DNA of 64,000 nucleotides from an uncultured Bdellovibrionales bacterium (GCA_964488025.1 CAZATJ010000003.1:4294-68293), one strand, 5' to 3'. Shown: positions 1 through 64,000, counted from the stretch's first letter. A program made the numbers and translations. The notes: a model not told the origin generated them from the sequence alone.

Positions 1-1080
1 ACCGAGAAGGCGATGAATATCGAACCGGCCCACTACTTCCCTCGGGCGACGGCTCATATCAGTCAGATGATCAAACTGATTGAAGCGCTCATCGAAAGGG
101 GCCATGCCTATGAAAAAAATGGTAACATCTTTCTTGATGTCACTACCTTTCCCGATTATGGGAAACTTTCAGGAAATACGCTCACCAGTCTCCAGGTCGG
201 GGCTCGGCTCGAAGCACATCCGGACAAAAAGAATCCCTGGGACTTTGCCCTGTGGCTCAAGGCTCCAGCAGGACATCTTATGCATTGGCCATCGCCGTGG
301 AGTGAAGGCTATCCTGGTTGGCACATCGAGTGCAGCGCCATGAGCATGGAGTACCTGGGCGATACGTTCGATATTCATACCGGTGGTGAAGATAATATCT
401 TCCCCCATCATGAGGCTGAGATTATTCAGTCCGAAGGCGTCACCGGCAAGCCCTTCGTCCGCTATTGGATGCATACCCGCCACATGATGATCGATGGCGC
501 CAAGATGTCCAAATCCAAAAAAAATTTTTACATCCTAGAAGACCTCCTCGCTAAAGGCTACACCCCGATGGATTTTCGCACACTCCTCATCTCGGCTCAT
601 TATCGTTCCCAAATGAATTTTACCTGGGAATCCCTTGAGCAGGCGAAAAAAAATAAGGAAGTATTTTTCGCTCTCATGAACCGTCTCGTAACGATTCCGA
701 AAGAAGAGTTTGATTCGAATGGCTTTGACGGTACTGAAACGCTCGAGGAGATCCGCGAGGTCGTACAGGATGACTTGAATACTCCTCAGGCTCTTGCTCT
801 TGCGCTAGAACTGGTCAAAAAAATAAACACCCTTCTGGATAAGGGTGAAAAGATAAACATCATTGTTCTGAGGTCAACCCTTGAAAAAATATTTTTCCTT
901 TTCGGATTGGTGCCTGAAAATGTCATTATCCCTGATGAAATCGAAAGTCTAGCCAAGGCCCGGGAAGGGGCACGAGAAAACAAAGATTTTTCCGAATCTG
1001 ATCGTCTGCGCGATGAGATTGCCCGTCATGGCTACAAAGTCGAAGACACTGCCTCTGGCTATCGTCTGAAAAAACTCTAA
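1..1080 (+). CDS. cysS: Cysteinyl-tRNA synthetase, C-terminal part (5' end outside window)
   Basis: The translation has WHIECSAM, the KMSKS motif and the anticodon-binding region of class I CysRS. The reading frame is open back to base 1, so the gene is partial. Confidence 0.85.
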   Translation, partial: TEKAMNIEPAHYFPRATAHISQMIKLIEALIERGHAYEKNGNIFLDVTTFPDYGKLSGNTLTSLQVGARLEAHPDKKNPWDFALWLKAPAGHLMHWPSPWSEGYPGWHIECSAMSMEYLGDTFDIHTGGEDNIFPHHEAEIIQSEGVTGKPFVRYWMHTRHMMIDGAKMSKSKKNFYILEDLLAKGYTPMDFRTLLISAHYRSQMNFTWESLEQAKKNKEVFFALMNRLVTIPKEEFDSNGFDGTETLEEIREVVQDDLNTPQALALALELVKKINTLLDKGEKINIIVLRSTLEKIFFLFGLVPENVIIPDEIESLAKAREGARENKDFSESDRLRDEIARHGYKVEDTASGYRLKKL

Positions 1081-1126
1081 AAACTCCTGAGAAACTTACT
1101 GAGAAGCCAGGCTTCTTAGTAAAAAG

Positions 1127-1163
1127 GGCCGGATGTCGCGTGGACATCTCGGCCTCTTTGTTG
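1127..1163 (+). terminator. Rho-independent terminator after cysS
   Basis: ggccggatgtc..gacatctcggcc forms an 11-bp stem with one bulge, followed by tctttgttg. Confidence 0.55.
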
Positions 1164-1528
1164 CTGGCTCCCCTCAATGAGGGGAAGGCTCTTGGTAGCC
1201 TTCTTGGTAGCCTTCGGGCGCTCCAGAGAGGGCCACCATGCGTTCGTCTTCTTCGACGAGCGACTGGTTCAAACGAACCATCCTCAACTCGGGGAAGATG
1301 GCCTCTAGAAGGCTTTTCCAAAGGCTGGCTAAGTAATTTTTCCTCATTTTCTACTCCTCGGGGGTTGAAATCTCATTACTTATTTTACATTATACTCCTT
1401 TTTTACCGTTTTGTCAACCCAGTATTATTATCTGGTATTATTATCCACATATCCCCCGCGACTGCCGAAGCTGGCTCAGTTATCGTCCGCACGCTATAAT
1501 GCAGTATATTCAAATTTTTCGTACCCCC

Positions 1529-2884
1529 ATGGCTGGAAGTAAAACCGATCACTTGCGCGTTCCCCCACATAACCTGGAAGCCGAAGCCTCGGTCCTCGGG
1601 TCGCTTATGCTCGATAAGGACGCCATCATCAAGGTGGCTGATCTTTTGAAGGTGGGAGATTTTTATAAAAACGATCATAACTTCATCTACGAAACCATGC
1701 TCGCCCTCTACGAGGAGCGCGAACCAATCGATGTCCTTTCTTTGTCCAACAAGCTTGAAGAGAAAGGCCAACTTGAACGGGTTGGCGGATCAAGTTACTT
1801 GGCATCGCTCGTCAACACGGTACCCTCAGCCACCAACGTCGTGCATTACGCCAAGGTTGTTCAGAAAAAAACACTCCTGCGCCGCCTCATCGCCGCCGCA
1901 AGCGATATCGTCGAAATGGGCTATGATGAATCGGAGGATGTTCAGAAACTCCTCGACGAAGCGGAACAGAAAGTTTTTGCCGTTTCTCAAAAATATATCA
2001 AGCAGGACTTCGTCCCCATCAAATCCATCCTTGAGGTAGCCTTCAACCGTATCGATGAACTCCACAAGAGCGACCATGCTTTCCGTGGAGTCCAAACTTT
2101 TTATCCTGACCTCGATAATCTCTTGGCCGGCTTGCAGAAATCCGATCTGCTTATTTTAGCGGCTCGACCATCGGTCGGGAAAACCACCTTCGCTCTCGAT
2201 ATTGCTCGCCAGGTCGGCGTCCATGGCAAGGTTCCGGTCGGTATTTTTTCTCTCGAAATGGGATCGGATCAACTGGTAGATCGCATGATTGCCGCTCAAG
2301 CCGGAGTGGATTTGTGGCGCCTGCGTACCGGCAAGCTTTCCAGTGAAGGCCCGGACAATGACTTCGAAAAAATTTCCGATGCCATGGGCGTGCTGTCTGA
2401 GGCACCGATATTTATCGACGACAGCGGCTCGCTCAACATCATGGAGATGCGCACCATGGCCAGGCGTCTCCAGGCCGAACACAATCTCGGGCTCATCATC
2501 GTCGACTACCTCCAGCTCATGGAAGGACGTAGTTCCAAAGGCGACAACCGAGTACAAGAGATTTCGGAAATTTCCCGCGGATTGAAACAGCTCGCCCGCG
2601 AACTCAATATTCCCGTCATCGCCCTTTCTCAGTTGTCCCGTGCCGTCGAATCCCGCCCCGATCAGATTCCGAAGCTTTCCGACTTACGCGAATCCGGTTC
2701 TATCGAACAGGATGCTGACGTGGTCATGTTTCTCTATCGTGAAGATCGAGTGAAACCCGATACCCCGAATAAGAACATTGCTGACATTATCGTGGCCAAA
2801 CACCGTAACGGTCCGGTTGGTAAGATCTCGCTCTATTTTGAGGAAAACTCAACCACGTTCAAATCACTCGAAAAAGCCCACTAG
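1529..2884 (+). CDS. dnaB: Replicative DNA helicase DnaB
   Basis: The N-terminus reads VPPHNLEAEASVLGSLMLD. Walker A is GKT, Walker B is IIVDYLQLM, and a RecA-like C-terminus follows. The ATG at 1529 (MAGSK) is the preferred start; the ORF track begins at 1499. A TATAAT sits at 1494-1499. Confidence 0.9.
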   Translation: MAGSKTDHLRVPPHNLEAEASVLGSLMLDKDAIIKVADLLKVGDFYKNDHNFIYETMLALYEEREPIDVLSLSNKLEEKGQLERVGGSSYLASLVNTVPSATNVVHYAKVVQKKTLLRRLIAAASDIVEMGYDESEDVQKLLDEAEQKVFAVSQKYIKQDFVPIKSILEVAFNRIDELHKSDHAFRGVQTFYPDLDNLLAGLQKSDLLILAARPSVGKTTFALDIARQVGVHGKVPVGIFSLEMGSDQLVDRMIAAQAGVDLWRLRTGKLSSEGPDNDFEKISDAMGVLSEAPIFIDDSGSLNIMEMRTMARRLQAEHNLGLIIVDYLQLMEGRSSKGDNRVQEISEISRGLKQLARELNIPVIALSQLSRAVESRPDQIPKLSDLRESGSIEQDADVVMFLYREDRVKPDTPNKNIADIIVAKHRNGPVGKISLYFEENSTTFKSLEKAH

Positions 2885-2887
2885 ACT

Positions 2888-3484
2888 ATGCAGTATCCAA
2901 AAGCTTTTCAATCACTCATCGCGCACTTTTCAGCCTTGCCGTCAGTCGGACCCAAGATGGCGGAACGGATTGTTCTCTATCTGTTCAAGCAGGACGCGGA
3001 GAAGCTGCAAAGTTTTGCCGAAAGCCTGGAAGAACTTCCCCGACTGAAAAGCTGCACCCGCTGTTTCCATATCGCCGAAAGCGAGTTGTGCTACATCTGT
3101 GCCGACACGAGGCGTGACACCACGGCCCTCTGCGTGGTCGAGGAACCGCTTGATGTCATCGCTCTCGAACGGATCGGCATCTATTCCGGCTTGTACCATG
3201 TCTTAGGTGGACTGCTCGAAAGCGGGAAAAATGATAATAGCGGAAACCTGCGTATCAGTGAGCTTCTCGAGCGTGTCCGTAATGACAAAATCAAAGAGGT
3301 GATTCTCGCTACCAACCCGACCACCGAGGGCGATCTGACGGCTCTCTACCTCAAAAAGAAGCTTGAGCCTACTGGAGTCAAAATTACCCGTATTGGAAGA
3401 GGTTTGGCAACAGGCGGTGATATCGAATATGCCGACGAAATCACTCTCAGTGCTGCCTTGACAAATCGCAAGGAGCTGTTATAA
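2888..3484 (+). CDS. recR: Recombination protein RecR
   Basis: It has the C4 zinc finger CTRCFHIAESELCYIC and a Toprim domain. It is adjacent to dnaB. Confidence 0.88.
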   Translation: MQYPKAFQSLIAHFSALPSVGPKMAERIVLYLFKQDAEKLQSFAESLEELPRLKSCTRCFHIAESELCYICADTRRDTTALCVVEEPLDVIALERIGIYSGLYHVLGGLLESGKNDNSGNLRISELLERVRNDKIKEVILATNPTTEGDLTALYLKKKLEPTGVKITRIGRGLATGGDIEYADEITLSAALTNRKELL

Positions 3485-3522
3485 TAACAACATCCTCAAC
3501 ACCTCGATGAAGGGAGACGGAT

Positions 3523-3690
3523 ATGCCGGAGAAGCTCGGTATGATTCCCTACGAACCGCACATGGGGGCAGGTTTTGTTCCATACGATGCCATCGAGTGG
3601 CACATGGAGCAGCAGCAGTGGCTGGCAGCGGCTCCTGAACCTGTCAAGCAAAGTGAAGTCAAAGAAGCCCCTCCAGTTCAATCGGAGTAG
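3523..3690 (+). CDS. Candidate small protein (55 aa), unknown function
   Basis: A strong SD (AAGGGAGA) sits 7 nt upstream of the ATG. It translates as MPEKLGMIPYEPHMGAGFVPYDAIEWHMEQQQWLAAAPEPVKQSEVKEAPPVQSE. It is absent from the ORF track only because it falls under the size cutoff. Confidence 0.3.
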   Translation: MPEKLGMIPYEPHMGAGFVPYDAIEWHMEQQQWLAAAPEPVKQSEVKEAPPVQSE

Positions 3691-3751
3691 CTTCCGAACG
3701 CGAGGTTCCGAGACAATGTCCGGAACCTTTTTCATTTTCATGTAATCGAAC

Positions 3752-3780
3752 AAAAAAATCCGCTCTTCGGAGAGCGGATT
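3752..3780 (-). terminator. Rho-independent terminator after rplU
   Basis: atccgctc-ttcgga-gagcggat forms a hairpin. On the minus strand it is followed by a T-run (a 7-nt A-run on the plus strand). Confidence 0.6.
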
Positions 3781-3786
3781 TCGGAT

Positions 3787-4095
3787 TTAGGCGGAGATTT
3801 TGGTAATTTGTACTTCGGTATACGGCTGACGATGGCCGAAACGAACGAGATAACGCTTCTTCGGCTTGTGTTTGATACCTTTCACCTTATCGTGACGATC
3901 CTGGTCGATAACTTTTCCTTCGACGACAGCTTTTTCCAGCACTGGAGTGCCGACGTGAGCCACTTTGTCATCGCCAACAAAGAGCACTTCGAACTTCACC
4001 GTGCTATCGATTTCGGCTACCAGCTTTTCAATTTTCACCTTATCCCCTTCAGAAACTTTATACTGCTTTCCGCCAGTTCTGATAATCGCCAACAT
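3787..4095 (-). CDS. rplU: 50S ribosomal protein L21
   Basis: It translates as MLAIIRTGGKQYKV...HRQPYTEVQITKI, typical of bL21. Confidence 0.88.
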   Translation of the reverse strand: MLAIIRTGGKQYKVSEGDKVKIEKLVAEIDSTVKFEVLFVGDDKVAHVGTPVLEKAVVEGKVIDQDRHDKVKGIKHKPKKRYLVRFGHRQPYTEVQITKISA

Positions 4096-4198
4096 ACGCC
4101 AAAAGTGAGCCATTTATATACCTATCCACTGTACCGGATTTCTTAAGGATTGTCAATACGAACTGAATAACGCCACCATTTTCCTTATTTCATGAATT

Positions 4199-5965
4199 TT
4201 ATTCAAGAATCGCTTTGATACGCCGGACGCCAGCCGAGCTCGCCTCCTCTTTGATAATTTTGAATTTTCCAAAAGTGGCGATGTCGGCCGTGGTCTTGAC
4301 GTGTGGTCCGCCGCAGAGTTCCCGGGAATAGACTGTGCCATCGGGAGCCTGCACCTGGTAGACGGTCACTTTTTCCGGGTATTTTTCCCAAAAACTCCCC
4401 TCCACACCGGCTGCTTTGGCGGCTGACTTATCCATGATAACGGTATTGACTATCGCTTGCGCCGCTATGGCTTCGTTGACATAGTTTTCCACCCGATCAA
4501 GGATGTCACGAGACACCTTTTCCGGATAGGTGAAATCAAAGCGGGTACGCTCTTCGGTGATATTCGAACCAGCCTGATGCACATCGGGACCGAGCTCTTT
4601 GCGCAGACCCGCCAACATAAGATGCGTCGCTGTATGGTAAGCCGTCACTTTGGCACTGTGGTCAGCCAAGCCTCCCTTGAATTTTCCCGCGCTGGCGGTA
4701 CGAGAAAGGTCTTGATGTTTTTTGAACTCCTCTCGAAAGGCAACCTCATCAATCTTTACTCCTCGTTCCCCGGCCAGTTCTTGAGTCATCTCGAGTGGAA
4801 AGCCGTAGGTCGAAAAAAGATCGAAGGCATCTTTCCCGGTAAGAGTGCCGTTTTCCGTCCGACGTTCCAATTCCTTAAGTCCCTTGGCAAGCGTAGCGTG
4901 AAACTTCATTTCCTCTCTCCCCAACTCATCAAGAATCTTGTGAGCATTCTCCCTGACAGAATCGTATATGTTTTCGAATTTAGCGATATACCGTTTCGCA
5001 ATCTCGGCTATGATTGGTTGTTCATAACCCATCTTGTGAAATGCTCGGATGGCCCGACGGATCAGACGCCTCAGGATATATCCCTGATCGACATTCTTCG
5101 GAACGATACCATCGGCGATGATATGGGTGGCCGAGCGCAGATGATCAGCGATGATGCGAGCGGAACGTTCATCGTACTGTTCGACTCCAACGATAGTTTT
5201 CACCATAGCCAGCACATCAGCAAAAGCGTCGGTCTCATAGACGCTTTTCAGACCATTAAGGGTGACCGTCGTACGTTCCAGCCCCATGCCGGTATCGACG
5301 CACGGCATCGGCAGTTTTTGAAGCGTATCGGCGTCAATGCGGTTATACTGCATGAAGACGTTATTCCAAATTTCCATCCACTCCGTGGGATGAGTACCCT
5401 TGTTTCCCTGTGGTTCTCCAACCCCAACCCAATAGAAAATTTCCGTATCCGGTCCGCAGGGTCCGGTTGGTCCGGCGGCCCACCAGTTGTCTTCAGCCGG
5501 AAGATAAGCGATACGATCCTCCGGCATCCCGAGCATTCTCCAGATTTCAGCTGATTCCTCATCGCGCGGTGCATTTTTGTCACCAGCAAAAACCGTTACG
5601 GAAATCATTTCTGGTACGAGAGCCAGCCATTTCTGATCGGTAAGAAACTCCCACGACCAAGCAATTGATTCTTTCTTGAAATAATCGCCAAGCGACCAAT
5701 TCCCCAACATTTCAAAAAATGTCAGGTGCGTATCGTCACCCACCTCATCTATATCGCCAGTACGGACACACTTCTGTACATCGACGATACGTTTTCCCAT
5801 CGGATGAGGCCTCCCCAAAAGATAGGGCACGAGCGGCTGCATGCCGGCAGTATTAAAAAGCACAGAAGGATCATTTTCCGGTACGAGCGGGGCCGATGGA
5901 ATAATGACGTGTCCTTTCTTCTCGAAAAATTCCAGGTATTTTTTACGGATGTCGTTGGCGAGCAT
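4199..5965 (-). CDS. alaS: Alanyl-tRNA synthetase, short form with catalytic, tRNA-binding and editing domains and no C-terminal domain
   Basis: The class II AlaRS N-terminus reads FFEKKGHVIIPSAPLVPENDPSVLFNTAGMQ. The editing-site HxxxH is present as HTATHLM. Confidence 0.85.
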   Translation of the reverse strand: MLANDIRKKYLEFFEKKGHVIIPSAPLVPENDPSVLFNTAGMQPLVPYLLGRPHPMGKRIVDVQKCVRTGDIDEVGDDTHLTFFEMLGNWSLGDYFKKESIAWSWEFLTDQKWLALVPEMISVTVFAGDKNAPRDEESAEIWRMLGMPEDRIAYLPAEDNWWAAGPTGPCGPDTEIFYWVGVGEPQGNKGTHPTEWMEIWNNVFMQYNRIDADTLQKLPMPCVDTGMGLERTTVTLNGLKSVYETDAFADVLAMVKTIVGVEQYDERSARIIADHLRSATHIIADGIVPKNVDQGYILRRLIRRAIRAFHKMGYEQPIIAEIAKRYIAKFENIYDSVRENAHKILDELGREEMKFHATLAKGLKELERRTENGTLTGKDAFDLFSTYGFPLEMTQELAGERGVKIDEVAFREEFKKHQDLSRTASAGKFKGGLADHSAKVTAYHTATHLMLAGLRKELGPDVHQAGSNITEERTRFDFTYPEKVSRDILDRVENYVNEAIAAQAIVNTVIMDKSAAKAAGVEGSFWEKYPEKVTVYQVQAPDGTVYSRELCGGPHVKTTADIATFGKFKIIKEEASSAGVRRIKAILE

Positions 5966-5972
5966 AAAAAAC

Positions 5973-6239
5973 TTACAGTAAATTCATCCTCCGTTTCAAA
6001 CGTGCTATTTCTTCTGTGGCATCCAATATGCGATGTTTGCAGGTATTTCGAGAGATTTCCAGATCCGTTATTTCAGACTCCATCCGAACAATTTCCTTCT
6101 TCAATCGCGTTATTTTATCTATGATAACCTCTTGTTTTTTTTCAAACGATCGCTTCTCACCCTCAAAAGAAAATATCTCATTCTCAAGCTTGCGCCGTTC
6201 GCTGTTCGCGCTGGCCGCATTCTGACTGTTCGTGTCCAT
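5973..6239 (-). CDS. Small coiled-coil protein (88 aa), unknown function
   Basis: It shows a heptad-like charged pattern, EIVRMESEITDLEISRN, with no transmembrane segment. Confidence 0.4.
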   Translation of the reverse strand: MDTNSQNAASANSERRKLENEIFSFEGEKRSFEKKQEVIIDKITRLKKEIVRMESEITDLEISRNTCKHRILDATEEIARLKRRMNLL

Positions 6240-6330
6240 AATGATATTTATTGATTCTTTAGTGTCTGAGTATACCAGAAAATAGCCAAAAAATCAACTC
6301 TTCCGCGGTTTTTCTCGGTTAAGAAGATTA

Positions 6331-8202
6331 CTATTCCGCGCTTCCCGGTTCCTGAAGAACAGTCACCCGATTTCTAGAAGAAGGCACGGTCGATACGAAC
6401 CATTGCGGCTTGAAAATAATCTGAAGCTTCTTGATTTCCGGAAAAGAAAGCAGGGCATCATTCACCTCATCGCCATTTTTCCCCAAAAGGCCGTCAAGAA
6501 TTTTTTCCTTGTCGATGACGGATTCAGAGTCAACAACGGCGTGCACCCTGAACCGGACTTTCTTTCCCTCATAATCGGGGATGGCTTCACCGTAAGAGAG
6601 GGTCACGGCAGTCGGTCGAAACAGGACACCGTTGACCGTTTCTTCTCCCTTGGTGCGGATTTTTTCTCTGATGGATTCTTCCGAAAAGAGAAATCCTCGA
6701 ACTTTGAAAGTATTTTTGTATTCGAAGGAAGTGGCCGTCGTACCAGAAAGCGGCAAAGTGGCGCTTCCCAGAGAAGTAACGTCGATGTTTTCTTCCAACA
6801 CCCGTTCCCCAGCAGCAAGTTCTTGTTTCACGGAAGTCAGAAATGATTCCTTTGCCTTTTCTTTCGCCAACTCATTCGCTTTTTCCAAATCATCCTTAGA
6901 GATAACTTTGGAGTCGGTTCCGGTAGTGTCGCTGCCGCCAGACAAAGACTTATTTGATTGAGCGGAAAATTTTTCGTACTTCGAACTTCCCTTGAAACCA
7001 GGAATAGTGAAAGTCGTACCAGTAATATTGTATGCCGTTCCGGATTGGTCAGCGATCACCGATGCCTCAATAGCTCCTGGCTGGCCATCGGTCATGCCTG
7101 GAACCGTCACTCCTTCAATCAGGCGGAAAATTTTCCCTTCCGGAGATTCCAGTCGGGTTGTCGCTACCAAAGATTGCGGTTCGGTGCTGAATTTGTTATA
7201 TATCACGACTGTCCCGCGAGCCTTTTGTGCAGTTCCGAGAGACTCACCAGTAGCCTCCACTGAAAAAATCACTTCTTGCTCCCTTTCCGCCATTCGCATA
7301 GGAAGCATGTCATCCTCGGCCAACACGCCCTCAAAACGCCCCTCGAACTGGAGGTCTACACTCTGAGTCGTCTTGTAGGGAACAACATGAATCTCTGCGC
7401 TCGGCAAGAAAATAAACAAGAGCACTCCGATAAGTGACAGGAAGGAAACACTTCCCAAAAACAAGAATATCCCTCTAGCTTTTTTTGAGGTGACCGCAAT
7501 TTTCGGTGTTTCTTCCTTACGTTCCGTTTTCGGAGCTCTTTCTTGAAGTGAAGAATCTTTTTTCTCCGGAGAGAAAAAATTTTTCAACCGCTCTTCTCTG
7601 CCGCCCTGAACCAGTCCGCGATCCGGACGAGATGATTCTTCTGTACGGACAGATCCCTCCCGACGTATGACGGATTGGGTTGGCACACTTTTTGGCATCA
7701 GATTGGATGTATCACGTTTGGAATTGAGACTGGTCTGTTTCGGCGGAGAGGCGTTACGTACCCTCAGTATCTTTTCCGGACCCGCCGCGACCGAAGGGAC
7801 ATCCTGAGGACTTGAAGTGTAGAAATCATTACTTCCCAGTTCTTCGGACGTGTGGTTGCTTGGCGGTGTCTCCGGCTCAACTGACGTTACCACCGCTTCC
7901 TTTTCAACTGGCGCAACGAGTTCAAGATGCGATGTTTTACGGGAAAAGTCGTCGGTATAGCGCTCAGTGGCCAGCCCCACTTTTTGAGCGAGTGTTAATC
8001 CTGTTTCATCCTGAGTGACAATAATGACTTTTTTTCCTAATTTTTCCGCTTCCCGCTGGAACAGCTTCAGATTGATAATGCTCTGCAACACCAAAGAACG
8101 CTTAGGAAAAATGAAGTAGTTCTCCCCGACAGATGAACGGCGCAGGCGACCGATTACCGAAATAATCTCTTCGTCATTTTCTATATAAAATGTCTGGGGC
8201 AT
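6331..8202 (-). CDS. Hypothetical bitopic membrane protein with a cytoplasmic N-domain, an S/T/P/E-rich linker, one TM segment and a ~350-aa extracytoplasmic domain
   Basis: It has a single hydrophobic segment, IFLFLGSVSFLSLIGVLLFIFL, and a low-complexity linker. It lies immediately downstream of ftsA on the same strand. Confidence 0.5.
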   Translation of the reverse strand: MPQTFYIENDEEIISVIGRLRRSSVGENYFIFPKRSLVLQSIINLKLFQREAEKLGKKVIIVTQDETGLTLAQKVGLATERYTDDFSRKTSHLELVAPVEKEAVVTSVEPETPPSNHTSEELGSNDFYTSSPQDVPSVAAGPEKILRVRNASPPKQTSLNSKRDTSNLMPKSVPTQSVIRREGSVRTEESSRPDRGLVQGGREERLKNFFSPEKKDSSLQERAPKTERKEETPKIAVTSKKARGIFLFLGSVSFLSLIGVLLFIFLPSAEIHVVPYKTTQSVDLQFEGRFEGVLAEDDMLPMRMAEREQEVIFSVEATGESLGTAQKARGTVVIYNKFSTEPQSLVATTRLESPEGKIFRLIEGVTVPGMTDGQPGAIEASVIADQSGTAYNITGTTFTIPGFKGSSKYEKFSAQSNKSLSGGSDTTGTDSKVISKDDLEKANELAKEKAKESFLTSVKQELAAGERVLEENIDVTSLGSATLPLSGTTATSFEYKNTFKVRGFLFSEESIREKIRTKGEETVNGVLFRPTAVTLSYGEAIPDYEGKKVRFRVHAVVDSESVIDKEKILDGLLGKNGDEVNDALLSFPEIKKLQIIFKPQWFVSTVPSSRNRVTVLQEPGSAE

Positions 8203-8250
8203 AGGGTGGTATTACCAAGTGAAGTGGGCGAATAAAATCGGGAATACTGG

Positions 8251-9516
8251 TTATTTTTTTTCAGTTTTTTCCATGCTGCGGCGAAGGATGCTTGACAGCA
8301 TCTTTTCCTCCTCGAGAGAATCGATAAGCGCCAAATGAGCCAGGCCGATTGGTGTCATGTCCTGTGGATTATTGAGCTCTCCGGTCGTGTCAACAATACG
8401 TACCACGTCCCGAGGCTGTAAAAACGAAACCTGAGGTATTTTTGGGAAAGGAAAGGAGGACCATTCCTGAGAGAGAAGTGCCTGTTTGATGCCGGGGAGA
8501 GCCGACCCGCCACCACACAAAAAAATCCGTGGCGGCAAAAGATCCGTTTCTGCGAATTCCATAAGTGATAATTCCACCCCGCCAAGCCATATCCGGCAAT
8601 CATCGGCGAATAAGGCAGCGACCCGGGACATATCCTCATTTTTGAGCCGATTATTGGCATAATCGATTTTCATGCGCTCCGCCACATCAAAACTGAGTTG
8701 AAATTCCTGTGCTAGGCGTTTGGTAAAGGCTCTTCCTCCCAAGGCGAACATCTTTGTCCCTTCGAGTCCGCCATTACGCACGACAGCGATGTCGGTTGTT
8801 CCCCCACCGATGTCGATAAAAATAGCGCTGAAGTCAATCATGTCATCCACTTCGACGGATCGTGCGACCGCATAAGGCTCGGCGGCAATCGTCAGGAGAT
8901 CAAGTTCAAGTTCTTCGGCAATCGTTTCCAAAGCACCTAGATGGACGATTGGCGCATAGGCGTTGAACACGCTCATAGACACTTCTCTTCCCTGAAAATT
9001 AACGGGGTTAGCGACGGGATAGCCGTCAATACGGACATCGACGATAGCAGCGTTAATGAGTTTTACGTCGATATCATCTTTCCCCATTTCCCAGGAAATT
9101 TGCCTCTTGATTCGTTCGTAAGCTTTATCCTGAACCTTTTGGATAATCATCTTCAGTTCCGGAACACCGATATGCATAGCCGGATTAACGCGTTCATAGT
9201 GTACGGTAGTGGTCGTGCCCTTGACCAGTTCGCCGGCGATTCCGATGATACTTCTTTCGACATTTTTCACTCCAGCCTTCTCTTTAGCAAGAGCGATGGC
9301 CTGACGGGAAGATTCGATGACTCCATTAATATCGGAAACTGCTCCGCTTTGCATATTTCCTATTTTTTGAACCACTCTTCCCACGCCGATAACGACACCG
9401 CGATGTTCATTTTTTTCAATGCGAAAAATAAGCGCCTTGACAACTTCCGTGCCAATATCCAAAGCAAGCACCAAATCAGATTCTTGTTTCCAGGAAAAAT
9501 GAGAGAAGAGACCCAT
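8251..9516 (-). CDS. ftsA: Cell division protein FtsA (actin-like ATPase)
   Basis: It has the phosphate-1 motif LALDIGTEVVKALIF and the phosphate-2 motif IFIDIGGGTTDIAVV. These are actin/Hsp70-fold motifs. Confidence 0.85.
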   Translation of the reverse strand: MGLFSHFSWKQESDLVLALDIGTEVVKALIFRIEKNEHRGVVIGVGRVVQKIGNMQSGAVSDINGVIESSRQAIALAKEKAGVKNVERSIIGIAGELVKGTTTTVHYERVNPAMHIGVPELKMIIQKVQDKAYERIKRQISWEMGKDDIDVKLINAAIVDVRIDGYPVANPVNFQGREVSMSVFNAYAPIVHLGALETIAEELELDLLTIAAEPYAVARSVEVDDMIDFSAIFIDIGGGTTDIAVVRNGGLEGTKMFALGGRAFTKRLAQEFQLSFDVAERMKIDYANNRLKNEDMSRVAALFADDCRIWLGGVELSLMEFAETDLLPPRIFLCGGGSALPGIKQALLSQEWSSFPFPKIPQVSFLQPRDVVRIVDTTGELNNPQDMTPIGLAHLALIDSLEEEKMLSSILRRSMEKTEKK

Positions 9517-9571
9517 AGAACATTTTTGTTTTTTAACTGACGTCTTTTTTTATTATACACCCTCTTTCACT

Positions 9572-10612
9572 TCATGAGGGAAGCGATGAGAGGTGTTCTG
9601 GAGTGATAGCTCCAATCATGGCATCCACATCACTTTGAAACAAGAGCCCCGCGATTGCTCCGTAAAATCCGACAACGCTGCCGCTGTTTGCCATGCCATA
9701 GCGGAGCGCTTCCGGAAGGGTTTTCCCCATCAAATGCGCCGCAAAAAATCCCGACGTGAAGGCGTCACCAGCACCGGTGCTATCGACGACTTGGCTCCGC
9801 GTATGGATCGGACAAAACCAGTATGCTTCACCGTCATAGCCCCAGGAACCGCGCCTTCCATCAGTCATACCGATAATCTTCGCTCCAGCAGAATGAAGTT
9901 TTTCCAAAAGAAACAATTCGTCATTGAGCGATTCATCACTTGGTCTCGGGACAGATTGTGAGAGGAGTTCTATCGCCTCATCCTTATTGAGAAGGAGGAC
10001 GTCCACCGATGGCAGGGATTCAAGAACAAGTTTCGGATCATCTTTTATGTTGTGTTGACCGGGATTGAGAGCCAGAGAGAGTCCAAATTTTTTCTTCGCC
10101 TGCAAAAGGGTAGCGAGGTTCTTTTTCCAGTCTCCGTTTAAGGCACTCACAAAAAGCCAAGTGGCGGACGCCAGTTTCTTTTCCTCCACACAGAGGCGCT
10201 CATTGGCATCACGATTATGAAAAATGGTTCGCTCGCCACTTTGCGTAAGTACGATAATGGCGGAGAGGTCCGTTTTGGCATCATCGTAGCGAGTAAGGAG
10301 ACTCGTATCCACTCCTTCTTTTTTGAGCGAATCCGTAATGAAATTTCCCACTTCATCATTTCCAATACAACTGTAAGTCGCTACGCTCTTTCCGAAGCGC
10401 GCCAGTCCGACTGCCACGTTCCCCGCCACACCACCTAGTGCCTCAAAACGATCTTCGACGCGATATTTTCCTCCCAATTCGAAAGCAACTTTCTGCTTGG
10501 CGGTAATATCCTCCGGAGTATCGATTACTATTCCTTCGGCAGTTGGAAAAAAAATATCTTTCGATACGGAACCAACACAGATAACCTCAGGATTTTTTGT
10601 ACGAAACCACAT
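9572..10612 (-). CDS. PfkB-family carbohydrate/nucleoside kinase (ribokinase-like)
   Basis: It carries the PfkB signature DSTGAGDAFTSGF and a Gly-rich N-terminal motif. Confidence 0.75.
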   Translation of the reverse strand: MWFRTKNPEVICVGSVSKDIFFPTAEGIVIDTPEDITAKQKVAFELGGKYRVEDRFEALGGVAGNVAVGLARFGKSVATYSCIGNDEVGNFITDSLKKEGVDTSLLTRYDDAKTDLSAIIVLTQSGERTIFHNRDANERLCVEEKKLASATWLFVSALNGDWKKNLATLLQAKKKFGLSLALNPGQHNIKDDPKLVLESLPSVDVLLLNKDEAIELLSQSVPRPSDESLNDELFLLEKLHSAGAKIIGMTDGRRGSWGYDGEAYWFCPIHTRSQVVDSTGAGDAFTSGFFAAHLMGKTLPEALRYGMANSGSVVGFYGAIAGLLFQSDVDAMIGAITPEHLSSLPS

Positions 10613-10622
10613 AATCGAAAAA

Positions 10623-11903
10623 TTAATGAATCGCCGCGTATATCTCGAGAAGACGATTGTACTTGCTCAGGCGCTCTCCGCGAGAAAGCGATCCGGATTT
10701 GATGAATTCCGCTCCCGTACCGACAGCCAAATCAGCGATAAAATCATCCGTTGTTTCTCCGGAACGATGGGAAATCACGCGCTTCATAGCCTGGTCACGA
10801 GCCAGACGCATACAATCAAGCGTTTCAGAAACAGTACCGATCTGATTCGCCTTAATAAGTACGGCATTGCAAGATTTTTTTTCAATGGCTTTCATGAGAC
10901 GCTCCACGTTGGTGACCAAGAGGTCATCCCCGATAAGCATGAGTGGTCGTTTCCAGGCAGTCTCTTCTTTTTCCAATTTTTCCCTCATGGTCGCCCAACC
11001 ATCCCAGTCCTCTTCATGAAGGCCATCTTCAATGGAGACGACCGCATATTTTTCCATCCATTCGCGGTATACGTTGGTAAGACTTTCACGGGAAAGCATC
11101 ACACCTTCCGGCTTCAAAAGATATTGATCTTCTGTTTTGTCATAGAAAGAATCCGCGGCAACATCCAAACCGATAAAAATATGTTCACCGGTCCGGTAAC
11201 CCGCCAGAGTAATAGCCTGACCAATAAGCTCCAGCGCCTGAGCATGACTTTCTACTCGTGGAGCAAAACCGCCCTCATCGCCTACGGCCACCGTGAAGCC
11301 GTTCTGTTCAAGCAACTTCTGCAACGCATGAAAAACCTCGCTCCCGGCACGCAATTGTTCGGGGAACGTACTGATGCCAAAAGGAACAATCTTGAATTCC
11401 TGCACTGAAAGGCCGGAATCAGCATGCTTACCACCATTCACGATATTGAACATCGGAATGGGAAAATGATGAGCTACTCGTTCTGTTCCATACAAATGAG
11501 CAATGTGTTCGTAAAGTGGAATTTTTGCCGACAGCGCCGCTGCCCGACAGACAGCGAGTGAAACTCCAAGAATGGCATTGGCTCCGAGACGCGATTTGTT
11601 AGGCGTTCCATCGAGCGTCTTCATTTTTTCATCGAGTCCTTCCTGATCGCTTGCTTCCATGCCCCGGACCGCTTCGGCGATTTCAGTATTCACAAAACCA
11701 ACAGCGCGAAGTACGCCCATACCATGAAAACGTGAGGTATCATTATCTCTCAGTTCTATGGCTTCAAAGGCTCCCGTCGACTTGCCGGAGGGGACGCCGG
11801 CTTTAGCCACCGTACCATCATCCAGAGTGACTTTCACTTCTACGGTCGGTTCTCCCCTGGAATCAAGGATTTCTCTCCCCACCACCTCGGTGATACGCGC
11901 CAT
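10623..11903 (-). CDS. eno: Enolase
   Basis: It starts MARITEVVGREILDSRGEPTVEV, and the enolase signature SHRSGETED-like region (SHRSGETTDDF) is present. Confidence 0.9.
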   Translation of the reverse strand: MARITEVVGREILDSRGEPTVEVKVTLDDGTVAKAGVPSGKSTGAFEAIELRDNDTSRFHGMGVLRAVGFVNTEIAEAVRGMEASDQEGLDEKMKTLDGTPNKSRLGANAILGVSLAVCRAAALSAKIPLYEHIAHLYGTERVAHHFPIPMFNIVNGGKHADSGLSVQEFKIVPFGISTFPEQLRAGSEVFHALQKLLEQNGFTVAVGDEGGFAPRVESHAQALELIGQAITLAGYRTGEHIFIGLDVAADSFYDKTEDQYLLKPEGVMLSRESLTNVYREWMEKYAVVSIEDGLHEEDWDGWATMREKLEKEETAWKRPLMLIGDDLLVTNVERLMKAIEKKSCNAVLIKANQIGTVSETLDCMRLARDQAMKRVISHRSGETTDDFIADLAVGTGAEFIKSGSLSRGERLSKYNRLLEIYAAIH

Positions 11904-11959
11904 AATTATGAATTTCAATAAATAATTTCAATGATTTCGGAAGGTTCCTTTTCAGTATA

Positions 11960-13009
11960 TCATGCCTCCAGTGCGAGGAGTCCGGGAAGTGTTTTCCCGC
12001 TCAGGTATTCCAGCATCGCGCCACCACCAGAAGAAACAAAACTGATTTTTTCCAGGGAATTTGATTTTTCCAATACCGCAAGCGACTCTCCCCCGCCGAT
12101 AACAACATAGGCACCGCTATGAAGAATGGCGTGAAGGATTGCTTCCGTTCCGATATCATATGGTTTTTCTTCAAATTTCCCCATCGGTCCATTCCAAATG
12201 ATTGTTTTGGCCGTACCTATGAACTGAGTGTAATAAGCGATGGTCTGTGGGCCAATATCCAGGCGCGCCGAGGATTCAAAGTCCTTGGGAAGAAGCACTT
12301 GTTCAGGAAAAGAAAGATTTTGATCCAAAGCTTCGTTGGCAACCTTTCCCCCGACCAGGATAGCGTCATAATTTTTTGCCAATTCTTCAATAAGAGGGAG
12401 CTTCGTTTCAATTTTGGCACCGCCAATAATCGCGAGAGCAGGATGTTCGGGAAAAAGGCGTATCCGGTTTAATTCCGTCACCTCTTCAATGAGACGCAGA
12501 CCAGCATAGGCAGGAAGAATACGGGTAATAGCCTCCACGGAGGCATGGGCCCGATGACAGACACTGAAGGCTTCGTTAACATAAAGAGTGAATGGCGCCG
12601 CCAATCGTCGGGAAAAATGCTCATCATTGGCTTCTTCTTCCGGGTAAAAACGGACATTCTCAAGCAGAAGCACCTGATTGGGAGACATGTCGGCGAGAGC
12701 TTTTTCTACGACCTCGCCGATACAGTCGGGAACAAAGATAACTTTTTTCCCGAGAGAACGTTCCACGGAAGTCACGAGTCTTGCCACGGAATAGGTCTTA
12801 TCATATTTCCCTTCCGGACGACCGAAGTGGGTAAGAATCGCCACTCTGGCTCCAGGCGCCGAAGTGATAAGATCGACTGTTTTTTTCACGATATCCAAAC
12901 GGAAGTGTTCTTCTACGCCGGAGATATTGCTTTGTTCGATATTGAAATCGACCCGCAAGAGAATCCGCTGATTGTCGCAATGAGCCGCTTCAACGCTTCG
13001 GAGTGTCAT
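11960..13009 (-). CDS. pgk: Phosphoglycerate kinase (short form)
   Basis: It has RVDFNIE, ILTHFGRPEG and VLLLENVRFYPEEEAND, which are PGK signatures. Confidence 0.8.
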   Translation of the reverse strand: MTLRSVEAAHCDNQRILLRVDFNIEQSNISGVEEHFRLDIVKKTVDLITSAPGARVAILTHFGRPEGKYDKTYSVARLVTSVERSLGKKVIFVPDCIGEVVEKALADMSPNQVLLLENVRFYPEEEANDEHFSRRLAAPFTLYVNEAFSVCHRAHASVEAITRILPAYAGLRLIEEVTELNRIRLFPEHPALAIIGGAKIETKLPLIEELAKNYDAILVGGKVANEALDQNLSFPEQVLLPKDFESSARLDIGPQTIAYYTQFIGTAKTIIWNGPMGKFEEKPYDIGTEAILHAILHSGAYVVIGGGESLAVLEKSNSLEKISFVSSGGGAMLEYLSGKTLPGLLALEA

Positions 13010-13059
13010 AAGAATTTAAAAAATGAGTATAAATGAGAGTTTTCGGATAATGAACAGAA

Positions 13060-14169
13060 TCACTTCCCCATACCAAGAATGGCGACCATGAGTCCGATCA
13101 GCGCTGTCAGAGAGGTGAATATCCAGGCACGCATGACAATTTTCGGTTCCGGCCAACCCCGAGCCTCGAAGTGATGGTGAATGGGAGCGGCCAGAAAAAT
13201 TTTTCGACCAAAAAACTTCTTGCTCAACAGTTGAATGGCAACACTCCCGGATTCCAAAGAGTAGATGGCAACGATGATAAAAAGGGCAAACACGGAATTA
13301 GTAAGCATAGCCACCACCCCGAGAGTCGTTCCAAGCGCTATAGCACCAGTATCCCCCATAAAAAATCGGGCTGGATAAATATTGAACCACAGAAAAGCCA
13401 GAAGCGCTCCAGCCAATGCCGCGCAAAAAGCAGCTAAGTCCATCTTGTTCTGCACAAAAGAAATAAGGGAAAAGGCACTGAAGGCGATAAGCAAGACCCC
13501 ACCATTTAAGCCGTCGAGGCCATCCGTTTCATTGGAGGATATGGCGGAAAACAAAATAACAGAAATAAACAGAGGGATATACCAGAATCCAATGGTAAAA
13601 TCGCCAATGGCCGGAATATGAATAACGTCCCATCCGAGCTTTCCGTAAAACCACCAGGCACCGAGACCAGCGATAGCGAACAGCCACCAGAAACGAAACG
13701 CGAAGCGCATCCCACCACCCTTGTTGGTGCCGCATCCTCGAACACTCATGTAGTCGTCAAAGAGTCCCAAGATTCCGGCTGTCACCAGAGCAAAAAGTGG
13801 AAGCCAGACCTGAGAACGCTTGAAAAAATCAAGGCGGGCGATAAAATTCGTATTGGTCCATTCGGCGATAAAAGGGAAGACATAATGGGAAAGAAGAACC
13901 AAAATGAGCACCGAAAACCAAATGATGACACCACCCATAGTCGGTGTACCAGCCTTTCCGGCATGAAGCTTGTTGACGAAAGTCAGCTGTTCACCATTAA
14001 CCGATTTTTCTTTGATCTTGATGCTGAACTTGTATCGATACAGGAGATATGTCCACAACGGAGTCAGACAGAAAGCGATCAGAAATGCCAAAAGACCAGT
14101 TGAGAGCACCTTGAGAACATTCAAAATATGCGGGATATTCTGTATCTGAGCTATTTGGATGGTTTCCAT
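13060..14169 (-). CDS. mraY: Phospho-N-acetylmuramoyl-pentapeptide transferase MraY
   Basis: It is a polytopic membrane protein with the DGLDGL motif, FMGDTGAIALG and the MraY-specific PIHHHFE motif. Confidence 0.75.
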   Translation of the reverse strand: METIQIAQIQNIPHILNVLKVLSTGLLAFLIAFCLTPLWTYLLYRYKFSIKIKEKSVNGEQLTFVNKLHAGKAGTPTMGGVIIWFSVLILVLLSHYVFPFIAEWTNTNFIARLDFFKRSQVWLPLFALVTAGILGLFDDYMSVRGCGTNKGGGMRFAFRFWWLFAIAGLGAWWFYGKLGWDVIHIPAIGDFTIGFWYIPLFISVILFSAISSNETDGLDGLNGGVLLIAFSAFSLISFVQNKMDLAAFCAALAGALLAFLWFNIYPARFFMGDTGAIALGTTLGVVAMLTNSVFALFIIVAIYSLESGSVAIQLLSKKFFGRKIFLAAPIHHHFEARGWPEPKIVMRAWIFTSLTALIGLMVAILGMGK

Positions 14170-14187
14170 AGAAAGATATGAAACTGA

Positions 14188-15219
14188 TTATTTCCAATCA
14201 AAGGCTTGAAAACTCCAATCAAACATGGATCGGATACTCTGCCAACGGGATTGGTCATCAAGTACGACTGCCACTACCTTGTGATTTGCCGTGTAATCGG
14301 TTGCGACGGCAAGGAGCGAATACCCCGCAAGCGGAGTAAAGCCGGTCTTGGTGCCGAGAAGATTCGGAAACTGACCCAGCAACTGATCGGTGTTGAAAAT
14401 TTCGTGAGTATACTGACCATCCGAAGAAGTGATAAACTGTTTTTCGAGGCGCATAATCTCCCAAATCTCCGGAAAAGAAAGGGCGTGCACCGCGATTTTC
14501 GCCATATCGGTCGCTGAAGAATAACATTCGTGTTCCAAACCATCCGGTTCGAGTCCGGAGGGAGTGCAGAAGTGTGAATTTTTAAGACCGAGTTCTTGGG
14601 CGCGCTGATTCATTATTTTGGCAAACCCTCCCTGAGTCAGACCGATATGCTTCCCGAGGGCAATGGCGGCATCGTTGGCACTGTTCATAAGAGCTGCCTT
14701 GAGAAGGTTGCGTGCCGTCAGTTTTTCTCCTGGTTTAAGTCGTACGCCATTACAAAATCCGGAACGAGGACAACCCACGCGAGAACCTTCGGAATACACT
14801 GCTTCTTCATCAACCTCTACTAATTCTTCCAAATCACGAATCCGCTCCATGACAATGGTTGCGGTGAACAGCTTGGTCAGTGATGCCACTTGCCGCCGTT
14901 CATCAGCATTCCTCTCATAGAGTATCTTGCCGGATTCAACATCCATGATGACGGAAGCATGTGCTGAAACGATAGTCAGGCGCGGAGAATACTCTTTCAG
15001 CTCCGGATGAAAACCGGTCGCCAATTCCCGACTTTCGGAAACAAGCGGTTCGACCGGTACGCTTATTTTTTGTTCCCTTTGGTCTGGAATACTTGCGTTA
15101 CTCCCCTCCTGCCAAAAATTAAGGAAGTTTTTCCCATGAGCGACCAGGGAAGACCCTTTCTCTCCCACGCTCAAAAAGAGGGCTCCGGCAAGGATGATAA
15201 GAAAGAGAAAAAATCGCAT
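14188..15219 (-). CDS. D-alanyl-D-alanine carboxypeptidase (S11, PBP5-like)
   Basis: It has an N-terminal signal/TM segment and the SxxK active site in VASLTKLFTA. Confidence 0.75.
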   Translation of the reverse strand: MRFFLFLIILAGALFLSVGEKGSSLVAHGKNFLNFWQEGSNASIPDQREQKISVPVEPLVSESRELATGFHPELKEYSPRLTIVSAHASVIMDVESGKILYERNADERRQVASLTKLFTATIVMERIRDLEELVEVDEEAVYSEGSRVGCPRSGFCNGVRLKPGEKLTARNLLKAALMNSANDAAIALGKHIGLTQGGFAKIMNQRAQELGLKNSHFCTPSGLEPDGLEHECYSSATDMAKIAVHALSFPEIWEIMRLEKQFITSSDGQYTHEIFNTDQLLGQFPNLLGTKTGFTPLAGYSLLAVATDYTANHKVVAVVLDDQSRWQSIRSMFDWSFQAFDWK

Positions 15220-15223
15220 AGTA

Positions 15224-15817
15224 TCAGTAGGTATCTGTTTTTATGTCTTCTTCTTCGGATATGACCGGCTCTGCCTCGAGAATCATGTGAAGACGCTCGT
15301 CATGAGAAAGCGTCTCATGATCGGGAAGTTCCGTTATTTTCGAAATCCCCAACACCTGAAGAAAACGAAGTGTGGGACGATACAGATAGCCGCGATGATC
15401 ACTTGGGTTCCCTTCTCGCGAAATAAGATCACGTAAAAGGAGGTTTCGTAAAGTAAAGCTGCAGTTCACTCCGCGAATGGCATCGATTTCTACCCGGGAA
15501 ACGGGAGCTCGATAAGCAATAATGGCCAGTACCTCAAGTGCTGCCTTGCTCATATTTTCCTGAAGCGTGCTTTTGGTCAAGGTTTCCACAAACGAGGCGT
15601 TGACCGGTTTCGTAGCCAAAACTATGGTTTTTTCATCCCGTATCAGCATAAGGCCATTCCCTGGATCGTTTTCATACTTTTCAGAAAGGCTCTCGAGCAT
15701 CGGGAGAATTTCTTTTTCGGTCGTTCCAAGAACCTTCACGAGACGATGAATCGCAATCGGTTCTCCACTGACAAAAAGAATGGACTCGAGAGCTGAAAGA
15801 AGTCTGTCGTCAGGCAT
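15224..15817 (-). CDS. scpB: Segregation and condensation protein B
   Basis: The ScpB N-terminus reads LESILFVSGEPIAIHRL. Confidence 0.8.
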   Translation of the reverse strand: MPDDRLLSALESILFVSGEPIAIHRLVKVLGTTEKEILPMLESLSEKYENDPGNGLMLIRDEKTIVLATKPVNASFVETLTKSTLQENMSKAALEVLAIIAYRAPVSRVEIDAIRGVNCSFTLRNLLLRDLISREGNPSDHRGYLYRPTLRFLQVLGISKITELPDHETLSHDERLHMILEAEPVISEEEDIKTDTY

Positions 15818-15821
15818 AGTG

Positions 15822-16526
15822 TTATATCAACCGTTTAATGCGGATATTACTGAAAAATTCCTTCTGCTCGACATGAATGAAACGCTGTTTGATAAGTTCC
15901 AACATGGCAAGAAAAGAAACAATTACTTCCACTCGATCACGCGCCGTGCCGATAATCTCCGCGAAAGAAGACTCAGCTCTTTCCGACAACGACCGCTGTA
16001 GCGCCGTGATTTTTTCTTCCAGAGTGATAATAGAAGCGATTTCTCTCTCCGGAAGGATTTCAAAAATAGGAATGTCACCCAAAACATCCAAAAAATGTGC
16101 ACGGAGCACCTCCCGAGTGATATCTTTTGGTGGATAAAAGACCACCTGCATACCCGAGAAACTTTCACGAGTGAAAGATCCTCGCGCGCGGAGAAAGAGC
16201 GTACCGAGCTTCTGTGAAGCCTCGCGAAAAAGCCGATACGCTTTCAGGCGATACTCGAGATCTTCCATCGCCTCTTCCTCTTCATCGCTAAAATCAAGCA
16301 CCGGAAGAAGCGCGCGGGATTTTATGAGAATCAGGCGTGCCGCGATAGAGAGGAATGCCGCGAGATTCTCAAGCGATATGGATTCCTCATTCCGGATATG
16401 AACCAGATACTGATCAGCCACTTGCGCCAGACTCACCTGGGTAATATCCAATTTTTCCTTTTCAATAAGCGAAAGAAGGAGATCAAGCGGTCCCTCAAAT
16501 TTCTCCAAACGAAAGTGATAGGCCAT
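15822..16526 (-). CDS. scpA: Segregation and condensation protein A (kleisin)
   Basis: It has the FEGPLDLLLSLIEKEK motif. The start is chosen at MAYHFRLEK, whereas the ORF track extends to 16640. Confidence 0.78.
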   Translation of the reverse strand: MAYHFRLEKFEGPLDLLLSLIEKEKLDITQVSLAQVADQYLVHIRNEESISLENLAAFLSIAARLILIKSRALLPVLDFSDEEEEAMEDLEYRLKAYRLFREASQKLGTLFLRARGSFTRESFSGMQVVFYPPKDITREVLRAHFLDVLGDIPIFEILPEREIASIITLEEKITALQRSLSERAESSFAEIIGTARDRVEVIVSFLAMLELIKQRFIHVEQKEFFSNIRIKRLI

Positions 16527-16608
16527 AACAAAAGAGGAAATGGTTTTTATACCCATCTCCTCCTTAAAATAACATTTTTTCCACCTTTTACCAAGTACTG
16601 AATTTTCA

Positions 16609-17802
16609 TCAGGAAGCCTCACGAAAGCCGTCTCTTTCACTCATCGTGTCGCGCAAGAAACATGTTTCCAAAAGAGAGAGTGCTAGCACCAATGATACGG
16701 CAAAAAAGACGCTCCAAAGAGGGAAGAAAAGGAACAAGAGAAGAGAGAGTACTGCTGCCGCGATATTGGCCAGTGGCCTGGCAGTACGGAAAAAAGCGAT
16801 AACATTCATATCATTACCATCAATCTGTTTGTAAAAGTAGGCATCCCGAAGAATCTCGATCCCAGCGATACCGACACGGGTCAGAAAGAGTACAGCTCCC
16901 CAGAGGACAACACTTCCCGACCCGAGGAATGGCAGGAGCGCGGTAGACACCGCGGCAATAGCGATGCTTCCGATAAGCATTTCTTTTTCACCAAAATAAC
17001 GATCGGCCAATACCCCGAGCGGATACTGAAGCATCACAAATGGCAAAAGCATGACTGTGAAAATGATGCCGATGTCGTCCCAAGAAAAATCGAGGGAACG
17101 GAGATAGAGCGGCGTATAGACGATCATCATCGCATAAAAAAACTCCATGGCGAAGGAAACATTATAAATACGAAAGAGGTTTCTTTCGCGGAGCATCTTT
17201 TTGAAAGTAGATCCGAATCTGAGTTTTTCCTGAAACACTTGATTATCCATCCGGAAACCAAGAAGGGAAATAATGAAGACGATGGTATAGCCGATGACGA
17301 GCATCAGAAAAATCCCCCCATAACCGAAAGAATCGAGTGTTTTGAGGGAGAGAAAGGGAGCAGCAAGCAACCCGGCATTCATGATGGTCAGATAGAGCCC
17401 ACGGATAGAGCCAGAAACCTTGTCTTGGGAGAAACTCTCAAGGAGTATATCGAGCGCCACCCAAGTAACGTTAGTCGCGATAATGAGAACGAGTGCCGCA
17501 CCGATAGAGACCGAAAACGAAGAAACTGAGGCCAGTACGGCGGCAGCACAAATACTGACGCCAAGCGAAAGATAGAGCGCGTGCGCCCTGCCGATGAGAC
17601 GGATAAGGGGCTGAAGGAAAAAAAGACCGACAAATACTCCGCTATACGCCACCAAATAAAATATTCCGACGCTCTCATTTGCCGAAACATCAGAAAAATA
17701 GGTCGACAAGATGTAAATAAAAAAAGCGTCCAAGAAACCGATGAGGAAAGAGACGATACTGACCAGACGGATCTTTTGCTTGTTGAAATTTTCTTTATGC
17801 AT
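16609..17802 (-). CDS. MFS transporter
   Basis: It has about 12 predicted TM helices and a GRxxD-like loop, LIGRAHA. Confidence 0.7.
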   Translation of the reverse strand: MHKENFNKQKIRLVSIVSFLIGFLDAFFIYILSTYFSDVSANESVGIFYLVAYSGVFVGLFFLQPLIRLIGRAHALYLSLGVSICAAAVLASVSSFSVSIGAALVLIIATNVTWVALDILLESFSQDKVSGSIRGLYLTIMNAGLLAAPFLSLKTLDSFGYGGIFLMLVIGYTIVFIISLLGFRMDNQVFQEKLRFGSTFKKMLRERNLFRIYNVSFAMEFFYAMMIVYTPLYLRSLDFSWDDIGIIFTVMLLPFVMLQYPLGVLADRYFGEKEMLIGSIAIAAVSTALLPFLGSGSVVLWGAVLFLTRVGIAGIEILRDAYFYKQIDGNDMNVIAFFRTARPLANIAAAVLSLLLFLFFPLWSVFFAVSLVLALSLLETCFLRDTMSERDGFREAS

Positions 17803-17860
17803 GTTTTTTGTTTTTCTCCATTCGTATTATGCCACAACGGAAACAGAATGAACAGCGTTC

Positions 17861-18265
17861 TTACTTGAGACAACTCGGAATGTAGCCACGTTTTTCAGCA
17901 TCTTCTTTGGACGTGAAACAGACCCTGTTTTCCGACTTAATCCGTTTGGCAACGGCACACGTCGACAGATGGTATTTGTTCGAATTCTTACTTCCAACAA
18001 AAACACAGTCGCGACTACTCTCTTTCGCCACTACCCGCTCGACAGGAGCTGTCTTTATCGGTGACTGAGCGCTTTCGGAGTTTCCCGATTCTAAGGTATT
18101 CTCCACCGGAACCGGTGGCAAGGTGAGTACCAAAGATCTTTCTTGTGTAGTACGCCCCTGAAGTAACCCGGCCTCAAAACAAAGAATGCCAACAAGAACG
18201 ATTCCGACCAATACCAGGAGCCGTTCTTTCTCTTCATCGAGCCACTTTTTGATACTTTCCTTCAT
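17861..18265 (-). CDS. Membrane-anchored protein with a C-terminal Ada-N-like metal-binding domain
   Basis: It has one TM segment, LVLVGIVLVGILCF. The C-terminus reads KYHLSTC...NRVCFTSKEDAEKRGYIPSC, which aligns to the Ada Zn-binding pattern IYCRPSC...NVRFFDSAAEAEAAGFRPCKRC. The start is chosen at MKESIKKW. Confidence 0.5.
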   Translation of the reverse strand: MKESIKKWLDEEKERLLVLVGIVLVGILCFEAGLLQGRTTQERSLVLTLPPVPVENTLESGNSESAQSPIKTAPVERVVAKESSRDCVFVGSKNSNKYHLSTCAVAKRIKSENRVCFTSKEDAEKRGYIPSCLK

Positions 18266-18285
18266 GAGATTCAATCGTATCCCCA

Positions 18286-18314
18286 GTTGACAAAACTGAC
18301 AGCTGTGATATACT
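18286..18314 (+). promoter_or_regulatory. Sigma70-like promoter for rpmA
   Basis: TTGACA (18286-18291), a 17-nt spacer and TATACT (18309-18314). Confidence 0.55.
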
Positions 18315-18364
18315 CCCTCTACAGTATATCGCAATTTTCCTAATGTGTAAGCTCCTATACGGTT

Positions 18365-18661
18365 ATGGCAACCAGAAAAGCAGGTGGATCAACCGCCCTC
18401 GGCCGTGATTCCATTTCTAAACGTCTCGGCGTCAAGATTTTCGGCAATCAGGCAGTTTCCGTCGGTAACATCATTATTCGCCAGCGTGGCACCCAATTCC
18501 ACCCAGGAAAGAACGTGAAGCAGGGCGAGGATGATACGCTCTTCTCAATGGTGAATGGTTTCGTGGAGTTTCAAGCTCGCAAGGTCAAGGATTTTACCGG
18601 CAAGATTGTTTCGCGGACATTCGTGAACGTCACCTCGGAAAAAAAGAAGGAACAGAACTAG
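18365..18661 (+). CDS. rpmA: 50S ribosomal protein L27
   Basis: It translates as [24 protein letters not shown]...[16 protein letters not shown]. Confidence 0.9.
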
Positions 18662-18682
18662 CTTTTTTCGAAACACTCTAAA

Positions 18683-18714
18683 AACACCCCAAACTTGTTG
18701 AAGGGTGTTTTTTG
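18683..18714. terminator. Hairpin plus T-run between the convergent genes rpmA and pyrG
   Basis: aacaccc-13 nt loop-gggtgtt, followed by tttttg. Confidence 0.5.
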
Positions 18715-18725
18715 TTACTTGTTTT

Positions 18726-20363
18726 CTATCTTTTTTTCTTGCACGCTTCAAGGAAGGCGACGAAGAGCGGGTGCGGATGAAGCAGAGAAGATTGGAACTC
18801 CGGGTGGAACTGCGTAGCCAGAAAGAAAGGGTGCTGTTCTTTTGGAAGTTCGGCGATTTCCATCAGGATACCATCAGGAGAAGTCGCCGAAAAAATCATC
18901 CCAGCCTCCCTGAGCCGTTCGACATACTCAGGGTTTACTTCGTATCGATGGCGATGGCGCTCTAGGATATTTGTTATCCCATAGGCTTTGGCGGCCAGTG
19001 TTTTCGGTACGATTCTTGCCGCATAATGACCGAGACGCATAGTAGCACCGTAATTCTTCTTTCGAAGATTCTCTTTCTGCTCCGGCATGATATCGACTAC
19101 CGGATAAGGGGTCTTCTGATTAACTTCAGTGGTATGGGCCTCGGTCAGCCCGACGACATGACGGGCGTATTCGATAACGGCCAGCTGCATTCCATAGCAT
19201 AGTCCGAAATAAGGAATCTTATTTTTACGACAAAATTCTATAGCATTAATTTTCCCCTCTATTCCACGGCTACCGAACCCGCCTGGGATCAGGATGCCGT
19301 CGTATTTTTTCAGTATTTTCAAATGTTTGGCACTCCCTTCGAAATCCGTACTGTCAATCCAGGTGAGTTCCGCCCTACGCCCCACCGCGCAGGCTGCGGC
19401 TTTCAGCGCTTCGATAACGCTGATGTAAGCATCAGAAAGAACAAAATCCCCCGTTTTGAAGTATTTTCCGACAATACCGATCTTCACCGTTTTCTTGGCT
19501 GCCCTGATTCGGCGGACTTGTTTCTCCCAAGATCCCAATCCTATGGCTTTTTTCGTCTTGAGACTGAGTTTTTGGAGAAGAATATCACCCAAATGATCCT
19601 TTTCAAAATTCACCGGAACATCGTAAATGCTCTCTACGTCCGGAGCGCTGATGACATCTTCTCGGTGAACATTGCAGAAAACAGCAATCTTTTCCTTGCG
19701 TTTCTCATCGAGCGGCCGATCAGCTCGAGCAATGATGATATCTGGCTGAATACCTGTCCCGTTGAGCGTGCGCACGGCATGCTGGGTCGGTTTGGTCTTC
19801 ATTTCTCCGACTTTGGAGGGTGTGGGGATATAGCTCACGATAGCCGTGATGACATCTTCCGGATTTTCGATCTTGAGCATGCGGATAGCTTCCAAAAAAA
19901 GAATATTTTCATATTCCCCGACGGTGCCCCCGATTTCGATGATAGCGATATCGGCATCGGCCCGAAGAACAGCTCGTTTGATCCGACTGATTACTTCCAA
20001 CGGAATATGAGGCACCACCTGGACACAGCGACCCGCATATTCGAGATTGCGTTCCTTTTCAATGACCGTCTTATAGACCAGTCCGGTCGTCATATAATTA
20101 TCCCGGGTGAGTTCAATATTCAGGAATCGCTCATAATTTCCCATGTCCTGGTCGGTCTCATAGCCGTCTTTCAGAACGAACACCTCTCCATGCTCTGTTG
20201 GGTTCATGGTTCCGGCATCAACATTGATATAGGGATCGATCTTGAGGGCCGTGACTTTGAAACCTCTCGACTGCAGAATTTTTCCAATTGACGAAGTGGC
20301 AATACCCTTACCAACACCGCTCATCACCCCACCAACCACAAAAATATATTTTGTCTGCCTCAT
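18726..20363 (-). CDS. pyrG: CTP synthase
   Basis: It has KYIFVVGGVMSGVGKG and a glutamine amidotransferase C-domain (GLCYGMQ). Confidence 0.9.
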   Translation of the reverse strand: MRQTKYIFVVGGVMSGVGKGIATSSIGKILQSRGFKVTALKIDPYINVDAGTMNPTEHGEVFVLKDGYETDQDMGNYERFLNIELTRDNYMTTGLVYKTVIEKERNLEYAGRCVQVVPHIPLEVISRIKRAVLRADADIAIIEIGGTVGEYENILFLEAIRMLKIENPEDVITAIVSYIPTPSKVGEMKTKPTQHAVRTLNGTGIQPDIIIARADRPLDEKRKEKIAVFCNVHREDVISAPDVESIYDVPVNFEKDHLGDILLQKLSLKTKKAIGLGSWEKQVRRIRAAKKTVKIGIVGKYFKTGDFVLSDAYISVIEALKAAACAVGRRAELTWIDSTDFEGSAKHLKILKKYDGILIPGGFGSRGIEGKINAIEFCRKNKIPYFGLCYGMQLAVIEYARHVVGLTEAHTTEVNQKTPYPVVDIMPEQKENLRKKNYGATMRLGHYAARIVPKTLAAKAYGITNILERHRHRYEVNPEYVERLREAGMIFSATSPDGILMEIAELPKEQHPFFLATQFHPEFQSSLLHPHPLFVAFLEACKKKR

Positions 20364-20406
20364 TTTTTGTTTCGTCATAACTTCATCAATAGATGGTTTA
20401 CAGAGA

Positions 20407-20445
20407 AAGAGCCGCTACCAGTGGTGATTGGAGGGCGGCTCTTTG
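20407..20445 (-). terminator. Rho-independent terminator after rplI
   Basis: A gagccgc...gcggctc hairpin, followed on the minus strand by TTTCTCTGT. Confidence 0.45.
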
Positions 20446-20464
20446 AAAGTTACTCGTCTTCGAA

Positions 20465-20905
20465 CTATTCCGCTTCTATCACAAGCTCGAAAGAAGCCTT
20501 CACGCCATGACCGAAGTCAGCCAAAAGGGGAAATGTTCCCACTTCTTTGAACGCTTTTTCAAGCACGAGCACATGCTTATCCACCTTGATTCCCAGAGCT
20601 TCTAGGGCAGCGACGACTTCTTCACGTCCCACAGAACCGAAAAGTTTTCCCTTTTCAGACTTGCTTTTGATTACCACTTTCTTGCCGGAAAGTGCTGTCG
20701 CTGTCGCGCGACTTTCTTCAACAGCCTGCGTCGCTTCCTCCTTGTGTTTCGCTACGAACCGTTCCGCCTGTTTCAGCGCACCTGGCGTCGCCAAATCAGC
20801 CAATCCCTCCGGGAGGAGATAATTAAATCCGTACCCATCCTTCACTTCCTTGATGTCCAGAGCTTTTCCCAGACCCCTCACATCTTCCAAAAGAATCACT
20901 TTCAT
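20465..20905 (-). CDS. rplI: 50S ribosomal protein L9
   Basis: It starts MKVILLEDVRGLGKALDIKEVKDGYGFNYLLP. Confidence 0.88.
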   Translation of the reverse strand: MKVILLEDVRGLGKALDIKEVKDGYGFNYLLPEGLADLATPGALKQAERFVAKHKEEATQAVEESRATATALSGKKVVIKSKSEKGKLFGSVGREEVVAALEALGIKVDKHVLVLEKAFKEVGTFPLLADFGHGVKASFELVIEAE

Positions 20906-21078
20906 ATCTCGCACATATACCTATTACTCATGCGAGTGTAGCCCATTCGCAGTTTTTTGGCAAGCGACAGCTTGAGCGATATTTTTTTAAAAAAATGATC
21001 TGAAAATATCCAACATTGATTGTTCGGGAGTCATTTTTTGTGTTATAATAATAATGAAAATTCAGAATAAAATTAAAA

Positions 21079-22965
21079 ATGCTCCCCATAAAAAACTATC
21101 AGGGTTTATTAGTCTTCGAAAGAAAGGATAAGGTGCATCTTTTTTGGCGTTCGACCGAAAAATCCGTTCCCGGTATTTTTTCCGTGGAAAGCAACGATGG
21201 TAAGAAGTTCAAAAAACACGCTTCTTTCACGGCCCTCTTCCGTGCCGATGGCACCAAAACAATTCTCGGCAATGCTCCAGCTCTCCGCGCCAGTACTCTC
21301 GGTACCAAAACAGTTCTTTTTTTTATCGACAACAACAATCAGGGAGTCCTCGCCACCATACGACGAGGCGATTCATGGGATATCGCGGCTGAAATACCCC
21401 TGTTCCGCAGCCCGACTGTTTTCGTCAAGCTCCCAGCTAAGGCTGGGAAAAAGCCTGTTGTTATCGCTTTTTCTGCCCGTAACAGCAAGACAATCTTTCA
21501 GGCTCATGCTTCCGACATACTGAAACATTTCCGAGATGTCGGAGATGTCCTCGAAGCGAAACGGGGCGCCTTCGATACTTCCACCCTCCTTCCGCTCTCT
21601 GCCGAAGTCATTCCTCAGGGGATACTACTTGTTTATTCAGCCAAAAATCCAGCTGGAAAATTAACAGTCGGAGCCGCTCTTTTTGATCGGGAGCATCCCA
21701 AAAAACTTCTCTGGCGGAGCGAAAGAGCTCTTTGGGAGGCGCCAGTGAAAACATCATCGGATACTACTGTACTCGGCGGCGTTTCCATCGGAAAATACTT
21801 TTTCATCTACATTCAGTCTCGAGGGAAACCCATCGAATGTTTCCCTATCGCCCGTTACTGGGAAACGATTGCCAAAAATGAGCCAAATAAGCTCGTACTG
21901 CCCCGACGCAAGAAGGGTATACGCATACCACTCGAGCGCTCCCTGGCAAATCCGGTTCTGGAACCCATCACTAAAAATTCCTGGGAGGCGTTCGCCACGT
22001 TCAATCCGGCCGCCCTATGCCTCGATGATCGGGTACACCTTCTCTATCGTGCCCAAGGGTATGATGGACTTTCTGTCCTGGGGTATGCTTCGAGCTCCGA
22101 TGGCATCCACATCGATGAGAGGCACAGTCATCCAGCATTTATTTCTTCCCGCCCCTTCGACATCAAAGAATCCACAGCCCGTAAGAGCGCTCATCCTTAT
22201 GTTTCCGGAGGCGGTACTAGCGGCTGTGAAGATCCTCGCCTCGTAGCGATTGACGGCTCCATATATCTCATCTATATCGCCTTTGACGGAAACAACCCAC
22301 CCGGTGTCGCCCTCTCCTATATCTCGAAAGCGAACTTTCTCGCAAAACACTGGAAATGGTCTCAACCAAGACTCATTTCACAACCCCGGCAAATTCAAAA
22401 AAACTGGGTATTGTTCCCAGAAAAAATAAACGGCAAGTATGCCATACTTCACGGCTTGAGCCCGAAAATACGAATCGAATACGTCGATGATCCGAAAAAA
22501 CTCGGTCATGGAAATCATGTCGAAAGCCTCTCTTCCCACGGTGGAGGCGGCTATATCGAATCAAAACGCCTCAATGCCTGGGATAACATTGTCCGAGGTG
22601 TCGGGGCTCCACCGCTCAAAACAAAGTATGGCTGGCTTATCTTCTATCACGGCATGGATATGCGTGATCCGGGAAAATACAAGGTCGGCGCCATGCTTCT
22701 TGACCTTGAACACCCGGAAAACATTCTCTACCGCGCCGTAGAGCCGGTACTCGAACCGGAAACGGATTATGAAAACAACGGACATAAACGGGGCGTCATC
22801 TATGTCTGCGGCGCCGTAATCAAAGGGAAGAAACTTCTCGTCTACTATGGTGCCGCCGATCGCACCTCAGCTGTCGCTTCGTCCGATCTTGAGACGTTCT
22901 TGCAAGACCTCCTCAAAAACAAAACACCCGTTCTCCAAAAAATGAACGTCACCAAGAAATCTTAA
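21079..22965 (+). CDS. Two-domain protein with a divergent N-terminal domain and a C-terminal GH130-family (PF04041-like) beta-propeller domain
   Basis: The C-domain has NPVLEPI..WEA.ATFNPAAL..D.RVHLLYRA, GCEDPRLV and YYGAAD. These are hallmarks of glycoside hydrolase family 130 / mannoside phosphorylase-like proteins. Confidence 0.65.
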   Translation: MLPIKNYQGLLVFERKDKVHLFWRSTEKSVPGIFSVESNDGKKFKKHASFTALFRADGTKTILGNAPALRASTLGTKTVLFFIDNNNQGVLATIRRGDSWDIAAEIPLFRSPTVFVKLPAKAGKKPVVIAFSARNSKTIFQAHASDILKHFRDVGDVLEAKRGAFDTSTLLPLSAEVIPQGILLVYSAKNPAGKLTVGAALFDREHPKKLLWRSERALWEAPVKTSSDTTVLGGVSIGKYFFIYIQSRGKPIECFPIARYWETIAKNEPNKLVLPRRKKGIRIPLERSLANPVLEPITKNSWEAFATFNPAALCLDDRVHLLYRAQGYDGLSVLGYASSSDGIHIDERHSHPAFISSRPFDIKESTARKSAHPYVSGGGTSGCEDPRLVAIDGSIYLIYIAFDGNNPPGVALSYISKANFLAKHWKWSQPRLISQPRQIQKNWVLFPEKINGKYAILHGLSPKIRIEYVDDPKKLGHGNHVESLSSHGGGGYIESKRLNAWDNIVRGVGAPPLKTKYGWLIFYHGMDMRDPGKYKVGAMLLDLEHPENILYRAVEPVLEPETDYENNGHKRGVIYVCGAVIKGKKLLVYYGAADRTSAVASSDLETFLQDLLKNKTPVLQKMNVTKKS

Positions 22966-22975
22966 TCATCACCCT

Positions 22976-24901
22976 ATGTCTTTTTTCAAGCGATCATTCG
23001 AAAATCCGATACTCGTCCCTCAGAGTGACCTGCCCTGGGAACTTGATGGCGCCTTTAATGGCTGTCCTATCCGCGAAAAAGGCAAGACTCGACTCTTTTA
23101 TCGAGCCCAATCCCTGCCGCTGCTTCATGAGGATGGTCCATGGCTTTCCATCTCTTCTATCGGTCAAACAGAAAGCCAAGACGGTATCCATTTCAAGCAG
23201 CACCGACCCTTTATCGAGCCAGAACTGCCGTGGGAACGTTTCGGGTGCGAAGATCCGCGCATTACCAAGTGCGACGGTAAATACTACCTTTTCTACACGG
23301 CACTTTCTGAATTTCCTTTCCGTGCCGAAGGTATTTCCGTGGGTCTCGCCATCACTAAAGACTTCAAACGCGTAGAAAAACATCACATCACACCTTTCAA
23401 TGCTAAGGCCATGACACTTTTCCCTGAACGCATCAATGGAAAACTCTGGGCCATCCTTTCTGCCAACACTGACCGACCGCCCTCCACGATCGCACTCGCA
23501 TCGTTCGATCAAGAATCCGATCTCTGGGATACGGAACGTTGGCATACCTGGTATAAAAATCTTGAAAAACACGGTCTCGAACTGAGCCGAAACGATGAAG
23601 ATCACGTCGAAATCGGGGCACCGCCTATCAAAACAAAAGAAGGCTGGCTCCTGCTCTATTCCTATATTCAGAAATACCACTCGCCGAATCCCATTTTTAC
23701 CGTCGAGGCGATATTGCTCGCGCTCGATAATCCGAAAAAAATCATCGCTCGCACCAGTGCTCCACTTCTCGTTCCGGAGGAAGAATACGAATACTATGGC
23801 AAAGTAAAAGATATCGTGTTTCCGAGTGGCGCGGTCGTCCGCGGCGACACTATCTTTCTCTACTACGGCGCAGCTGATACTACCACATGCGTGGCAACAG
23901 GCAGCCTGAAAAAACTCCTCGAATCTATGCTGGAGAAGAAGGACCAGCGCCCCACCTTCAGCCGTTATCGAAAAAACCCCATTCTCGAACCTATTGCAAA
24001 ACACGATTGGGAAGCCAAAGGGGTCTTTAATCCTGCTGCCGTCGATGTCGACGGAAAAGTTCATATCCTGTATCGCGCCGTTTCAGAAGATGATACCTCG
24101 GTGTTCGGTTATGCCGAAAGCAAGAATGGTTTCAAAATTTCAAAACGACTCCCGGATCCGGTCTATATGCCACGAGCTCCCTTCGAACAGAAACAGGCTC
24201 CGGGAAATTCCGGGGTCGAAGATCCCCGACTGACCCGTTTCGGTGACACCTACTACATGCTCTATACGGCCGTCGATGCAGTCACACCTCCACGGGTAGC
24301 CCTCACGACTATTTCGGCTAATGATTTTCTGGCTGGACAGTTTAATGCGTTTAGTCCGCCAGTGCTCATCTCCCAACCCAATATTGATGATAAAGACGCC
24401 TGCCTTTTCCCTGAAAAAATCGGTGGGAAATATGTCATTCTCCACCGTATCCAACCCGCTATCGATATCAATTTCCTTGATAGTCTCGATTATCTCGATG
24501 GACAAACCGAATTTCTGACTCATCAGCCTTTCATTTTCCCGCGTCGCGGGATGTGGGACAGTCGAAAAATAGGTATCAACACTATCCCTCTGCGAACTGC
24601 CAAAGGCTGGCTTATCCTGTACCACGGCGTTTCAGAATACGACGGCCACTATCGTATCGGGGCCCTCCTTCTTGATTTGGAACACCCGGAACGGGTCATT
24701 GGCCGTAGCCGTTATCCCATTTTCAGCCCCGAAACGGATTATGAACGTGTCGGCGTCGTACCCAATGTCGTTTTTCCTTGCGGCGCCATCGTACGAAAAA
24801 GAAAGCTCATCACCTATTACGGCGGAGCTGATCGCGTCATCGGTGTTGCCAGCATTGATTTACCAAAACTCTTGAAGACACTGCTTGCTGACGGAGTATA
24901 G
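22976..24901 (+). CDS. Protein with two tandem GH130-family domains, paralogous to the upstream gene
   Basis: Both halves carry NPIL.P...WE...FN, GCEDPRIT / GVEDPRLT and YYG(A/G)AD. Confidence 0.65.
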   Translation: MSFFKRSFENPILVPQSDLPWELDGAFNGCPIREKGKTRLFYRAQSLPLLHEDGPWLSISSIGQTESQDGIHFKQHRPFIEPELPWERFGCEDPRITKCDGKYYLFYTALSEFPFRAEGISVGLAITKDFKRVEKHHITPFNAKAMTLFPERINGKLWAILSANTDRPPSTIALASFDQESDLWDTERWHTWYKNLEKHGLELSRNDEDHVEIGAPPIKTKEGWLLLYSYIQKYHSPNPIFTVEAILLALDNPKKIIARTSAPLLVPEEEYEYYGKVKDIVFPSGAVVRGDTIFLYYGAADTTTCVATGSLKKLLESMLEKKDQRPTFSRYRKNPILEPIAKHDWEAKGVFNPAAVDVDGKVHILYRAVSEDDTSVFGYAESKNGFKISKRLPDPVYMPRAPFEQKQAPGNSGVEDPRLTRFGDTYYMLYTAVDAVTPPRVALTTISANDFLAGQFNAFSPPVLISQPNIDDKDACLFPEKIGGKYVILHRIQPAIDINFLDSLDYLDGQTEFLTHQPFIFPRRGMWDSRKIGINTIPLRTAKGWLILYHGVSEYDGHYRIGALLLDLEHPERVIGRSRYPIFSPETDYERVGVVPNVVFPCGAIVRKRKLITYYGGADRVIGVASIDLPKLLKTLLADGV

Positions 24902-24916
24902 AAAAGACTAAAACAG

Positions 24917-24950
24917 TAAAAGAGGCCCCACTTCAAGGGACCTCTTTTTT
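24917..24950 (+). terminator. Rho-independent terminator after the GH130 pair
   Basis: agaggcccc...gggacctct hairpin followed by tttttt. Confidence 0.55.
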
Positions 24951-25046
24951 GGTGGACCACATCCTACTCAGTTGGAACTGTATTATAGCAGAACTCTCGG
25001 CTTGGCAGGAACTCGGCATGGCTATTGAGCAGGCTCAGCCAACGCA
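24951..25046. repeat. Repeat R1 (~95 bp), copy 1 of 2
   Basis: It is about 78-80% identical to 25991-26087 by hand alignment. It lies immediately 3' of the minus-strand gene 25047-25508. Confidence 0.7.
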
Positions 25047-25508
25047 TTAAACTAAAGATAGGTCGCCACTGATGATCTGAGGATGCATTCCAAGAATCTC
25101 TTGTTTGTAGGACAGCTCAGACGATACTGGATTTAAAATATAGATCTTCTTCTTCAAATAGAAAGCGACTCCGATTTCAATCAAAGTATTACCACCGACA
25201 TAACCGTTAATACCTCTTTTTTCGTGGTTGACGACCAAAATTCCATCACACCAGTCAATTTTTTCATAATGATCATTAATAGCCCCTTCTTTCATATTCC
25301 AAATCTTGTGTCCTACTGGAAACGCATCAATACCACCATTCTGTTCAATGTATTGACCGAAATAAACTTTCTTGCCACCCCCAAATTCTTTCGGTACTTC
25401 GAGAGCAAGTTCTGGAATTTTGACTTCGTGACCTTGTTTTACTAGTTCGTCTCTAGCTGATTCCATTTCTTTATAAAATCCAATGCTACCGCAAATTGTT
25501 ATTTTCAT
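25047..25508 (-). CDS. Nucleoside 2-deoxyribosyltransferase-like (Rossmann-like) protein
   Basis: It starts MKITICGSI and later reads DGILVV...GGNTLIEIGVAFYLKKKIYIL. This matches the pattern of the NDT/DNPH1-like fold. The family assignment is tentative. Confidence 0.45.
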   Translation of the reverse strand: MKITICGSIGFYKEMESARDELVKQGHEVKIPELALEVPKEFGGGKKVYFGQYIEQNGGIDAFPVGHKIWNMKEGAINDHYEKIDWCDGILVVNHEKRGINGYVGGNTLIEIGVAFYLKKKIYILNPVSSELSYKQEILGMHPQIISGDLSLV

Positions 25509-25510
25509 AA

Positions 25511-25972
25511 TTAAATAATTTTAAGTTCTTTCAACCACTCATACCAAACCGGCTCAAGCCCAGGCGATTTCTCCCAATCATCGTGGCTGATATCTCCACG
25601 AACATACTCCTCAGTTTTGACTGCGAGTAGTAATAAATCATCTTTTTTACAAAAAATCGCCTGCTTTGTTTCGTCATTACTTCTTTTTACCTCGCCAAAG
25701 ACTTCAATCTGATAGATTTTCCAATAGTGCCAACTTCCACCTTCGCGCCTACAAATGTTTTCTTTTCGTCCCTCAGTTAAAAGTTTTATATTCTGTGCCT
25801 CCAGTCCGACCTCCTCCTCTAACTCTCTTTTTGCTGATTCTTCAAAAGAATTATCTCCATCAATATGGCCAGCTGGTGGCGCAAAACCAAATGGCGGTTT
25901 TTTCCTTTCTATAAGCAATAAACTACCCTCTCTCCAAACTAACATTCCTACACTGGTATGATCACATTTCAT
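25511..25972 (-). CDS. NUDIX hydrolase
   Basis: The Nudix box is GHIDGDNSFEESAKRELEEEVGL. Confidence 0.8.
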   Translation of the reverse strand: MKCDHTSVGMLVWREGSLLLIERKKPPFGFAPPAGHIDGDNSFEESAKRELEEEVGLEAQNIKLLTEGRKENICRREGGSWHYWKIYQIEVFGEVKRSNDETKQAIFCKKDDLLLLAVKTEEYVRGDISHDDWEKSPGLEPVWYEWLKELKII

Positions 25973-25990
25973 AAGGAGACTTGATAATTT

Positions 25991-26087
25991 TGTGGACTAC
26001 CTCCTACTCAATTGGAACTCTATCATAGCAGAACTGCGGGATTGGCAGGAATTGGGGATGGCTATAGAACAGGCTCGGGCAGGGTAG
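25991..26087. repeat. Repeat R2 (~95 bp), copy 2 of 2
   Basis: It is an imperfect direct repeat of R1. It lies immediately 3' of the minus-strand gene 26110-26916. Confidence 0.7.
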
Positions 26088-26109
26088 CTTTCCTACTTCC
26101 TCTACCATT

Positions 26110-26916
26110 TCAAACTCCTTTTTCATCATCAGTTTTTAGGTCCTCCTTAGCCTCCTCAACATAGTCTGCCAATTTCTTTTTCCATTTCTGTCTTGCTAAA
26201 TCATACTGAGATGGTAGATAACTTTGGTTGCTATCTTTCCTTTGTTCCGGTCGATCTAAATACACACGACGATTCTGAGTATCAAGATAGATATCGGTAT
26301 CCCCTTTCAATATTCTTGTGTTCGGTCCGGCGAGCACTACGGGTTCGAATCCTAAAACTTTTTGACAAATTTCACTGAGAAGTTTAACGGATTCCTTATA
26401 CTTTTTAAACCAAATATCTTGGCCACCAAAAATGACTGCATCGATAGAATTGTCAGCAGAAAGCTCTTTGAGTTCATTTATTCGTTTAGATAAATCTCTC
26501 CGGAACCGATCTTGATATTTACCAGAAATGGCTTTAGGATCTTGATGGCTTAAAAAAGAGATTTGTTTCTCTGTATCTCTCTGTGTTCCCACTAATATTA
26601 CACCCGTACAGTCAATGTAGTTCTGCGAAAATTTATCTTTATCATCACAACCTGAAATGATATAGGTCTTTTTATCTGGACTCACCATTGTGTCTCTGGA
26701 GCTTTCTGGAAGCCAAAAGAAATCTACGTTCTCCCCTCGATTCATGATACGCAGCATTGCTTCTGTGGATTGACTATCTCTATCGTAAGAATCAACAATA
26801 GAAGCCATAATAGGTCGAACACCCTCGGCAAGATGTTCATTGTGGAGAGGGTTTATTTCTTTTGCTTTTTCTCCTTCTGGTTTCTTTTTCCCTGCTTCAG
26901 AAAAGACTTCAAACAT
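26110..26916 (-). CDS. Hypothetical protein (268 aa), no recognisable family
   Basis: It is a long ORF that fills the interval. No motifs were recognised. Confidence 0.4.
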   Translation of the reverse strand: MFEVFSEAGKKKPEGEKAKEINPLHNEHLAEGVRPIMASIVDSYDRDSQSTEAMLRIMNRGENVDFFWLPESSRDTMVSPDKKTYIISGCDDKDKFSQNYIDCTGVILVGTQRDTEKQISFLSHQDPKAISGKYQDRFRRDLSKRINELKELSADNSIDAVIFGGQDIWFKKYKESVKLLSEICQKVLGFEPVVLAGPNTRILKGDTDIYLDTQNRRVYLDRPEQRKDSNQSYLPSQYDLARQKWKKKLADYVEEAKEDLKTDDEKGV

Positions 26917-26940
26917 AATAAATTTGATATATTACTTTTG

Positions 26941-26972
26941 TGGACCTGGGGAGAATCGAACTCCCGACTCAG
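26941..26972 (-). pseudogene. tRNA 3'-half-like fragment (T-arm plus acceptor 3' strand)
   Basis: The minus strand reads CTGAGTC-GGGAG-TTCGATT-CTCCC-CAGGTCC-A. It is complementary to the 5' half at 27105-27138. Confidence 0.5.
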
Positions 26973-27002
26973 TCCCGCACCTTTGGATCTTTATAAAATT
27001 TG

Positions 27003-27073
27003 TGGACTTACCGGGAATCGAACCCGGAACTCAGCAATGCGAATGCTGCGTGATACCATTTTACTATAAGCCC
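27003..27073 (-). tRNA. tRNA-Ala (anticodon CGC), 71 nt, CCA not encoded
   Basis: Folded by hand. The acceptor GGGCTTA/TAAGTCC includes a G3:U70 pair. The anticodon stem is CAGCA/TGCTG with loop TTCGCAT. The T-arm is CCGGG-TTCGATT-CCCGG. Confidence 0.8.
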
Positions 27074-27104
27074 AAATACAGACCGAAGATTCAAAGGTGC
27101 GGGA

Positions 27105-27138
27105 CGAATGCTGCGTAATACCACTTTACTACAGGCCC
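27105..27138 (-). pseudogene. tRNA 5'-half-like fragment (acceptor 5' strand, D-arm and anticodon 5' stem)
   Basis: The minus strand reads GGGCCTG-TA-GTAA-AGTGGTA-TTAC-G-CAGCA-TTCG. It pairs with the 3' fragment at 26941-26972, including a G3:U70 pair. Confidence 0.5.
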
Positions 27139-27146
27139 TCAAAAAA

Positions 27147-28136
27147 TCACTTCTCGCGATAGGAGGTTCTCAACTTCATTTCCCTTTCAAACCGCTCCAT
27201 AGAAAGCTCGATGAGTCTGGTGAGAAGTTCCGCATAAGAAAGTCCGCTCGCCTCCCACAGCTTGGGGTACATGCTGATAGTGGTGAATCCTGGCAGGGTA
27301 TTGATCTCATTGACGAGAATCTCTCCGTTTTCCTTCAGGAAAAAATCAACTCGACCCAGACCCTCACAAGAGAGAACTCGGAATGTCTGACGGGCGATTT
27401 CTCGTATCCGTTCTGCCGTTTCTTCAGGGAGTCTGGCTGGTATTTCAATATCCGCACCATCCTGGTCAAGATATTTGGCCTCGTAGGAGTAAAAGCCTTT
27501 TTTCGGCACCACTTCACCGAGAATAGAGGCTTGCGGATTCTCGTTTCCAAGAACAGCACACTCTATTTCCCGCCCGATGATACCTTCCTCCACCAGAACC
27601 TTTGTATCATACAAAAAGGCATCTTTCAAGGATTTTTCATACTCTTCGGCATTCTCCACCCGGTGTACGCCCACCGACGAACCAGCATTAGCTGGTTTCA
27701 CGAAGCACGGGATGCTGATATTTCTCACAATCTCATCGAAACCCGGCACGGACTTCTTGGTCACCGTCAAAAATTTCGCCACCGGTATTCCGGCATCCCG
27801 AAGCAGACGCTTCATGACGTCTTTATCCATCCCGACAGCCGACCCAAGCACCCCCGCTCCGACAAACGGAATACCGGCCAGTTTGAGCACCCCCTGCACG
27901 GTGCCATCTTCGCCGAAACCGCCATGCAGTACCGGAAAGACGATATCCACCGCCTGACGTAATTCCACTATGCTTTTCTCCGTCAAAAACCCTTCCCCCT
28001 CTTTATCGAGAGGAAGAAGTACGGATTCAAATTTCTCTGGATCCAGGTTGGCGATGACGTTCTTTGCGGACTCAAGCGATACCTCATGTTCGGTCGATTT
28101 TCCGCCAAAAAGGATTCCCACTCTCAGCTTTTTCAT
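27147..28136 (-). CDS. ddl: D-alanine--D-alanine ligase
   Basis: The ATP-grasp N-terminus reads MKKLRVGILFGGKSTEHEVSLESAKNV. Confidence 0.88.
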   Translation of the reverse strand: MKKLRVGILFGGKSTEHEVSLESAKNVIANLDPEKFESVLLPLDKEGEGFLTEKSIVELRQAVDIVFPVLHGGFGEDGTVQGVLKLAGIPFVGAGVLGSAVGMDKDVMKRLLRDAGIPVAKFLTVTKKSVPGFDEIVRNISIPCFVKPANAGSSVGVHRVENAEEYEKSLKDAFLYDTKVLVEEGIIGREIECAVLGNENPQASILGEVVPKKGFYSYEAKYLDQDGADIEIPARLPEETAERIREIARQTFRVLSCEGLGRVDFFLKENGEILVNEINTLPGFTTISMYPKLWEASGLSYAELLTRLIELSMERFEREMKLRTSYREK

Positions 28137-28155
28137 AGACGTAATCAGTTACGTA

Positions 28156-28623
28156 CTACAACTCATGCATCTCCTCGACATGGTTTTCTAACACCGAGTC
28201 ACCATCGCCAAACAAAAACTTCGTCCGAAATTTCTTACCGACCAAAAAAACTGGCAGCCAGTGGATATCATCTGGCCACATCTCATCATAGGGAATGGCA
28301 TCGGTCGTGAACCACTGCGGTCGCATTTCTTCGGTTTCGCTCGGTTCGCCCGTCCAGGTATCCACCCGAAAAACATGCACCTCTAAAACCTCCTCTGGCC
28401 TGGATTGAAAAACAAACTCATGGATACCAACTTTTTCCATTTCCATGATCTCGACACCACATTCCTCCTGCATCTCTCGCTTGGCCGCTTCTTCAATCGT
28501 TTCTCCAGCTTCCACTTTCCCGCCAAATCCATTCCACCGTCCCGCTCCGAAGCCTCGCTTTTTCATACCAAGCAGAATCTTCCCTTCATTCAAAACCAAG
28601 CAGAGTGTCAGTATTTTTCTCAT
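28156..28623 (-). CDS. NUDIX hydrolase
   Basis: The Nudix box is GGKVEAGETIEEAAKREMQEECGVE. Confidence 0.8.
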   Translation of the reverse strand: MRKILTLCLVLNEGKILLGMKKRGFGAGRWNGFGGKVEAGETIEEAAKREMQEECGVEIMEMEKVGIHEFVFQSRPEEVLEVHVFRVDTWTGEPSETEEMRPQWFTTDAIPYDEMWPDDIHWLPVFLVGKKFRTKFLFGDGDSVLENHVEEMHEL

Positions 28624-28858
28624 ATTTTATAGCGCATACAAGCCTTTTTTAACTGATCCTATTGTACCATAGAATAACTTCGTGCTATATTGGTGATACG
28701 GGGCTGGGGGATTCTGAGAGGACGCTGGTATTCGCTTGAATACCACAATTACACAACAACGTTCTGTAACCTTTCTCCTCCTCCCCTTCTCCCTTTTTGC
28801 GCAATGCGCACCCACACTGGCCTTTGGTTCCCACCAAGGCCTTTTACATTTTTTCGAC

Positions 28859-30046
28859 CTATTTTTGTTTCGCCAGTAACTCTTCGACCTTGTCTCTCAA
28901 ACCAAAAGTGCCCGTAATGAAGTTCTTACCCCGGAGACCGAGCTGAACTTCCCGAATCCGTCGAATGAGCTCTTCTCGAGGAAATACCTCTTGAGTACCT
29001 TGAATATCCGGGGCATTCTGAAGTGCCGAGCAGAGCTCATCAAAAGATTGCGCGAGCGATATCTTGAGTTTGACGGCATCGAATGAATCCGGAGTTTTTT
29101 CTTGCCTCGCCGGCTGCTGTGCCCCGCGTCCGAAGAGTCTCTGAGCGATTGAACCGAATCGCCCCTTCACTCCGCGGCTGGATAGTTTTTTATAGATCGA
29201 ACCCGACAGATCTTCTTCTATCTGGCGATATCCATGCTCATAGTGCTTCTCCCAGTCAGCCACAACAGCAACCTCACCAGTGGCGCTCCATTTGTATCCT
29301 TTGTCAATCCGGGTATTCCTGGTGATGAGATGCCGCTCTTTCTGACTCTCAAGAAAGGCCTTACCTTTCATCTCTGTTATCCCCGTATAATGGCCTTTAA
29401 GGTACGAGGGGGCATCGGCCCGATTAAATACATCATACGGCCAGAGTTTCCGATCCGACCAAGTGTCTCCCATTTTGCCAGTATTGCACATTTTCCCATT
29501 CACCGAGCCCCCTGTGCCATCGGTAATAAGTTCTCCGGCAAGGTGTCGCGCAGCATCCAGCACAAATTTCCGCTCTCTCCCTGCTTTTGAATCTTGCGTC
29601 GAAACAGCAGCCCAAGCATGGCCGAATCTCTCGTTATTCTTGTAAGCAATATTGGAGCCGAATTGGACCCGCGTTCCTTGAGGAAAGATTCCCGTATCAA
29701 TCAATTTTTCAATGATGAGCGACGCGAGCAGTGCCTGCTGTCGACACACTCCCTTACCACCACTCTTATGGAGATAATTAGTAAGCGCAGCCTTATTTGT
29801 ATCCACCCGACCATCTAAGGCGTCCTCATTCAAAGAGCCTTTTTCATAGTCATCAACCCAATTCAAATCGTAGGGCATTGCCGTTTTGACAGCCTCAAAA
29901 ACCTCATCAATGAGCAACTCAACCGACGGACGACGGTCAATCTCCAGACTATTAATATACTGCTTCAGCTCGACGAACGAGACTGGTTTCTTTCGCTCAG
30001 ACTGATTTTCTTTGGTTGCCTGTACTGGAGGATCATTCTCATACAT
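28859..30046 (-). CDS. Transglutaminase-like (papain-fold) cysteine peptidase domain protein
   Basis: It has a Cys in GKGVCRQQALLASLII, a His about 42 aa later in GHAWAAV and an Asp about 18 aa after that in FVLDAARH. This is the canonical Cys-His-Asp spacing of transglutaminase-like cores. There is no signal peptide. Confidence 0.55.
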   Translation of the reverse strand: MYENDPPVQATKENQSERKKPVSFVELKQYINSLEIDRRPSVELLIDEVFEAVKTAMPYDLNWVDDYEKGSLNEDALDGRVDTNKAALTNYLHKSGGKGVCRQQALLASLIIEKLIDTGIFPQGTRVQFGSNIAYKNNERFGHAWAAVSTQDSKAGRERKFVLDAARHLAGELITDGTGGSVNGKMCNTGKMGDTWSDRKLWPYDVFNRADAPSYLKGHYTGITEMKGKAFLESQKERHLITRNTRIDKGYKWSATGEVAVVADWEKHYEHGYRQIEEDLSGSIYKKLSSRGVKGRFGSIAQRLFGRGAQQPARQEKTPDSFDAVKLKISLAQSFDELCSALQNAPDIQGTQEVFPREELIRRIREVQLGLRGKNFITGTFGLRDKVEELLAKQK

Positions 30047-30107
30047 AGCCCAAATTATTAAAGTTGATTGATGAGTTTCGCAAAAGAGAGAAGTTTCTGG
30101 AGCATAG

Positions 30108-30380
30108 CTATTCTATTGAAATAATCTGGATACCCAGCCTGTCCACCTCTTCTTTTGAATTAAAGGTGTAAATATCTTCCAGCTTGAAACGACTAACTTC
30201 GGTCACCTGTTTCACAATTTCCCTTCCGGTATACTCTTTCTTTTCTTTATCCCATTCACGTAAAACGAGGGTATCGCCCTCGGCCACCTCAAAATCATTG
30301 AGGCGGAGCTCGTACTTTTTCTTACCAGAGACCACCTGATCAAAATACTCTGACCACAATTTTTTCTCAATCCGCGCCAT
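30108..30380 (-). CDS. DUF3850 / ASCH-like (PUA-fold) domain protein
   Basis: It reads KKYELRLNDFEVAEGDTLVLREWD...YTGREI. This matches the DUF3850 pattern K.HELKI.P.YF..V..G.K.FE.R.ND..F.VGD.L.L.EWD...YTGR. Confidence 0.6.
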   Translation of the reverse strand: MARIEKKLWSEYFDQVVSGKKKYELRLNDFEVAEGDTLVLREWDKEKKEYTGREIVKQVTEVSRFKLEDIYTFNSKEEVDRLGIQIISIE

Positions 30381-30382
30381 AG

Positions 30383-30856
30383 TTATATCTTTACCCCGAA
30401 CTTTTCAATCATCTTCAACTGATCTTTGAATGCTGAGTGGAGAGGCTTGGGTAATTTTGTCAAAGGAAACCAGGAAAGCTCTTCCATTTTTTCCGGTTCA
30501 CCGATATGCACTTTTTTCGGATTCACTTGCGCCACAAAGAGAAAGGCCACCCAGTGCGTCTCCGTATCACCGTTCATTCGAAGCACGTTACGCACCCCGC
30601 AAAACTGCAATTTCTTCGGCTTCACACAGTATTCCTCTTCTATTTCACGAACTACCGTCTGTTCTGGTGTCTCACCAAATTCCATCGATCCTGACCCAGT
30701 ATCCCACCGACCAATCTCATCACGGCAATTTTTACTGCGCTTGTGCATAAGCAAATTCCCCTGCCCATCATGACAAAAAAATACACAGGTCACCCCGATA
30801 AAATCCACACCTTTCTTCAGATCGAACGTTTTTTTCATACCTATGCTCCATGGCAC
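30383..30856 (-). CDS. NUDIX hydrolase
   Basis: The Nudix box is GSGSMEFGETPEQTVVREIEEEYCV. Confidence 0.78.
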   Translation of the reverse strand: MPWSIGMKKTFDLKKGVDFIGVTCVFFCHDGQGNLLMHKRSKNCRDEIGRWDTGSGSMEFGETPEQTVVREIEEEYCVKPKKLQFCGVRNVLRMNGDTETHWVAFLFVAQVNPKKVHIGEPEKMEELSWFPLTKLPKPLHSAFKDQLKMIEKFGVKI

Positions 30857-30934
30857 TTCTTATACTTCTTACCCGAACCATCACAGCACCAAAAGATATT
30901 GGTGCTGGACTCCGCTTACGATTCCGCTCCTTAT

Positions 30935-33622
30935 CTAACTCTTTCCATGGCAATGTTTGTACTTCATTTTCGAACCATCGGGTTTCGTCGCTCCGCACGG
31001 GCAAGGGTCGTTGCGACCGGTCACTTCTTCGTTGACAATAGGAGTCTGCTTAGGGGCTTCACCCGCTTGGACGCTGCCTCCCCCAGCCTGAGCCTCGCCC
31101 TTGAGCGTCGCAAACTGCTCGATATCTTCGCTGGCACCACGAAATTGCATCTCGCGCGGTTTTTCTTCTGCCAACGCACCATTATTATTTTTCTGTTCGA
31201 CTTTCAAAATCGTCATAAGATACGTCTTCCGCACCGTATCCATGAGTCCGAGAAACAAATCAAAAGCCTCACGCTTGTACTCAATAAGCGGATCGCGCTG
31301 GCCGTAACCCCGCAGCCCGATGCCCTGACGCAGGTAGTCAATCTCATCCAAATGATTCATCCACAGGGTATCGAGCGAACGCAGGTATAGCGATTTTTGA
31401 ATGGCATTCCACGTGTCTTCCCCAATGACTGACTCTTTCTGATTGTAGACTTTCTTCGCCTCACCGAGCAGATACTCAAGTATCAGCCCGCGCTTCTCAA
31501 TCTCATCCTTGGAACGATCATCACGGATGGCCTCAAGTTTTTTGAGCGCGTCCTTCTCATTCAAGCTGGAAAACATGGCATTGGCCTCATTCACGATCTC
31601 TTGTACATTCCACTCGCCCTCTTCCACGGCAGTGTGAAACCCGATAACATGATCAAGCTCTTCGGAAATAAGGTGGAGGGTTTCGTTTTCAAAGCTCCCC
31701 ATTTCAAGAACGGCGCGGCGCTTACGATACACCACCTCGCGCTGTTTGTTCATGACATCGTCATAGTCGAGGACGTGTTTGCGAATATCAAAGTTGAAAC
31801 CCTCAATCTTCGACTGAGCGCTTTCGATAGTCTTGGAAATGATAGCATTCTGAATCGGCTCATTATCCGGCAATCCCAAAGTGGTCATCATACTCTTCAT
31901 CTTCTCCCCACCAAAACGACGCATCAGTTCGTCTTCAAGCGACACAAAAAACTGCGACGCTCCGGGGTCACCCTGCCGACCGGCGCGCCCACGAAGCTGA
32001 TTGTCAATACGGCGCGCCTCATGCCGTTCGGTTCCGATGATGAGCAGTCCGCCGACTTCCCGCACTCCGATCCCCAGTTTGATGTCAGTCCCGCGACCGG
32101 CCATGTTGGTGGCAATCGTAATCGAGCCCTTCTGCCCGGCATTGGCGATAATATGAGCTTCCCGTTCGTGATTCTTGGCATTGAGCACCTCGTGGAGAAT
32201 ACCCTCTTGTTGCAAGAGCGTGCTCAGGTACTCTGATTTTTCAATAGCCACCGTACCGATAAGAGCCGGCTGTCCGGTCGCATGAATCTCTTTGACATGC
32301 TCCACGATAGCGTGAAATTTTGCTTCTTCGGTCTTATAGATGATATCCGGCAAATCCTTCCGAGTCATCGGACGATTGGTCGGGATCTCCAAAACGTCCA
32401 ACTTGTACACCTTGGCCAATTCCTCAGCCGACGTGGTAGCGGTTCCGGTCATACCGGCCAATTTTTCATAGAGTCGAAAATAATTCTGGAAGGTGATGGT
32501 GGCCAGTGTCCGGCTCTCGCGCTGCACCGTCACCCCTTCTTTAGCCTCGATGGCTTGATGCAGTCCTTCACTATAGCGCCGTCCCGGCATAATACGACCC
32601 GTAAAATCATCAACGATAATCACCTGATCATCTTTCACCACGTAATCACGATCCAATTTGAAAATAATATGTGCCTTGAGTGATTGTTCCAAGTGGTGGA
32701 CATATTGCACGTTGCCGGAAGCATAGATGTTTTCCATCCCCAAAAGCCGCTCCACGTTATTCATACCCTCATCGGTGAGCGTTACCGCTTTCATCTTCTC
32801 ATCCACGGCATAATCCTTCTCCGGCTGAAGCAGCGGAACAATTTTAGCAAAACGCTCATAGAGTTTGGTCGACTCACTGTCCGGGGCCGAAATGATGAGC
32901 GGGGTACGCGCCTCATCGATCAAAATCGAGTCTACTTCATCGACGATGGCAAAATGCAGTTTGCGCTGAGTCATATCTTCGAGAGAGGTGACCATATTGT
33001 CACGCAGATAGTCGAACCCGAACTCGTTGTTGGTCCCGTAGGTGATGTCGGAAGCATAGGCTTCCCGGCGCGTCAGAGAGACCAGATTCTCCATCTCCAC
33101 GGTCGTTTCGTCATGATCCTCGACGTTGGATGTATAACGATAGGAGACTCCTTGACCGACAATACAGGCCGTCGTGAGGCCAAGTGCCTCATAGACTCTC
33201 CCCATCCAATTACAATCACGCTTGGCGAGATAATCATTGACCGTCACTACGTGGACGCCCTTGCCAGTCAAAGCATTGAGATAAATAGGGAGCGTCGAGG
33301 TCAGAGTCTTTCCTTCACCGGTTTTCATTTCGGCAATTTTCCCATGATGAAGCGCGATACCGCCCAAAAGCTGTACGTCATAATGCCGTTCGCCAATGAC
33401 CCGCTTGGCGACTTCTCGCACGACCGCATAGGCCTCCGGAAGGAGGTCGTCAAGCGTCTCACCAGCAACCAGACGTTTTTTAAAATCTTCCGTCTTCCCC
33501 TTTAGATCGTCGGAAGAGAGGTTCTGAAGTGCCGACTCGAAAGAATTAATCTTTTCTACCAGCGGATGGAACCTTTTTACCTCGCGCTCATTGGAACCAA
33601 AAAGTTTTTCGAGAAAAGACAT
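30935..33622 (-). CDS. secA: Preprotein translocase ATPase SecA
   Basis: It has GKIAEMKTGEGKTLTSTLP in the DEAD-like motor. The C-terminal zinc-binding tail reads CPCGATKPDGSKMKYKHCHG. Confidence 0.92.
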   Translation of the reverse strand: MSFLEKLFGSNEREVKRFHPLVEKINSFESALQNLSSDDLKGKTEDFKKRLVAGETLDDLLPEAYAVVREVAKRVIGERHYDVQLLGGIALHHGKIAEMKTGEGKTLTSTLPIYLNALTGKGVHVVTVNDYLAKRDCNWMGRVYEALGLTTACIVGQGVSYRYTSNVEDHDETTVEMENLVSLTRREAYASDITYGTNNEFGFDYLRDNMVTSLEDMTQRKLHFAIVDEVDSILIDEARTPLIISAPDSESTKLYERFAKIVPLLQPEKDYAVDEKMKAVTLTDEGMNNVERLLGMENIYASGNVQYVHHLEQSLKAHIIFKLDRDYVVKDDQVIIVDDFTGRIMPGRRYSEGLHQAIEAKEGVTVQRESRTLATITFQNYFRLYEKLAGMTGTATTSAEELAKVYKLDVLEIPTNRPMTRKDLPDIIYKTEEAKFHAIVEHVKEIHATGQPALIGTVAIEKSEYLSTLLQQEGILHEVLNAKNHEREAHIIANAGQKGSITIATNMAGRGTDIKLGIGVREVGGLLIIGTERHEARRIDNQLRGRAGRQGDPGASQFFVSLEDELMRRFGGEKMKSMMTTLGLPDNEPIQNAIISKTIESAQSKIEGFNFDIRKHVLDYDDVMNKQREVVYRKRRAVLEMGSFENETLHLISEELDHVIGFHTAVEEGEWNVQEIVNEANAMFSSLNEKDALKKLEAIRDDRSKDEIEKRGLILEYLLGEAKKVYNQKESVIGEDTWNAIQKSLYLRSLDTLWMNHLDEIDYLRQGIGLRGYGQRDPLIEYKREAFDLFLGLMDTVRKTYLMTILKVEQKNNNGALAEEKPREMQFRGASEDIEQFATLKGEAQAGGGSVQAGEAPKQTPIVNEEVTGRNDPCPCGATKPDGSKMKYKHCHGKS

Positions 33623-33798
33623 ACGAATCAGGTATTAGTCCGCCAGCTGGCGGATGAGGGGTTAGGGGTGAGCGTGAGAAAACGAGACAGAAAAAATCCC
33701 GCCACACAGTCAAGAACCATTTCATTGTAGCAAAAAATGAAGACTCCGTCAAAAAGAAAATCCCGTTACGATAACAGGATTTTCCGCTATTATAAGCC

Positions 33799-34149
33799 TT
33801 AAAACCGAGCTGATTCATCAACGACCAACTTTTTTTTGATAGAACGATTGCCACGGAGTTTCAGATCGCGGTTCTTATTTTTCTTCTTGTCGACTTGAAC
33901 TTCTAATTCATCAATCGCGATATCCGTCGAACCCTCAATACTTTCAGTCGTTTCTTCCGCCCGATACAGGTTATGCGGCGTTTTGACCATGATTTCTACG
34001 CGAAATTTCCCCTGCTTATTCTGGTCGATTTCTATAGAAAACTCACTCACTGGATCCACTAATTTTTCCACACGCATCAGGCGTTTTGAAACATATTCTC
34101 TCGTACGATCATCGATTTCCACTCCCTTGAATAAGAATCGCATATTCAT
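33799..34149 (-). CDS. hpf: Ribosome hibernation promoting factor / RaiA family
   Basis: It starts MNMRFLFKGVEIDDRTREYVSKRL and has the S30AE-family fold signature. Confidence 0.75.
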   Translation of the reverse strand: MNMRFLFKGVEIDDRTREYVSKRLMRVEKLVDPVSEFSIEIDQNKQGKFRVEIMVKTPHNLYRAEETTESIEGSTDIAIDELEVQVDKKKNKNRDLKLRGNRSIKKKLVVDESARF

Positions 34150-34198
34150 AGCATTGTCTGTGATTACGGAATTATACTGAAAGTATAGCACAAACCGA

Positions 34199-34402
34199 TT
34201 ACAGCCCGTAGGCGGTTGAAAAAGTACTCAAAAAAAATGGAACGGCAAAAACGAGGCCGATAAGCGGTAAAACAAACATCACTATCGTCCCGATCATCGT
34301 CCACAAGAAGTATTTCCGTGTCTTCTCCGCGGACTGATAGATCTGTTCCAGCTTCTCGTCCTGCGCCTGCAGTTTTTGTAAGAGTTCCGTATCCATATTC
34401 AT
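34199..34402 (-). CDS. Small membrane protein (67 aa), unknown function
   Basis: It has one TM helix, LWTMIGTIVMFVLPLIGLVFAVPFFL. Confidence 0.4.
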   Translation of the reverse strand: MNMDTELLQKLQAQDEKLEQIYQSAEKTRKYFLWTMIGTIVMFVLPLIGLVFAVPFFLSTFSTAYGL

Positions 34403-34464
34403 CAGTATAGCACGAGAAAAACAACGAGTATTCCCAGATTTTACCCGCTTCGATTCGAATCGAA

Positions 34465-35391
34465 CTAAAATCCTACGAACTGCACTTCTTCCTGCAGGCG
34501 TATATGAAATTCATCCCGTACCCGTGTCTTAATCAAGCTTGCCAGAGTAATAATGTCTGCGGCCGTCGCTTCACCGGTATTCAAAAGATAATTCGGATGC
34601 ATCAGGCTCACCTGAGCTCCTCCGATTTTTTTGCCTCGCAACCCAGCATGATCGATAAGCCAGCCAGCCGGCAACTTACCATCTCTTGAAGGATTCCCCG
34701 TATCCTTTTCAAATTCTTTTAACAAGTGTTCATCGGTAACAACCGGATTCATAAAGAACGACCCGGCACACAAGGCGCTCTGCGGGTGCTTGGCCTCACG
34801 CGTCGCCACCGTTTCTTTGATAATACGATCAATATCCTCTTTCTCCCCGGGCTGCAGCCGTATTTCTGCCGAAACGATAACTATCTTCGGATTTTTCTTA
34901 AAGAAACTGCTCCGATACTCAAAGGCGCATTGCGACTGACTGTATTCGGAAACCATACCAGAATGAGGGTCAAGTACCTTGACCGATACGACGTACTGGC
35001 CAATTTCCGTACCGAACGCCCCAGCATTGCCGCGAACGGCACCTCCGAACGATCCAGGTATGCCAGCCAATTTCTCGATCCCCTGAAGCGAAGCATCTTT
35101 GGCAGCCAAAACCACATCAAAAAGCGGCACTCCTGCCCCAGCAATAATTTTTTCACCCACCACCTTTATGCCGCCACCATTCATACGGACGACTATCCCT
35201 GAAAATCCCTTATCAGAAAACAAAACGTTGCTCCCTCCGCCGAGCACGTGGAGCGAGAGACCATTCTTTTCAGCGTATTCGAAAATTTCTGCCAATTCCA
35301 GGGCTCCGGAAGCTTCAGCATAGTACCGCGCCACCCCACCGATTCGAAAGGTTGAGAGTGGAGCCAGAGGAACATTTTCTCGAAGAAACAT
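34465..35391 (-). CDS. murB: UDP-N-acetylenolpyruvoylglucosamine reductase
   Basis: The FAD-binding N-terminus reads PLSTFRIGGVARYY...VLGGGSNVLFSD. Confidence 0.85.
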   Translation of the reverse strand: MFLRENVPLAPLSTFRIGGVARYYAEASGALELAEIFEYAEKNGLSLHVLGGGSNVLFSDKGFSGIVVRMNGGGIKVVGEKIIAGAGVPLFDVVLAAKDASLQGIEKLAGIPGSFGGAVRGNAGAFGTEIGQYVVSVKVLDPHSGMVSEYSQSQCAFEYRSSFFKKNPKIVIVSAEIRLQPGEKEDIDRIIKETVATREAKHPQSALCAGSFFMNPVVTDEHLLKEFEKDTGNPSRDGKLPAGWLIDHAGLRGKKIGGAQVSLMHPNYLLNTGEATAADIITLASLIKTRVRDEFHIRLQEEVQFVGF

Positions 35392-35412
35392 ATTTTTGTA
35401 TTTCTTTTCTTA

Positions 35413-36828
35413 TCACTTCACATGGGCGAGGGCGTGCGATATTTCCCACACATTCCCCGCTCCCAAAGTAATAATAACATCTTGCCGGCCCATTGTTTTT
35501 TTAATATCGGCGATCAGATTTCCGATGTCGGAAACATACTCCGCCTTCCCAGGAAAAAAGCGATTAATAAGATCTGTCATATCACCGGATGAAACTCCGC
35601 CTTGTTCTTCACGGGCGCTCCCATAGATATCGAGAACCATCACCCGGTCAGCGTCATCGAAGCTCTGGGCAAAATCGGTAAGAAAGGCCTTTGTCCGTGT
35701 AAACGTATGAGGATGAAAAATAACGGAAAGTTTTTTTTCAGGGTAAAGGTCTCGGAAAGCACGTAGCGTGGCGCGAATCTCTTCTGGATGATGAGCATAA
35801 TCATCATAGAGAAGCGCCCCGTGGCGCTCACCAATATACTCGAAACGCCGCTCTGTTCCAGAGAAACGCTCGAACGCTCCCGGAATCCGGTCATTATCCT
35901 GTTTTAAAACGCTAAGAAGAGCAAAGACGGCCGTGGCATTGAGCGCGTTATGGACACCGGCTAATTTCAGCCGAAAAGAAGCAACTTTCTGCCCCTGATG
36001 CAATACAGAAAAAGACTGTCGAAACACTTCTTTTTCAGCAATGAAGCCCATCTTTTCAGGAGTATAGTCAACTACCTGAAAGTCCGCCTCCGAAAGTGTT
36101 CCGTAAGAAACTTTCCGACAACGAGCATGCGCGGCGACTCGTCCGACACTGGCGGAGTCGGCACAGTACACTAAAACACCATGGGCCGGAATACGGGCCA
36201 CAAATTCAGAAAAAACTTGCTCGTAGCTCTCCCTGTCCGGAAAGAAATCAGGGTGATCCCAATCGACGCTCGTCAGAATGACTGCAAATGGATCATAATG
36301 AACCAATTTGTTCTGGTACTCGTCCGCTTCGATGACCAGATAATCACCCGCACCGGAAAGGGCGCTGCCGCTCCAATTCATAATGCGACTCCCCACGATA
36401 GCCGAAGGATCTTTCCCTAGGTACCGGAGCGTATCGGCCAAAAGCGCACTCGTCGTCGTTTTGCCATGGGTTCCGCAGACCGCCAGGGTCAGCTTCTCTT
36501 TCGTCAATGCTCCCAAAGCCTCCGGGTAGCTCAATACAGGAATCTGACCTTCCAAAGCGGCGGCGAGTTCTTGATTCTTTTCCTGAGTATAGGCGGTCGA
36601 ATAAATAATCAGATCAGCATCAGCGGGAATGTTTTTCGGACTGAAGGACTCATTCACCGTGATACCAAGTTTCTTTAAGATAGCATCAGTAAAAAAAACT
36701 TCAGCGCTGTCAGAACCGGTCACCCGCACCCCGAGATGAAGTAAAAGTTCAGAGAGAGCGGTCATTCCCGCTCCCTTGATGCCAATCATATGAACCCGCT
36801 TGAAACGTGTCAGGTGTTCAGAAAACAT
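35413..36828 (-). CDS. murC: UDP-N-acetylmuramate--L-alanine ligase
   Basis: It reads IHMIGIKGAGMTALSELL and has a Mur ligase central domain. Confidence 0.85.
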   Translation of the reverse strand: MFSEHLTRFKRVHMIGIKGAGMTALSELLLHLGVRVTGSDSAEVFFTDAILKKLGITVNESFSPKNIPADADLIIYSTAYTQEKNQELAAALEGQIPVLSYPEALGALTKEKLTLAVCGTHGKTTTSALLADTLRYLGKDPSAIVGSRIMNWSGSALSGAGDYLVIEADEYQNKLVHYDPFAVILTSVDWDHPDFFPDRESYEQVFSEFVARIPAHGVLVYCADSASVGRVAAHARCRKVSYGTLSEADFQVVDYTPEKMGFIAEKEVFRQSFSVLHQGQKVASFRLKLAGVHNALNATAVFALLSVLKQDNDRIPGAFERFSGTERRFEYIGERHGALLYDDYAHHPEEIRATLRAFRDLYPEKKLSVIFHPHTFTRTKAFLTDFAQSFDDADRVMVLDIYGSAREEQGGVSSGDMTDLINRFFPGKAEYVSDIGNLIADIKKTMGRQDVIITLGAGNVWEISHALAHVK

Positions 36829-36837
36829 AAATATTTC

Positions 36838-37959
36838 TTAATGCCCGATAAGAGTACGTACACCGGTAGCGATGGCAGTAGAGGCATCAGGATGGTAGAA
36901 CTGCCTTATTCTCTCCCCCATAGCCGCTCGAAGCTCGGTGTCTCGCATCAACTCGATAATTTTCTGCAAAAGAATATGTTCTCCAAGATTCGGTTCTTCA
37001 AGTACGAGAGCTCCACCGATTTTCGCTATATCGTAGGCATTCATCCGCTGCTCATCATTCGCCGCGCTTGGAAGCGGCACAAGAATGACAGCCTTCTTAG
37101 TGGCTGCCAATTCAGAAATAGAATTGGCACCGGCGCGTGACAAAACTAAGGAAGAAAGCGCTAACACATCCGCCAGCTCGTCGACCGGGAAAAAATCACG
37201 CACCACATATCCGCCTCCCGGAACATCCAGACCATATTCTTTCTGTATGTTAGCGATAGCCTCATAATTCTCGTGACCCGTCTGATGAATCACTTGGATA
37301 CCGGCCTTGATCAGCTCTGGCAAAATATGGAGCAGCGATTCGTTGAGAAAAGTGGCCCCCTGACTTCCTCCCAAAACAGCCAGTATTGGCCTGTCTGACG
37401 TCAGTCCGAAGCGCTCAGCCGCACGTACGGCATCACCTCCTAAAATTTCCTCTCGAACAGGGTTGCCTGTCAACGCCGTTTTGCTTTCCGGAAAGTACTT
37501 CCGGGCGGACGGATAAGCGATGGCAATACGGGTGGCGAAACTGGAAAGAAACCGGTTGGCTCTGCCAGCCACAGCATCGGAATCATGAATCACGATCGGG
37601 ATACGATACAGAAAAGCGGCCAACACTACCGGTACCGAAGCCGAACCGCCTTTGGCAAAAACGGCGTCTGGCATGAAAATAAATAACTTCCACAAGGACT
37701 GGATGAACCCGATAGGCACTTTGAAAGGGTCGATAAAATTCTTCAGGGAAAAGTACCGACGAAACTTCCCTGTGAGGACATACTGAGCATCGATTCCTTC
37801 GGCGGCCATGGCTTCGCTCTCAAAGTGCCCTTTAGATCCGATAAAAAGAAACTCGACTCCTTCAGGAAACTGCTTTCGCAGGGCACGTGCAACAGCAATG
37901 AGAGGGAATGTGTGTCCACCGGAGACACCCCCGGAAAGTACAATACGAGGAATAGACAT
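36838..37959 (-). CDS. murG: Undecaprenyldiphospho-muramoylpentapeptide beta-N-acetylglucosaminyltransferase MurG
   Basis: It reads LSGGVSGGHTFPLIAVARAL and has the GT28 fold. Confidence 0.85.
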   Translation of the reverse strand: MSIPRIVLSGGVSGGHTFPLIAVARALRKQFPEGVEFLFIGSKGHFESEAMAAEGIDAQYVLTGKFRRYFSLKNFIDPFKVPIGFIQSLWKLFIFMPDAVFAKGGSASVPVVLAAFLYRIPIVIHDSDAVAGRANRFLSSFATRIAIAYPSARKYFPESKTALTGNPVREEILGGDAVRAAERFGLTSDRPILAVLGGSQGATFLNESLLHILPELIKAGIQVIHQTGHENYEAIANIQKEYGLDVPGGGYVVRDFFPVDELADVLALSSLVLSRAGANSISELAATKKAVILVPLPSAANDEQRMNAYDIAKIGGALVLEEPNLGEHILLQKIIELMRDTELRAAMGERIRQFYHPDASTAIATGVRTLIGH

Positions 37960-38043
37960 AGTAAGGATAAGGGGTAAGTGATACAGGATAGGAAGAGAAA
38001 AATCTTTACATCTCTTATCAATTATCCAGCATCAGACATTATT

Positions 38044-39189
38044 TTACCCTTTTAGTGTAGAATGTTTGGAAATATTAAGCAATATTCCCATAGCCGCCAA
38101 GAGCACTGCCAGAGAGGTACCCCCATAACTAATGAAAGGAAGCGGGATACCCGTAAGCGGAATGAGCCCGGTGATGGCAGAAATGTTGATGAATGCCTGA
38201 AGTACCACCCATGAAACGATACCGATAGCCAGCAGACGGCCGAACTCATCAGGAGCTCCCAACGCGATACGGACTCCCCTCCATGCCAAAAAGAGAAATA
38301 ATCCGACCACGATTACTGTTCCCATCAAACCGAGTTCTTCTCCTAAAATGGCGAAAACAGAGTCCGTAACCGGCTCTGGAAGATAATTGAATTTCTGGCG
38401 ACTTTGCCCTAAACCGACCCCAAAAATTCCTCCCGAACCGATAGCCAAAAGTGCCTGAGTCATCTGATATCCGAAGCCCAAAGGATCGTGATCCGGATTC
38501 ATAAAGACAAGAAAACGCTGCATGCGGTAGGGAGCTACCTTTATCAAGATAAAGAGAAAAAGAAATCCGCCGGCAAACAACGAAAAAATATGCATGATGT
38601 TAGCACCAGAAGCGAAAAAAATAGCAAGCGAGATGAGAAAAATAAGGCCCAGCGTTCCAGTATCCGGCTGCTTGATAATGAGAAAGCCTACCACCGAAAG
38701 CAGTGCTAAAAACGGAACCAATCCCTCATAAAAATCCGAAGTTTTCTTTTGACCTCTGCCCGAAAGCCACGCCGAAAGATAGAGAATTATAGAGAACTTC
38801 ATCACTTCCGAGGGCTGGAAAGAAAGTGGTCCGAGTTCAACCCAGCGCGCTGCCCCGTAGACCGTCGTCCCGAAACCAGGAATAAACACCAAAATAAGGA
38901 GGATAAGAGCGAGGATAAAAATAGGAACCACGAAACGCTGCCACACCCTGTAGTGAATTCTCTGAAAGATGTACAGAAGAACCAGTCCGACACCAAGCCC
39001 GAGCAACTGCTGTTTCAAAAAATAGTAGTCGTCACCAAAACGCACTCTACCGTAGACTACTCCGGCGGAAGCAATCGTAATCAGTCCGATGCCGAGCAAA
39101 GTCAGTAGAACGAAAAAAAGGGAACGATCAAAGGTGAGTTTCTGTAGTTTCATTTTTCTTTGTTGATGTTTTTTGCCGCCATTTCTCAA
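38044..39189 (-). CDS. ftsW: SEDS-family peptidoglycan glycosyltransferase (FtsW/RodA)
   Basis: It is polytopic and reads FQPSEVMKFSIILYLSAWL. It sits in the murG-murC-murB cluster. The start may be the downstream MKLQKL. Confidence 0.8.
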   Translation of the reverse strand: MRNGGKKHQQRKMKLQKLTFDRSLFFVLLTLLGIGLITIASAGVVYGRVRFGDDYYFLKQQLLGLGVGLVLLYIFQRIHYRVWQRFVVPIFILALILLILVFIPGFGTTVYGAARWVELGPLSFQPSEVMKFSIILYLSAWLSGRGQKKTSDFYEGLVPFLALLSVVGFLIIKQPDTGTLGLIFLISLAIFFASGANIMHIFSLFAGGFLFLFILIKVAPYRMQRFLVFMNPDHDPLGFGYQMTQALLAIGSGGIFGVGLGQSRQKFNYLPEPVTDSVFAILGEELGLMGTVIVVGLFLFLAWRGVRIALGAPDEFGRLLAIGIVSWVVLQAFINISAITGLIPLTGIPLPFISYGGTSLAVLLAAMGILLNISKHSTLKG

Positions 39190-39805
39190 TCTCTCCGTGA
39201 TGTCCAGAGAGAAGTACCTCTGGAACGCTCATTCCCTGCCAAACTTCGGGTTTGGTGTACTGGGGATGCTCGAGCGTGCCTAAAACCGAATGCGATTCCG
39301 TTTCGGCGCTCTCCGGATTACCGAGTACACCGGACACTAACCGTGAAACCGCGTCAACGACAACCATAGCTGGAAGTTCACCTCCCGTCAGAACAAACTC
39401 ACCAATGGAAAGCTCTTCGTCAATCAGGTGAAGGGCGACACGCTCATCAACACCCTCATAACGCCCGCACAACAAAATCAGACGATCATAGCCAGCCAAA
39501 CGTTTCACGTCTTCTTGAGAAAGAATTTTCCCTTTGGCAGAAAAGAGAATGATCCGCGTGCTCACGTTGGGCACCAGCGATTTCACATGCTCAAGCGCTT
39601 CGGTAATCGGCTCGACTTTGAGTACCATTCCAGCTCCACCACCATAGGGCGTGTCATCGACCGTCTTGTGCTTGTCGTGAGCAAAGTCGCGCAACTGGTG
39701 GGTATGAATCGTTATCAGAGCTTTCTCTTGCGCCCGCTTCAGTATGGATACATCAAAATAAGAAGAAAAGCTTTCCGGAAAAAGGGATATGATATCAAAA
39801 CGCAT
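39128..39805 (-). CDS. trmD: tRNA (guanine37-N1)-methyltransferase
   Basis: It starts MRFDIISLFPESF and has DDTPYGGGAGMVLK (the SPOUT knot). Confidence 0.85.
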   Translation of the reverse strand: MRFDIISLFPESFSSYFDVSILKRAQEKALITIHTHQLRDFAHDKHKTVDDTPYGGGAGMVLKVEPITEALEHVKSLVPNVSTRIILFSAKGKILSQEDVKRLAGYDRLILLCGRYEGVDERVALHLIDEELSIGEFVLTGGELPAMVVVDAVSRLVSGVLGNPESAETESHSVLGTLEHPQYTKPEVWQGMSVPEVLLSGHHGEIEKWRQKTSTKKNETTETHL

Positions 39806-39960
39806 ACGGGAAGAATAAAAGATGATGGATAAGCGATAAAAGACGGAATTTTTCTCCATCAATTATCATGTATCACATTTTCATTGTAGCACAGCCTATT
39901 TTTCCTTTACAAAAAAGAAAAGACCACAAGAACGATGTCTCATGGTCAAAAATCATCCGA

Positions 39961-40695
39961 TCACCCTCGGGTTGGGCGTGCCTGCAGCATAGACTTAGCT
40001 GCCAGAGAAGACTCTTGAAGGAGTGAATCTGGATTTTGTCGAAAGCCGACGTACACCCCCAGAAGCGACTCATGATCGGCTTTCGGAACGAGCCCCGCTT
40101 CCCTCCAGGACTGGTAGAACACCACCACCGCGTCGGTGGTTTCTTCAACTTGCCGTTGCCCGTAGAAATGAATTGGGAAGAAAAGCTTGGCCCGCTCTTC
40201 CGCTCCAGTGGTCGATAAGACCACTGAGAGAATCCGGCCACCGGAGACAAGGTGATTCCCCTTGTAGGGCGGCTCAGGACGATCTTCGATGGAACCGACC
40301 AACCGCTTCACGCCAGGGTGGGTAAAAAGTCGGCACTCCTCCAAATCACACCGATATTTCTTCTTATTTTCCGCCGTAACGAAATAGACGATGGCGATCT
40401 CGAGAAACACGAGCCCCCCGAGCATCCAGACCCGCTCCGGCCATTGGAAGATGAAAAAAATCGGCGTAATAAGTACGGTGTTCACTGAAAGGAGCACGGA
40501 TACCCGAAGGATACTTCGGGATGGAGAACTTGCTGCCAGCACCAGTGGCCTGAGAAAATTCTCGCTTCCCCGAAATTCTTCGTGGATATCAGTGATCTCA
40601 AAGCTAGGCAATCCGCTCATGTCCCATGTCCGCCAAAAGAGGAACAGGGTAAAAAGGACGAAAAACAGCAACAGCGCCGTCTCAGTTTCATTCAT
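39961..40695 (-). CDS. Hypothetical polytopic membrane protein
   Basis: It has several hydrophobic helices and no recognised family. Confidence 0.4.
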   Translation of the reverse strand: MNETETALLLFFVLFTLFLFWRTWDMSGLPSFEITDIHEEFRGSENFLRPLVLAASSPSRSILRVSVLLSVNTVLITPIFFIFQWPERVWMLGGLVFLEIAIVYFVTAENKKKYRCDLEECRLFTHPGVKRLVGSIEDRPEPPYKGNHLVSGGRILSVVLSTTGAEERAKLFFPIHFYGQRQVEETTDAVVVFYQSWREAGLVPKADHESLLGVYVGFRQNPDSLLQESSLAAKSMLQARPTRG

Positions 40696-40867
40696 CGATC
40701 TTTCTCCTTGCGCCGGGGCGCATTTGGTCACAATTCAATTGGTAAAGAAAGTTTCACCGCCAAACAAAAAGGCAGTAGTGAAGGGGTATCGAAAACACAT
40801 GCAGGATACCCCTTGGCTACTGCCTCGAAGCGCCGTGGGAGGGACTTCGAAACAGACATCTCTCTTC

Positions 40868-42238
40868 TTACTCGACTTTGCTCAAAATAGTATTCCTGTT
40901 AAGGACAAATTCTTTCTGTTCCTTGGATCCGTCACTTTTGATGATCATCACCGAAACAGGCACATCATTCAGTCCTGGCTGCTTTTCTACTTTCAAATCA
41001 TACCATGTCCGTTCAATATCTTTCGGAAGAGTATAACGCCATGTCACCGTCTTTTCGGTTCCAAGTGGAACATGAACCAGCGCCCCGAAATACCTCTTGT
41101 TCAAAAACTCACCGAAAACCGGTTTAGTCGCGGTGTTCGTCTCTTCCAAAAGAAAACTCCCCTTCGGAACATAGACCCGAAGGAATGTCTGGTAGTCCTT
41201 GGTAAACCAGTCTTTTTGTTTCGCAGTATGTTTATAGGTCACCGCGAGCGTCGCCTCCGGGATTTCTTTTGAAAGATCGACCGTATAAGCATAGGAACGC
41301 CTCATGAAATAATCGCTTTTAAAAGAGTTCAGATTGGCATCGACTAGGAGCAGATAGTCATCCTTCCAGTCGCCGTCAAGCCGCCCATCCCAACCAGAGG
41401 CAACCACATCAGCCTGTAAAGATTCATTCTTGAACAGAAGCTGCACATCCTTCCTGTGAAGGTCATCAAGGACGACTTTAAAGAGCTCATACTTCTTGGG
41501 GATGGAAAGCGTTTTGACTCGCTGTAAAATTTCCAATCCGAGAATACCCATGACCGACTTACGTTCACCGAATTCGATATTCTGTTTCAGATAGCCCTGC
41601 TCGACCTGGTATTCCAAATCGAGAATGGCATTGTCCTCGCCATAGGTTCCTGGATATCCTTCCAGTTCCACCGGCCCAGTTATCCGTAAAAATGAAGTGA
41701 GTACATTGGTCGTGATAGCAACAATGCCATCAAATTTTTCCTCTCCCTTTCCCATGTGATAGAACTCCTCGGCCCACTTGGCGTTTTCTGAAAAATCCGG
41801 GGAATAGTTGGAATCCCGCAATTTCCAGGAAGGGATATTGAGCGTTTCTTTCATCGGGTACGGCGGAGCGATAGTATCAGGAATGCGCCCATCAAAATTA
41901 CCGGTATCATGAACGGCAAAATGAGTAATGCTCCCGTCTCGGATTTTCAGGATCCCGAATGACCCAATAAATCCCCCTCCGGGTCGCAATTCCAGATTAT
42001 TCTGAAAGAGAATGAGGAATATTTTTTCCTGACCGTCGGTATCAAGAAGCGAATCAGCCAGAGAAATAACCGTGCCGAGATCGGTCTTCATTTCCTGTTT
42101 CACCGGCAACAATCCAAGAAGACGCTTGAGGCTCTCCAGGCCATTGGTCCGCACTTCCCAAAAAACAAACCAACCAGTAAGAAAAACAACGGATACTGTG
42201 ATGAAGGCGAACCAAAATTTCTTCGATAGCTGTTTCAT
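40868..42238 (-). CDS. DUF4012 domain protein (membrane-anchored)
   Basis: It has an N-terminal TM segment and LELRPGGGFIGSFG, the hallmark RPGGGF motif of DUF4012. Confidence 0.65.
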   Translation of the reverse strand: MKQLSKKFWFAFITVSVVFLTGWFVFWEVRTNGLESLKRLLGLLPVKQEMKTDLGTVISLADSLLDTDGQEKIFLILFQNNLELRPGGGFIGSFGILKIRDGSITHFAVHDTGNFDGRIPDTIAPPYPMKETLNIPSWKLRDSNYSPDFSENAKWAEEFYHMGKGEEKFDGIVAITTNVLTSFLRITGPVELEGYPGTYGEDNAILDLEYQVEQGYLKQNIEFGERKSVMGILGLEILQRVKTLSIPKKYELFKVVLDDLHRKDVQLLFKNESLQADVVASGWDGRLDGDWKDDYLLLVDANLNSFKSDYFMRRSYAYTVDLSKEIPEATLAVTYKHTAKQKDWFTKDYQTFLRVYVPKGSFLLEETNTATKPVFGEFLNKRYFGALVHVPLGTEKTVTWRYTLPKDIERTWYDLKVEKQPGLNDVPVSVMIIKSDGSKEQKEFVLNRNTILSKVE

Positions 42239-42301
42239 GATGATTGCAAAATGGATTATTACCAAACGAAGCGAGGCGAGTAAAATCAGGTTAAGTGCCC
42301 G

Positions 42302-43342
42302 TTATTTTCCCCCGGACAAAAGCTCATTCAGGCGCCGTTTGTATTCTTCGATAGTTGGTTCACCGGACTTGATTGATGCAGGCGGTACCGACGGTTCCGC
42401 TGCCACCGATTCCAGCAAAGGAGGAGCAATTTGTACTTCCTCAAATTCGAAGGGAAGGTTTTCCACGTCCATGCCAGGAAGCATCTTCTCGCTCTGTGAC
42501 GAAGCGACCGGAAGGTTCACCGGTGCCTGGGCCTTGGTAATCGGCGCGAGAATTTCCTCCCGGATCTGCTGTTCCTCATGCGATGATTCGAAAGACAACG
42601 CTTTCGGACGGGTGGGCACAAATTTCCCCGGGTCGATGTACGGAACGGCAGCACCGACAGCAAAATCCTGGTACGGTTTTCCTGTCATTTCGGTTTCTGA
42701 GGAGGCAATCCTCAGTGGAACGGCACGAAGCTGTTTTTTCCGAAAGAAAAAAGGCGTCACCGAAAGAAACAAGAAAAAAAGAACAGTCGCTCCGAAGGCG
42801 CTTCCGAGACTCGTGGCAGCATACCAGAGAGGCTGAGAAAGGGCCGGCTTGATGATGGTCTCATCCACGACGCGAAGATCGATATCGGTTTTTATATTAT
42901 AGTAGAATCCCGCCACAGAAAAAAGCGTCTTCACGGTCGCCTCAGCCAGACGTTTCGATTTTTCTTTGGTATCTTGTCGTGCCACCACGATAAGTACGCC
43001 GCTCTTCTCACTCCGCTTTACCGTCACAACCTCATTCCAGAGCGCCTTGCGCTTATCCTGTGAATAACCCTCGAAATCATCATCAATCAGATCATTTTCC
43101 GAAAGCATCCGCTCATAGAATGAAAGATTGCTCGTCAATTCTGCAAAATTTTCCACAACCTGATCCGTAGCCGCACTCTGAGATTTTGCGATTGTCAGCA
43201 CCCGCACTTCCGCTTCATAAATACGAAAACTATCAAGCCAAAATAAAAAAGATGCCAAAGTCACAAAAAAAAGCGTCACAAAAAAAGAGCGCCGCCAGGC
43301 CGCATAAGGAGACAGGAGATTATTTACTCCGCGAAGACGCAT
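42302..43342 (-). CDS. Wzz/CapA-like polysaccharide chain-length determinant family protein
   Basis: It has two TM helices flanking a soluble domain of about 150 aa, and a C-terminal Pro/Glu-rich tail. The start choice is uncertain; the ORF track extends to 43426. Confidence 0.5.
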   Translation of the reverse strand: MRLRGVNNLLSPYAAWRRSFFVTLFFVTLASFLFWLDSFRIYEAEVRVLTIAKSQSAATDQVVENFAELTSNLSFYERMLSENDLIDDDFEGYSQDKRKALWNEVVTVKRSEKSGVLIVVARQDTKEKSKRLAEATVKTLFSVAGFYYNIKTDIDLRVVDETIIKPALSQPLWYAATSLGSAFGATVLFFLFLSVTPFFFRKKQLRAVPLRIASSETEMTGKPYQDFAVGAAVPYIDPGKFVPTRPKALSFESSHEEQQIREEILAPITKAQAPVNLPVASSQSEKMLPGMDVENLPFEFEEVQIAPPLLESVAAEPSVPPASIKSGEPTIEEYKRRLNELLSGGK

Positions 43343-44483
43343 AGTGTTCTTTATAATTGTGTTCCATGGCATCCCGATAAACATCGAGTGTTTTCTTGGC
43401 AACTGCGTCCCAGCCGTAGTGTTCACTCACACGCTCCTGTGCCACCTTGCCAAGCGCTGCCACTTCGTCGCCACGATTGATAAAATAAGCCAGCTCTTTC
43501 TTCAAACCATCAACATCCTTTACCGGAAAATAGGCACCCGTGTTGCTTACCGCTTCCCGATGCGGTTCGATGTCACTCACGAGCGGCATGAGTCCGTGTC
43601 CCATAGCCTCAAGAAGCGCCAGTGACAACCCTTCGTTTTCCGAGGGCTGTACATAAAGATAGGCGTGCGAATAGAGGGTTTCCATAGCCTTTCCTATCTG
43701 TTCCCCAACCAGAAGAATATTGGGGCGGCCTTCGGCCAAGTGCCTCAAGAATTTTTCATACTCCTCAGTATTGGCATGGGTACCTACGATTACCAGCTTG
43801 AAATTATTGGGAATCCTGTTGGTATCCTCGAGATCCCTAAATGCCTTAATAAGATAGTGCGTCCCTTTGTGCGGAACCAGACGATGCACAGCCAAAAGAT
43901 AGCGCTTCGAACGAAGACCAAATTGATTGAGCGCTGCCGTATCTTCCTCAAAGGCCACTTCGGCACCGCTCGGAATAAACGTGACATCGCGCCCATACGC
44001 CTCTTTAACGTAATCGACCAGCGTCTCGCTTGAGACAATCGTCCGTTCCGGAACACGACAGGTGATGTACTCGGCCACATGGAGAAAAGCTCTCGCCAGT
44101 ACTCCCCACTTCTGGTGAAAGTAGTCACGACTATGAAAGGTCGCTATGACATGTGCTTTCGGTTTGAGAAGGCGCGGAATGACTGAGAGTAGGCTCGGGC
44201 CGATCGACTGGAAATGAATGATGTCGTATGAAACGAAAAGAGCGTGCACCGTCGCGGACAGCGTGTGCGTGATGGCATCGAGATGTTTGGTATTGATGCT
44301 CGGAACATGCACGAGCTTGACACCGTCAAATTCATGGAGAGTCGCGCTCGTATAGTGTGAACGGACATACACGGTCACGTCGTGTCCCTGAGCCGCCAGC
44401 CGAGTCGCCAGTTTTTCGACGTGCTTCTCAACGCCACCAGAAACAGCAGGAATGCCTTTTTGTCCGATGAAAGCAATTCTCAT
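43320..44483 (-). CDS. Glycosyltransferase family 4
   Basis: The N-terminus reads MRIAFIGQKGIP..GGVEKHV, and an EX7E motif is present (EGLSLALLEAMGHG). Confidence 0.8.
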   Translation of the reverse strand: MRIAFIGQKGIPAVSGGVEKHVEKLATRLAAQGHDVTVYVRSHYTSATLHEFDGVKLVHVPSINTKHLDAITHTLSATVHALFVSYDIIHFQSIGPSLLSVIPRLLKPKAHVIATFHSRDYFHQKWGVLARAFLHVAEYITCRVPERTIVSSETLVDYVKEAYGRDVTFIPSGAEVAFEEDTAALNQFGLRSKRYLLAVHRLVPHKGTHYLIKAFRDLEDTNRIPNNFKLVIVGTHANTEEYEKFLRHLAEGRPNILLVGEQIGKAMETLYSHAYLYVQPSENEGLSLALLEAMGHGLMPLVSDIEPHREAVSNTGAYFPVKDVDGLKKELAYFINRGDEVAALGKVAQERVSEHYGWDAVAKKTLDVYRDAMEHNYKEHYASSRSK

Positions 44484-44525
44484 AACTGCGTATGATTAAG
44501 GCTCAAGAAAGATCCGCCTCTCTAT

Positions 44526-45482
44526 TTAGAAACCACGCAGTATAGGGGAGGTGCCAGCAATGCTGTTTCCTTCGATACGGTTATCATTCACTCCGGTCCC
44601 CAGGATAATTCCGCCAAAAGATTTCTGTCCGGCGACGGTACGAGCCACACGGGCGATACCATACCGGCCGTTGCCAATAAGATCAGCCTTTTTCAAGCCG
44701 AAATTTCCAGCAATGCCGTAGGCATTCACTTCGACGCCTTCGCGTTTGTTGTTTCGTATACTATTCGATTTGGTCCAGACGGAAGCCTGATCCAAAATGA
44801 CTTTCATCCCGCTTCCGGTATTATCGTTGATGCGATTCCCCTCAAGCCATGCTTCCATGCCGGCCGCAAAATCGATACCGTCGCTCCTGTTATGATGAAT
44901 ATTACTGTTGATGATAACGATATCGCGCTTTTCGGAAAAAATACCTGAACGCGCACTTTTCGAAATCTCGACGTCGTCGATCAGCGCCCGATGCTTCTTA
45001 TCACGTGGTGCGGAATCGATATGGATACCATCGCGACCGCTCTCTTTGATTTTCACTTTGTAAATTTTTGCCTTGGCATTTTCGAGAATGCGCACGCCGT
45101 GACGTCCGCCCTGAATCGTGAGAAAATTCAGCTCCGTCTGATGCTTCATGGTGACAGTGGGCTGATCCTCATTATCTGCCTTGATGACGACATCGCCCAT
45201 ATCTTTTTTCTTTCCAAAAAGCTTCACGCCTTTCGGCAGAGTGATATTCTCCTTGTAAGTACCCTTACTAATATGGACATCAGTACCCTCTTTGGCATTT
45301 TTCAAAGCCTTGGAAATACTGTGATAGGGATGATTCGTGGTTCCCTCTTCGGAACCGTGAGCATTTTTGTCAACATAAATCTGCTTACTGCCACCAAAAA
45401 CAATCACCGGTACCGCAATCAGTACAGCGAATGAAAAACCGAGAATTACCTCTTTAGAGAGCCAAAAATTTCGAGATGACAT
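44526..45482 (-). CDS. Right-handed parallel beta-helix repeat protein (DUF1565/pectate-lyase-like), membrane-anchored or secreted
   Basis: It has an N-terminal TM/signal segment, an N-cap that reads YVDKNAHGSEEGTTNHPYHSISKAL..A..GTDVHISKGTY, and repeated G/N-rich beta-helix rungs. Confidence 0.6.
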   Translation of the reverse strand: MSSRNFWLSKEVILGFSFAVLIAVPVIVFGGSKQIYVDKNAHGSEEGTTNHPYHSISKALKNAKEGTDVHISKGTYKENITLPKGVKLFGKKKDMGDVVIKADNEDQPTVTMKHQTELNFLTIQGGRHGVRILENAKAKIYKVKIKESGRDGIHIDSAPRDKKHRALIDDVEISKSARSGIFSEKRDIVIINSNIHHNRSDGIDFAAGMEAWLEGNRINDNTGSGMKVILDQASVWTKSNSIRNNKREGVEVNAYGIAGNFGLKKADLIGNGRYGIARVARTVAGQKSFGGIILGTGVNDNRIEGNSIAGTSPILRGF

Positions 45483-45556
45483 GCCTGGTAAAAGATGAAT
45501 TTTTAGACCTTTTATCCTAGCAAACTTTGTGATCTTTGTCAAGAGGTCAATTTTCC

Positions 45557-45585
45557 GCTAGAATAGAGTTGTTCAAGCCTTTTTT
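45557..45585 (+). promoter_or_regulatory. Sigma70-like promoter upstream of the acetyl-CoA synthetase gene
   Basis: TTGTCA, a 17-nt spacer and TAGAAT, in a divergent intergenic region. Confidence 0.4.
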
Positions 45586-45649
45586 ACAGGATTTTCTGGA
45601 AAAAATTTTTCGTTTTTCCGTCCAGGAAAGATTCACTCCTGACTGAGGC

Positions 45650-47785
45650 TTGATTAAAACCAATATATTCTACAAATTTATGCACCTTGAGTCTCTTTTT
45701 TCTCCTCATTCCATTGCTGTCATCGGAGCCTCGACCAAGCCCGGAAGTGTCGGTAATAGTCTCACGGAAAATCTCCTCTCCTACGGATACGCAGGAAAAA
45801 TATATCCCGTCAACCCGAAAACCGAAACTCTCTTCAACCTCCGTTGCTACAAAAACATCGGCGACATCAAAGATGAGGTTGACCTCGCCATCATCATCAT
45901 TCCCGCCCTTGCTGTACCAGAGGCCCTGCGCGATGCTGGAAAAAAAGGCGTGCGAGCCGCTATCATTATCTCTTCTGGATTTAAGGAAACCGGCGAAACT
46001 GGAAAAAAACTTGAAAATGAAATCACTGATATAGCCAAACATTTTGACATCGCCCTTCTCGGTCCCAACTGTCTCGGATTCCTTCATCCAAAAATCGGAC
46101 TCAACGCCTCCTTTGCCAAGGGTATGCCCGAACCGGGAAATATCGCTTTCTTCTCGCAAAGCGGCGCGCTCTGTACCGCGCTCCTCGATCTCACCGCCGG
46201 AAATCTCGGCTTCTCGTCTTTCGTGAGCGATGGAAACAAGAGTGTCTTGGGAGAAAATGAGCTACTTCGTCACTTCGCTTCCGACAAGGAGACGGCTGTC
46301 ATCGGTTTTTATACCGAAGGTATAAGCGACGCCGAAAAAATAATCGAGACCGGAAAAGCTATTCTCTCGCGACCCGAACCAAAACCGGTGATCGCTCTCA
46401 AATCAGGTACGACTGTGGCCGGCACCCAGGCATCGAGTTCCCATACCGGAGCGCTCGCCGGAAGTGATGCTGCTTATCAGGCGCTTTTCAAACAGGCTCG
46501 CATCATTCGAGCGCATGATTTGGAAGCCCTTTCCGACCTACTCTCTGTTTTCTCTCAAAATCCCCTCCCGCAAGGAAAAAATATCGGTATCGTCACCAAT
46601 GCCGGTGGCTTGGGAGTGCTCGCCACCGATGCTGCCGTACGGCACGGCCTGAACATCGCCGAACTTTCCCCAGAAACCAAGGAAAAGCTCCAGAGTCTGC
46701 CGGCAGCGGCTGGACATAACAACCCAGTCGATGTCTTGGGTGACGCCCTTGCTGACCGCTACCACTTGGCCATCGAAGCCCTCGCCACCGATCGCAAAGT
46801 TGACATGCTCCTCGTCATTGTCACTCCGCAAACCATGACTGAGGCCAAAAAAACAGCGGAAGTCATTGCCGATGCCAAGAACCACTCTGGTAAACCGGTC
46901 GTGGCCGTTTTTTCCGGCAAAGCCGCTTTTGAGGAGGGATTTTCGGTACTGAAAAAAAACCAGGTCGCTACCCTCGCTTACCCAGAAGCAGGCGCTAAAG
47001 CCTTATCTGCGCTGGCAAAAGTGGCAAACTGGCGAGCAAATCAATTGGCCACCCCTTTTATTTTTGATGACATCAATCAGGAAGATGCTAAAAAAATCAT
47101 CGAGAAAGTGAAAAAAGAGAAACGAATCACCCTGTATGAAACGGAGGTCTGGGACATTCTTTCGGCCTACGGTTTCCGGTTTTTAAACAGTCTCACAGCA
47201 TCAAGTAAAGAAGAAGCTGCTGAAAAGGCAAAGTTTTTTACCGGTCCCATGGCTCTCAAAATCATCTCACCCGATATCACTCACAAATCCGATGCCGGCG
47301 GAGTGCTCTTAAACGTGCTCCCTAGAGAAGCTAGTGAAAAATACACCGAGCTATTGAAACGTGTTCATGAAAAAGTGCCCTCAGCGCGCTTGGAAGGAGC
47401 GCTGATGGTAGAGATGGCACCTCAGGGTGGTCGAGAAATCATCCTCGGTATGAAGCATGAACCAGGATTAGGCAGGCTCATCATGGCCGGCTTAGGTGGC
47501 ATCTTTGTGGAAACCTTCAAGGACGTTTCCTTCCGTTTCTGTCCCCTGACCGAAGAAGATGCGGAGGAGATGATTGGGGAACTAAAAAGTCTTCCGCTCC
47601 TAGCAGGGACGCGCGGTCAAGATGGTATCGACCTCGATGCCCTCGTGGCCACTATCGGCCGACTCTCACTGGTTATTCGTGACTTTCCAGAAATCGAGGA
47701 ACTCGATATCAATCCGCTTCTCTGTTTCAAAAATGGTCCCTCTTTTCGCGTTCTCGATGCCCGAATCAGCCTGAAAAAAGAATAG
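45650..47785 (+). CDS. ADP-forming acetyl-CoA synthetase (fused alpha/beta; acetate--CoA ligase [ADP-forming])
   Basis: It has the CoA-binding N-terminus IAVIGASTKPGSVG, a succinyl-CoA-synthetase-like flavodoxin domain and an ATP-grasp C-domain. The start is possibly at 45680 (MHLESLF). Confidence 0.8.
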   Translation: MIKTNIFYKFMHLESLFSPHSIAVIGASTKPGSVGNSLTENLLSYGYAGKIYPVNPKTETLFNLRCYKNIGDIKDEVDLAIIIIPALAVPEALRDAGKKGVRAAIIISSGFKETGETGKKLENEITDIAKHFDIALLGPNCLGFLHPKIGLNASFAKGMPEPGNIAFFSQSGALCTALLDLTAGNLGFSSFVSDGNKSVLGENELLRHFASDKETAVIGFYTEGISDAEKIIETGKAILSRPEPKPVIALKSGTTVAGTQASSSHTGALAGSDAAYQALFKQARIIRAHDLEALSDLLSVFSQNPLPQGKNIGIVTNAGGLGVLATDAAVRHGLNIAELSPETKEKLQSLPAAAGHNNPVDVLGDALADRYHLAIEALATDRKVDMLLVIVTPQTMTEAKKTAEVIADAKNHSGKPVVAVFSGKAAFEEGFSVLKKNQVATLAYPEAGAKALSALAKVANWRANQLATPFIFDDINQEDAKKIIEKVKKEKRITLYETEVWDILSAYGFRFLNSLTASSKEEAAEKAKFFTGPMALKIISPDITHKSDAGGVLLNVLPREASEKYTELLKRVHEKVPSARLEGALMVEMAPQGGREIILGMKHEPGLGRLIMAGLGGIFVETFKDVSFRFCPLTEEDAEEMIGELKSLPLLAGTRGQDGIDLDALVATIGRLSLVIRDFPEIEELDINPLLCFKNGPSFRVLDARISLKKE

Positions 47786-47844
47786 GAGAATTAAAAAAAA
47801 CAGCCGACCGAAGTTTCGGTGGCTGGCAGTGAGATGGTCTTCGG

Positions 47845-48333
47845 TTAAGCGATCATGGGGGTTGACCACGAAAAATCGAAGTTGGGTTTTGGCCGAGGCC
47901 GGGTCAACCGCTTCTGATGCAAAATGACCCACTCGTCAACCACCTTCAGGAACTCTTCCGGCGTATCAGCTGAGGTGTAGAAGAAATTCGGACTGTCGCC
48001 GTCCCACATGGCCGCCGACCAACATTCGACCTTGAAGGTCGCCCCCTCCAGGTCCTTTTCCTTCCATTCGATCAGGAAGGCCGTGCACTTGGCCAGATAC
48101 GGACCAGTGTCACTGCTTCGCATTGGTCGAAAAGAATTCGCCAGGAGCTGCTTCAGCCCGCGAAGCTTCTGCTGCCCTTCCTTCGTCTTCGGCCGATCAA
48201 AGGCCATCTCGACTTGGATATTCTTCCACTCGCCCCCCTTCTTCGGGAGAAGAACGGTGGAGTCATCCGCCCAAACGACATGACTGATAAGAACGGCTAG
48301 AAAAACGGCCACAAACCTGCTGATCTGCTTCAT
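47845..48333 (-). CDS. Secreted hypothetical protein
   Basis: The signal peptide is MKQISRFVAVFLAVLISHVVWA. Confidence 0.45.
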   Translation of the reverse strand: MKQISRFVAVFLAVLISHVVWADDSTVLLPKKGGEWKNIQVEMAFDRPKTKEGQQKLRGLKQLLANSFRPMRSSDTGPYLAKCTAFLIEWKEKDLEGATFKVECWSAAMWDGDSPNFFYTSADTPEEFLKVVDEWVILHQKRLTRPRPKPNFDFSWSTPMIA

Positions 48334-48401
48334 GTTCCCCTCCTCAGGGTGTTGGTGAATGAAAATGTTAAACAACAAACCAAAAATTCAGGGCAATGAT
48401 T

Positions 48402-49403
48402 TTACACCCTGTTCCATTTTATGAACTTAGCAATGTTCATATCAAACCATGGACGATGAGCCACCGGCTCATGCGCGTATTTTTCTTTCAGATAGGCATA
48501 GGTCTTTTCAAGACCGACCTCGAGACTCGTCATCGGATAAAATCCGAATTCTTCACTCGCGCGGCTAATATCGAGTACAATCTTCTGCACGTCGAACGGA
48601 CGCTTTTCCAAACGCCTGATTTTCGGTATCGACTGAGTAGTCTTTGATAACATCAGCACCAATTCAAAAAGCGCCACACCTCGACCGCTTCCTACGTTGT
48701 ACGTCGAGTTGGTATGTATCTGTTCGAAATTCTCCGCCATGAAACCGGTCACGTCTTTCACGTACACATAATCACGCACGGTATTGCCGTAAACATCGAG
48801 CGCTTCATGCTTCATCATACGCTTCATGAAAACCGGAATCGCCCCCTGAATACCATCGGGATTCTGGCGTTCGCCGTACGGATTGGCAATGCGGTAGATG
48901 ACGAACGGGAGCCCGTACTGGCGGCGATAGAAATGCAGGTGTTCTTCGATGGACAGCTTGGTTACCGCATACGGCGACACCGGCCGTGGCTGAGCGGTCT
49001 CATCGACGATTTCTTCCAGGGCGTTACCATAGACAGCGCCCCCAGAAGACGGGTAGATCACTTTTTTCACGCCGTGTTTCACGCACAAATCGAGAAGCCT
49101 GAGCGTCCCTTCCAGATTGAAACGGATTTCAGTATGAGGATCATTGGCCGTCGAGGCCGGCGTACTGAGCGACACGAAATGAAAAACGTAATCACTCCCC
49201 TTGACGGCTCGAGACAGGTGCCATTTATTGAGAAAATTTCCCTTATAGAATTCGATCTTCCCCTTCAAATGGTTCAGGTTCTTGATACGTCCTTTGCGAA
49301 AACGATCAAACACGCGTACTTCATAGCCGCGTGCGAGTAAATCATCTACCAGGTGACTGCCCAAAAAACCGTCACCACCGACTACCAGGCACTTCTTGCC
49401 CAT
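48402..49403 (-). CDS. NAD-dependent epimerase/dehydratase (extended SDR)
   Basis: It has KKCLVVGGDGFLGSHLVDDLLARGYEV and a YxxxK active site. Confidence 0.8.
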   Translation of the reverse strand: MGKKCLVVGGDGFLGSHLVDDLLARGYEVRVFDRFRKGRIKNLNHLKGKIEFYKGNFLNKWHLSRAVKGSDYVFHFVSLSTPASTANDPHTEIRFNLEGTLRLLDLCVKHGVKKVIYPSSGGAVYGNALEEIVDETAQPRPVSPYAVTKLSIEEHLHFYRRQYGLPFVIYRIANPYGERQNPDGIQGAIPVFMKRMMKHEALDVYGNTVRDYVYVKDVTGFMAENFEQIHTNSTYNVGSGRGVALFELVLMLSKTTQSIPKIRRLEKRPFDVQKIVLDISRASEEFGFYPMTSLEVGLEKTYAYLKEKYAHEPVAHRPWFDMNIAKFIKWNRV

Positions 49404-49473
49404 AAAAAATAGACCCATTACTGTTAACGAGCCATAGTACATTATTTCTTTCGTTTTGTCAACCCCGCACCTT

Positions 49474-49725
49474 TTAGTCTTGAATGACTCGTTTTTTTAG
49501 CTCTGATAAGCCTTTCCCATGATTTTTTAGTTTCGCTTCCCTGTTTTTTGCCAGTGCTAAAGAGGAATAAGCCTCGTAGTACACGAGTTCCCAAGGCATA
49601 TATTTTTTGGTATGAAATGATTTTCCCTCATTATGCTGAGAGAGTCTCTTCCTTAAATCATTTGTATGACCAATATAAAACTGACTAAGTTCCTTCGTAC
49701 TTCGAAGCAAATAAAGATAATACAT
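49474..49725 (-). CDS. GIY-YIG nuclease domain protein (small, YhbQ-like)
   Basis: It reads MYYLYLLRSTKELSQFYIGHTNDLRKRLSQHN. The start is chosen at MYYLY; the ORF-track N-terminus overlaps the neighbouring gene. Confidence 0.6.
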   Translation of the reverse strand: MYYLYLLRSTKELSQFYIGHTNDLRKRLSQHNEGKSFHTKKYMPWELVYYEAYSSLALAKNREAKLKNHGKGLSELKKRVIQD

Positions 49726-49744
49726 AAGACTAAAAGGTGCGGGG

Positions 49745-50977
49745 TCAAACCCTTTTTCTATTTTGTATGAGGGAGGAATAAAGACCGAGAAGTTCCTTGA
49801 GGTACCTATTCTGATCAAGATCCAAAACACTTTTTCGAGCATTTTCTTGAAGTTCCGGAAGAGAAGTATTTTCCAAAGCGCGAATTTTCTCCGCCAAATC
49901 ATGGGCATCACCGGGGATAAAAAGAAAACCATTATAGCCGTCCCGTATCCGTTCCGGTAGGCTTCCGATTCGAGCGGCGATAACTGGCGTTCCGGAGGCG
50001 AGGGTTTCGAGAAGCGCATACGGAGTATTCTCGTACCACTCCGATGGCACCACTACGGCTCGCGCCTGCGCCAAAAGCTTCTGCAGATTGTCACCATATA
50101 TCGGACCAAGAAACTTCACCTTATCCTCAAGTTGTAATTCTTTTGCCAACGTTCGCAATCGCTCTTCTTCCGGGCCGAAGCCGACGATCGAGAGCGTCTC
50201 ATCATTATGGAGTTCGGTAAAAGAACGAATCAGGGTGGCGATTCCCTTTTCATAAGAAAGACGGCCGAAATACAAAAAATTCTTACCGGTTTTTTCCAGA
50301 ACCGGCAGCGAAAGATCAGGTAGTGGAAAAAGTGGTTGTGGCAAAAGTCGGATGGAATAGGAAAAGCCCAGCCGCCTATAGGTATCGATGAGAAACTGAC
50401 TGAGACCGATATAGACGTTTACCTTGCCATAAGTGCCCAAAGCTGCGTGCAGCCACTGTTCCAAAACACAAACGAGACTCTTCCCGAAAGAATCCTTGAC
50501 ACAGCGATCAATAAGACAGCGTAAGCCTGAGGAATGCTCCCAAACCTTCCCCCGAACAAACAAATTGTAGTTTGGTGAAATGAGCTTATAATCGCAGAGC
50601 GTCATCACCATCGGAACGTCATGTTTCTTGAGCGCCCAGATAATCGATGGCGAAAGCTGATGATAGGTGACAAAAAGGTGTGCCACGTCGGGCTTAAATT
50701 CCGCGATGAGCGCTTCCAATTTTTGCTTGGCAGTGAAGTTCCAGATGATATTTTGCGCCACTTTCAGTTTTTGCCACAGTGTCAGGTGAGTCGCTGCTTC
50801 ATAATCTACTTGCTCGACAAAATATTTGCTCCACTCGGTGGGTTCATTTTTGGGATGATGCATCGAAAAAAAGGCCACCTCGTGACCCTGCTCGCGCAAG
50901 AGCTTAGCCGTATCGAAATAAAGGCGCTGCGGACCGGCATATTGACGATGAAACTTGTCGATGAGGAGAATGCGCAT
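49745..50977 (-). CDS. Glycosyltransferase family 4
   Basis: It starts MRILLIDKF..AGPQRL, and the C-terminal EX7E reads ENTPYALLETLASG. Confidence 0.8.
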   Translation of the reverse strand: MRILLIDKFHRQYAGPQRLYFDTAKLLREQGHEVAFFSMHHPKNEPTEWSKYFVEQVDYEAATHLTLWQKLKVAQNIIWNFTAKQKLEALIAEFKPDVAHLFVTYHQLSPSIIWALKKHDVPMVMTLCDYKLISPNYNLFVRGKVWEHSSGLRCLIDRCVKDSFGKSLVCVLEQWLHAALGTYGKVNVYIGLSQFLIDTYRRLGFSYSIRLLPQPLFPLPDLSLPVLEKTGKNFLYFGRLSYEKGIATLIRSFTELHNDETLSIVGFGPEEERLRTLAKELQLEDKVKFLGPIYGDNLQKLLAQARAVVVPSEWYENTPYALLETLASGTPVIAARIGSLPERIRDGYNGFLFIPGDAHDLAEKIRALENTSLPELQENARKSVLDLDQNRYLKELLGLYSSLIQNRKRV

Positions 50978-51034
50978 TTTTTGACTTTTTGGCTTAATAA
51001 TGGCATTATACAGAAAAGTATTCCTCTTCGCAAT

Positions 51035-51694
51035 ATGGTTTCACTCATCGAAAAAATAGCCTACTCTATTTCGGCCAAGAGTCGCGCCAAGAAATTTTCC
51101 CAATTCCTGACCCTGACCACTCCTACGGCCGAAGAAACTATCGTCGATGTCGGCGTCAACACTACTGAATATTCAGCCACCGATAACTATTTGGAAAAAT
51201 TTTATCCCCACCCGGAAAAAATTACCGCTGTTGGTCTGGGCGACCTCACCGCTTTCAAAGAGCGCTACCCTCTGGTAACCGCCATCGAAGGCGACGGACG
51301 GACTCTTCCTTTCGTCGACAACGCCTTCGCTATCGCCTATTCCAATGCCGTCATCGAACATGTCGGCAACCATGATGATCAGCGCCGCTTCCTGTCCGAA
51401 CTCTATCGTGTCAGTTCTCGAGGCTACCTCACCACCCCCAACCGCCTGTTTCCCATCGAACTGCACACTCGAATTCCTCTTTTACATCTGCTCCTCTCCA
51501 AAAAAAACTTCGATACCGTTGCCACAAAAATCGGCAAAGGTTGGGCGGCCGGAGACTACATGACACTTCTTTCTGAGAGGGAGCTCCGAAGTCTCCTTTC
51601 CGAAGCCGGAATGTCACGCTATACCCTTGTTAAAAACCGCTTCTGGGGATTCCCGATGACCTTCACCATTCTCTGGCAGAAGACAAGCGAGTAA
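51035..51694 (+). CDS. Class I SAM-dependent methyltransferase
   Basis: Motif I reads IVDVGVN and a Methyltransf_11-like region reads DNAFAIAYSNAVIEHV. The start is chosen at MVSLIEK. The upstream part of the ORF-track entry overlaps the minus-strand GT4 gene. Confidence 0.6.
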   Translation: MVSLIEKIAYSISAKSRAKKFSQFLTLTTPTAEETIVDVGVNTTEYSATDNYLEKFYPHPEKITAVGLGDLTAFKERYPLVTAIEGDGRTLPFVDNAFAIAYSNAVIEHVGNHDDQRRFLSELYRVSSRGYLTTPNRLFPIELHTRIPLLHLLLSKKNFDTVATKIGKGWAAGDYMTLLSERELRSLLSEAGMSRYTLVKNRFWGFPMTFTILWQKTSE

Positions 51695-51717
51695 TACACC
51701 TTCTAGAATCATAAGGC

Positions 51718-53103
51718 ATGAACCACCAAACGACCCTCAATCCGCTTCACGAGCCCATCCTTTGGGTTTTCTTGATTGCCGTGACCGCCTTCACTGCCGT
51801 TGCCAGCTTTCTTCTTCACCTTTCTCTTTTTCTTCCACTTCTTCTCGTCGGTGGTATTCTCGCCCTCATTCTCCTCTTTCGGGATCCGATACTCCTCCTC
51901 TTCGGACTCATCATCGTGCGCATGTCGCTTGATTATTCATCACAGTATTTCAGCATCACCCTGTATGACATCACTCTCTCTCTTTCCCAATTTTTGGGTG
52001 TCGGCATCGCCCTGCTTGGTCTTATGCTTCTCATTCTGAAACGGAAACAATTGGCTACCTTTCCTCTTATCATCCCCTTCCTTATCATCTTCCTCTGGGG
52101 CAGCATGACCCTGTTTTATTCCCTCTCCACAAAAGCAACCCTCCAGGAACTGCTCCGAGTCTTCGACCTGTTCGCTCTCGGCTTTCTCGCCTATGTCACT
52201 ATACGAACCACCAAAGACTTCAGACATCTGCTCCAAACCTTCTTCATAGCCAGCGTTCTGCCGGTCGCCTTCGGTCTCTATCAGTTCGTATCCCATATCG
52301 GACTCCAGGATGAAAATGTTTCCGTACTCCGCATCTTTGGCACTTTCAGTCATCCTAACGTCTACAGCCTCTTTCTTTTTTCCGTGATCGTCTTCGGATT
52401 TCTCTATCTGATACTTTTTGGAGAAAGCGGCACGAAACGCCTGATGGTACTAATCATTCTCGGCGCACTCTCCGCCATGCTCGTTCTCACTTTCGCCCGA
52501 GTAGCCTGGATCGCGTTGTTTCTTTTCATCTTCCTGGTGGCACTCTTCCGCTATCGCCTCCTCCTCTTCCCACTCATCCTCTTTCCCTTCGTCCTCTTCG
52601 TTTTCTCGACAAACTTTCAGGAACGCGTTCATGAAAGCTTCCGCTCCGATCCGGACAGCTCCCTGGTCTGGCGACAGACGCTCTGGCAAGATGTCACCCG
52701 CTATTCCATCCAGGAAGGACGCCTTCCCTTCGGATCCGGCATGGATACCTTTCCCAAAGTCTCCGAGAGTCTCCGTGGCACGAATCATGGCCCCAACGAT
52801 CCACATAATGATTTCGTGAAATTCTTCGTCGAGGGCGGAGTGGTCGGAATCACTGCCTTCATTCTCTACCTCTTTTCCCTGGGCTATCTCCTCATTCAGA
52901 AATACCGTGAAAGTCAAAAAGGGAGCGCGCTCAAAATCGCTTTCGGTATCATGTTCATCTTCTTTCTCACTCTCGAACTCTCCGCCCTGACCGATAACAT
53001 CTTCAAAAACACGCCGGTCCAGTGGCTCTTCTTCACCGCCTTCGGCGCTCTCCTAGCGCTTTCGGAAACAAAGCAAAAATTTTCCGAAAAAATCACTTCT
53101 TGA
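51718..53103 (+). CDS. O-antigen ligase / Wzy-like polymerase family membrane protein
   Basis: It has more than 10 TM helices. The periplasmic loop reads NHGPNDPHNDFVKFFVEGGVVG (Wzy_C-like). Confidence 0.65.
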   Translation: MNHQTTLNPLHEPILWVFLIAVTAFTAVASFLLHLSLFLPLLLVGGILALILLFRDPILLLFGLIIVRMSLDYSSQYFSITLYDITLSLSQFLGVGIALLGLMLLILKRKQLATFPLIIPFLIIFLWGSMTLFYSLSTKATLQELLRVFDLFALGFLAYVTIRTTKDFRHLLQTFFIASVLPVAFGLYQFVSHIGLQDENVSVLRIFGTFSHPNVYSLFLFSVIVFGFLYLILFGESGTKRLMVLIILGALSAMLVLTFARVAWIALFLFIFLVALFRYRLLLFPLILFPFVLFVFSTNFQERVHESFRSDPDSSLVWRQTLWQDVTRYSIQEGRLPFGSGMDTFPKVSESLRGTNHGPNDPHNDFVKFFVEGGVVGITAFILYLFSLGYLLIQKYRESQKGSALKIAFGIMFIFFLTLELSALTDNIFKNTPVQWLFFTAFGALLALSETKQKFSEKITS

Positions 53104-53205
53104 GTAAAAAAAGAAGGGCTCCGAAACGTTGCTTACGCATTATTTCGAAACCCTTGTGCTGGAACCGCGTCACGCTGGACGCGAGTCCCTGCCGGCCTGG
53201 CCGAC

Positions 53206-53814
53206 TTACTTCTTGGTGGCGAGCGCCGTACGCGTCGCCTGGTCGAGCTTGACCACCGTCGAGCCGTCGAAGCACCAGCCCGTCATGGGACTGCCATTGA
53301 CGTTCTTGGTGGACCACGCCGCCGGATGTCCAGACCAGACGCGCTGGCCGTCCGGCAAGACGCCGACCCAGGTCACGACGCGGCAGCGCTCTTCGCCCTT
53401 CTGGAAGGTCATCGTCACCGCGCCGTCAGCGAGCTTGCCGCTCGCCTTGGCCTTGTCGACCGTGATGGCCATGAGCTCTTCGCTCATTTCGCCCCAGTCA
53501 CGACCGAGGCCCATGGCGTAGATGGTCGTGCCGGCGGGCAACGTGTACAGACTGACTTGCTTCTTCGTCGGCGCATCTTGCGCCTTCTTCATGGGCTTCA
53601 TGCCCTTCAAGTCGGTGAACGAGACGCCGATGACGCCGGTCAGGGTGACGGTGTAGGCATTGTCCTTGACAGCGGATGCCGTCAAGCCGATGCCACCGCC
53701 GCCAGCCGGGTCGTACCCTGCAACACCGGACAGCGGGTCCGCGGCCATGACGGCTGCGGAGACGGAGATGATCGCCAGAGCGATCAGGCTTTTGGGAACG
53801 AACTTCGTCTTCAT
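53206..53814 (-). CDS. Secreted hypothetical protein (high-GC segment)
   Basis: The signal peptide is MKTKFVPKSLIALAIISVSAAVMA. GC is about 60-65%. Confidence 0.5.
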   Translation of the reverse strand: MKTKFVPKSLIALAIISVSAAVMAADPLSGVAGYDPAGGGGIGLTASAVKDNAYTVTLTGVIGVSFTDLKGMKPMKKAQDAPTKKQVSLYTLPAGTTIYAMGLGRDWGEMSEELMAITVDKAKASGKLADGAVTMTFQKGEERCRVVTWVGVLPDGQRVWSGHPAAWSTKNVNGSPMTGWCFDGSTVVKLDQATRTALATKK

Positions 53815-54036
53815 ATCGTGCTCCTTCGCACAGTGGTTGGGTGATGAGATGTGCCTGACACATCGACCCAACCGAGGTTGGATGTTCAGGCACATTTCAA
53901 ACCTTGTCGGTCGGTATCTCTTGCAAGACACCATCTGGACTCATCACTATACACCCATTTCCATTTTCTGTCAAGATGTCACTTTTTGCTCTATAAAGCC
54001 AATATTTCCTCTATCTTGCATCTGAAAATATGGCTG

Positions 54037-54822
54037 TTAGTGCCAGTAGGCCTTGGGCACTCGAATGGTCAAAAACCGACCACCCGTATCTCCGAACCAG
54101 TCAGACATCCAGGCCTCGCAGTTGTTGGCCGGGTTGTCGCTTCGGTTCTTCCGGCTCTCTGGGTTCTGGCACTCCGGATCGAAACCCGTATAGCCGTCAC
54201 CCATACCCCGCCACCAGTCGAGACCGATCTGCAGCCTGGCCGCTCCGGAGATCCTGACCTCCATTTCGACCAGGTAGCGCGCTCCCGGCTTGTTATCCAA
54301 CCGTGGATCGCTCCAGTTGTGAAAAAGCCGCCGGGCAATTTTTCCGGGGTCGACGTTATACGCCGCCTCTTCATAATCGTAGACCAGCTCGCTCTCACCG
54401 GTACCGTCCGTCTCGCCGAACCACTGTTCGACGTCCCGACCATTTCTGGTAAGTGTCCTCGGAAAGATGCCACCACTCCCGACGCCGTCCGTCCCCTTGC
54501 CGTCAAAGGTGATGGTCTGCACCAGCTTCGGAGCAGACGTGCCCACCTGCTCGTAGACCTTCCACGAACGGATAGAGACCTTGGATTCTCCTACAGCACA
54601 GGACAAGGCATTTGCCACGGTGATGTGACTGATGACCGTATGGAAATACGGTGGCGGCGTTGCTCTGCCTGGATGATGGTGCTCTCCCTTCCAGATGGCG
54701 CCTTGCGGAACCAGAGGCAAAGTGTTCACCAATGTCCCTGGCGGACAGACCTGCGTCACGGGGTTGGCCCACAGTGACGCAGTGCACAAGAGCCAAGCTA
54801 TGGCTATCAACAACCTTGTCAT
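54037..54822 (-). CDS. Secreted hypothetical protein (high-GC segment)
   Basis: The signal peptide is MTRLLIAIAWLLCTASLWA. The start is chosen at that Met. Confidence 0.5.
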   Translation of the reverse strand: MTRLLIAIAWLLCTASLWANPVTQVCPPGTLVNTLPLVPQGAIWKGEHHHPGRATPPPYFHTVISHITVANALSCAVGESKVSIRSWKVYEQVGTSAPKLVQTITFDGKGTDGVGSGGIFPRTLTRNGRDVEQWFGETDGTGESELVYDYEEAAYNVDPGKIARRLFHNWSDPRLDNKPGARYLVEMEVRISGAARLQIGLDWWRGMGDGYTGFDPECQNPESRKNRSDNPANNCEAWMSDWFGDTGGRFLTIRVPKAYWH

Positions 54823-54847
54823 TGTGAACCTCCTTCTGCGGTTGAGA

Positions 54848-55306
54848 TCAGCAGCCAGAAGACTGCAGGTTTTTGATGATGAGCTCGCCGTCGACCCCTT
54901 GCAGGCCGATGCGAACCACGACGTCCGACATGTTGGGCGGAAAGATCCATTCCCGCTTGATAGCACGGAATTCATCCGTCGGACCGGCACGCCAGTCGGA
55001 TGCCCACTTCTGGGACCCGCCGGCCATCATCTCGTAGTCGAAATGGACGCCGTGGTAGGACTTGCTCCCACCCTTGACGCCCATCGCCTTGTACTCGGCC
55101 GAAAGCGTGAACTTCTTGCCGGCACAGTTCTGAGGAACCAGGCGCAGACCCGGGAATTCATCACCCCCAGACGCACCGGTGATGGTGTAGGTGTCGCCGT
55201 CCTTCTTGACAGCGCCTTCCGTCTGCCACGCATCGGCAGCGAAAGCGCTCGCCGCAGCGAAGAAAAGGGGGAAAAGAGCGAATGCTGGAAAAGAGGCGGT
55301 TCTCAT
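54848..55306 (-). CDS. Secreted hypothetical protein (high-GC segment)
   Basis: The signal peptide is MRTASFPAFALFPLFFAAASAFA. Confidence 0.5.
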   Translation of the reverse strand: MRTASFPAFALFPLFFAAASAFAADAWQTEGAVKKDGDTYTITGASGGDEFPGLRLVPQNCAGKKFTLSAEYKAMGVKGGSKSYHGVHFDYEMMAGGSQKWASDWRAGPTDEFRAIKREWIFPPNMSDVVVRIGLQGVDGELIIKNLQSSGC

Positions 55307-55436
55307 GTGAAACTCCTGTTGGTAAGGGGCTGGGAATCATTTCGTCCGCACGTCGCGAACCGTACAGTATAGCAAAAAATAGGTATTTTGTCAAGCCGAG
55401 TAAACACATTTCTGCTCTTAAAAAATCGTGTAAAAA

Positions 55437-55476
55437 AGATCAAGGGCAGGTCGTTCGGATGAACTTCCTGCCCTGT
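55437..55476 (-). terminator. Rho-independent terminator after the LysM gene
   Basis: On the minus strand, gggcagg...cctgccc is followed by ttgatcttttttacacgatttttt. Confidence 0.5.
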
Positions 55477-55600
55477 GATTGCGAATGATGTCGCTGACTT
55501 CCTTCTCTCTTTGAACCGGTACGTCACCGCGTGCTCCTGTATTGCTACAGTGCATGTTGGCGCATACCCTTTTTATAGTCTCATAAGAGAGCGTGTTCAG

Positions 55601-57133
55601 TCAGTCGATCGCAACGCCCAGAGCTTCAAGGCTCCGGATCATCGCGTTCCACCGTTCTTCCTGCACATGGAGCTTGTAGTGCCGCCCAGCGCCGTAGGTG
55701 AGCGTCGCTCCGAGGGTGTTGCCGATATCGGCGAAGTGGGGCCCTGCTCCCAGCCCCCACACCTTATTGACAGTCCGGAGACCGACATAGGCATGACCAG
55801 AAGTAGGATTAGGCGCCGTTTTGTTGGCACCGACTTCCACGAAAGGCTGCAGTTTGGCTGCCAGACCTTGGTTGCCCAAGTTCTTCGACAAGAACACTCG
55901 CCCGCCGACGCCCAGGATGTACTTCGTATCCGGAATCGTCGATGCATCAAGTGCTTTGCCTTCCCAGCTGTGCGACTTCGTTTGTGAGAACGGGTCGCAA
56001 AAGCTGGCCCAAAGCTGCCATTCGGGAACCCACTTCTCGCCATCCTTTTCACGGGAGGCGTCAGTGTAGCTCGCCGATGCACACCACAGGCTCGTGTACC
56101 GTTTTTGCTGGTACTGGCCGCTTGCGTCATGACCCCGCTCCCACAGGCCACCGATCATGGGAAACTTGATCCCCACGTCACGACGGTTGTTGAAGCTGAA
56201 CTTCTGAGCGAGGCCAAAGGCAGCCGTCTCACCGCTGTAGCGATACCCATCGGGGGTACCACCATTCCAAAGGCTAAACGATCCGCCACCGCCGAGCGCG
56301 TAGCGTCCCCAGTCGTAATACTTGATGACCGGGTAGCCCGCCCCTTCGCCGCCGGCATAGCGCACGTCTTTGTCACCACCGATGAAGAAGCCTAAGTCCC
56401 AATCATAGTCGCGGGCGACCTGTTCGGCCTCCTGCTCTTGCAGTGGAACAACAGGCTCCTCCGGTCGAACCATTGTCGGAACGAGTTCCGGTTCCGGTAC
56501 TTTCGAAACCGTTACCGGAGGCGGAGCAATCACCACCTTGGTGAAGGTCGAGGGATTGCCACAGCGACGCGGATCAGCAAGGAAGATTCCTCCGCCCAAG
56601 TCGTATGTGTCCATGACTTCCGGCTGCCCACCTTCTTCAGGAGAACAAATCGGCTTGTCATGAATGTGCACCACCTTACCGGTCTTGCTCTGGTACAGCA
56701 TTTCATTGAAGATCTGCCTTCCCACAAGCTCCTTGCTTGTCGCCTTCTCGCCAAGGACAACCTTCTCCTTCGCCACCGCCTTTTGTTCCGGCGAGAGCGT
56801 CGTCAATAGGTCGATTCCTTGGAGCGTCCGTGCCAGATTGTGTTCCGGATTGAACGGAGCCACACCAAGCGTGATGCACGCCTGTGACACAGCAGGTTGA
56901 GATGATCTCTTCATGGCGACGTCACGACCCGGGAACCGGATCGTTTGGCCGACCGTAATGAGGTTGCAGTTGGCAAGACCGTTGTAGGAGCAAAGCCCCT
57001 TCCAGTCGTAGCCTGCCTGCTTCGCGATCGTGCCGAGCGTCTCGCCCGACACGACCTTATGAGCCGCTTCTCCGGCCCACGCACCACTCGCCCCGAAGAG
57101 CAAAGCGGTGGCGAGTAGCCACTTCTTGTTCAT
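55601..57133 (-). CDS. Secreted LysM domain protein with a Gly/Trp/Tyr-rich C-terminal domain (high-GC segment)
   Basis: The signal peptide is MNKKWLLATALLFGASGAWA. The LysM domain reads HKVVSGETLGTIAKQAGY...LITVGQTIRFP. Confidence 0.6.
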   Translation of the reverse strand: MNKKWLLATALLFGASGAWAGEAAHKVVSGETLGTIAKQAGYDWKGLCSYNGLANCNLITVGQTIRFPGRDVAMKRSSQPAVSQACITLGVAPFNPEHNLARTLQGIDLLTTLSPEQKAVAKEKVVLGEKATSKELVGRQIFNEMLYQSKTGKVVHIHDKPICSPEEGGQPEVMDTYDLGGGIFLADPRRCGNPSTFTKVVIAPPPVTVSKVPEPELVPTMVRPEEPVVPLQEQEAEQVARDYDWDLGFFIGGDKDVRYAGGEGAGYPVIKYYDWGRYALGGGGSFSLWNGGTPDGYRYSGETAAFGLAQKFSFNNRRDVGIKFPMIGGLWERGHDASGQYQQKRYTSLWCASASYTDASREKDGEKWVPEWQLWASFCDPFSQTKSHSWEGKALDASTIPDTKYILGVGGRVFLSKNLGNQGLAAKLQPFVEVGANKTAPNPTSGHAYVGLRTVNKVWGLGAGPHFADIGNTLGATLTYGAGRHYKLHVQEERWNAMIRSLEALGVAID

Positions 57134-57151
57134 GATGATCCTTCCATAGGT

Positions 57152-58291
57152 TTAGGGTGAGCTGCTCGGAAGCAGCCCGGTGTGGACTACTTCTTTCTGC
57201 ATAGCACCTTTCTCCTTGGTGCGGAACGACAAACGCTCTTTCAGAAGATCGAGCGCTTCCCACAATGCCTTCACGCGTGGCACGATCGCTTCGCCGATTT
57301 CCCAACCGGACTTGCGTCCGTCGAAATCGAGATCGAAGGAAACATTTCTCGAGGACGAATCCCCGAGATACTGCTCCAGATCGCTCTTCAGCGAGTTGTA
57401 CCCGCGCAAGTACCGACCCAGGGCTGCATTGGCCTCGGGTGCCGAGTACTGCCGTTCCCCGAAGGGCCCGACGTACAGGTCTTCACCGGTACTCGCCAGT
57501 GCGACACCGACCGAAATCGCCGTGCCAATCACCGAAGGGATGGCAATGGTCAGACCTCGCTCGGCAATGCGTTCGCCTTGGGTGACCTGGCGCAAATCGC
57601 CCACGACTTGCGGACGGAGCGCCAGCGGGTGGATGGAATAGACCCGGCCATCGCTTTGCAGCGACGCCTTGGAAAAATCCGCCCGAATACCGGAGAGGAG
57701 CCGTTCCCCTGCCCCAGTATCTTTCACTTCGTGAGCACGAGCCTCGGAAGGAAATGTCTGCAGAAACGCTGCATCCACTATCCCAAGGCAATTCTTGCTC
57801 GGTGGCAGCCTGAGTAGATCGCCGGAGACGGTGAGAAGCTTGGTGTACGCGCCCGAAGACACGTACACGTTCACTGGCTCACCGGCCGGCACCACCAGGT
57901 CAGACATGACCACAGTAAGCACCGGAGAGGTCAAGGGGTTTTTCATGATGGCAGGAAAGAATCGCTTCTCTCCGGTGCGCTTGTTCATCACAAACGCTTG
58001 CCACACATAGCGCGGGTAGTGTTCCTGAGTGCGAGCTTCCTCGCCCTCCACGAACCATCCCAGCGCATCCCCGATCCACTCCGGTGGGATCCGTACCTGA
58101 ACCACCGTCGCTTTGGTCAGCGACCGAGTGTCAACACCTTGGAGCGCGAGCGCTTTCCAGTGTTGCGGTACTTCACACACCTGTTCACCGGTAATCTTGC
58201 CCGAGGGCAGTTCATCGCCGGTGAACCGAACATTTGTGGCACACCCCGAGAGGAGTGCCAGCACGATCGCGAACAAAACGCGATAACTCAT
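57152..58291 (-). CDS. Lipoprotein, hypothetical (high-GC segment)
   Basis: The lipobox is LALLSGC. Confidence 0.5.
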   Translation of the reverse strand: MSYRVLFAIVLALLSGCATNVRFTGDELPSGKITGEQVCEVPQHWKALALQGVDTRSLTKATVVQVRIPPEWIGDALGWFVEGEEARTQEHYPRYVWQAFVMNKRTGEKRFFPAIMKNPLTSPVLTVVMSDLVVPAGEPVNVYVSSGAYTKLLTVSGDLLRLPPSKNCLGIVDAAFLQTFPSEARAHEVKDTGAGERLLSGIRADFSKASLQSDGRVYSIHPLALRPQVVGDLRQVTQGERIAERGLTIAIPSVIGTAISVGVALASTGEDLYVGPFGERQYSAPEANAALGRYLRGYNSLKSDLEQYLGDSSSRNVSFDLDFDGRKSGWEIGEAIVPRVKALWEALDLLKERLSFRTKEKGAMQKEVVHTGLLPSSSP

Positions 58292-58337
58292 GTCGCTCTC
58301 CTGGGTTGGGTTGCATTTCCTCTATCCGACGGACAGA

Positions 58338-58365
58338 GGCACTAAACTAACTAAACTAACTGAAC
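58338..58365. repeat. Short tandem repeat (aactaaact x ~3) at the right edge of the high-GC segment
   Basis: Visible as cactaaactaactaaactaactgaac. Confidence 0.5.
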
Positions 58366-58488
58366 ACAAATTGGTAAAGATCAAAAACGAAACAATCCTA
58401 GGAAGAAAGCAGTGATGACGATAACGCCGCACCGCTCTCTTCCTAAGAACCCAGCACCAAAACTCTGGTGCTGGGTGACACGAACAAG

Positions 58489-59154
58489 TTACACCAACAT
58501 CTCATTCAAAGGGACTTCGTCATCTCTCGAAGCATACCGGGGACTCGATTCGAATTTGACGACGATAAAGAAGGCTGAGAGAAACACTCCGGCCAAAAAA
58601 GCAGCAAAGGTTACTTTCAGCATCTTGGAAAAGTCGGGATTTTCGGAAAGAATTGGTCCGGAAAGAATGCGGATCTCCACGCTCTTCTCATCACCGCCAC
58701 GGAACAGGGTATTCTTCTCGGTCAGCACGATGGCAATGCCATCCATGACACGAGCAATATCGCGTTCGCGATCGCCTTTAACCGTGACACTCAAGATACC
58801 AAGCTCAAGGTTATTTTCTACGGCGACCATCTTTTTCCAGGCAATCAGACGCCGTCCCTTATCAAAGGGTAGAAATTCTTTGTTGACCTTGCCGGTTTCT
58901 ACCAGCGCATCAACGAAACGCTCACTATAGAGCGCTTCACCCAAAACCTTCCCCAGGTACTCAGAAGATTTGAACTGAGTATAGAAGTCCTGATTGGTAG
59001 CATTCGTCTGGACAACCAAAAAGTCCATCTTGGTCTGGAAGGGCCTCTCCGTCATAATAAGACCGAAGAATCCCAAGGCGCCAAAAAGGAGACCCCAAAT
59101 AATAAGGGTTCCAATCTTCGACCGCAACAACACGAACAGATACTGATTTCCCAT
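58489..59154 (-). CDS. Wzz/YveK-like chain-length determinant N-domain protein
   Basis: It has two TM helices flanking a periplasmic domain and a Wzz-like N-terminus reading LLRSKIGTLIIWGLLFGALGF. Confidence 0.5.
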   Translation of the reverse strand: MGNQYLFVLLRSKIGTLIIWGLLFGALGFFGLIMTERPFQTKMDFLVVQTNATNQDFYTQFKSSEYLGKVLGEALYSERFVDALVETGKVNKEFLPFDKGRRLIAWKKMVAVENNLELGILSVTVKGDRERDIARVMDGIAIVLTEKNTLFRGGDEKSVEIRILSGPILSENPDFSKMLKVTFAAFLAGVFLSAFFIVVKFESSPRYASRDDEVPLNEMLV

Positions 59155-59363
59155 AGGTGTACACACAATTTATAGACCTTGCATACTACCAAAAAATGAG
59201 AGAAATGTCAACCCCCTGACTCCGGTGTTTGATTTTTCCCCTATGAAAGGGAAAAAATGACGTTCCTTACCCGTCCCGTATCGTGAGTCGACGATGAAAA
59301 CCAGAGGGGCTTTCCAAATCAAAAACCCCTCACAGGGAGGGGTCCTTTGAAGCAATTTCTTCT

Positions 59364-60512
59364 CTAAAAAATCCGGCTAATCTTGTCGAGGATTTGAAAC
59401 TGGGAAAAATCACGGATGGTCACAAAAAGCATGAGGAGGAGGAGCAAAATGAATCCGATCTGATGGATCATTCCTTCTACCCGATGACTGACCGGACTGC
59501 CCTTTAGTTTTTCGATCAGGATAAAAAGAATACGTCCCCCATCAAGAGCTGGAATAGGCAGGATATTTATGATTCCAAGGTTAATCGAAAGCAACGCGGC
59601 AAACTGGAGAAGATATGGCAACCCGAGATCACTCATCTGTTTCGTCAAGTAAACAATACCCACCGGACCCGTCACATCAAGCGCTATTTTCTCAGTACTC
59701 CAAAGAGAGGCAATCATATTACCGAAAGCTCCAAAAATCGCCACGGTAATATTATAGGTGGCCAACCCTCCTTCATAGATGGCCTCATACCAGGGGTATG
59801 ACACCACGGCCGTTTCCGAAAAAGAAATCCCCAGCGACCCTTCGTTTGCCGGATACTCCTTGCGCGGCGTCCCCAAGAGGGAAAACTTCTCACCAAAACG
59901 ATCGACACCGATGACGATTTCCTGTCCTTTGTGACCGGAAATTTCTTGGGAAACCTGTTCCAGAGTTGTGATTTTGACCCCGTTGATGGAAAGAATGGCA
60001 TCCCCCATTCTGAGTCCCATGGTTTCGGCCGGAGTCCCCTTGACGATGCTCAATATCTGAATTTTGGCATTTTCATACTTTCCATGTTCACTGGGGTCAA
60101 TCGGCTGAGGCAGCCCCAACATGAAAACGATTGAGATAAGAAACCAGGCAAAAAGAAAATTCATAAACACCCCAGCTGCCAAAACCTTGATGCGTACCCA
60201 GGCGGATTTCCCCCCGAAACTCGTCGGATCACTCGTATCATGACCATCCTCACCGGCAATCTTCACAAATCCTCCAAGTGGAATCCAGTTGAGCGAATAG
60301 ACGGTTCGGCTGCTTGGCACCTCCTGGTTCCCCCAGACGATTCGATATTTTCCTGTAGCCTCATCTTGCACGAAGCCGACCAGTCTTGGAGGAAAGCCGA
60401 AACCGAATTCGTCTACCCGAATGCCATTTCTTCTGGCAACAAGAAAATGCCCCAATTCATGAACAAATACCAATAGTCCGAGAAGAACGACAAAAATCAG
60501 GATAGTCATCAT
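59364..60512 (-). CDS. rseP: RIP metalloprotease RseP (site-2 protease)
   Basis: It has HELGHFLVAR (HExxH), a PDZ domain and the LDGG motif (LDGGRILF). Confidence 0.85.
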   Translation of the reverse strand: MMTILIFVVLLGLLVFVHELGHFLVARRNGIRVDEFGFGFPPRLVGFVQDEATGKYRIVWGNQEVPSSRTVYSLNWIPLGGFVKIAGEDGHDTSDPTSFGGKSAWVRIKVLAAGVFMNFLFAWFLISIVFMLGLPQPIDPSEHGKYENAKIQILSIVKGTPAETMGLRMGDAILSINGVKITTLEQVSQEISGHKGQEIVIGVDRFGEKFSLLGTPRKEYPANEGSLGISFSETAVVSYPWYEAIYEGGLATYNITVAIFGAFGNMIASLWSTEKIALDVTGPVGIVYLTKQMSDLGLPYLLQFAALLSINLGIINILPIPALDGGRILFILIEKLKGSPVSHRVEGMIHQIGFILLLLLMLFVTIRDFSQFQILDKISRIF

Positions 60513-60607
60513 AAAAAAATAAGTTTTTAGTTATTAGTCTATAGCCCCTAGCAGAATCCTTTACAATACCAATTTCTTCCTAACAACTCACTCCTAACGA
60601 CTAAAGG

Positions 60608-61165
60608 CTAGACAGTCAGTATTTCTTCCTCTTTTTTCTTGCGCGAAACTTCCAATCTCTGATTATATTCATCCACTACTTTCTGCAGCTCGTCTTTTCC
60701 GGAGAACTTATCATCCTCCGAAATTTCACCGGCTTTCTCAAATTCCTGAATGTCCTTCCAGATCTCCTCCCTAATATTTCGCACGGCGATACGCGCTTCC
60801 TCGGCACGCTGATTCAGTGCTTTGACGAGATTCTTACGGGTTTCCTCAGTGAGCGCCGGCAAAGTAATCCGTAATGCTACCCCATCGTTACCCGGATTCA
60901 ATCCCAAATCTGCTTCACGGATAGCCGCCTCAATCAATACCAAACTCCCCTTATCCCAGGGTGAAATGAGAATTTGTCGCGCCTCTGGGATACTGATGCT
61001 GGCAATCTGGCGAAGCGGTGTCCGCGTACCATAATAATCCACCATGAGATTCTCCACCAGTCCCGGGTGCGCGCGACCGGTCCGAATCTTGGCTGCCTCA
61101 TCGGAAAAATGGGCAACCGCATTTTCAAAACTCTGTTTCTTTTCTTCGATAACTTCCTTGATCAT
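60608..61165 (-). CDS. frr: Ribosome recycling factor
   Basis: It reads KIRTGRAHPGLVENLMVDYYGTRTPLRQIASISIPEARQ. Confidence 0.88.
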   Translation of the reverse strand: MIKEVIEEKKQSFENAVAHFSDEAAKIRTGRAHPGLVENLMVDYYGTRTPLRQIASISIPEARQILISPWDKGSLVLIEAAIREADLGLNPGNDGVALRITLPALTEETRKNLVKALNQRAEEARIAVRNIREEIWKDIQEFEKAGEISEDDKFSGKDELQKVVDEYNQRLEVSRKKKEEEILTV

Positions 61166-61193
61166 AGGTATGTTATTAGATTTCTTTCAATAT

Positions 61194-62354
61194 TTACAGT
61201 TTGCGGAGAGCCATATATATGACAGAGGGGTCTTCTGGATCGTAAGCGAGCAGAGAAACACTCCGATCAATAAACAGATCAATAACCGACCAGGTATCAC
61301 CACCATTTTTTGATTTATAGAAAGCAGAGCCGGCAGCGAAGGCGATTTCATTGGAATCATGAGGGCTGACTACGACCGCCCGAACAGGAAACTTTTCGGC
61401 ACTCTCGATGATGTTGATTTTCGCCCAATTTTTTCCGAAATCATTACTACGGTAAAGACCACCATTTCTACTTCCGTATACCCTCCCAGAAACATTCGGA
61501 TCGGCGGTGAGGGAAAGGAGGGAGCTTGGCATCGTTTTCTCCTGTTCCACCTTCTGTTCCTCGGGCGTCAAAGCTACAGAGAGCGTTCCTGAACTGCTTT
61601 TCTCCTGCTGTTTCACCACTTCCCAATCAATCCACTTCAAACCACCATCGGAAGAGTAATATACTTTGGTATTGAAACTGAATGCGTAAAGAGAAAGGGG
61701 TCTGACGGCATCGAAAACAATATCGGTAATCGGGCCATCCAGAGTTCCTCCAATATTCTTCCATGTTTCGCCGCTATCCGTACTCTTGACCACCGTTCCG
61801 GCACTGGTTCCGGCAAAAATGACGTTCATATCACGCGGATGCTGCGCCAAGGTAGTGACTGTCACCCCTTCTCCTGGTTCCGTATAGACGACGTGCCATT
61901 CATCGCCTCCGTTATCGGTCCGGAAAATTTTACCAAACTTGCCGATTGTTCCCGAAGCGAACATGCGCTCATCGGGACGATTCTTATCGAGGATAAAACT
62001 ATAGATTTTCTTCGGCGGAAAGACGATTTGCTGCCAATATTCTCCACCGTCAGTTGTCTTGAAGATACCATGATCTACCGTTCCGACATAAATGGTATTG
62101 TGATCCGTCGGATGAAAGGAAAGCGCTAAAACATCGGCCTTGGTGATAACCTGCTTCTCGTCGACCCGGGACTGTACGGAAAACACTTGTCCGCCATCAA
62201 GGCTCTTCCAAATACTTCCTGGCTGCACTTTCTGATTGAACGCATTGGCTTCCTCGCTTTCCCCATCCGATGCGGGGGTTCCGCCCGGAAGTCTCACCGT
62301 ACACCCGGATAAAGTCAGGGCAAAAATTGCTAGAACCAAGTATTTTTTTATCAT
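61194..62354 (-). CDS. Lipoprotein with BNR/Asp-box (Ycf48/sialidase-like) beta-propeller repeats
   Basis: The lipobox is LTLSGC. Repeated S.DGG..W motifs are present (TTDGGEYW, TDNGGDEW, STDSGETW, SSDGGLKW, SKNGGDTW). Confidence 0.6.
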   Translation of the reverse strand: MIKKYLVLAIFALTLSGCTVRLPGGTPASDGESEEANAFNQKVQPGSIWKSLDGGQVFSVQSRVDEKQVITKADVLALSFHPTDHNTIYVGTVDHGIFKTTDGGEYWQQIVFPPKKIYSFILDKNRPDERMFASGTIGKFGKIFRTDNGGDEWHVVYTEPGEGVTVTTLAQHPRDMNVIFAGTSAGTVVKSTDSGETWKNIGGTLDGPITDIVFDAVRPLSLYAFSFNTKVYYSSDGGLKWIDWEVVKQQEKSSSGTLSVALTPEEQKVEQEKTMPSSLLSLTADPNVSGRVYGSRNGGLYRSNDFGKNWAKINIIESAEKFPVRAVVVSPHDSNEIAFAAGSAFYKSKNGGDTWSVIDLFIDRSVSLLAYDPEDPSVIYMALRKL

Positions 62355-62440
62355 ATTTGTGTGTAATTTCTTTGCTTAGTATAGCAGAAAAAGTGGCACA
62401 GGAAAAGAAAAAACCATCAAAAAAACGATAAAAACCCACA

Positions 62441-62468
62441 AAATAGGTGGGTTTTCATTCTCTTTGGT
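62441..62468 (-). terminator. Rho-independent terminator downstream of tRNA-Lys
   Basis: aaacccac...gtgggttt hairpin. On the minus strand it is followed by tttttatcgttttttt. Confidence 0.5.
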
Positions 62469-62570
62469 GGGTGCGGGGGGAATCCTCCTCGCTCCGACTC
62501 GGAGCCTGGGCGCTACACACAGAAAGCTTCGTACACTCGCTTTCTACTCGCGCCCTTCGATTCCTTAGGG

Positions 62571-62643
62571 TGGGTGCGGGGGGAATCGAACCCTCGACCG
62601 TTGGCTTAAAAGGCCACTGCTCTACCGACTGAGCTACGCACCC
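62571..62643 (-). tRNA. tRNA-Lys (anticodon UUU)
   Basis: Folded by hand. The acceptor is GGGTGCG/CGCACCC. The D-arm is GCTC-AGTCGGTA-GAGC. The anticodon loop is CTTTTAA. The T-loop is TTCGATT. Confidence 0.8.
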
Positions 62644-62717
62644 ATTTTTCAATCAACAGACAACATTAAACAGTTAACAGGAAAATGAGAGAAAAATCAA
62701 GCTACGAAGAGAATTCT

Positions 62718-64000
62718 TTATTTTCTGTTATTTATTGATTGCTCATTGCTTTTTGTCTTAATGACCTCTTTTCCGACAAACGGTCGCAATACTTCCGGCA
62801 CCACCACGCTTCCGTCCGCCTGCTGGTAGTTCTCAAGAATGGCAATAAAGATGCGCGGGCTGGGGAGAGCGGTGTTGTTGATCATGTAGACGTGTTTCTT
62901 CTCACCGGTCTTGGCGTCCTTATACTTCACATTGAGGCGCCGGGATTGCCAATCAAGGAAGCTCGAGGCCGAGCCGGTTTCGCCATAACGGTTCATACCC
63001 GGCATCCAAGCCTCCAAATCAAAGGCGCGATACTTTCCAGCGCTCATGTCGCCACTGCAAATCTGAATCTTACGATATGACAGTCCAAGCTCCCGGTGCA
63101 TTTCCTCGGAAATGGCGATCATTTCATCCTGCATCGTGTTAGCCACTTCGATATCAGCCGGAACCAACACTACTTGTTCCACCTTCATGAACTCATGAAC
63201 CCGATACATGCCCTTGGTATCCTTGCCGTAACTCCCGATTTCGCTCCGATAACACTGGCTGTATCCAGCCAGACGCAGCGGCAAATCCTTTTCTTCGAGT
63301 ACCTCATCAGCATGATAGGCCAAGAGCGATGGTTCAGCTGTTCCAACGAGAAATTTTGACTCTTTGGAAGTACTCCCATCGACTTCCTTGTCCGAAGTCG
63401 CGACCTGATAGATCTCATCGATACCACCATCATACTCCGCCCCCCTAAAATAGCCACTCCCAAAAAGCGGAAAGCTCTTCACTAAAGTCGGCGGAATCAT
63501 CGGTGTATAACCCTTGGATATCAATTTCTGGATAGCGTAGAACATCAGCCCCATAACGAGAAGCGTTCCTTCATTTTTCAAGTAGTATCCACGATACCCA
63601 GAAACCTTGGTTCCTCGTTCCAGATCGAGGATATCGAGCATCTTGCCAAGTTCGATATGAGTTCGTGGCTCAAAATCAAATGATCGAATCTCACCGCACT
63701 TCTCGATCTCAACATTTTCCGCGTCACTTTTCCCCCGGGGTGTATCAGGAGAAATGATATTGGGCACCTGTGCCATCAGTACATCAAATTCCTGTTTCAC
63801 CGAAGAGAAACGTGGCTCAAGTTCGTCTATCTTTTCCTTTATCTCCTTGCCCTTCCCGATGATTTCCGTCCGCTCTTCATCGGTCTTGACCTCTTTGATC
63901 AGGTCATTAATATCGTTCTTGAGCGATTTCAACTCTTCGAGTTCCTGAAGCAGCGTCACTCGTTCAGTATCTTTAGTGAGCAAAACATCGATGTCAAGCG
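62718..64000 (-). CDS. serS: Seryl-tRNA synthetase (N-terminus beyond window end)
   Basis: It has an N-terminal coiled-coil arm followed by class II motifs, with motif 2-like FRSEIG.. and GLSYRKIQICSGDMSAGKYRAFDLEAWMPG. The frame stays open to base 64000. Confidence 0.85.
   Translation of the reverse strand, partial: LDIDVLLTKDTERVTLLQELEELKSLKNDINDLIKEVKTDEERTEIIGKGKEIKEKIDELEPRFSSVKQEFDVLMAQVPNIISPDTPRGKSDAENVEIEKCGEIRSFDFEPRTHIELGKMLDILDLERGTKVSGYRGYYLKNEGTLLVMGLMFYAIQKLISKGYTPMIPPTLVKSFPLFGSGYFRGAEYDGGIDEIYQVATSDKEVDGSTSKESKFLVGTAEPSLLAYHADEVLEEKDLPLRLAGYSQCYRSEIGSYGKDTKGMYRVHEFMKVEQVVLVPADIEVANTMQDEMIAISEEMHRELGLSYRKIQICSGDMSAGKYRAFDLEAWMPGMNRYGETGSASSFLDWQSRRLNVKYKDAKTGEKKHVYMINNTALPSPRIFIAILENYQQADGSVVVPEVLRPFVGKEVIKTKSNEQSINNRK

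Follow-up and report, generated by a model that had tools for sequence, protein, structure and literature searches.

A GC-rich segment of the window, the 64,000-nucleotide stretch of DNA that was analysed, is probably a lineage-specific envelope cassette of Candidatus Moranbacteria/Moraniibacteriota (Parcubacteria, candidate phyla radiation) that has long been fixed at one site, is occasionally replaced within the clade, and owes the G/C-rich third positions of its codons to selection. The cassette lies within a glycan-assembly locus, between a Wzz-like and a Wzy-like gene. Its core was shown to be an operon of a lipoprotein and a protein composed of a signal peptide, a LysM domain, a linker and a predicted 12-stranded β-barrel.

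Base composition was examined along the window. Positions 53110-58365 have 57.8% GC compared with 47.8% in the remaining window, the highest value among all 5.2 kb windows (mean 48.7%, sd 2.5). A first-pass annotation had claimed a sustained GC shift, which this comparison bears out. It had put the level at 60-65%, a figure that fits locally at 53.2-53.8 kb (63-65%) but is too high for the whole segment, where GC per kb is 55.5-58.8%. The change it described at third codon positions was also recovered. GC3 was 0.67-0.86 and GC2 0.45-0.50 in the five cassette genes, as against 0.51 +/- 0.07 and 0.37 +/- 0.04 in the other 51 ORFs of the window; overall, cassette GC3 was 0.71 vs 0.51 elsewhere. 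Tetranucleotide usage normalised for base composition, a check proposed in the same annotation, gave a correlation of r = 0.70 between the cassette and the remainder of the window, compared with 0.91 +/- 0.03 for host 5.2 kb windows. An atypical tetranucleotide signature is a classic mark of foreign DNA. The edges are as sharp as claimed: the left edge is the Wzy_C stop codon (53103) plus a terminator, and the right edge falls a short way upstream of the start of the lipoprotein gene (58291). The cassette is thus atypical of its host in composition, in the manner of a genomic island. The features of the segment and its flanks are listed in Table 1.

Table 1. Positions of the cassette, its genes and signals, and the flanking genes, counted along the window.
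Feature	Position	Strand	Remarks
Wzy_C membrane protein (O-antigen ligase/polymerase-like), left flank	51718-53103	+	Pfam E = 1.6e-14
GC-rich cassette, whole	53110-58365	.	GC 57.8% vs 47.8%
Intrinsic terminator after 202-aa gene, left cassette edge	53104-53155	-	hairpin 53114-53155 + U-run
202-aa secreted protein, core cassette gene	53206-53814	-	signal peptide end AVMA/AD
Structured 5' leader of 202-aa gene, conserved	53815-53945	-	two long hairpins, then a hairpin holding the Shine-Dalgarno sequence
Sigma70-like promoter, TTGACA-17-TATAGT	53946-53974	-	upstream of 202-aa gene
261-aa secreted protein, accessory gene	54037-54822	-	signal peptide end LWA/NP
152-aa secreted protein, accessory gene	54848-55306	-	signal peptide end AFA/AD
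Sigma70-like promoter, TTGACA-17-TATACT, extended -10 TG	55366-55394	-	upstream of 152-aa gene
Intrinsic terminator after LysM-barrel gene	55429-55479	-	hairpin 55439-55479 + U-run
510-aa LysM-barrel protein	55601-57133	-	signal peptide end AWA/GE; Pfam LysM E = 8e-10
C-terminal amphipathic helix	55622-55690	-	residues 482-504, after barrel
Predicted 12-stranded membrane-type β-barrel	55691-56404	-	residues 244-481
LysM domain	56903-57064	-	residues 24-77
379-aa lipoprotein	57152-58291	-	lipobox LSGC, Cys17
Tandem repeat ACTAAACTA x 2.8	58341-58365	.	upstream of lipoprotein gene
Wzz/CpsC-like chain-length-determinant candidate, 221 aa, right flank	58489-59154	-	weak: TIGR01006 E = 1e-5, below cut-off

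All five cassette ORFs are on the minus strand, are intact and have conserved homologues. As had been reported, they appear to encode exported proteins, four with a signal peptide (called by eye) and one with a lipobox, and one of the five carries LysM. The N-terminus of the 379-aa protein is MSYRVLFAIVLALLSGC, and G16 and C17 are invariant across 39 homologues. With a signal peptide, a lipobox and an invariant cysteine, this protein is a predicted bacterial lipoprotein. In its structural model, residues 49-220 form a β-rich domain and residues 284-360 a long helical hairpin; the protein matched no known family or fold by sequence and structure comparison. A Wza/OPX exporter identity was considered and rejected, as the protein gave no hit in Pfam or NCBIfam up to E <= 10, Poly_export and SLBB included, and no structural match was obtained. 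The LysM-barrel gene begins 18 nt past the lipoprotein stop codon. In relatives, these genes share an ATGA overlap. The pair is kept even in the distant relative L022, in a different genomic context.

One to four genes for small secreted proteins come after the core pair and have their own strong promoters. In the window these are the 202-, 261- and 152-aa proteins, none of which has a recognisable family or fold. Within the cassette, codon usage is most extreme in the 202-aa gene (GC3 0.86, Nc 36). L013, L019 and L021 have homologues of the 261-aa protein (29-36% identical) at this locus or close to it, in some cases as pairs of paralogues, and L011, L012 and L016 have homologues of the 152-aa protein (35-40% identical) at the locus itself. 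Both sigma70-like promoters match 11/12 positions. The claim that the segment carries its own intrinsic terminator was borne out twice over, after the 202-aa gene (-25.6 kcal/mol, z = -3.3) and after the LysM-barrel gene (-28.6 kcal/mol, z = -5.8), the latter conserved in relatives. The 5' leader of the 202-aa gene had no Rfam match. The tandem repeat described at the right edge is present, at 2.8 rather than three copies, and is a trivial feature. Intact ORFs, conserved homologues, promoters and terminators agree with the earlier view that this is a functional surface-protein module and not junk.

The 510-aa protein is predicted to contain, in order, a signal peptide, LysM, an α/β domain, a proline-rich linker, a 12-stranded β-barrel and a C-terminal helix. 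Residues 25-68 match Pfam PF01476 at 38.9 bits, above the gathering score of 20.9 (E = 8e-10), and PDB LysM chains match the domain down to E = 7e-13; by sequence the domain belongs to the LysM family. LysM was the sole Pfam family recovered with the full protein or with residues 92-510, even at E <= 10, and the Autotransporter and inverse-autotransporter barrel models were absent from the Pfam hits. The AF2 model has a pLDDT of 86 overall and of 89-98, mostly >95, in the barrel, while the proline-rich segment ahead of the barrel has low confidence. The barrel strands are amphipathic, with one face hydrophobic or aromatic, and the barrel is 16% Gly and ~15% aromatic. Its last strand ends in ...LGATLTY, which resembles a β-signal, and only 29 residues follow, predicted as one helix. 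A fold of the predicted kind typifies the outer-membrane proteins of bacteria with two membranes. A profile of the barrel alone matched 176 cluster representatives among 1.84 billion; among the 150 matches listed, most are ~400-720 aa long and have a C-terminal barrel. Two barrel-family contexts were read outside the first search set and both were on CPR-like contigs.

The nearest counterpart in layout is OmpM, the tether of double-membrane Terrabacteria, in which an N-terminal SLH domain and a stalk precede a C-terminal β-barrel. The LysM-barrel protein has the same order of parts (wall-binding domain, extended linker, C-terminal barrel) and the same implied logic, and its predicted barrel with amphipathic strands corresponds to the outer-membrane barrel of OmpM. 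It differs in that the sole Pfam/NCBIfam domain in its N-terminal part is LysM and no SLH domain was found by sequence, the linker is proline-rich rather than a coiled coil, the barrel is 12-stranded and autotransporter-like, an α/β domain and a C-terminal helix are added, and the host is presumed to be single-membrane. No sequence relationship between the two proteins was detected. The intimin/invasin inverse autotransporters (type Ve) share a 12-stranded barrel with the model at the level of fold. The family barrel model is unmatched by sequence, however, a middle domain is added ahead of the barrel, and 29 mostly helical residues stand in place of a C-terminal Ig-like or lectin passenger. 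Classical autotransporters (type Va; BrkA, Hbp, NalP, AIDA-I, EspP) differ in their Pfam β-domain, which was unmatched, and in their β-helical passenger, which is missing here. Moreover, the cassette protein has an N-terminal LysM and a small α/β domain, a proline-rich linker rather than an α-helix before the barrel, and its helix after it. Since the N-terminal part is a wall-binding module, its export through the pore is unlikely. The barrel is not closest to those of PelC-PelB, AlgK-AlgE and PgaB-PgaA, the export pairs of lipoprotein and β-barrel in exopolysaccharide systems, or to the 12-stranded sugar channels KdgM and NanC. The lipoprotein has no sequence or fold match, and no synthase-type partner genes were seen.

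Seven relatives (L008, L011, L013, L016, L019, L020 and L021) have the gene order PBP-GreA-aaRS-SerS-BNR-RRF-RseP-Wzz-like-[lipoprotein-barrel-secreted proteins]-Wzy-MTase-GT4. The cassette is therefore present at the same site in all seven, where a recently acquired genomic island would be expected to be absent; among the seven, identity to the window falls to 66% for RRF and to 25% for the barrel domain. The 221-aa Wzz/CpsC-like gene has host GC and is syntenic in all relatives; the Wzy_C gene is likewise at host GC. A GC step was found in five relatives, with cassette and flanks at 54-59% and 44-49% in L008, 55-60% and 41-47% in L011, 53-60% and 45-48% in L016, 57-61% and 43-49% in L019, and 58-64% and 49-56% in L021. 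The step is weaker in L020 and absent in L013. Across the window, L008, L011 and L013, cassette proteins and flanks have diverged in step. In L020 the flanks are near those of the window (RRF 88%, RseP 82%, GT4 80%) but the cassette is very divergent (barrel domain 30%, lipoprotein 24% identical). Correlation with flank identity is r = 0.63 for the barrel, compared with 0.94-0.98 for GT4 and Wzy. From its close flanks and divergent cassette, L020 indicates that swapping within the clade occurs. There is thus a real horizontal component, but within the clade only.

Searches of 5.8 billion sequences returned 38 homologues of the LysM protein, 41 of the lipoprotein and 20 of the 202-aa protein. 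Nearly all informative labels in these three families are Candidatus Moranbacteria/Moraniibacteriota. SecA of the window clusters at 90% identity with proteins of Candidatus Moranbacteria. The best homologues of the three searched proteins thus appear, by sequence, to come from the lineage of the flanks, not from another phylum as a foreign insert had been expected to show. Host taxonomy here means database labels, which conflict with one another: the clade carries the label Moranbacteria or Moraniibacteriota in entries from several independent submitters, two of its species-representative genomes are labelled 'uncultured Bdellovibrionales', and one cassette contig sits within an 'Undibacterium sp.' MAG although its gene order is that of Moranbacteria. 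Gene content in the annotated window parts and loci is typical of small fermentative CPR genomes.

The GC2 excess is due to the amino-acid composition of the exported proteins, and the GC3 excess to a conserved bias toward codons ending in G or C. Most relatives show this bias in their orthologous cassettes too, irrespective of background GC. The lipoprotein and barrel genes of L020 and L022 lack the GC3 excess. Comparison with host ribosomal genes had been suggested in the first-pass annotation. The way in which codon usage of the cassette departs from that of bulk genes correlates with the departure seen for ribosomal proteins L21 and L27 (Spearman 0.36, p = 0.005), a link to expression drawn from two small genes, and the departure of Nc from the GC3 expectation was not larger in the cassette than in bulk genes. 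Four-fold sites are near saturation in the flanks (excess identity 0.07-0.16), so an imported composition could not have persisted passively. Those of the cassette retain more identity (0.21-0.32) despite lower amino-acid identity, a lower divergence seen within the close group of relatives. We infer that the GC3 excess is upheld by selection on synonymous sites, most likely tied to high expression, and is not a leftover of a foreign donor's composition; exchange of cassettes within the clade may help to maintain it.

The chance that the assembly joins two organisms, one of the two origins first proposed, is negligible. Composition does change sharply at both edges, and four contigs of other assemblies end within ~100 bp of the left edge (53121 (n=2), 53196 and 53225). 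These ends fall in the terminator hairpin, beside a strain-variable glycan locus. The right junction is matched at 99.87-100% in six assemblies (ERZ27247817, ERZ27247828, ERZ27247820 and ERZ27247837; Logan ERR3094295 and ERR3094294), the left one is spanned by L001 and L005, and a seventh contig, L007, reaches the left junction from the left. The junctions thus recur at 99.9-100% identity from two pipelines, and the same gene order, mostly with the same GC step, occurs in relatives from unrelated projects and other assemblers. The other proposed origin is that the segment was recently acquired from a donor with high GC in another phylum, for example an actinobacterial host. This would account for the 10-point GC increase, the higher GC3, the atypical tetranucleotides and the sharp edges that the cassette shares with horizontally acquired islands. 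We consider it highly improbable. The cassette occupies the same site in relatives whose RRF is as little as 66% identical, its proteins diverge together with the flanks in most genomes, and the three searched families are tiny, with labels nearly all from the host's own lineage. With flank synonymous sites near saturation, a recent import common to these relatives is impossible. Hallmarks of mobility were also lacking: no integrase or other recombinase was found among the five ORFs, no att-like or other direct repeats at the edges, and no phage or plasmid match, and no tRNA lies at an edge, those closest being at 27.0 kb and 62.6 kb. Actinobacteria are not known to have proteins of the 12-stranded, autotransporter-like barrel type.

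A pool of cassettes that Moranbacteria exchange through homologous recombination within conserved flanking DNA, as in O-antigen and capsule loci, is a tentative alternative to codon selection; composition and lower synonymous divergence would then reflect a shared younger history. It would explain the incongruence of L020 (flanks 80-88% and barrel domain 30% identical to the window), the less diverged four-fold sites in the close group despite lower amino-acid identity, a cassette GC of about 57-64% whether the host background is ~45% or ~54%, contigs that end at the cassette edge, and a mosaic patch in L003. However, pairwise cassette identities among the window, L008, L011 and L016 broadly follow the flanks with no clear recent swap, the difference in synonymous rate is modest (about two thirds) and also expected from codon selection, and no high-GC reservoir lineage was found. 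An ancient transfer of the lipoprotein and barrel module from a double-membrane bacterium to an early Moranbacteria ancestor, followed by vertical descent, we felt was unlikely. It is compatible with the preferred account for recent history and differs only on ultimate origin. The barrel fold, a composition and tetranucleotide signature unlike the host, and the proposal that Patescibacteria lack an outer membrane (PMC12102498) speak for it. Yet the barrel profile found only its 176 representatives, with both outside contexts CPR-like, no donor family is visible and autotransporter models were not among the Pfam hits, and donor composition could not outlast saturation of synonymous sites. More doubtful still is a host that possesses an outer membrane or does not truly belong to the Patescibacteria, with the barrel as an ordinary wall-tethered outer-membrane protein in an ordinary envelope operon with biased composition. 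The two 'uncultured Bdellovibrionales' labels, the lipid-facing hydrophobic side and β-signal-like last strand of the barrel, and the outer-membrane tether architecture of a wall-binding domain joined to a barrel (bioRxiv 10.1101/2021.05.31.446380) favor this possibility. The Moranbacteria/Moraniibacteriota labels of several independent submitters oppose it, and no BamA, Lpt, Lol or Tol genes were found in the annotated window parts and syntenic loci, a small genome sample.

The lineage-specific cassette, our preferred reading, would have occupied the site between the Wzz-like and Wzy-like genes since before the sampled members of the clade diverged, with divergent versions from within the clade occasionally replacing it. 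Judging from predicted structures and gene context, on which all functional statements are based, LysM would bind peptidoglycan, the proline-rich linker would span the wall, and the barrel, together with the lipoprotein, would form a channel or an anchor within a lipid layer. The small secreted proteins may serve as partners or be carried as cargo. The position of the cassette within a glycan-assembly locus points to surface-glycan export or host contact as its most likely role. A bolder proposal, which we regard as quite unlikely, is that an order-level CPR clade presumed to be single-membrane conserves a peptidoglycan-tethered 12-stranded barrel of outer-membrane type and a dedicated lipoprotein partner, either because its cells have an outer lipid layer that a LysM analogue of OmpM tethers, or for insertion of the barrel, as a contact or uptake pore, into the outer membrane of the bacterium on which they live. 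If true, the persistent GC-rich codon usage would in either case mark the cassette as one of the cell's most highly expressed surface structures.

The cassette is a counter-example to island detection by composition, with all the compositional hallmarks and yet, by comparative data, old and fixed in place. Composition alone would misread it as transfer or contamination, and automated MAG cleaning could wrongly excise it. It encodes unannotated protein families, one of them confidently predicted to be a peptidoglycan-tethered barrel of outer-membrane type, which is unexpected in bacteria thought to be without an outer membrane. Located in a surface-glycan locus, it varies like a surface-antigen locus and, for a lineage of uncultured symbionts, is a concrete candidate for the apparatus of the envelope or of host contact. 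Patescibacteria have been placed among the Terrabacteria (bioRxiv 10.1101/2021.05.31.446380), and the cassette bears on the loss or retention of the outer membrane in that group.

The cassette (window 53110-58365) has a GC content of 57.8%, compared with 47.8% in the remainder of the window. Among all 5.2 kb windows (mean 48.7%, sd 2.5) the one with the highest GC starts at 53101. GC2 and GC3 are both raised in the island genes (0.45-0.50 vs 0.37 +/- 0.04 elsewhere and 0.67-0.86 vs 0.51 +/- 0.07 elsewhere, respectively), so the GC excess is more than a third-position effect. GC2 is high across the cassette genes, and Gly makes up 16% of the barrel segment. Tetranucleotide usage, normalised for base composition, correlated with the host at r = 0.70 for the island vs 0.91 +/- 0.03 for 48 host windows. 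Sliding-window GC, GC2, GC3 and tetranucleotide usage thus confirm the sustained shift reported in the first-pass annotation, while its figure of 60-65% GC applies to 53.2-53.8 kb only and not to the whole segment.

The five minus-strand genes described there as encoding secreted proteins or lipoproteins are intact ORFs, four with Sec signal peptides (by eye) and one with a lipobox (LSGC). The LysM domain was recovered by Pfam in the 510-aa protein (E = 8e-10), and the cassette has two intrinsic terminators where one had been proposed. Two sigma70-like promoters (11/12 positions matched) are located in two lower-GC gaps preceding the 152-aa and 202-aa genes. With intact ORFs, promoters and terminators, the segment was rightly judged a functional surface-protein module. 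The tandem repeat is present, though as 2.8 copies of ACTAAACTA rather than three copies of aactaaact.

Positions of features in the window, in homologous loci and in the 510-aa protein (AF2 model)
Feature	Position	Remark
202-aa gene	53206-53814 (-)	
261-aa gene	54037-54822 (-)	
152-aa gene	54848-55306 (-)	
510-aa LysM-barrel gene	55601-57133 (-)	
379-aa lipoprotein gene	57152-58291 (-)	
Tandem repeat	58341-58365	
48-nt stretch, 202-aa gene	53636-53683	
48-nt stretch, 152-aa gene	55176-55223	
L003 variant patch	55211-55293	83 bp
5' leader	53815-53945 (-)	~135 nt
Leader copy, L008	11757-11892	
Leader copy, L012	7041-7177	
Leader copy, L016	11924-12063	
Leader copy, L020	11915-12051	
L020 cassette	9114-12693 of L020	vs window 53206-58291
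LysM	residues 24-77	
Small alpha/beta domain	residues 90-200	
Proline-rich linker	residues 205-240	low confidence
Barrel	residues 244-481	12 long antiparallel strands; block pLDDT 89-98, mostly > 95
Helix	residues 482-504	
Secreted-protein gene	47845-48333 (-)	~162 aa; GC3 0.70
Low-GC patch	25000-27000	39% GC; GC3 0.31-0.33
Small genes in patch	25047-25508, 25511-25972, 26110-26916	
tRNA-Ala	27002-27073	adjoins patch
Alanyl-tRNA synthetase	4199-5965 (-)	588 aa

An assembly chimera was one of the two origins proposed for the segment. Exact look-up of the 510-aa protein identified six contigs from six assemblies (4 ENA MEGAHIT, 2 Logan), which match the window at 99.87-100% identity over the right junction. 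These are independent assemblies, although samples may be shared. The left junction is crossed by L001 and L005, two near-identical contigs that continue into the Wzy and methyltransferase genes, and a seventh contig, L007, arrives at 53196 from the left side. A chimera is therefore contradicted at both edges. Four contigs of other assemblies (L002, L006, L007 and L003) stop within ~100 bp of the left edge, at 53121 (two contigs), 53196 and 53225; 53121 is within a terminator hairpin beside the strain-variable glycan locus. We read these contig ends as assembly-graph branching from strain variation, which suggests that strains with different sequences on the Wzy/glycan side co-exist. Across 10.8 kb, L003 (assembly ERZ27247820) shows only 14 differences from the window, and all of them lie where the 152-aa gene begins, in the signal-peptide region, as a local patch of mosaicism or recombination.

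The other proposed origin was a recent import from a high-GC phylum. In a search of 5.8 billion proteins, 38 homologues of the LysM protein (E <= 1e-3), 41 of the lipoprotein and 20 of the 202-aa protein were found. The best hits had been expected in a different phylum if the segment was imported, but informative labels in the three families are almost all Candidatus Moranbacteria/Moraniibacteriota, of the Parcubacteria group of Patescibacteria, which is the host's own lineage. SecA of the window clusters with Moranbacteria proteins at 90% identity. Genomic context was read for homologues P0003 (68% identity), P0008 (59%), P0018 (45%), P0027 (38%) and P0038 (32%), and a scan of the genome collection with a 16-sequence alignment returned three loci only. 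The conserved order at the homologue loci is PBP-GreA-aaRS-SerS-BNR-RRF-RseP-Wzz-like-[lipoprotein-barrel-secreted proteins]-Wzy-methyltransferase-GT4. The GC step recurs in five related loci; it is weak in L020 and absent in L013, which has a background of ~53%. Cassette and flank ortholog identities drop together from L008 to L011 to L013.

GC content of related loci and protein identity (%) to the window
Locus	Cassette GC	Flank GC	RRF	RseP	Lipoprotein	LysM-barrel	202-aa
L008	54-59%	44-49%	87	78	69	71	62
L011	55-60%	41-47%	83	76	66	63	62
L013			70	67	44	47	38
L016	53-60%	45-48%					
L019	57-61%	43-49%					
L021	58-64%	49-56%					

The 152-aa and 261-aa proteins, extras in the window, are also members of clade families, with homologues 35-40% and 29-36% identical, respectively, at or near this locus. 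No recombinase was found in the cassette and no direct repeats bracket it, plasmid and phage collections gave no blastn match to the cassette, and a PHROGs scan of the five proteins produced LysM domain matches only. A same-site cassette in relatives, tiny own-lineage families and the lack of mobile-element marks together argue against recent import.

Exchange within the clade is another matter. Wzy and GT4 identities follow RRF+RseP identity very closely (r = 0.98 and 0.94, respectively), unlike that of the barrel domain (r = 0.63). L020 has flanks as close to the window as those of L008 (RRF 88%, RseP 82%, GT4 80%), and its cassette encodes a barrel domain 30% identical and a shorter, 296-aa lipoprotein 24% identical to those of the window. 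The single site thus harbors deeply divergent types of cassette, reflecting either replacement or a polymorphism maintained over a long time, and the mismatch of barrel and flanks together with the L020 outlier indicates that the locus behaves like a surface-antigen locus. Both origins in the first-pass annotation are rejected in favor of a cassette that is ancestral to the clade, specific to it and open to swapping among its members.

Four-fold sites of conserved residues were used to examine why GC3 is high. The flanks are near saturation (excess identity over the composition expectation 0.07-0.16), so a donor composition could not have survived unless something maintained it. Within the close group the cassette has an excess of 0.21-0.32 despite lower amino-acid identity; against L013, cassette and flanks alike are saturated. 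Compared with bulk genes, codon usage in the cassette is shifted in a way that correlates with the shift in the L21 and L27 genes (Spearman 0.36, p = 0.005), a tiny sample, as no other ribosomal-protein genes lie in the window. GC3s is 0.58-0.59 and Nc 40-45 in these two genes, compared with 0.50 and 53 in bulk genes; Nc is 36 in the 202-aa gene. Selection on synonymous sites, probably tied to high expression, would maintain GC3 and would also slow synonymous change in the cassette, while cassette exchange within the clade could generate the same synonymous and GC3 pattern. Pure translational selection was dropped as a full explanation because Nc deviates from its GC3 expectation no more in cassette genes than in bulk genes. 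The idea that exported proteins in this genome generally have high GC3 was also dropped, since the neighboring BNR lipoprotein has a GC3 of 0.50. Outside the cassette, a similarly high GC3 occurs in just one gene, which encodes a ~162-aa secreted protein (signal peptide ...VVWA/DD) with no family match. No record matched the protein at 48402-49442 exactly.

The AF2 model of the 510-aa protein, built on 38 homologues, has a mean pLDDT of 86. Values tabulated under this protein are BrkA 17.2, Hbp 16.0, intimin 15.1, OpcA 15.0, AIDA-I 14.9, NalP 14.6, FapF 13.3 and KdgM 13.3. Most predicted barrel strands have one hydrophobic/aromatic face and one small/polar face, and the last strand, LGATLTY, resembles a beta-signal in its sequence. 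A barrel-only profile matched 176 cluster representatives among 1.84 billion; among the matches listed (150 of 176), most are ~400-720 aa with a C-terminal barrel. The lipoprotein gene is still located just upstream of the barrel gene in L022, a distant member whose genomic context differs, and in several relatives the two genes overlap by ATGA, an arrangement suggestive of translational coupling and of a common function. Cys17 of the lipobox is invariant in 39 lipoprotein homologues. A Wza/OPX identity for the lipoprotein was discarded because the domain match is absent, and a PDB sequence search with its family gave nothing significant. Pfam (also at E <= 10) and NCBIfam scans of the five proteins found nothing beyond LysM.

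The 202-, 261- and 152-aa proteins have no detectable family in Pfam, NCBIfam or PHROGs, and no significant match in PDB sequence searches. The best PDB matches, 152-aa to an endoglucanase (E = 0.065) and 261-aa to a GH10-associated module (E ~1), are not significant; they hint at carbohydrate-binding modules and are not usable as evidence. The 202-aa and 152-aa genes have a 48-nt stretch in common, at 73% identity, which encodes an N-terminal motif present in both proteins (AVKDNAYTVTLTG vs AVKKDGDTYTITG). The two may have a domain in common. A conserved, structured 5' leader separates the 202-aa gene from a TTGACA-17-TATAGT promoter. It has two long hairpins, of which the first carries a CTC-GNNA-GAG cap whose tetraloop varies, and a further hairpin containing the Shine-Dalgarno. 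Compensatory changes occur in 11/44 predicted pairs (five sequences). L020 retains the leader, though the gene behind it has no BLAST similarity to the 202-aa protein. Rfam at both thresholds identified no family in the cassette, leader included, and a leader covariance model found no copies outside the genomes used to build it. The leader may be a new cis-regulatory RNA.

Elsewhere in the window, the low-GC patch contains three small genes. No other 5 kb window outside the cassette is as atypical in tetranucleotide usage (r = 0.81). The patch is a better candidate for a recent insertion than the cassette. The usual bacterial alanyl-tRNA synthetase is longer than the one encoded here. An ADP-forming acetyl-CoA synthetase-like gene of ~700 aa is present in the loci as well, and both genes are consistent with a reduced, fermentative CPR-type genome.

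The LysM domain would bind peptidoglycan, the linker would cross the cell wall, and the barrel would be embedded in a lipid layer, where it and the lipoprotein would act as a channel or anchor. The small secreted proteins, which are under strong promoters, would serve as partners or cargo. Location between chain-length-determinant-like and Wzy-like genes suggests a role in surface-glycan export or display, or in host-cell contact. The architecture is analogous to OmpM-type tethers of double-membrane Terrabacteria, which combine an SLH domain with a barrel (bioRxiv 10.1101/2021.05.31.446380), and to the LysM-barrel part of intimin, but the protein fails the defining features of OmpM tethers, intimin and classical autotransporters.

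Patescibacteria have been proposed to be without an outer membrane (PMC12102498), and the few that are described have a single-membrane wall (PMC8871954). A conserved, wall-tethered barrel of membrane type consequently needs an explanation. The lineage possibly has an unrecognised outer lipid layer; other possibilities are insertion of the barrel into the outer membrane of a host, or a barrel that is not in a membrane at all. It is also possible that the lineage is mislabelled, in favor of which two species-representative genomes of the clade are labelled 'Bdellovibrionales'. Public labels do conflict: L014 and L016 (CAZIZG010000005, CAZTBI010000001), clade species representatives, are titled 'uncultured Bdellovibrionales bacterium', and L021 (GCA_041730415.1) is an 'Undibacterium sp.' MAG contig. 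The latter has the Moranbacteria gene order and so is probably a mis-binned Moranbacteria contig; we regard the Bdellovibrionales and Undibacterium labels as probable mislabelling and mis-binning.

Literature searches on the Moranbacteria outer membrane and LysM, and on Patescibacteria BamA and beta-barrels, found nothing on the LysM-barrel family. What is new here is that a predicted beta-barrel, with a putative peptidoglycan tether and a lipoprotein as partner, occurs in a lineage where it was not expected and has a conserved compositional signature. Its interest lies mainly in the presence of such a predicted barrel in a phylum presumed to have a single membrane, and in the warning that the cassette gives to searches for gene transfer based on composition.
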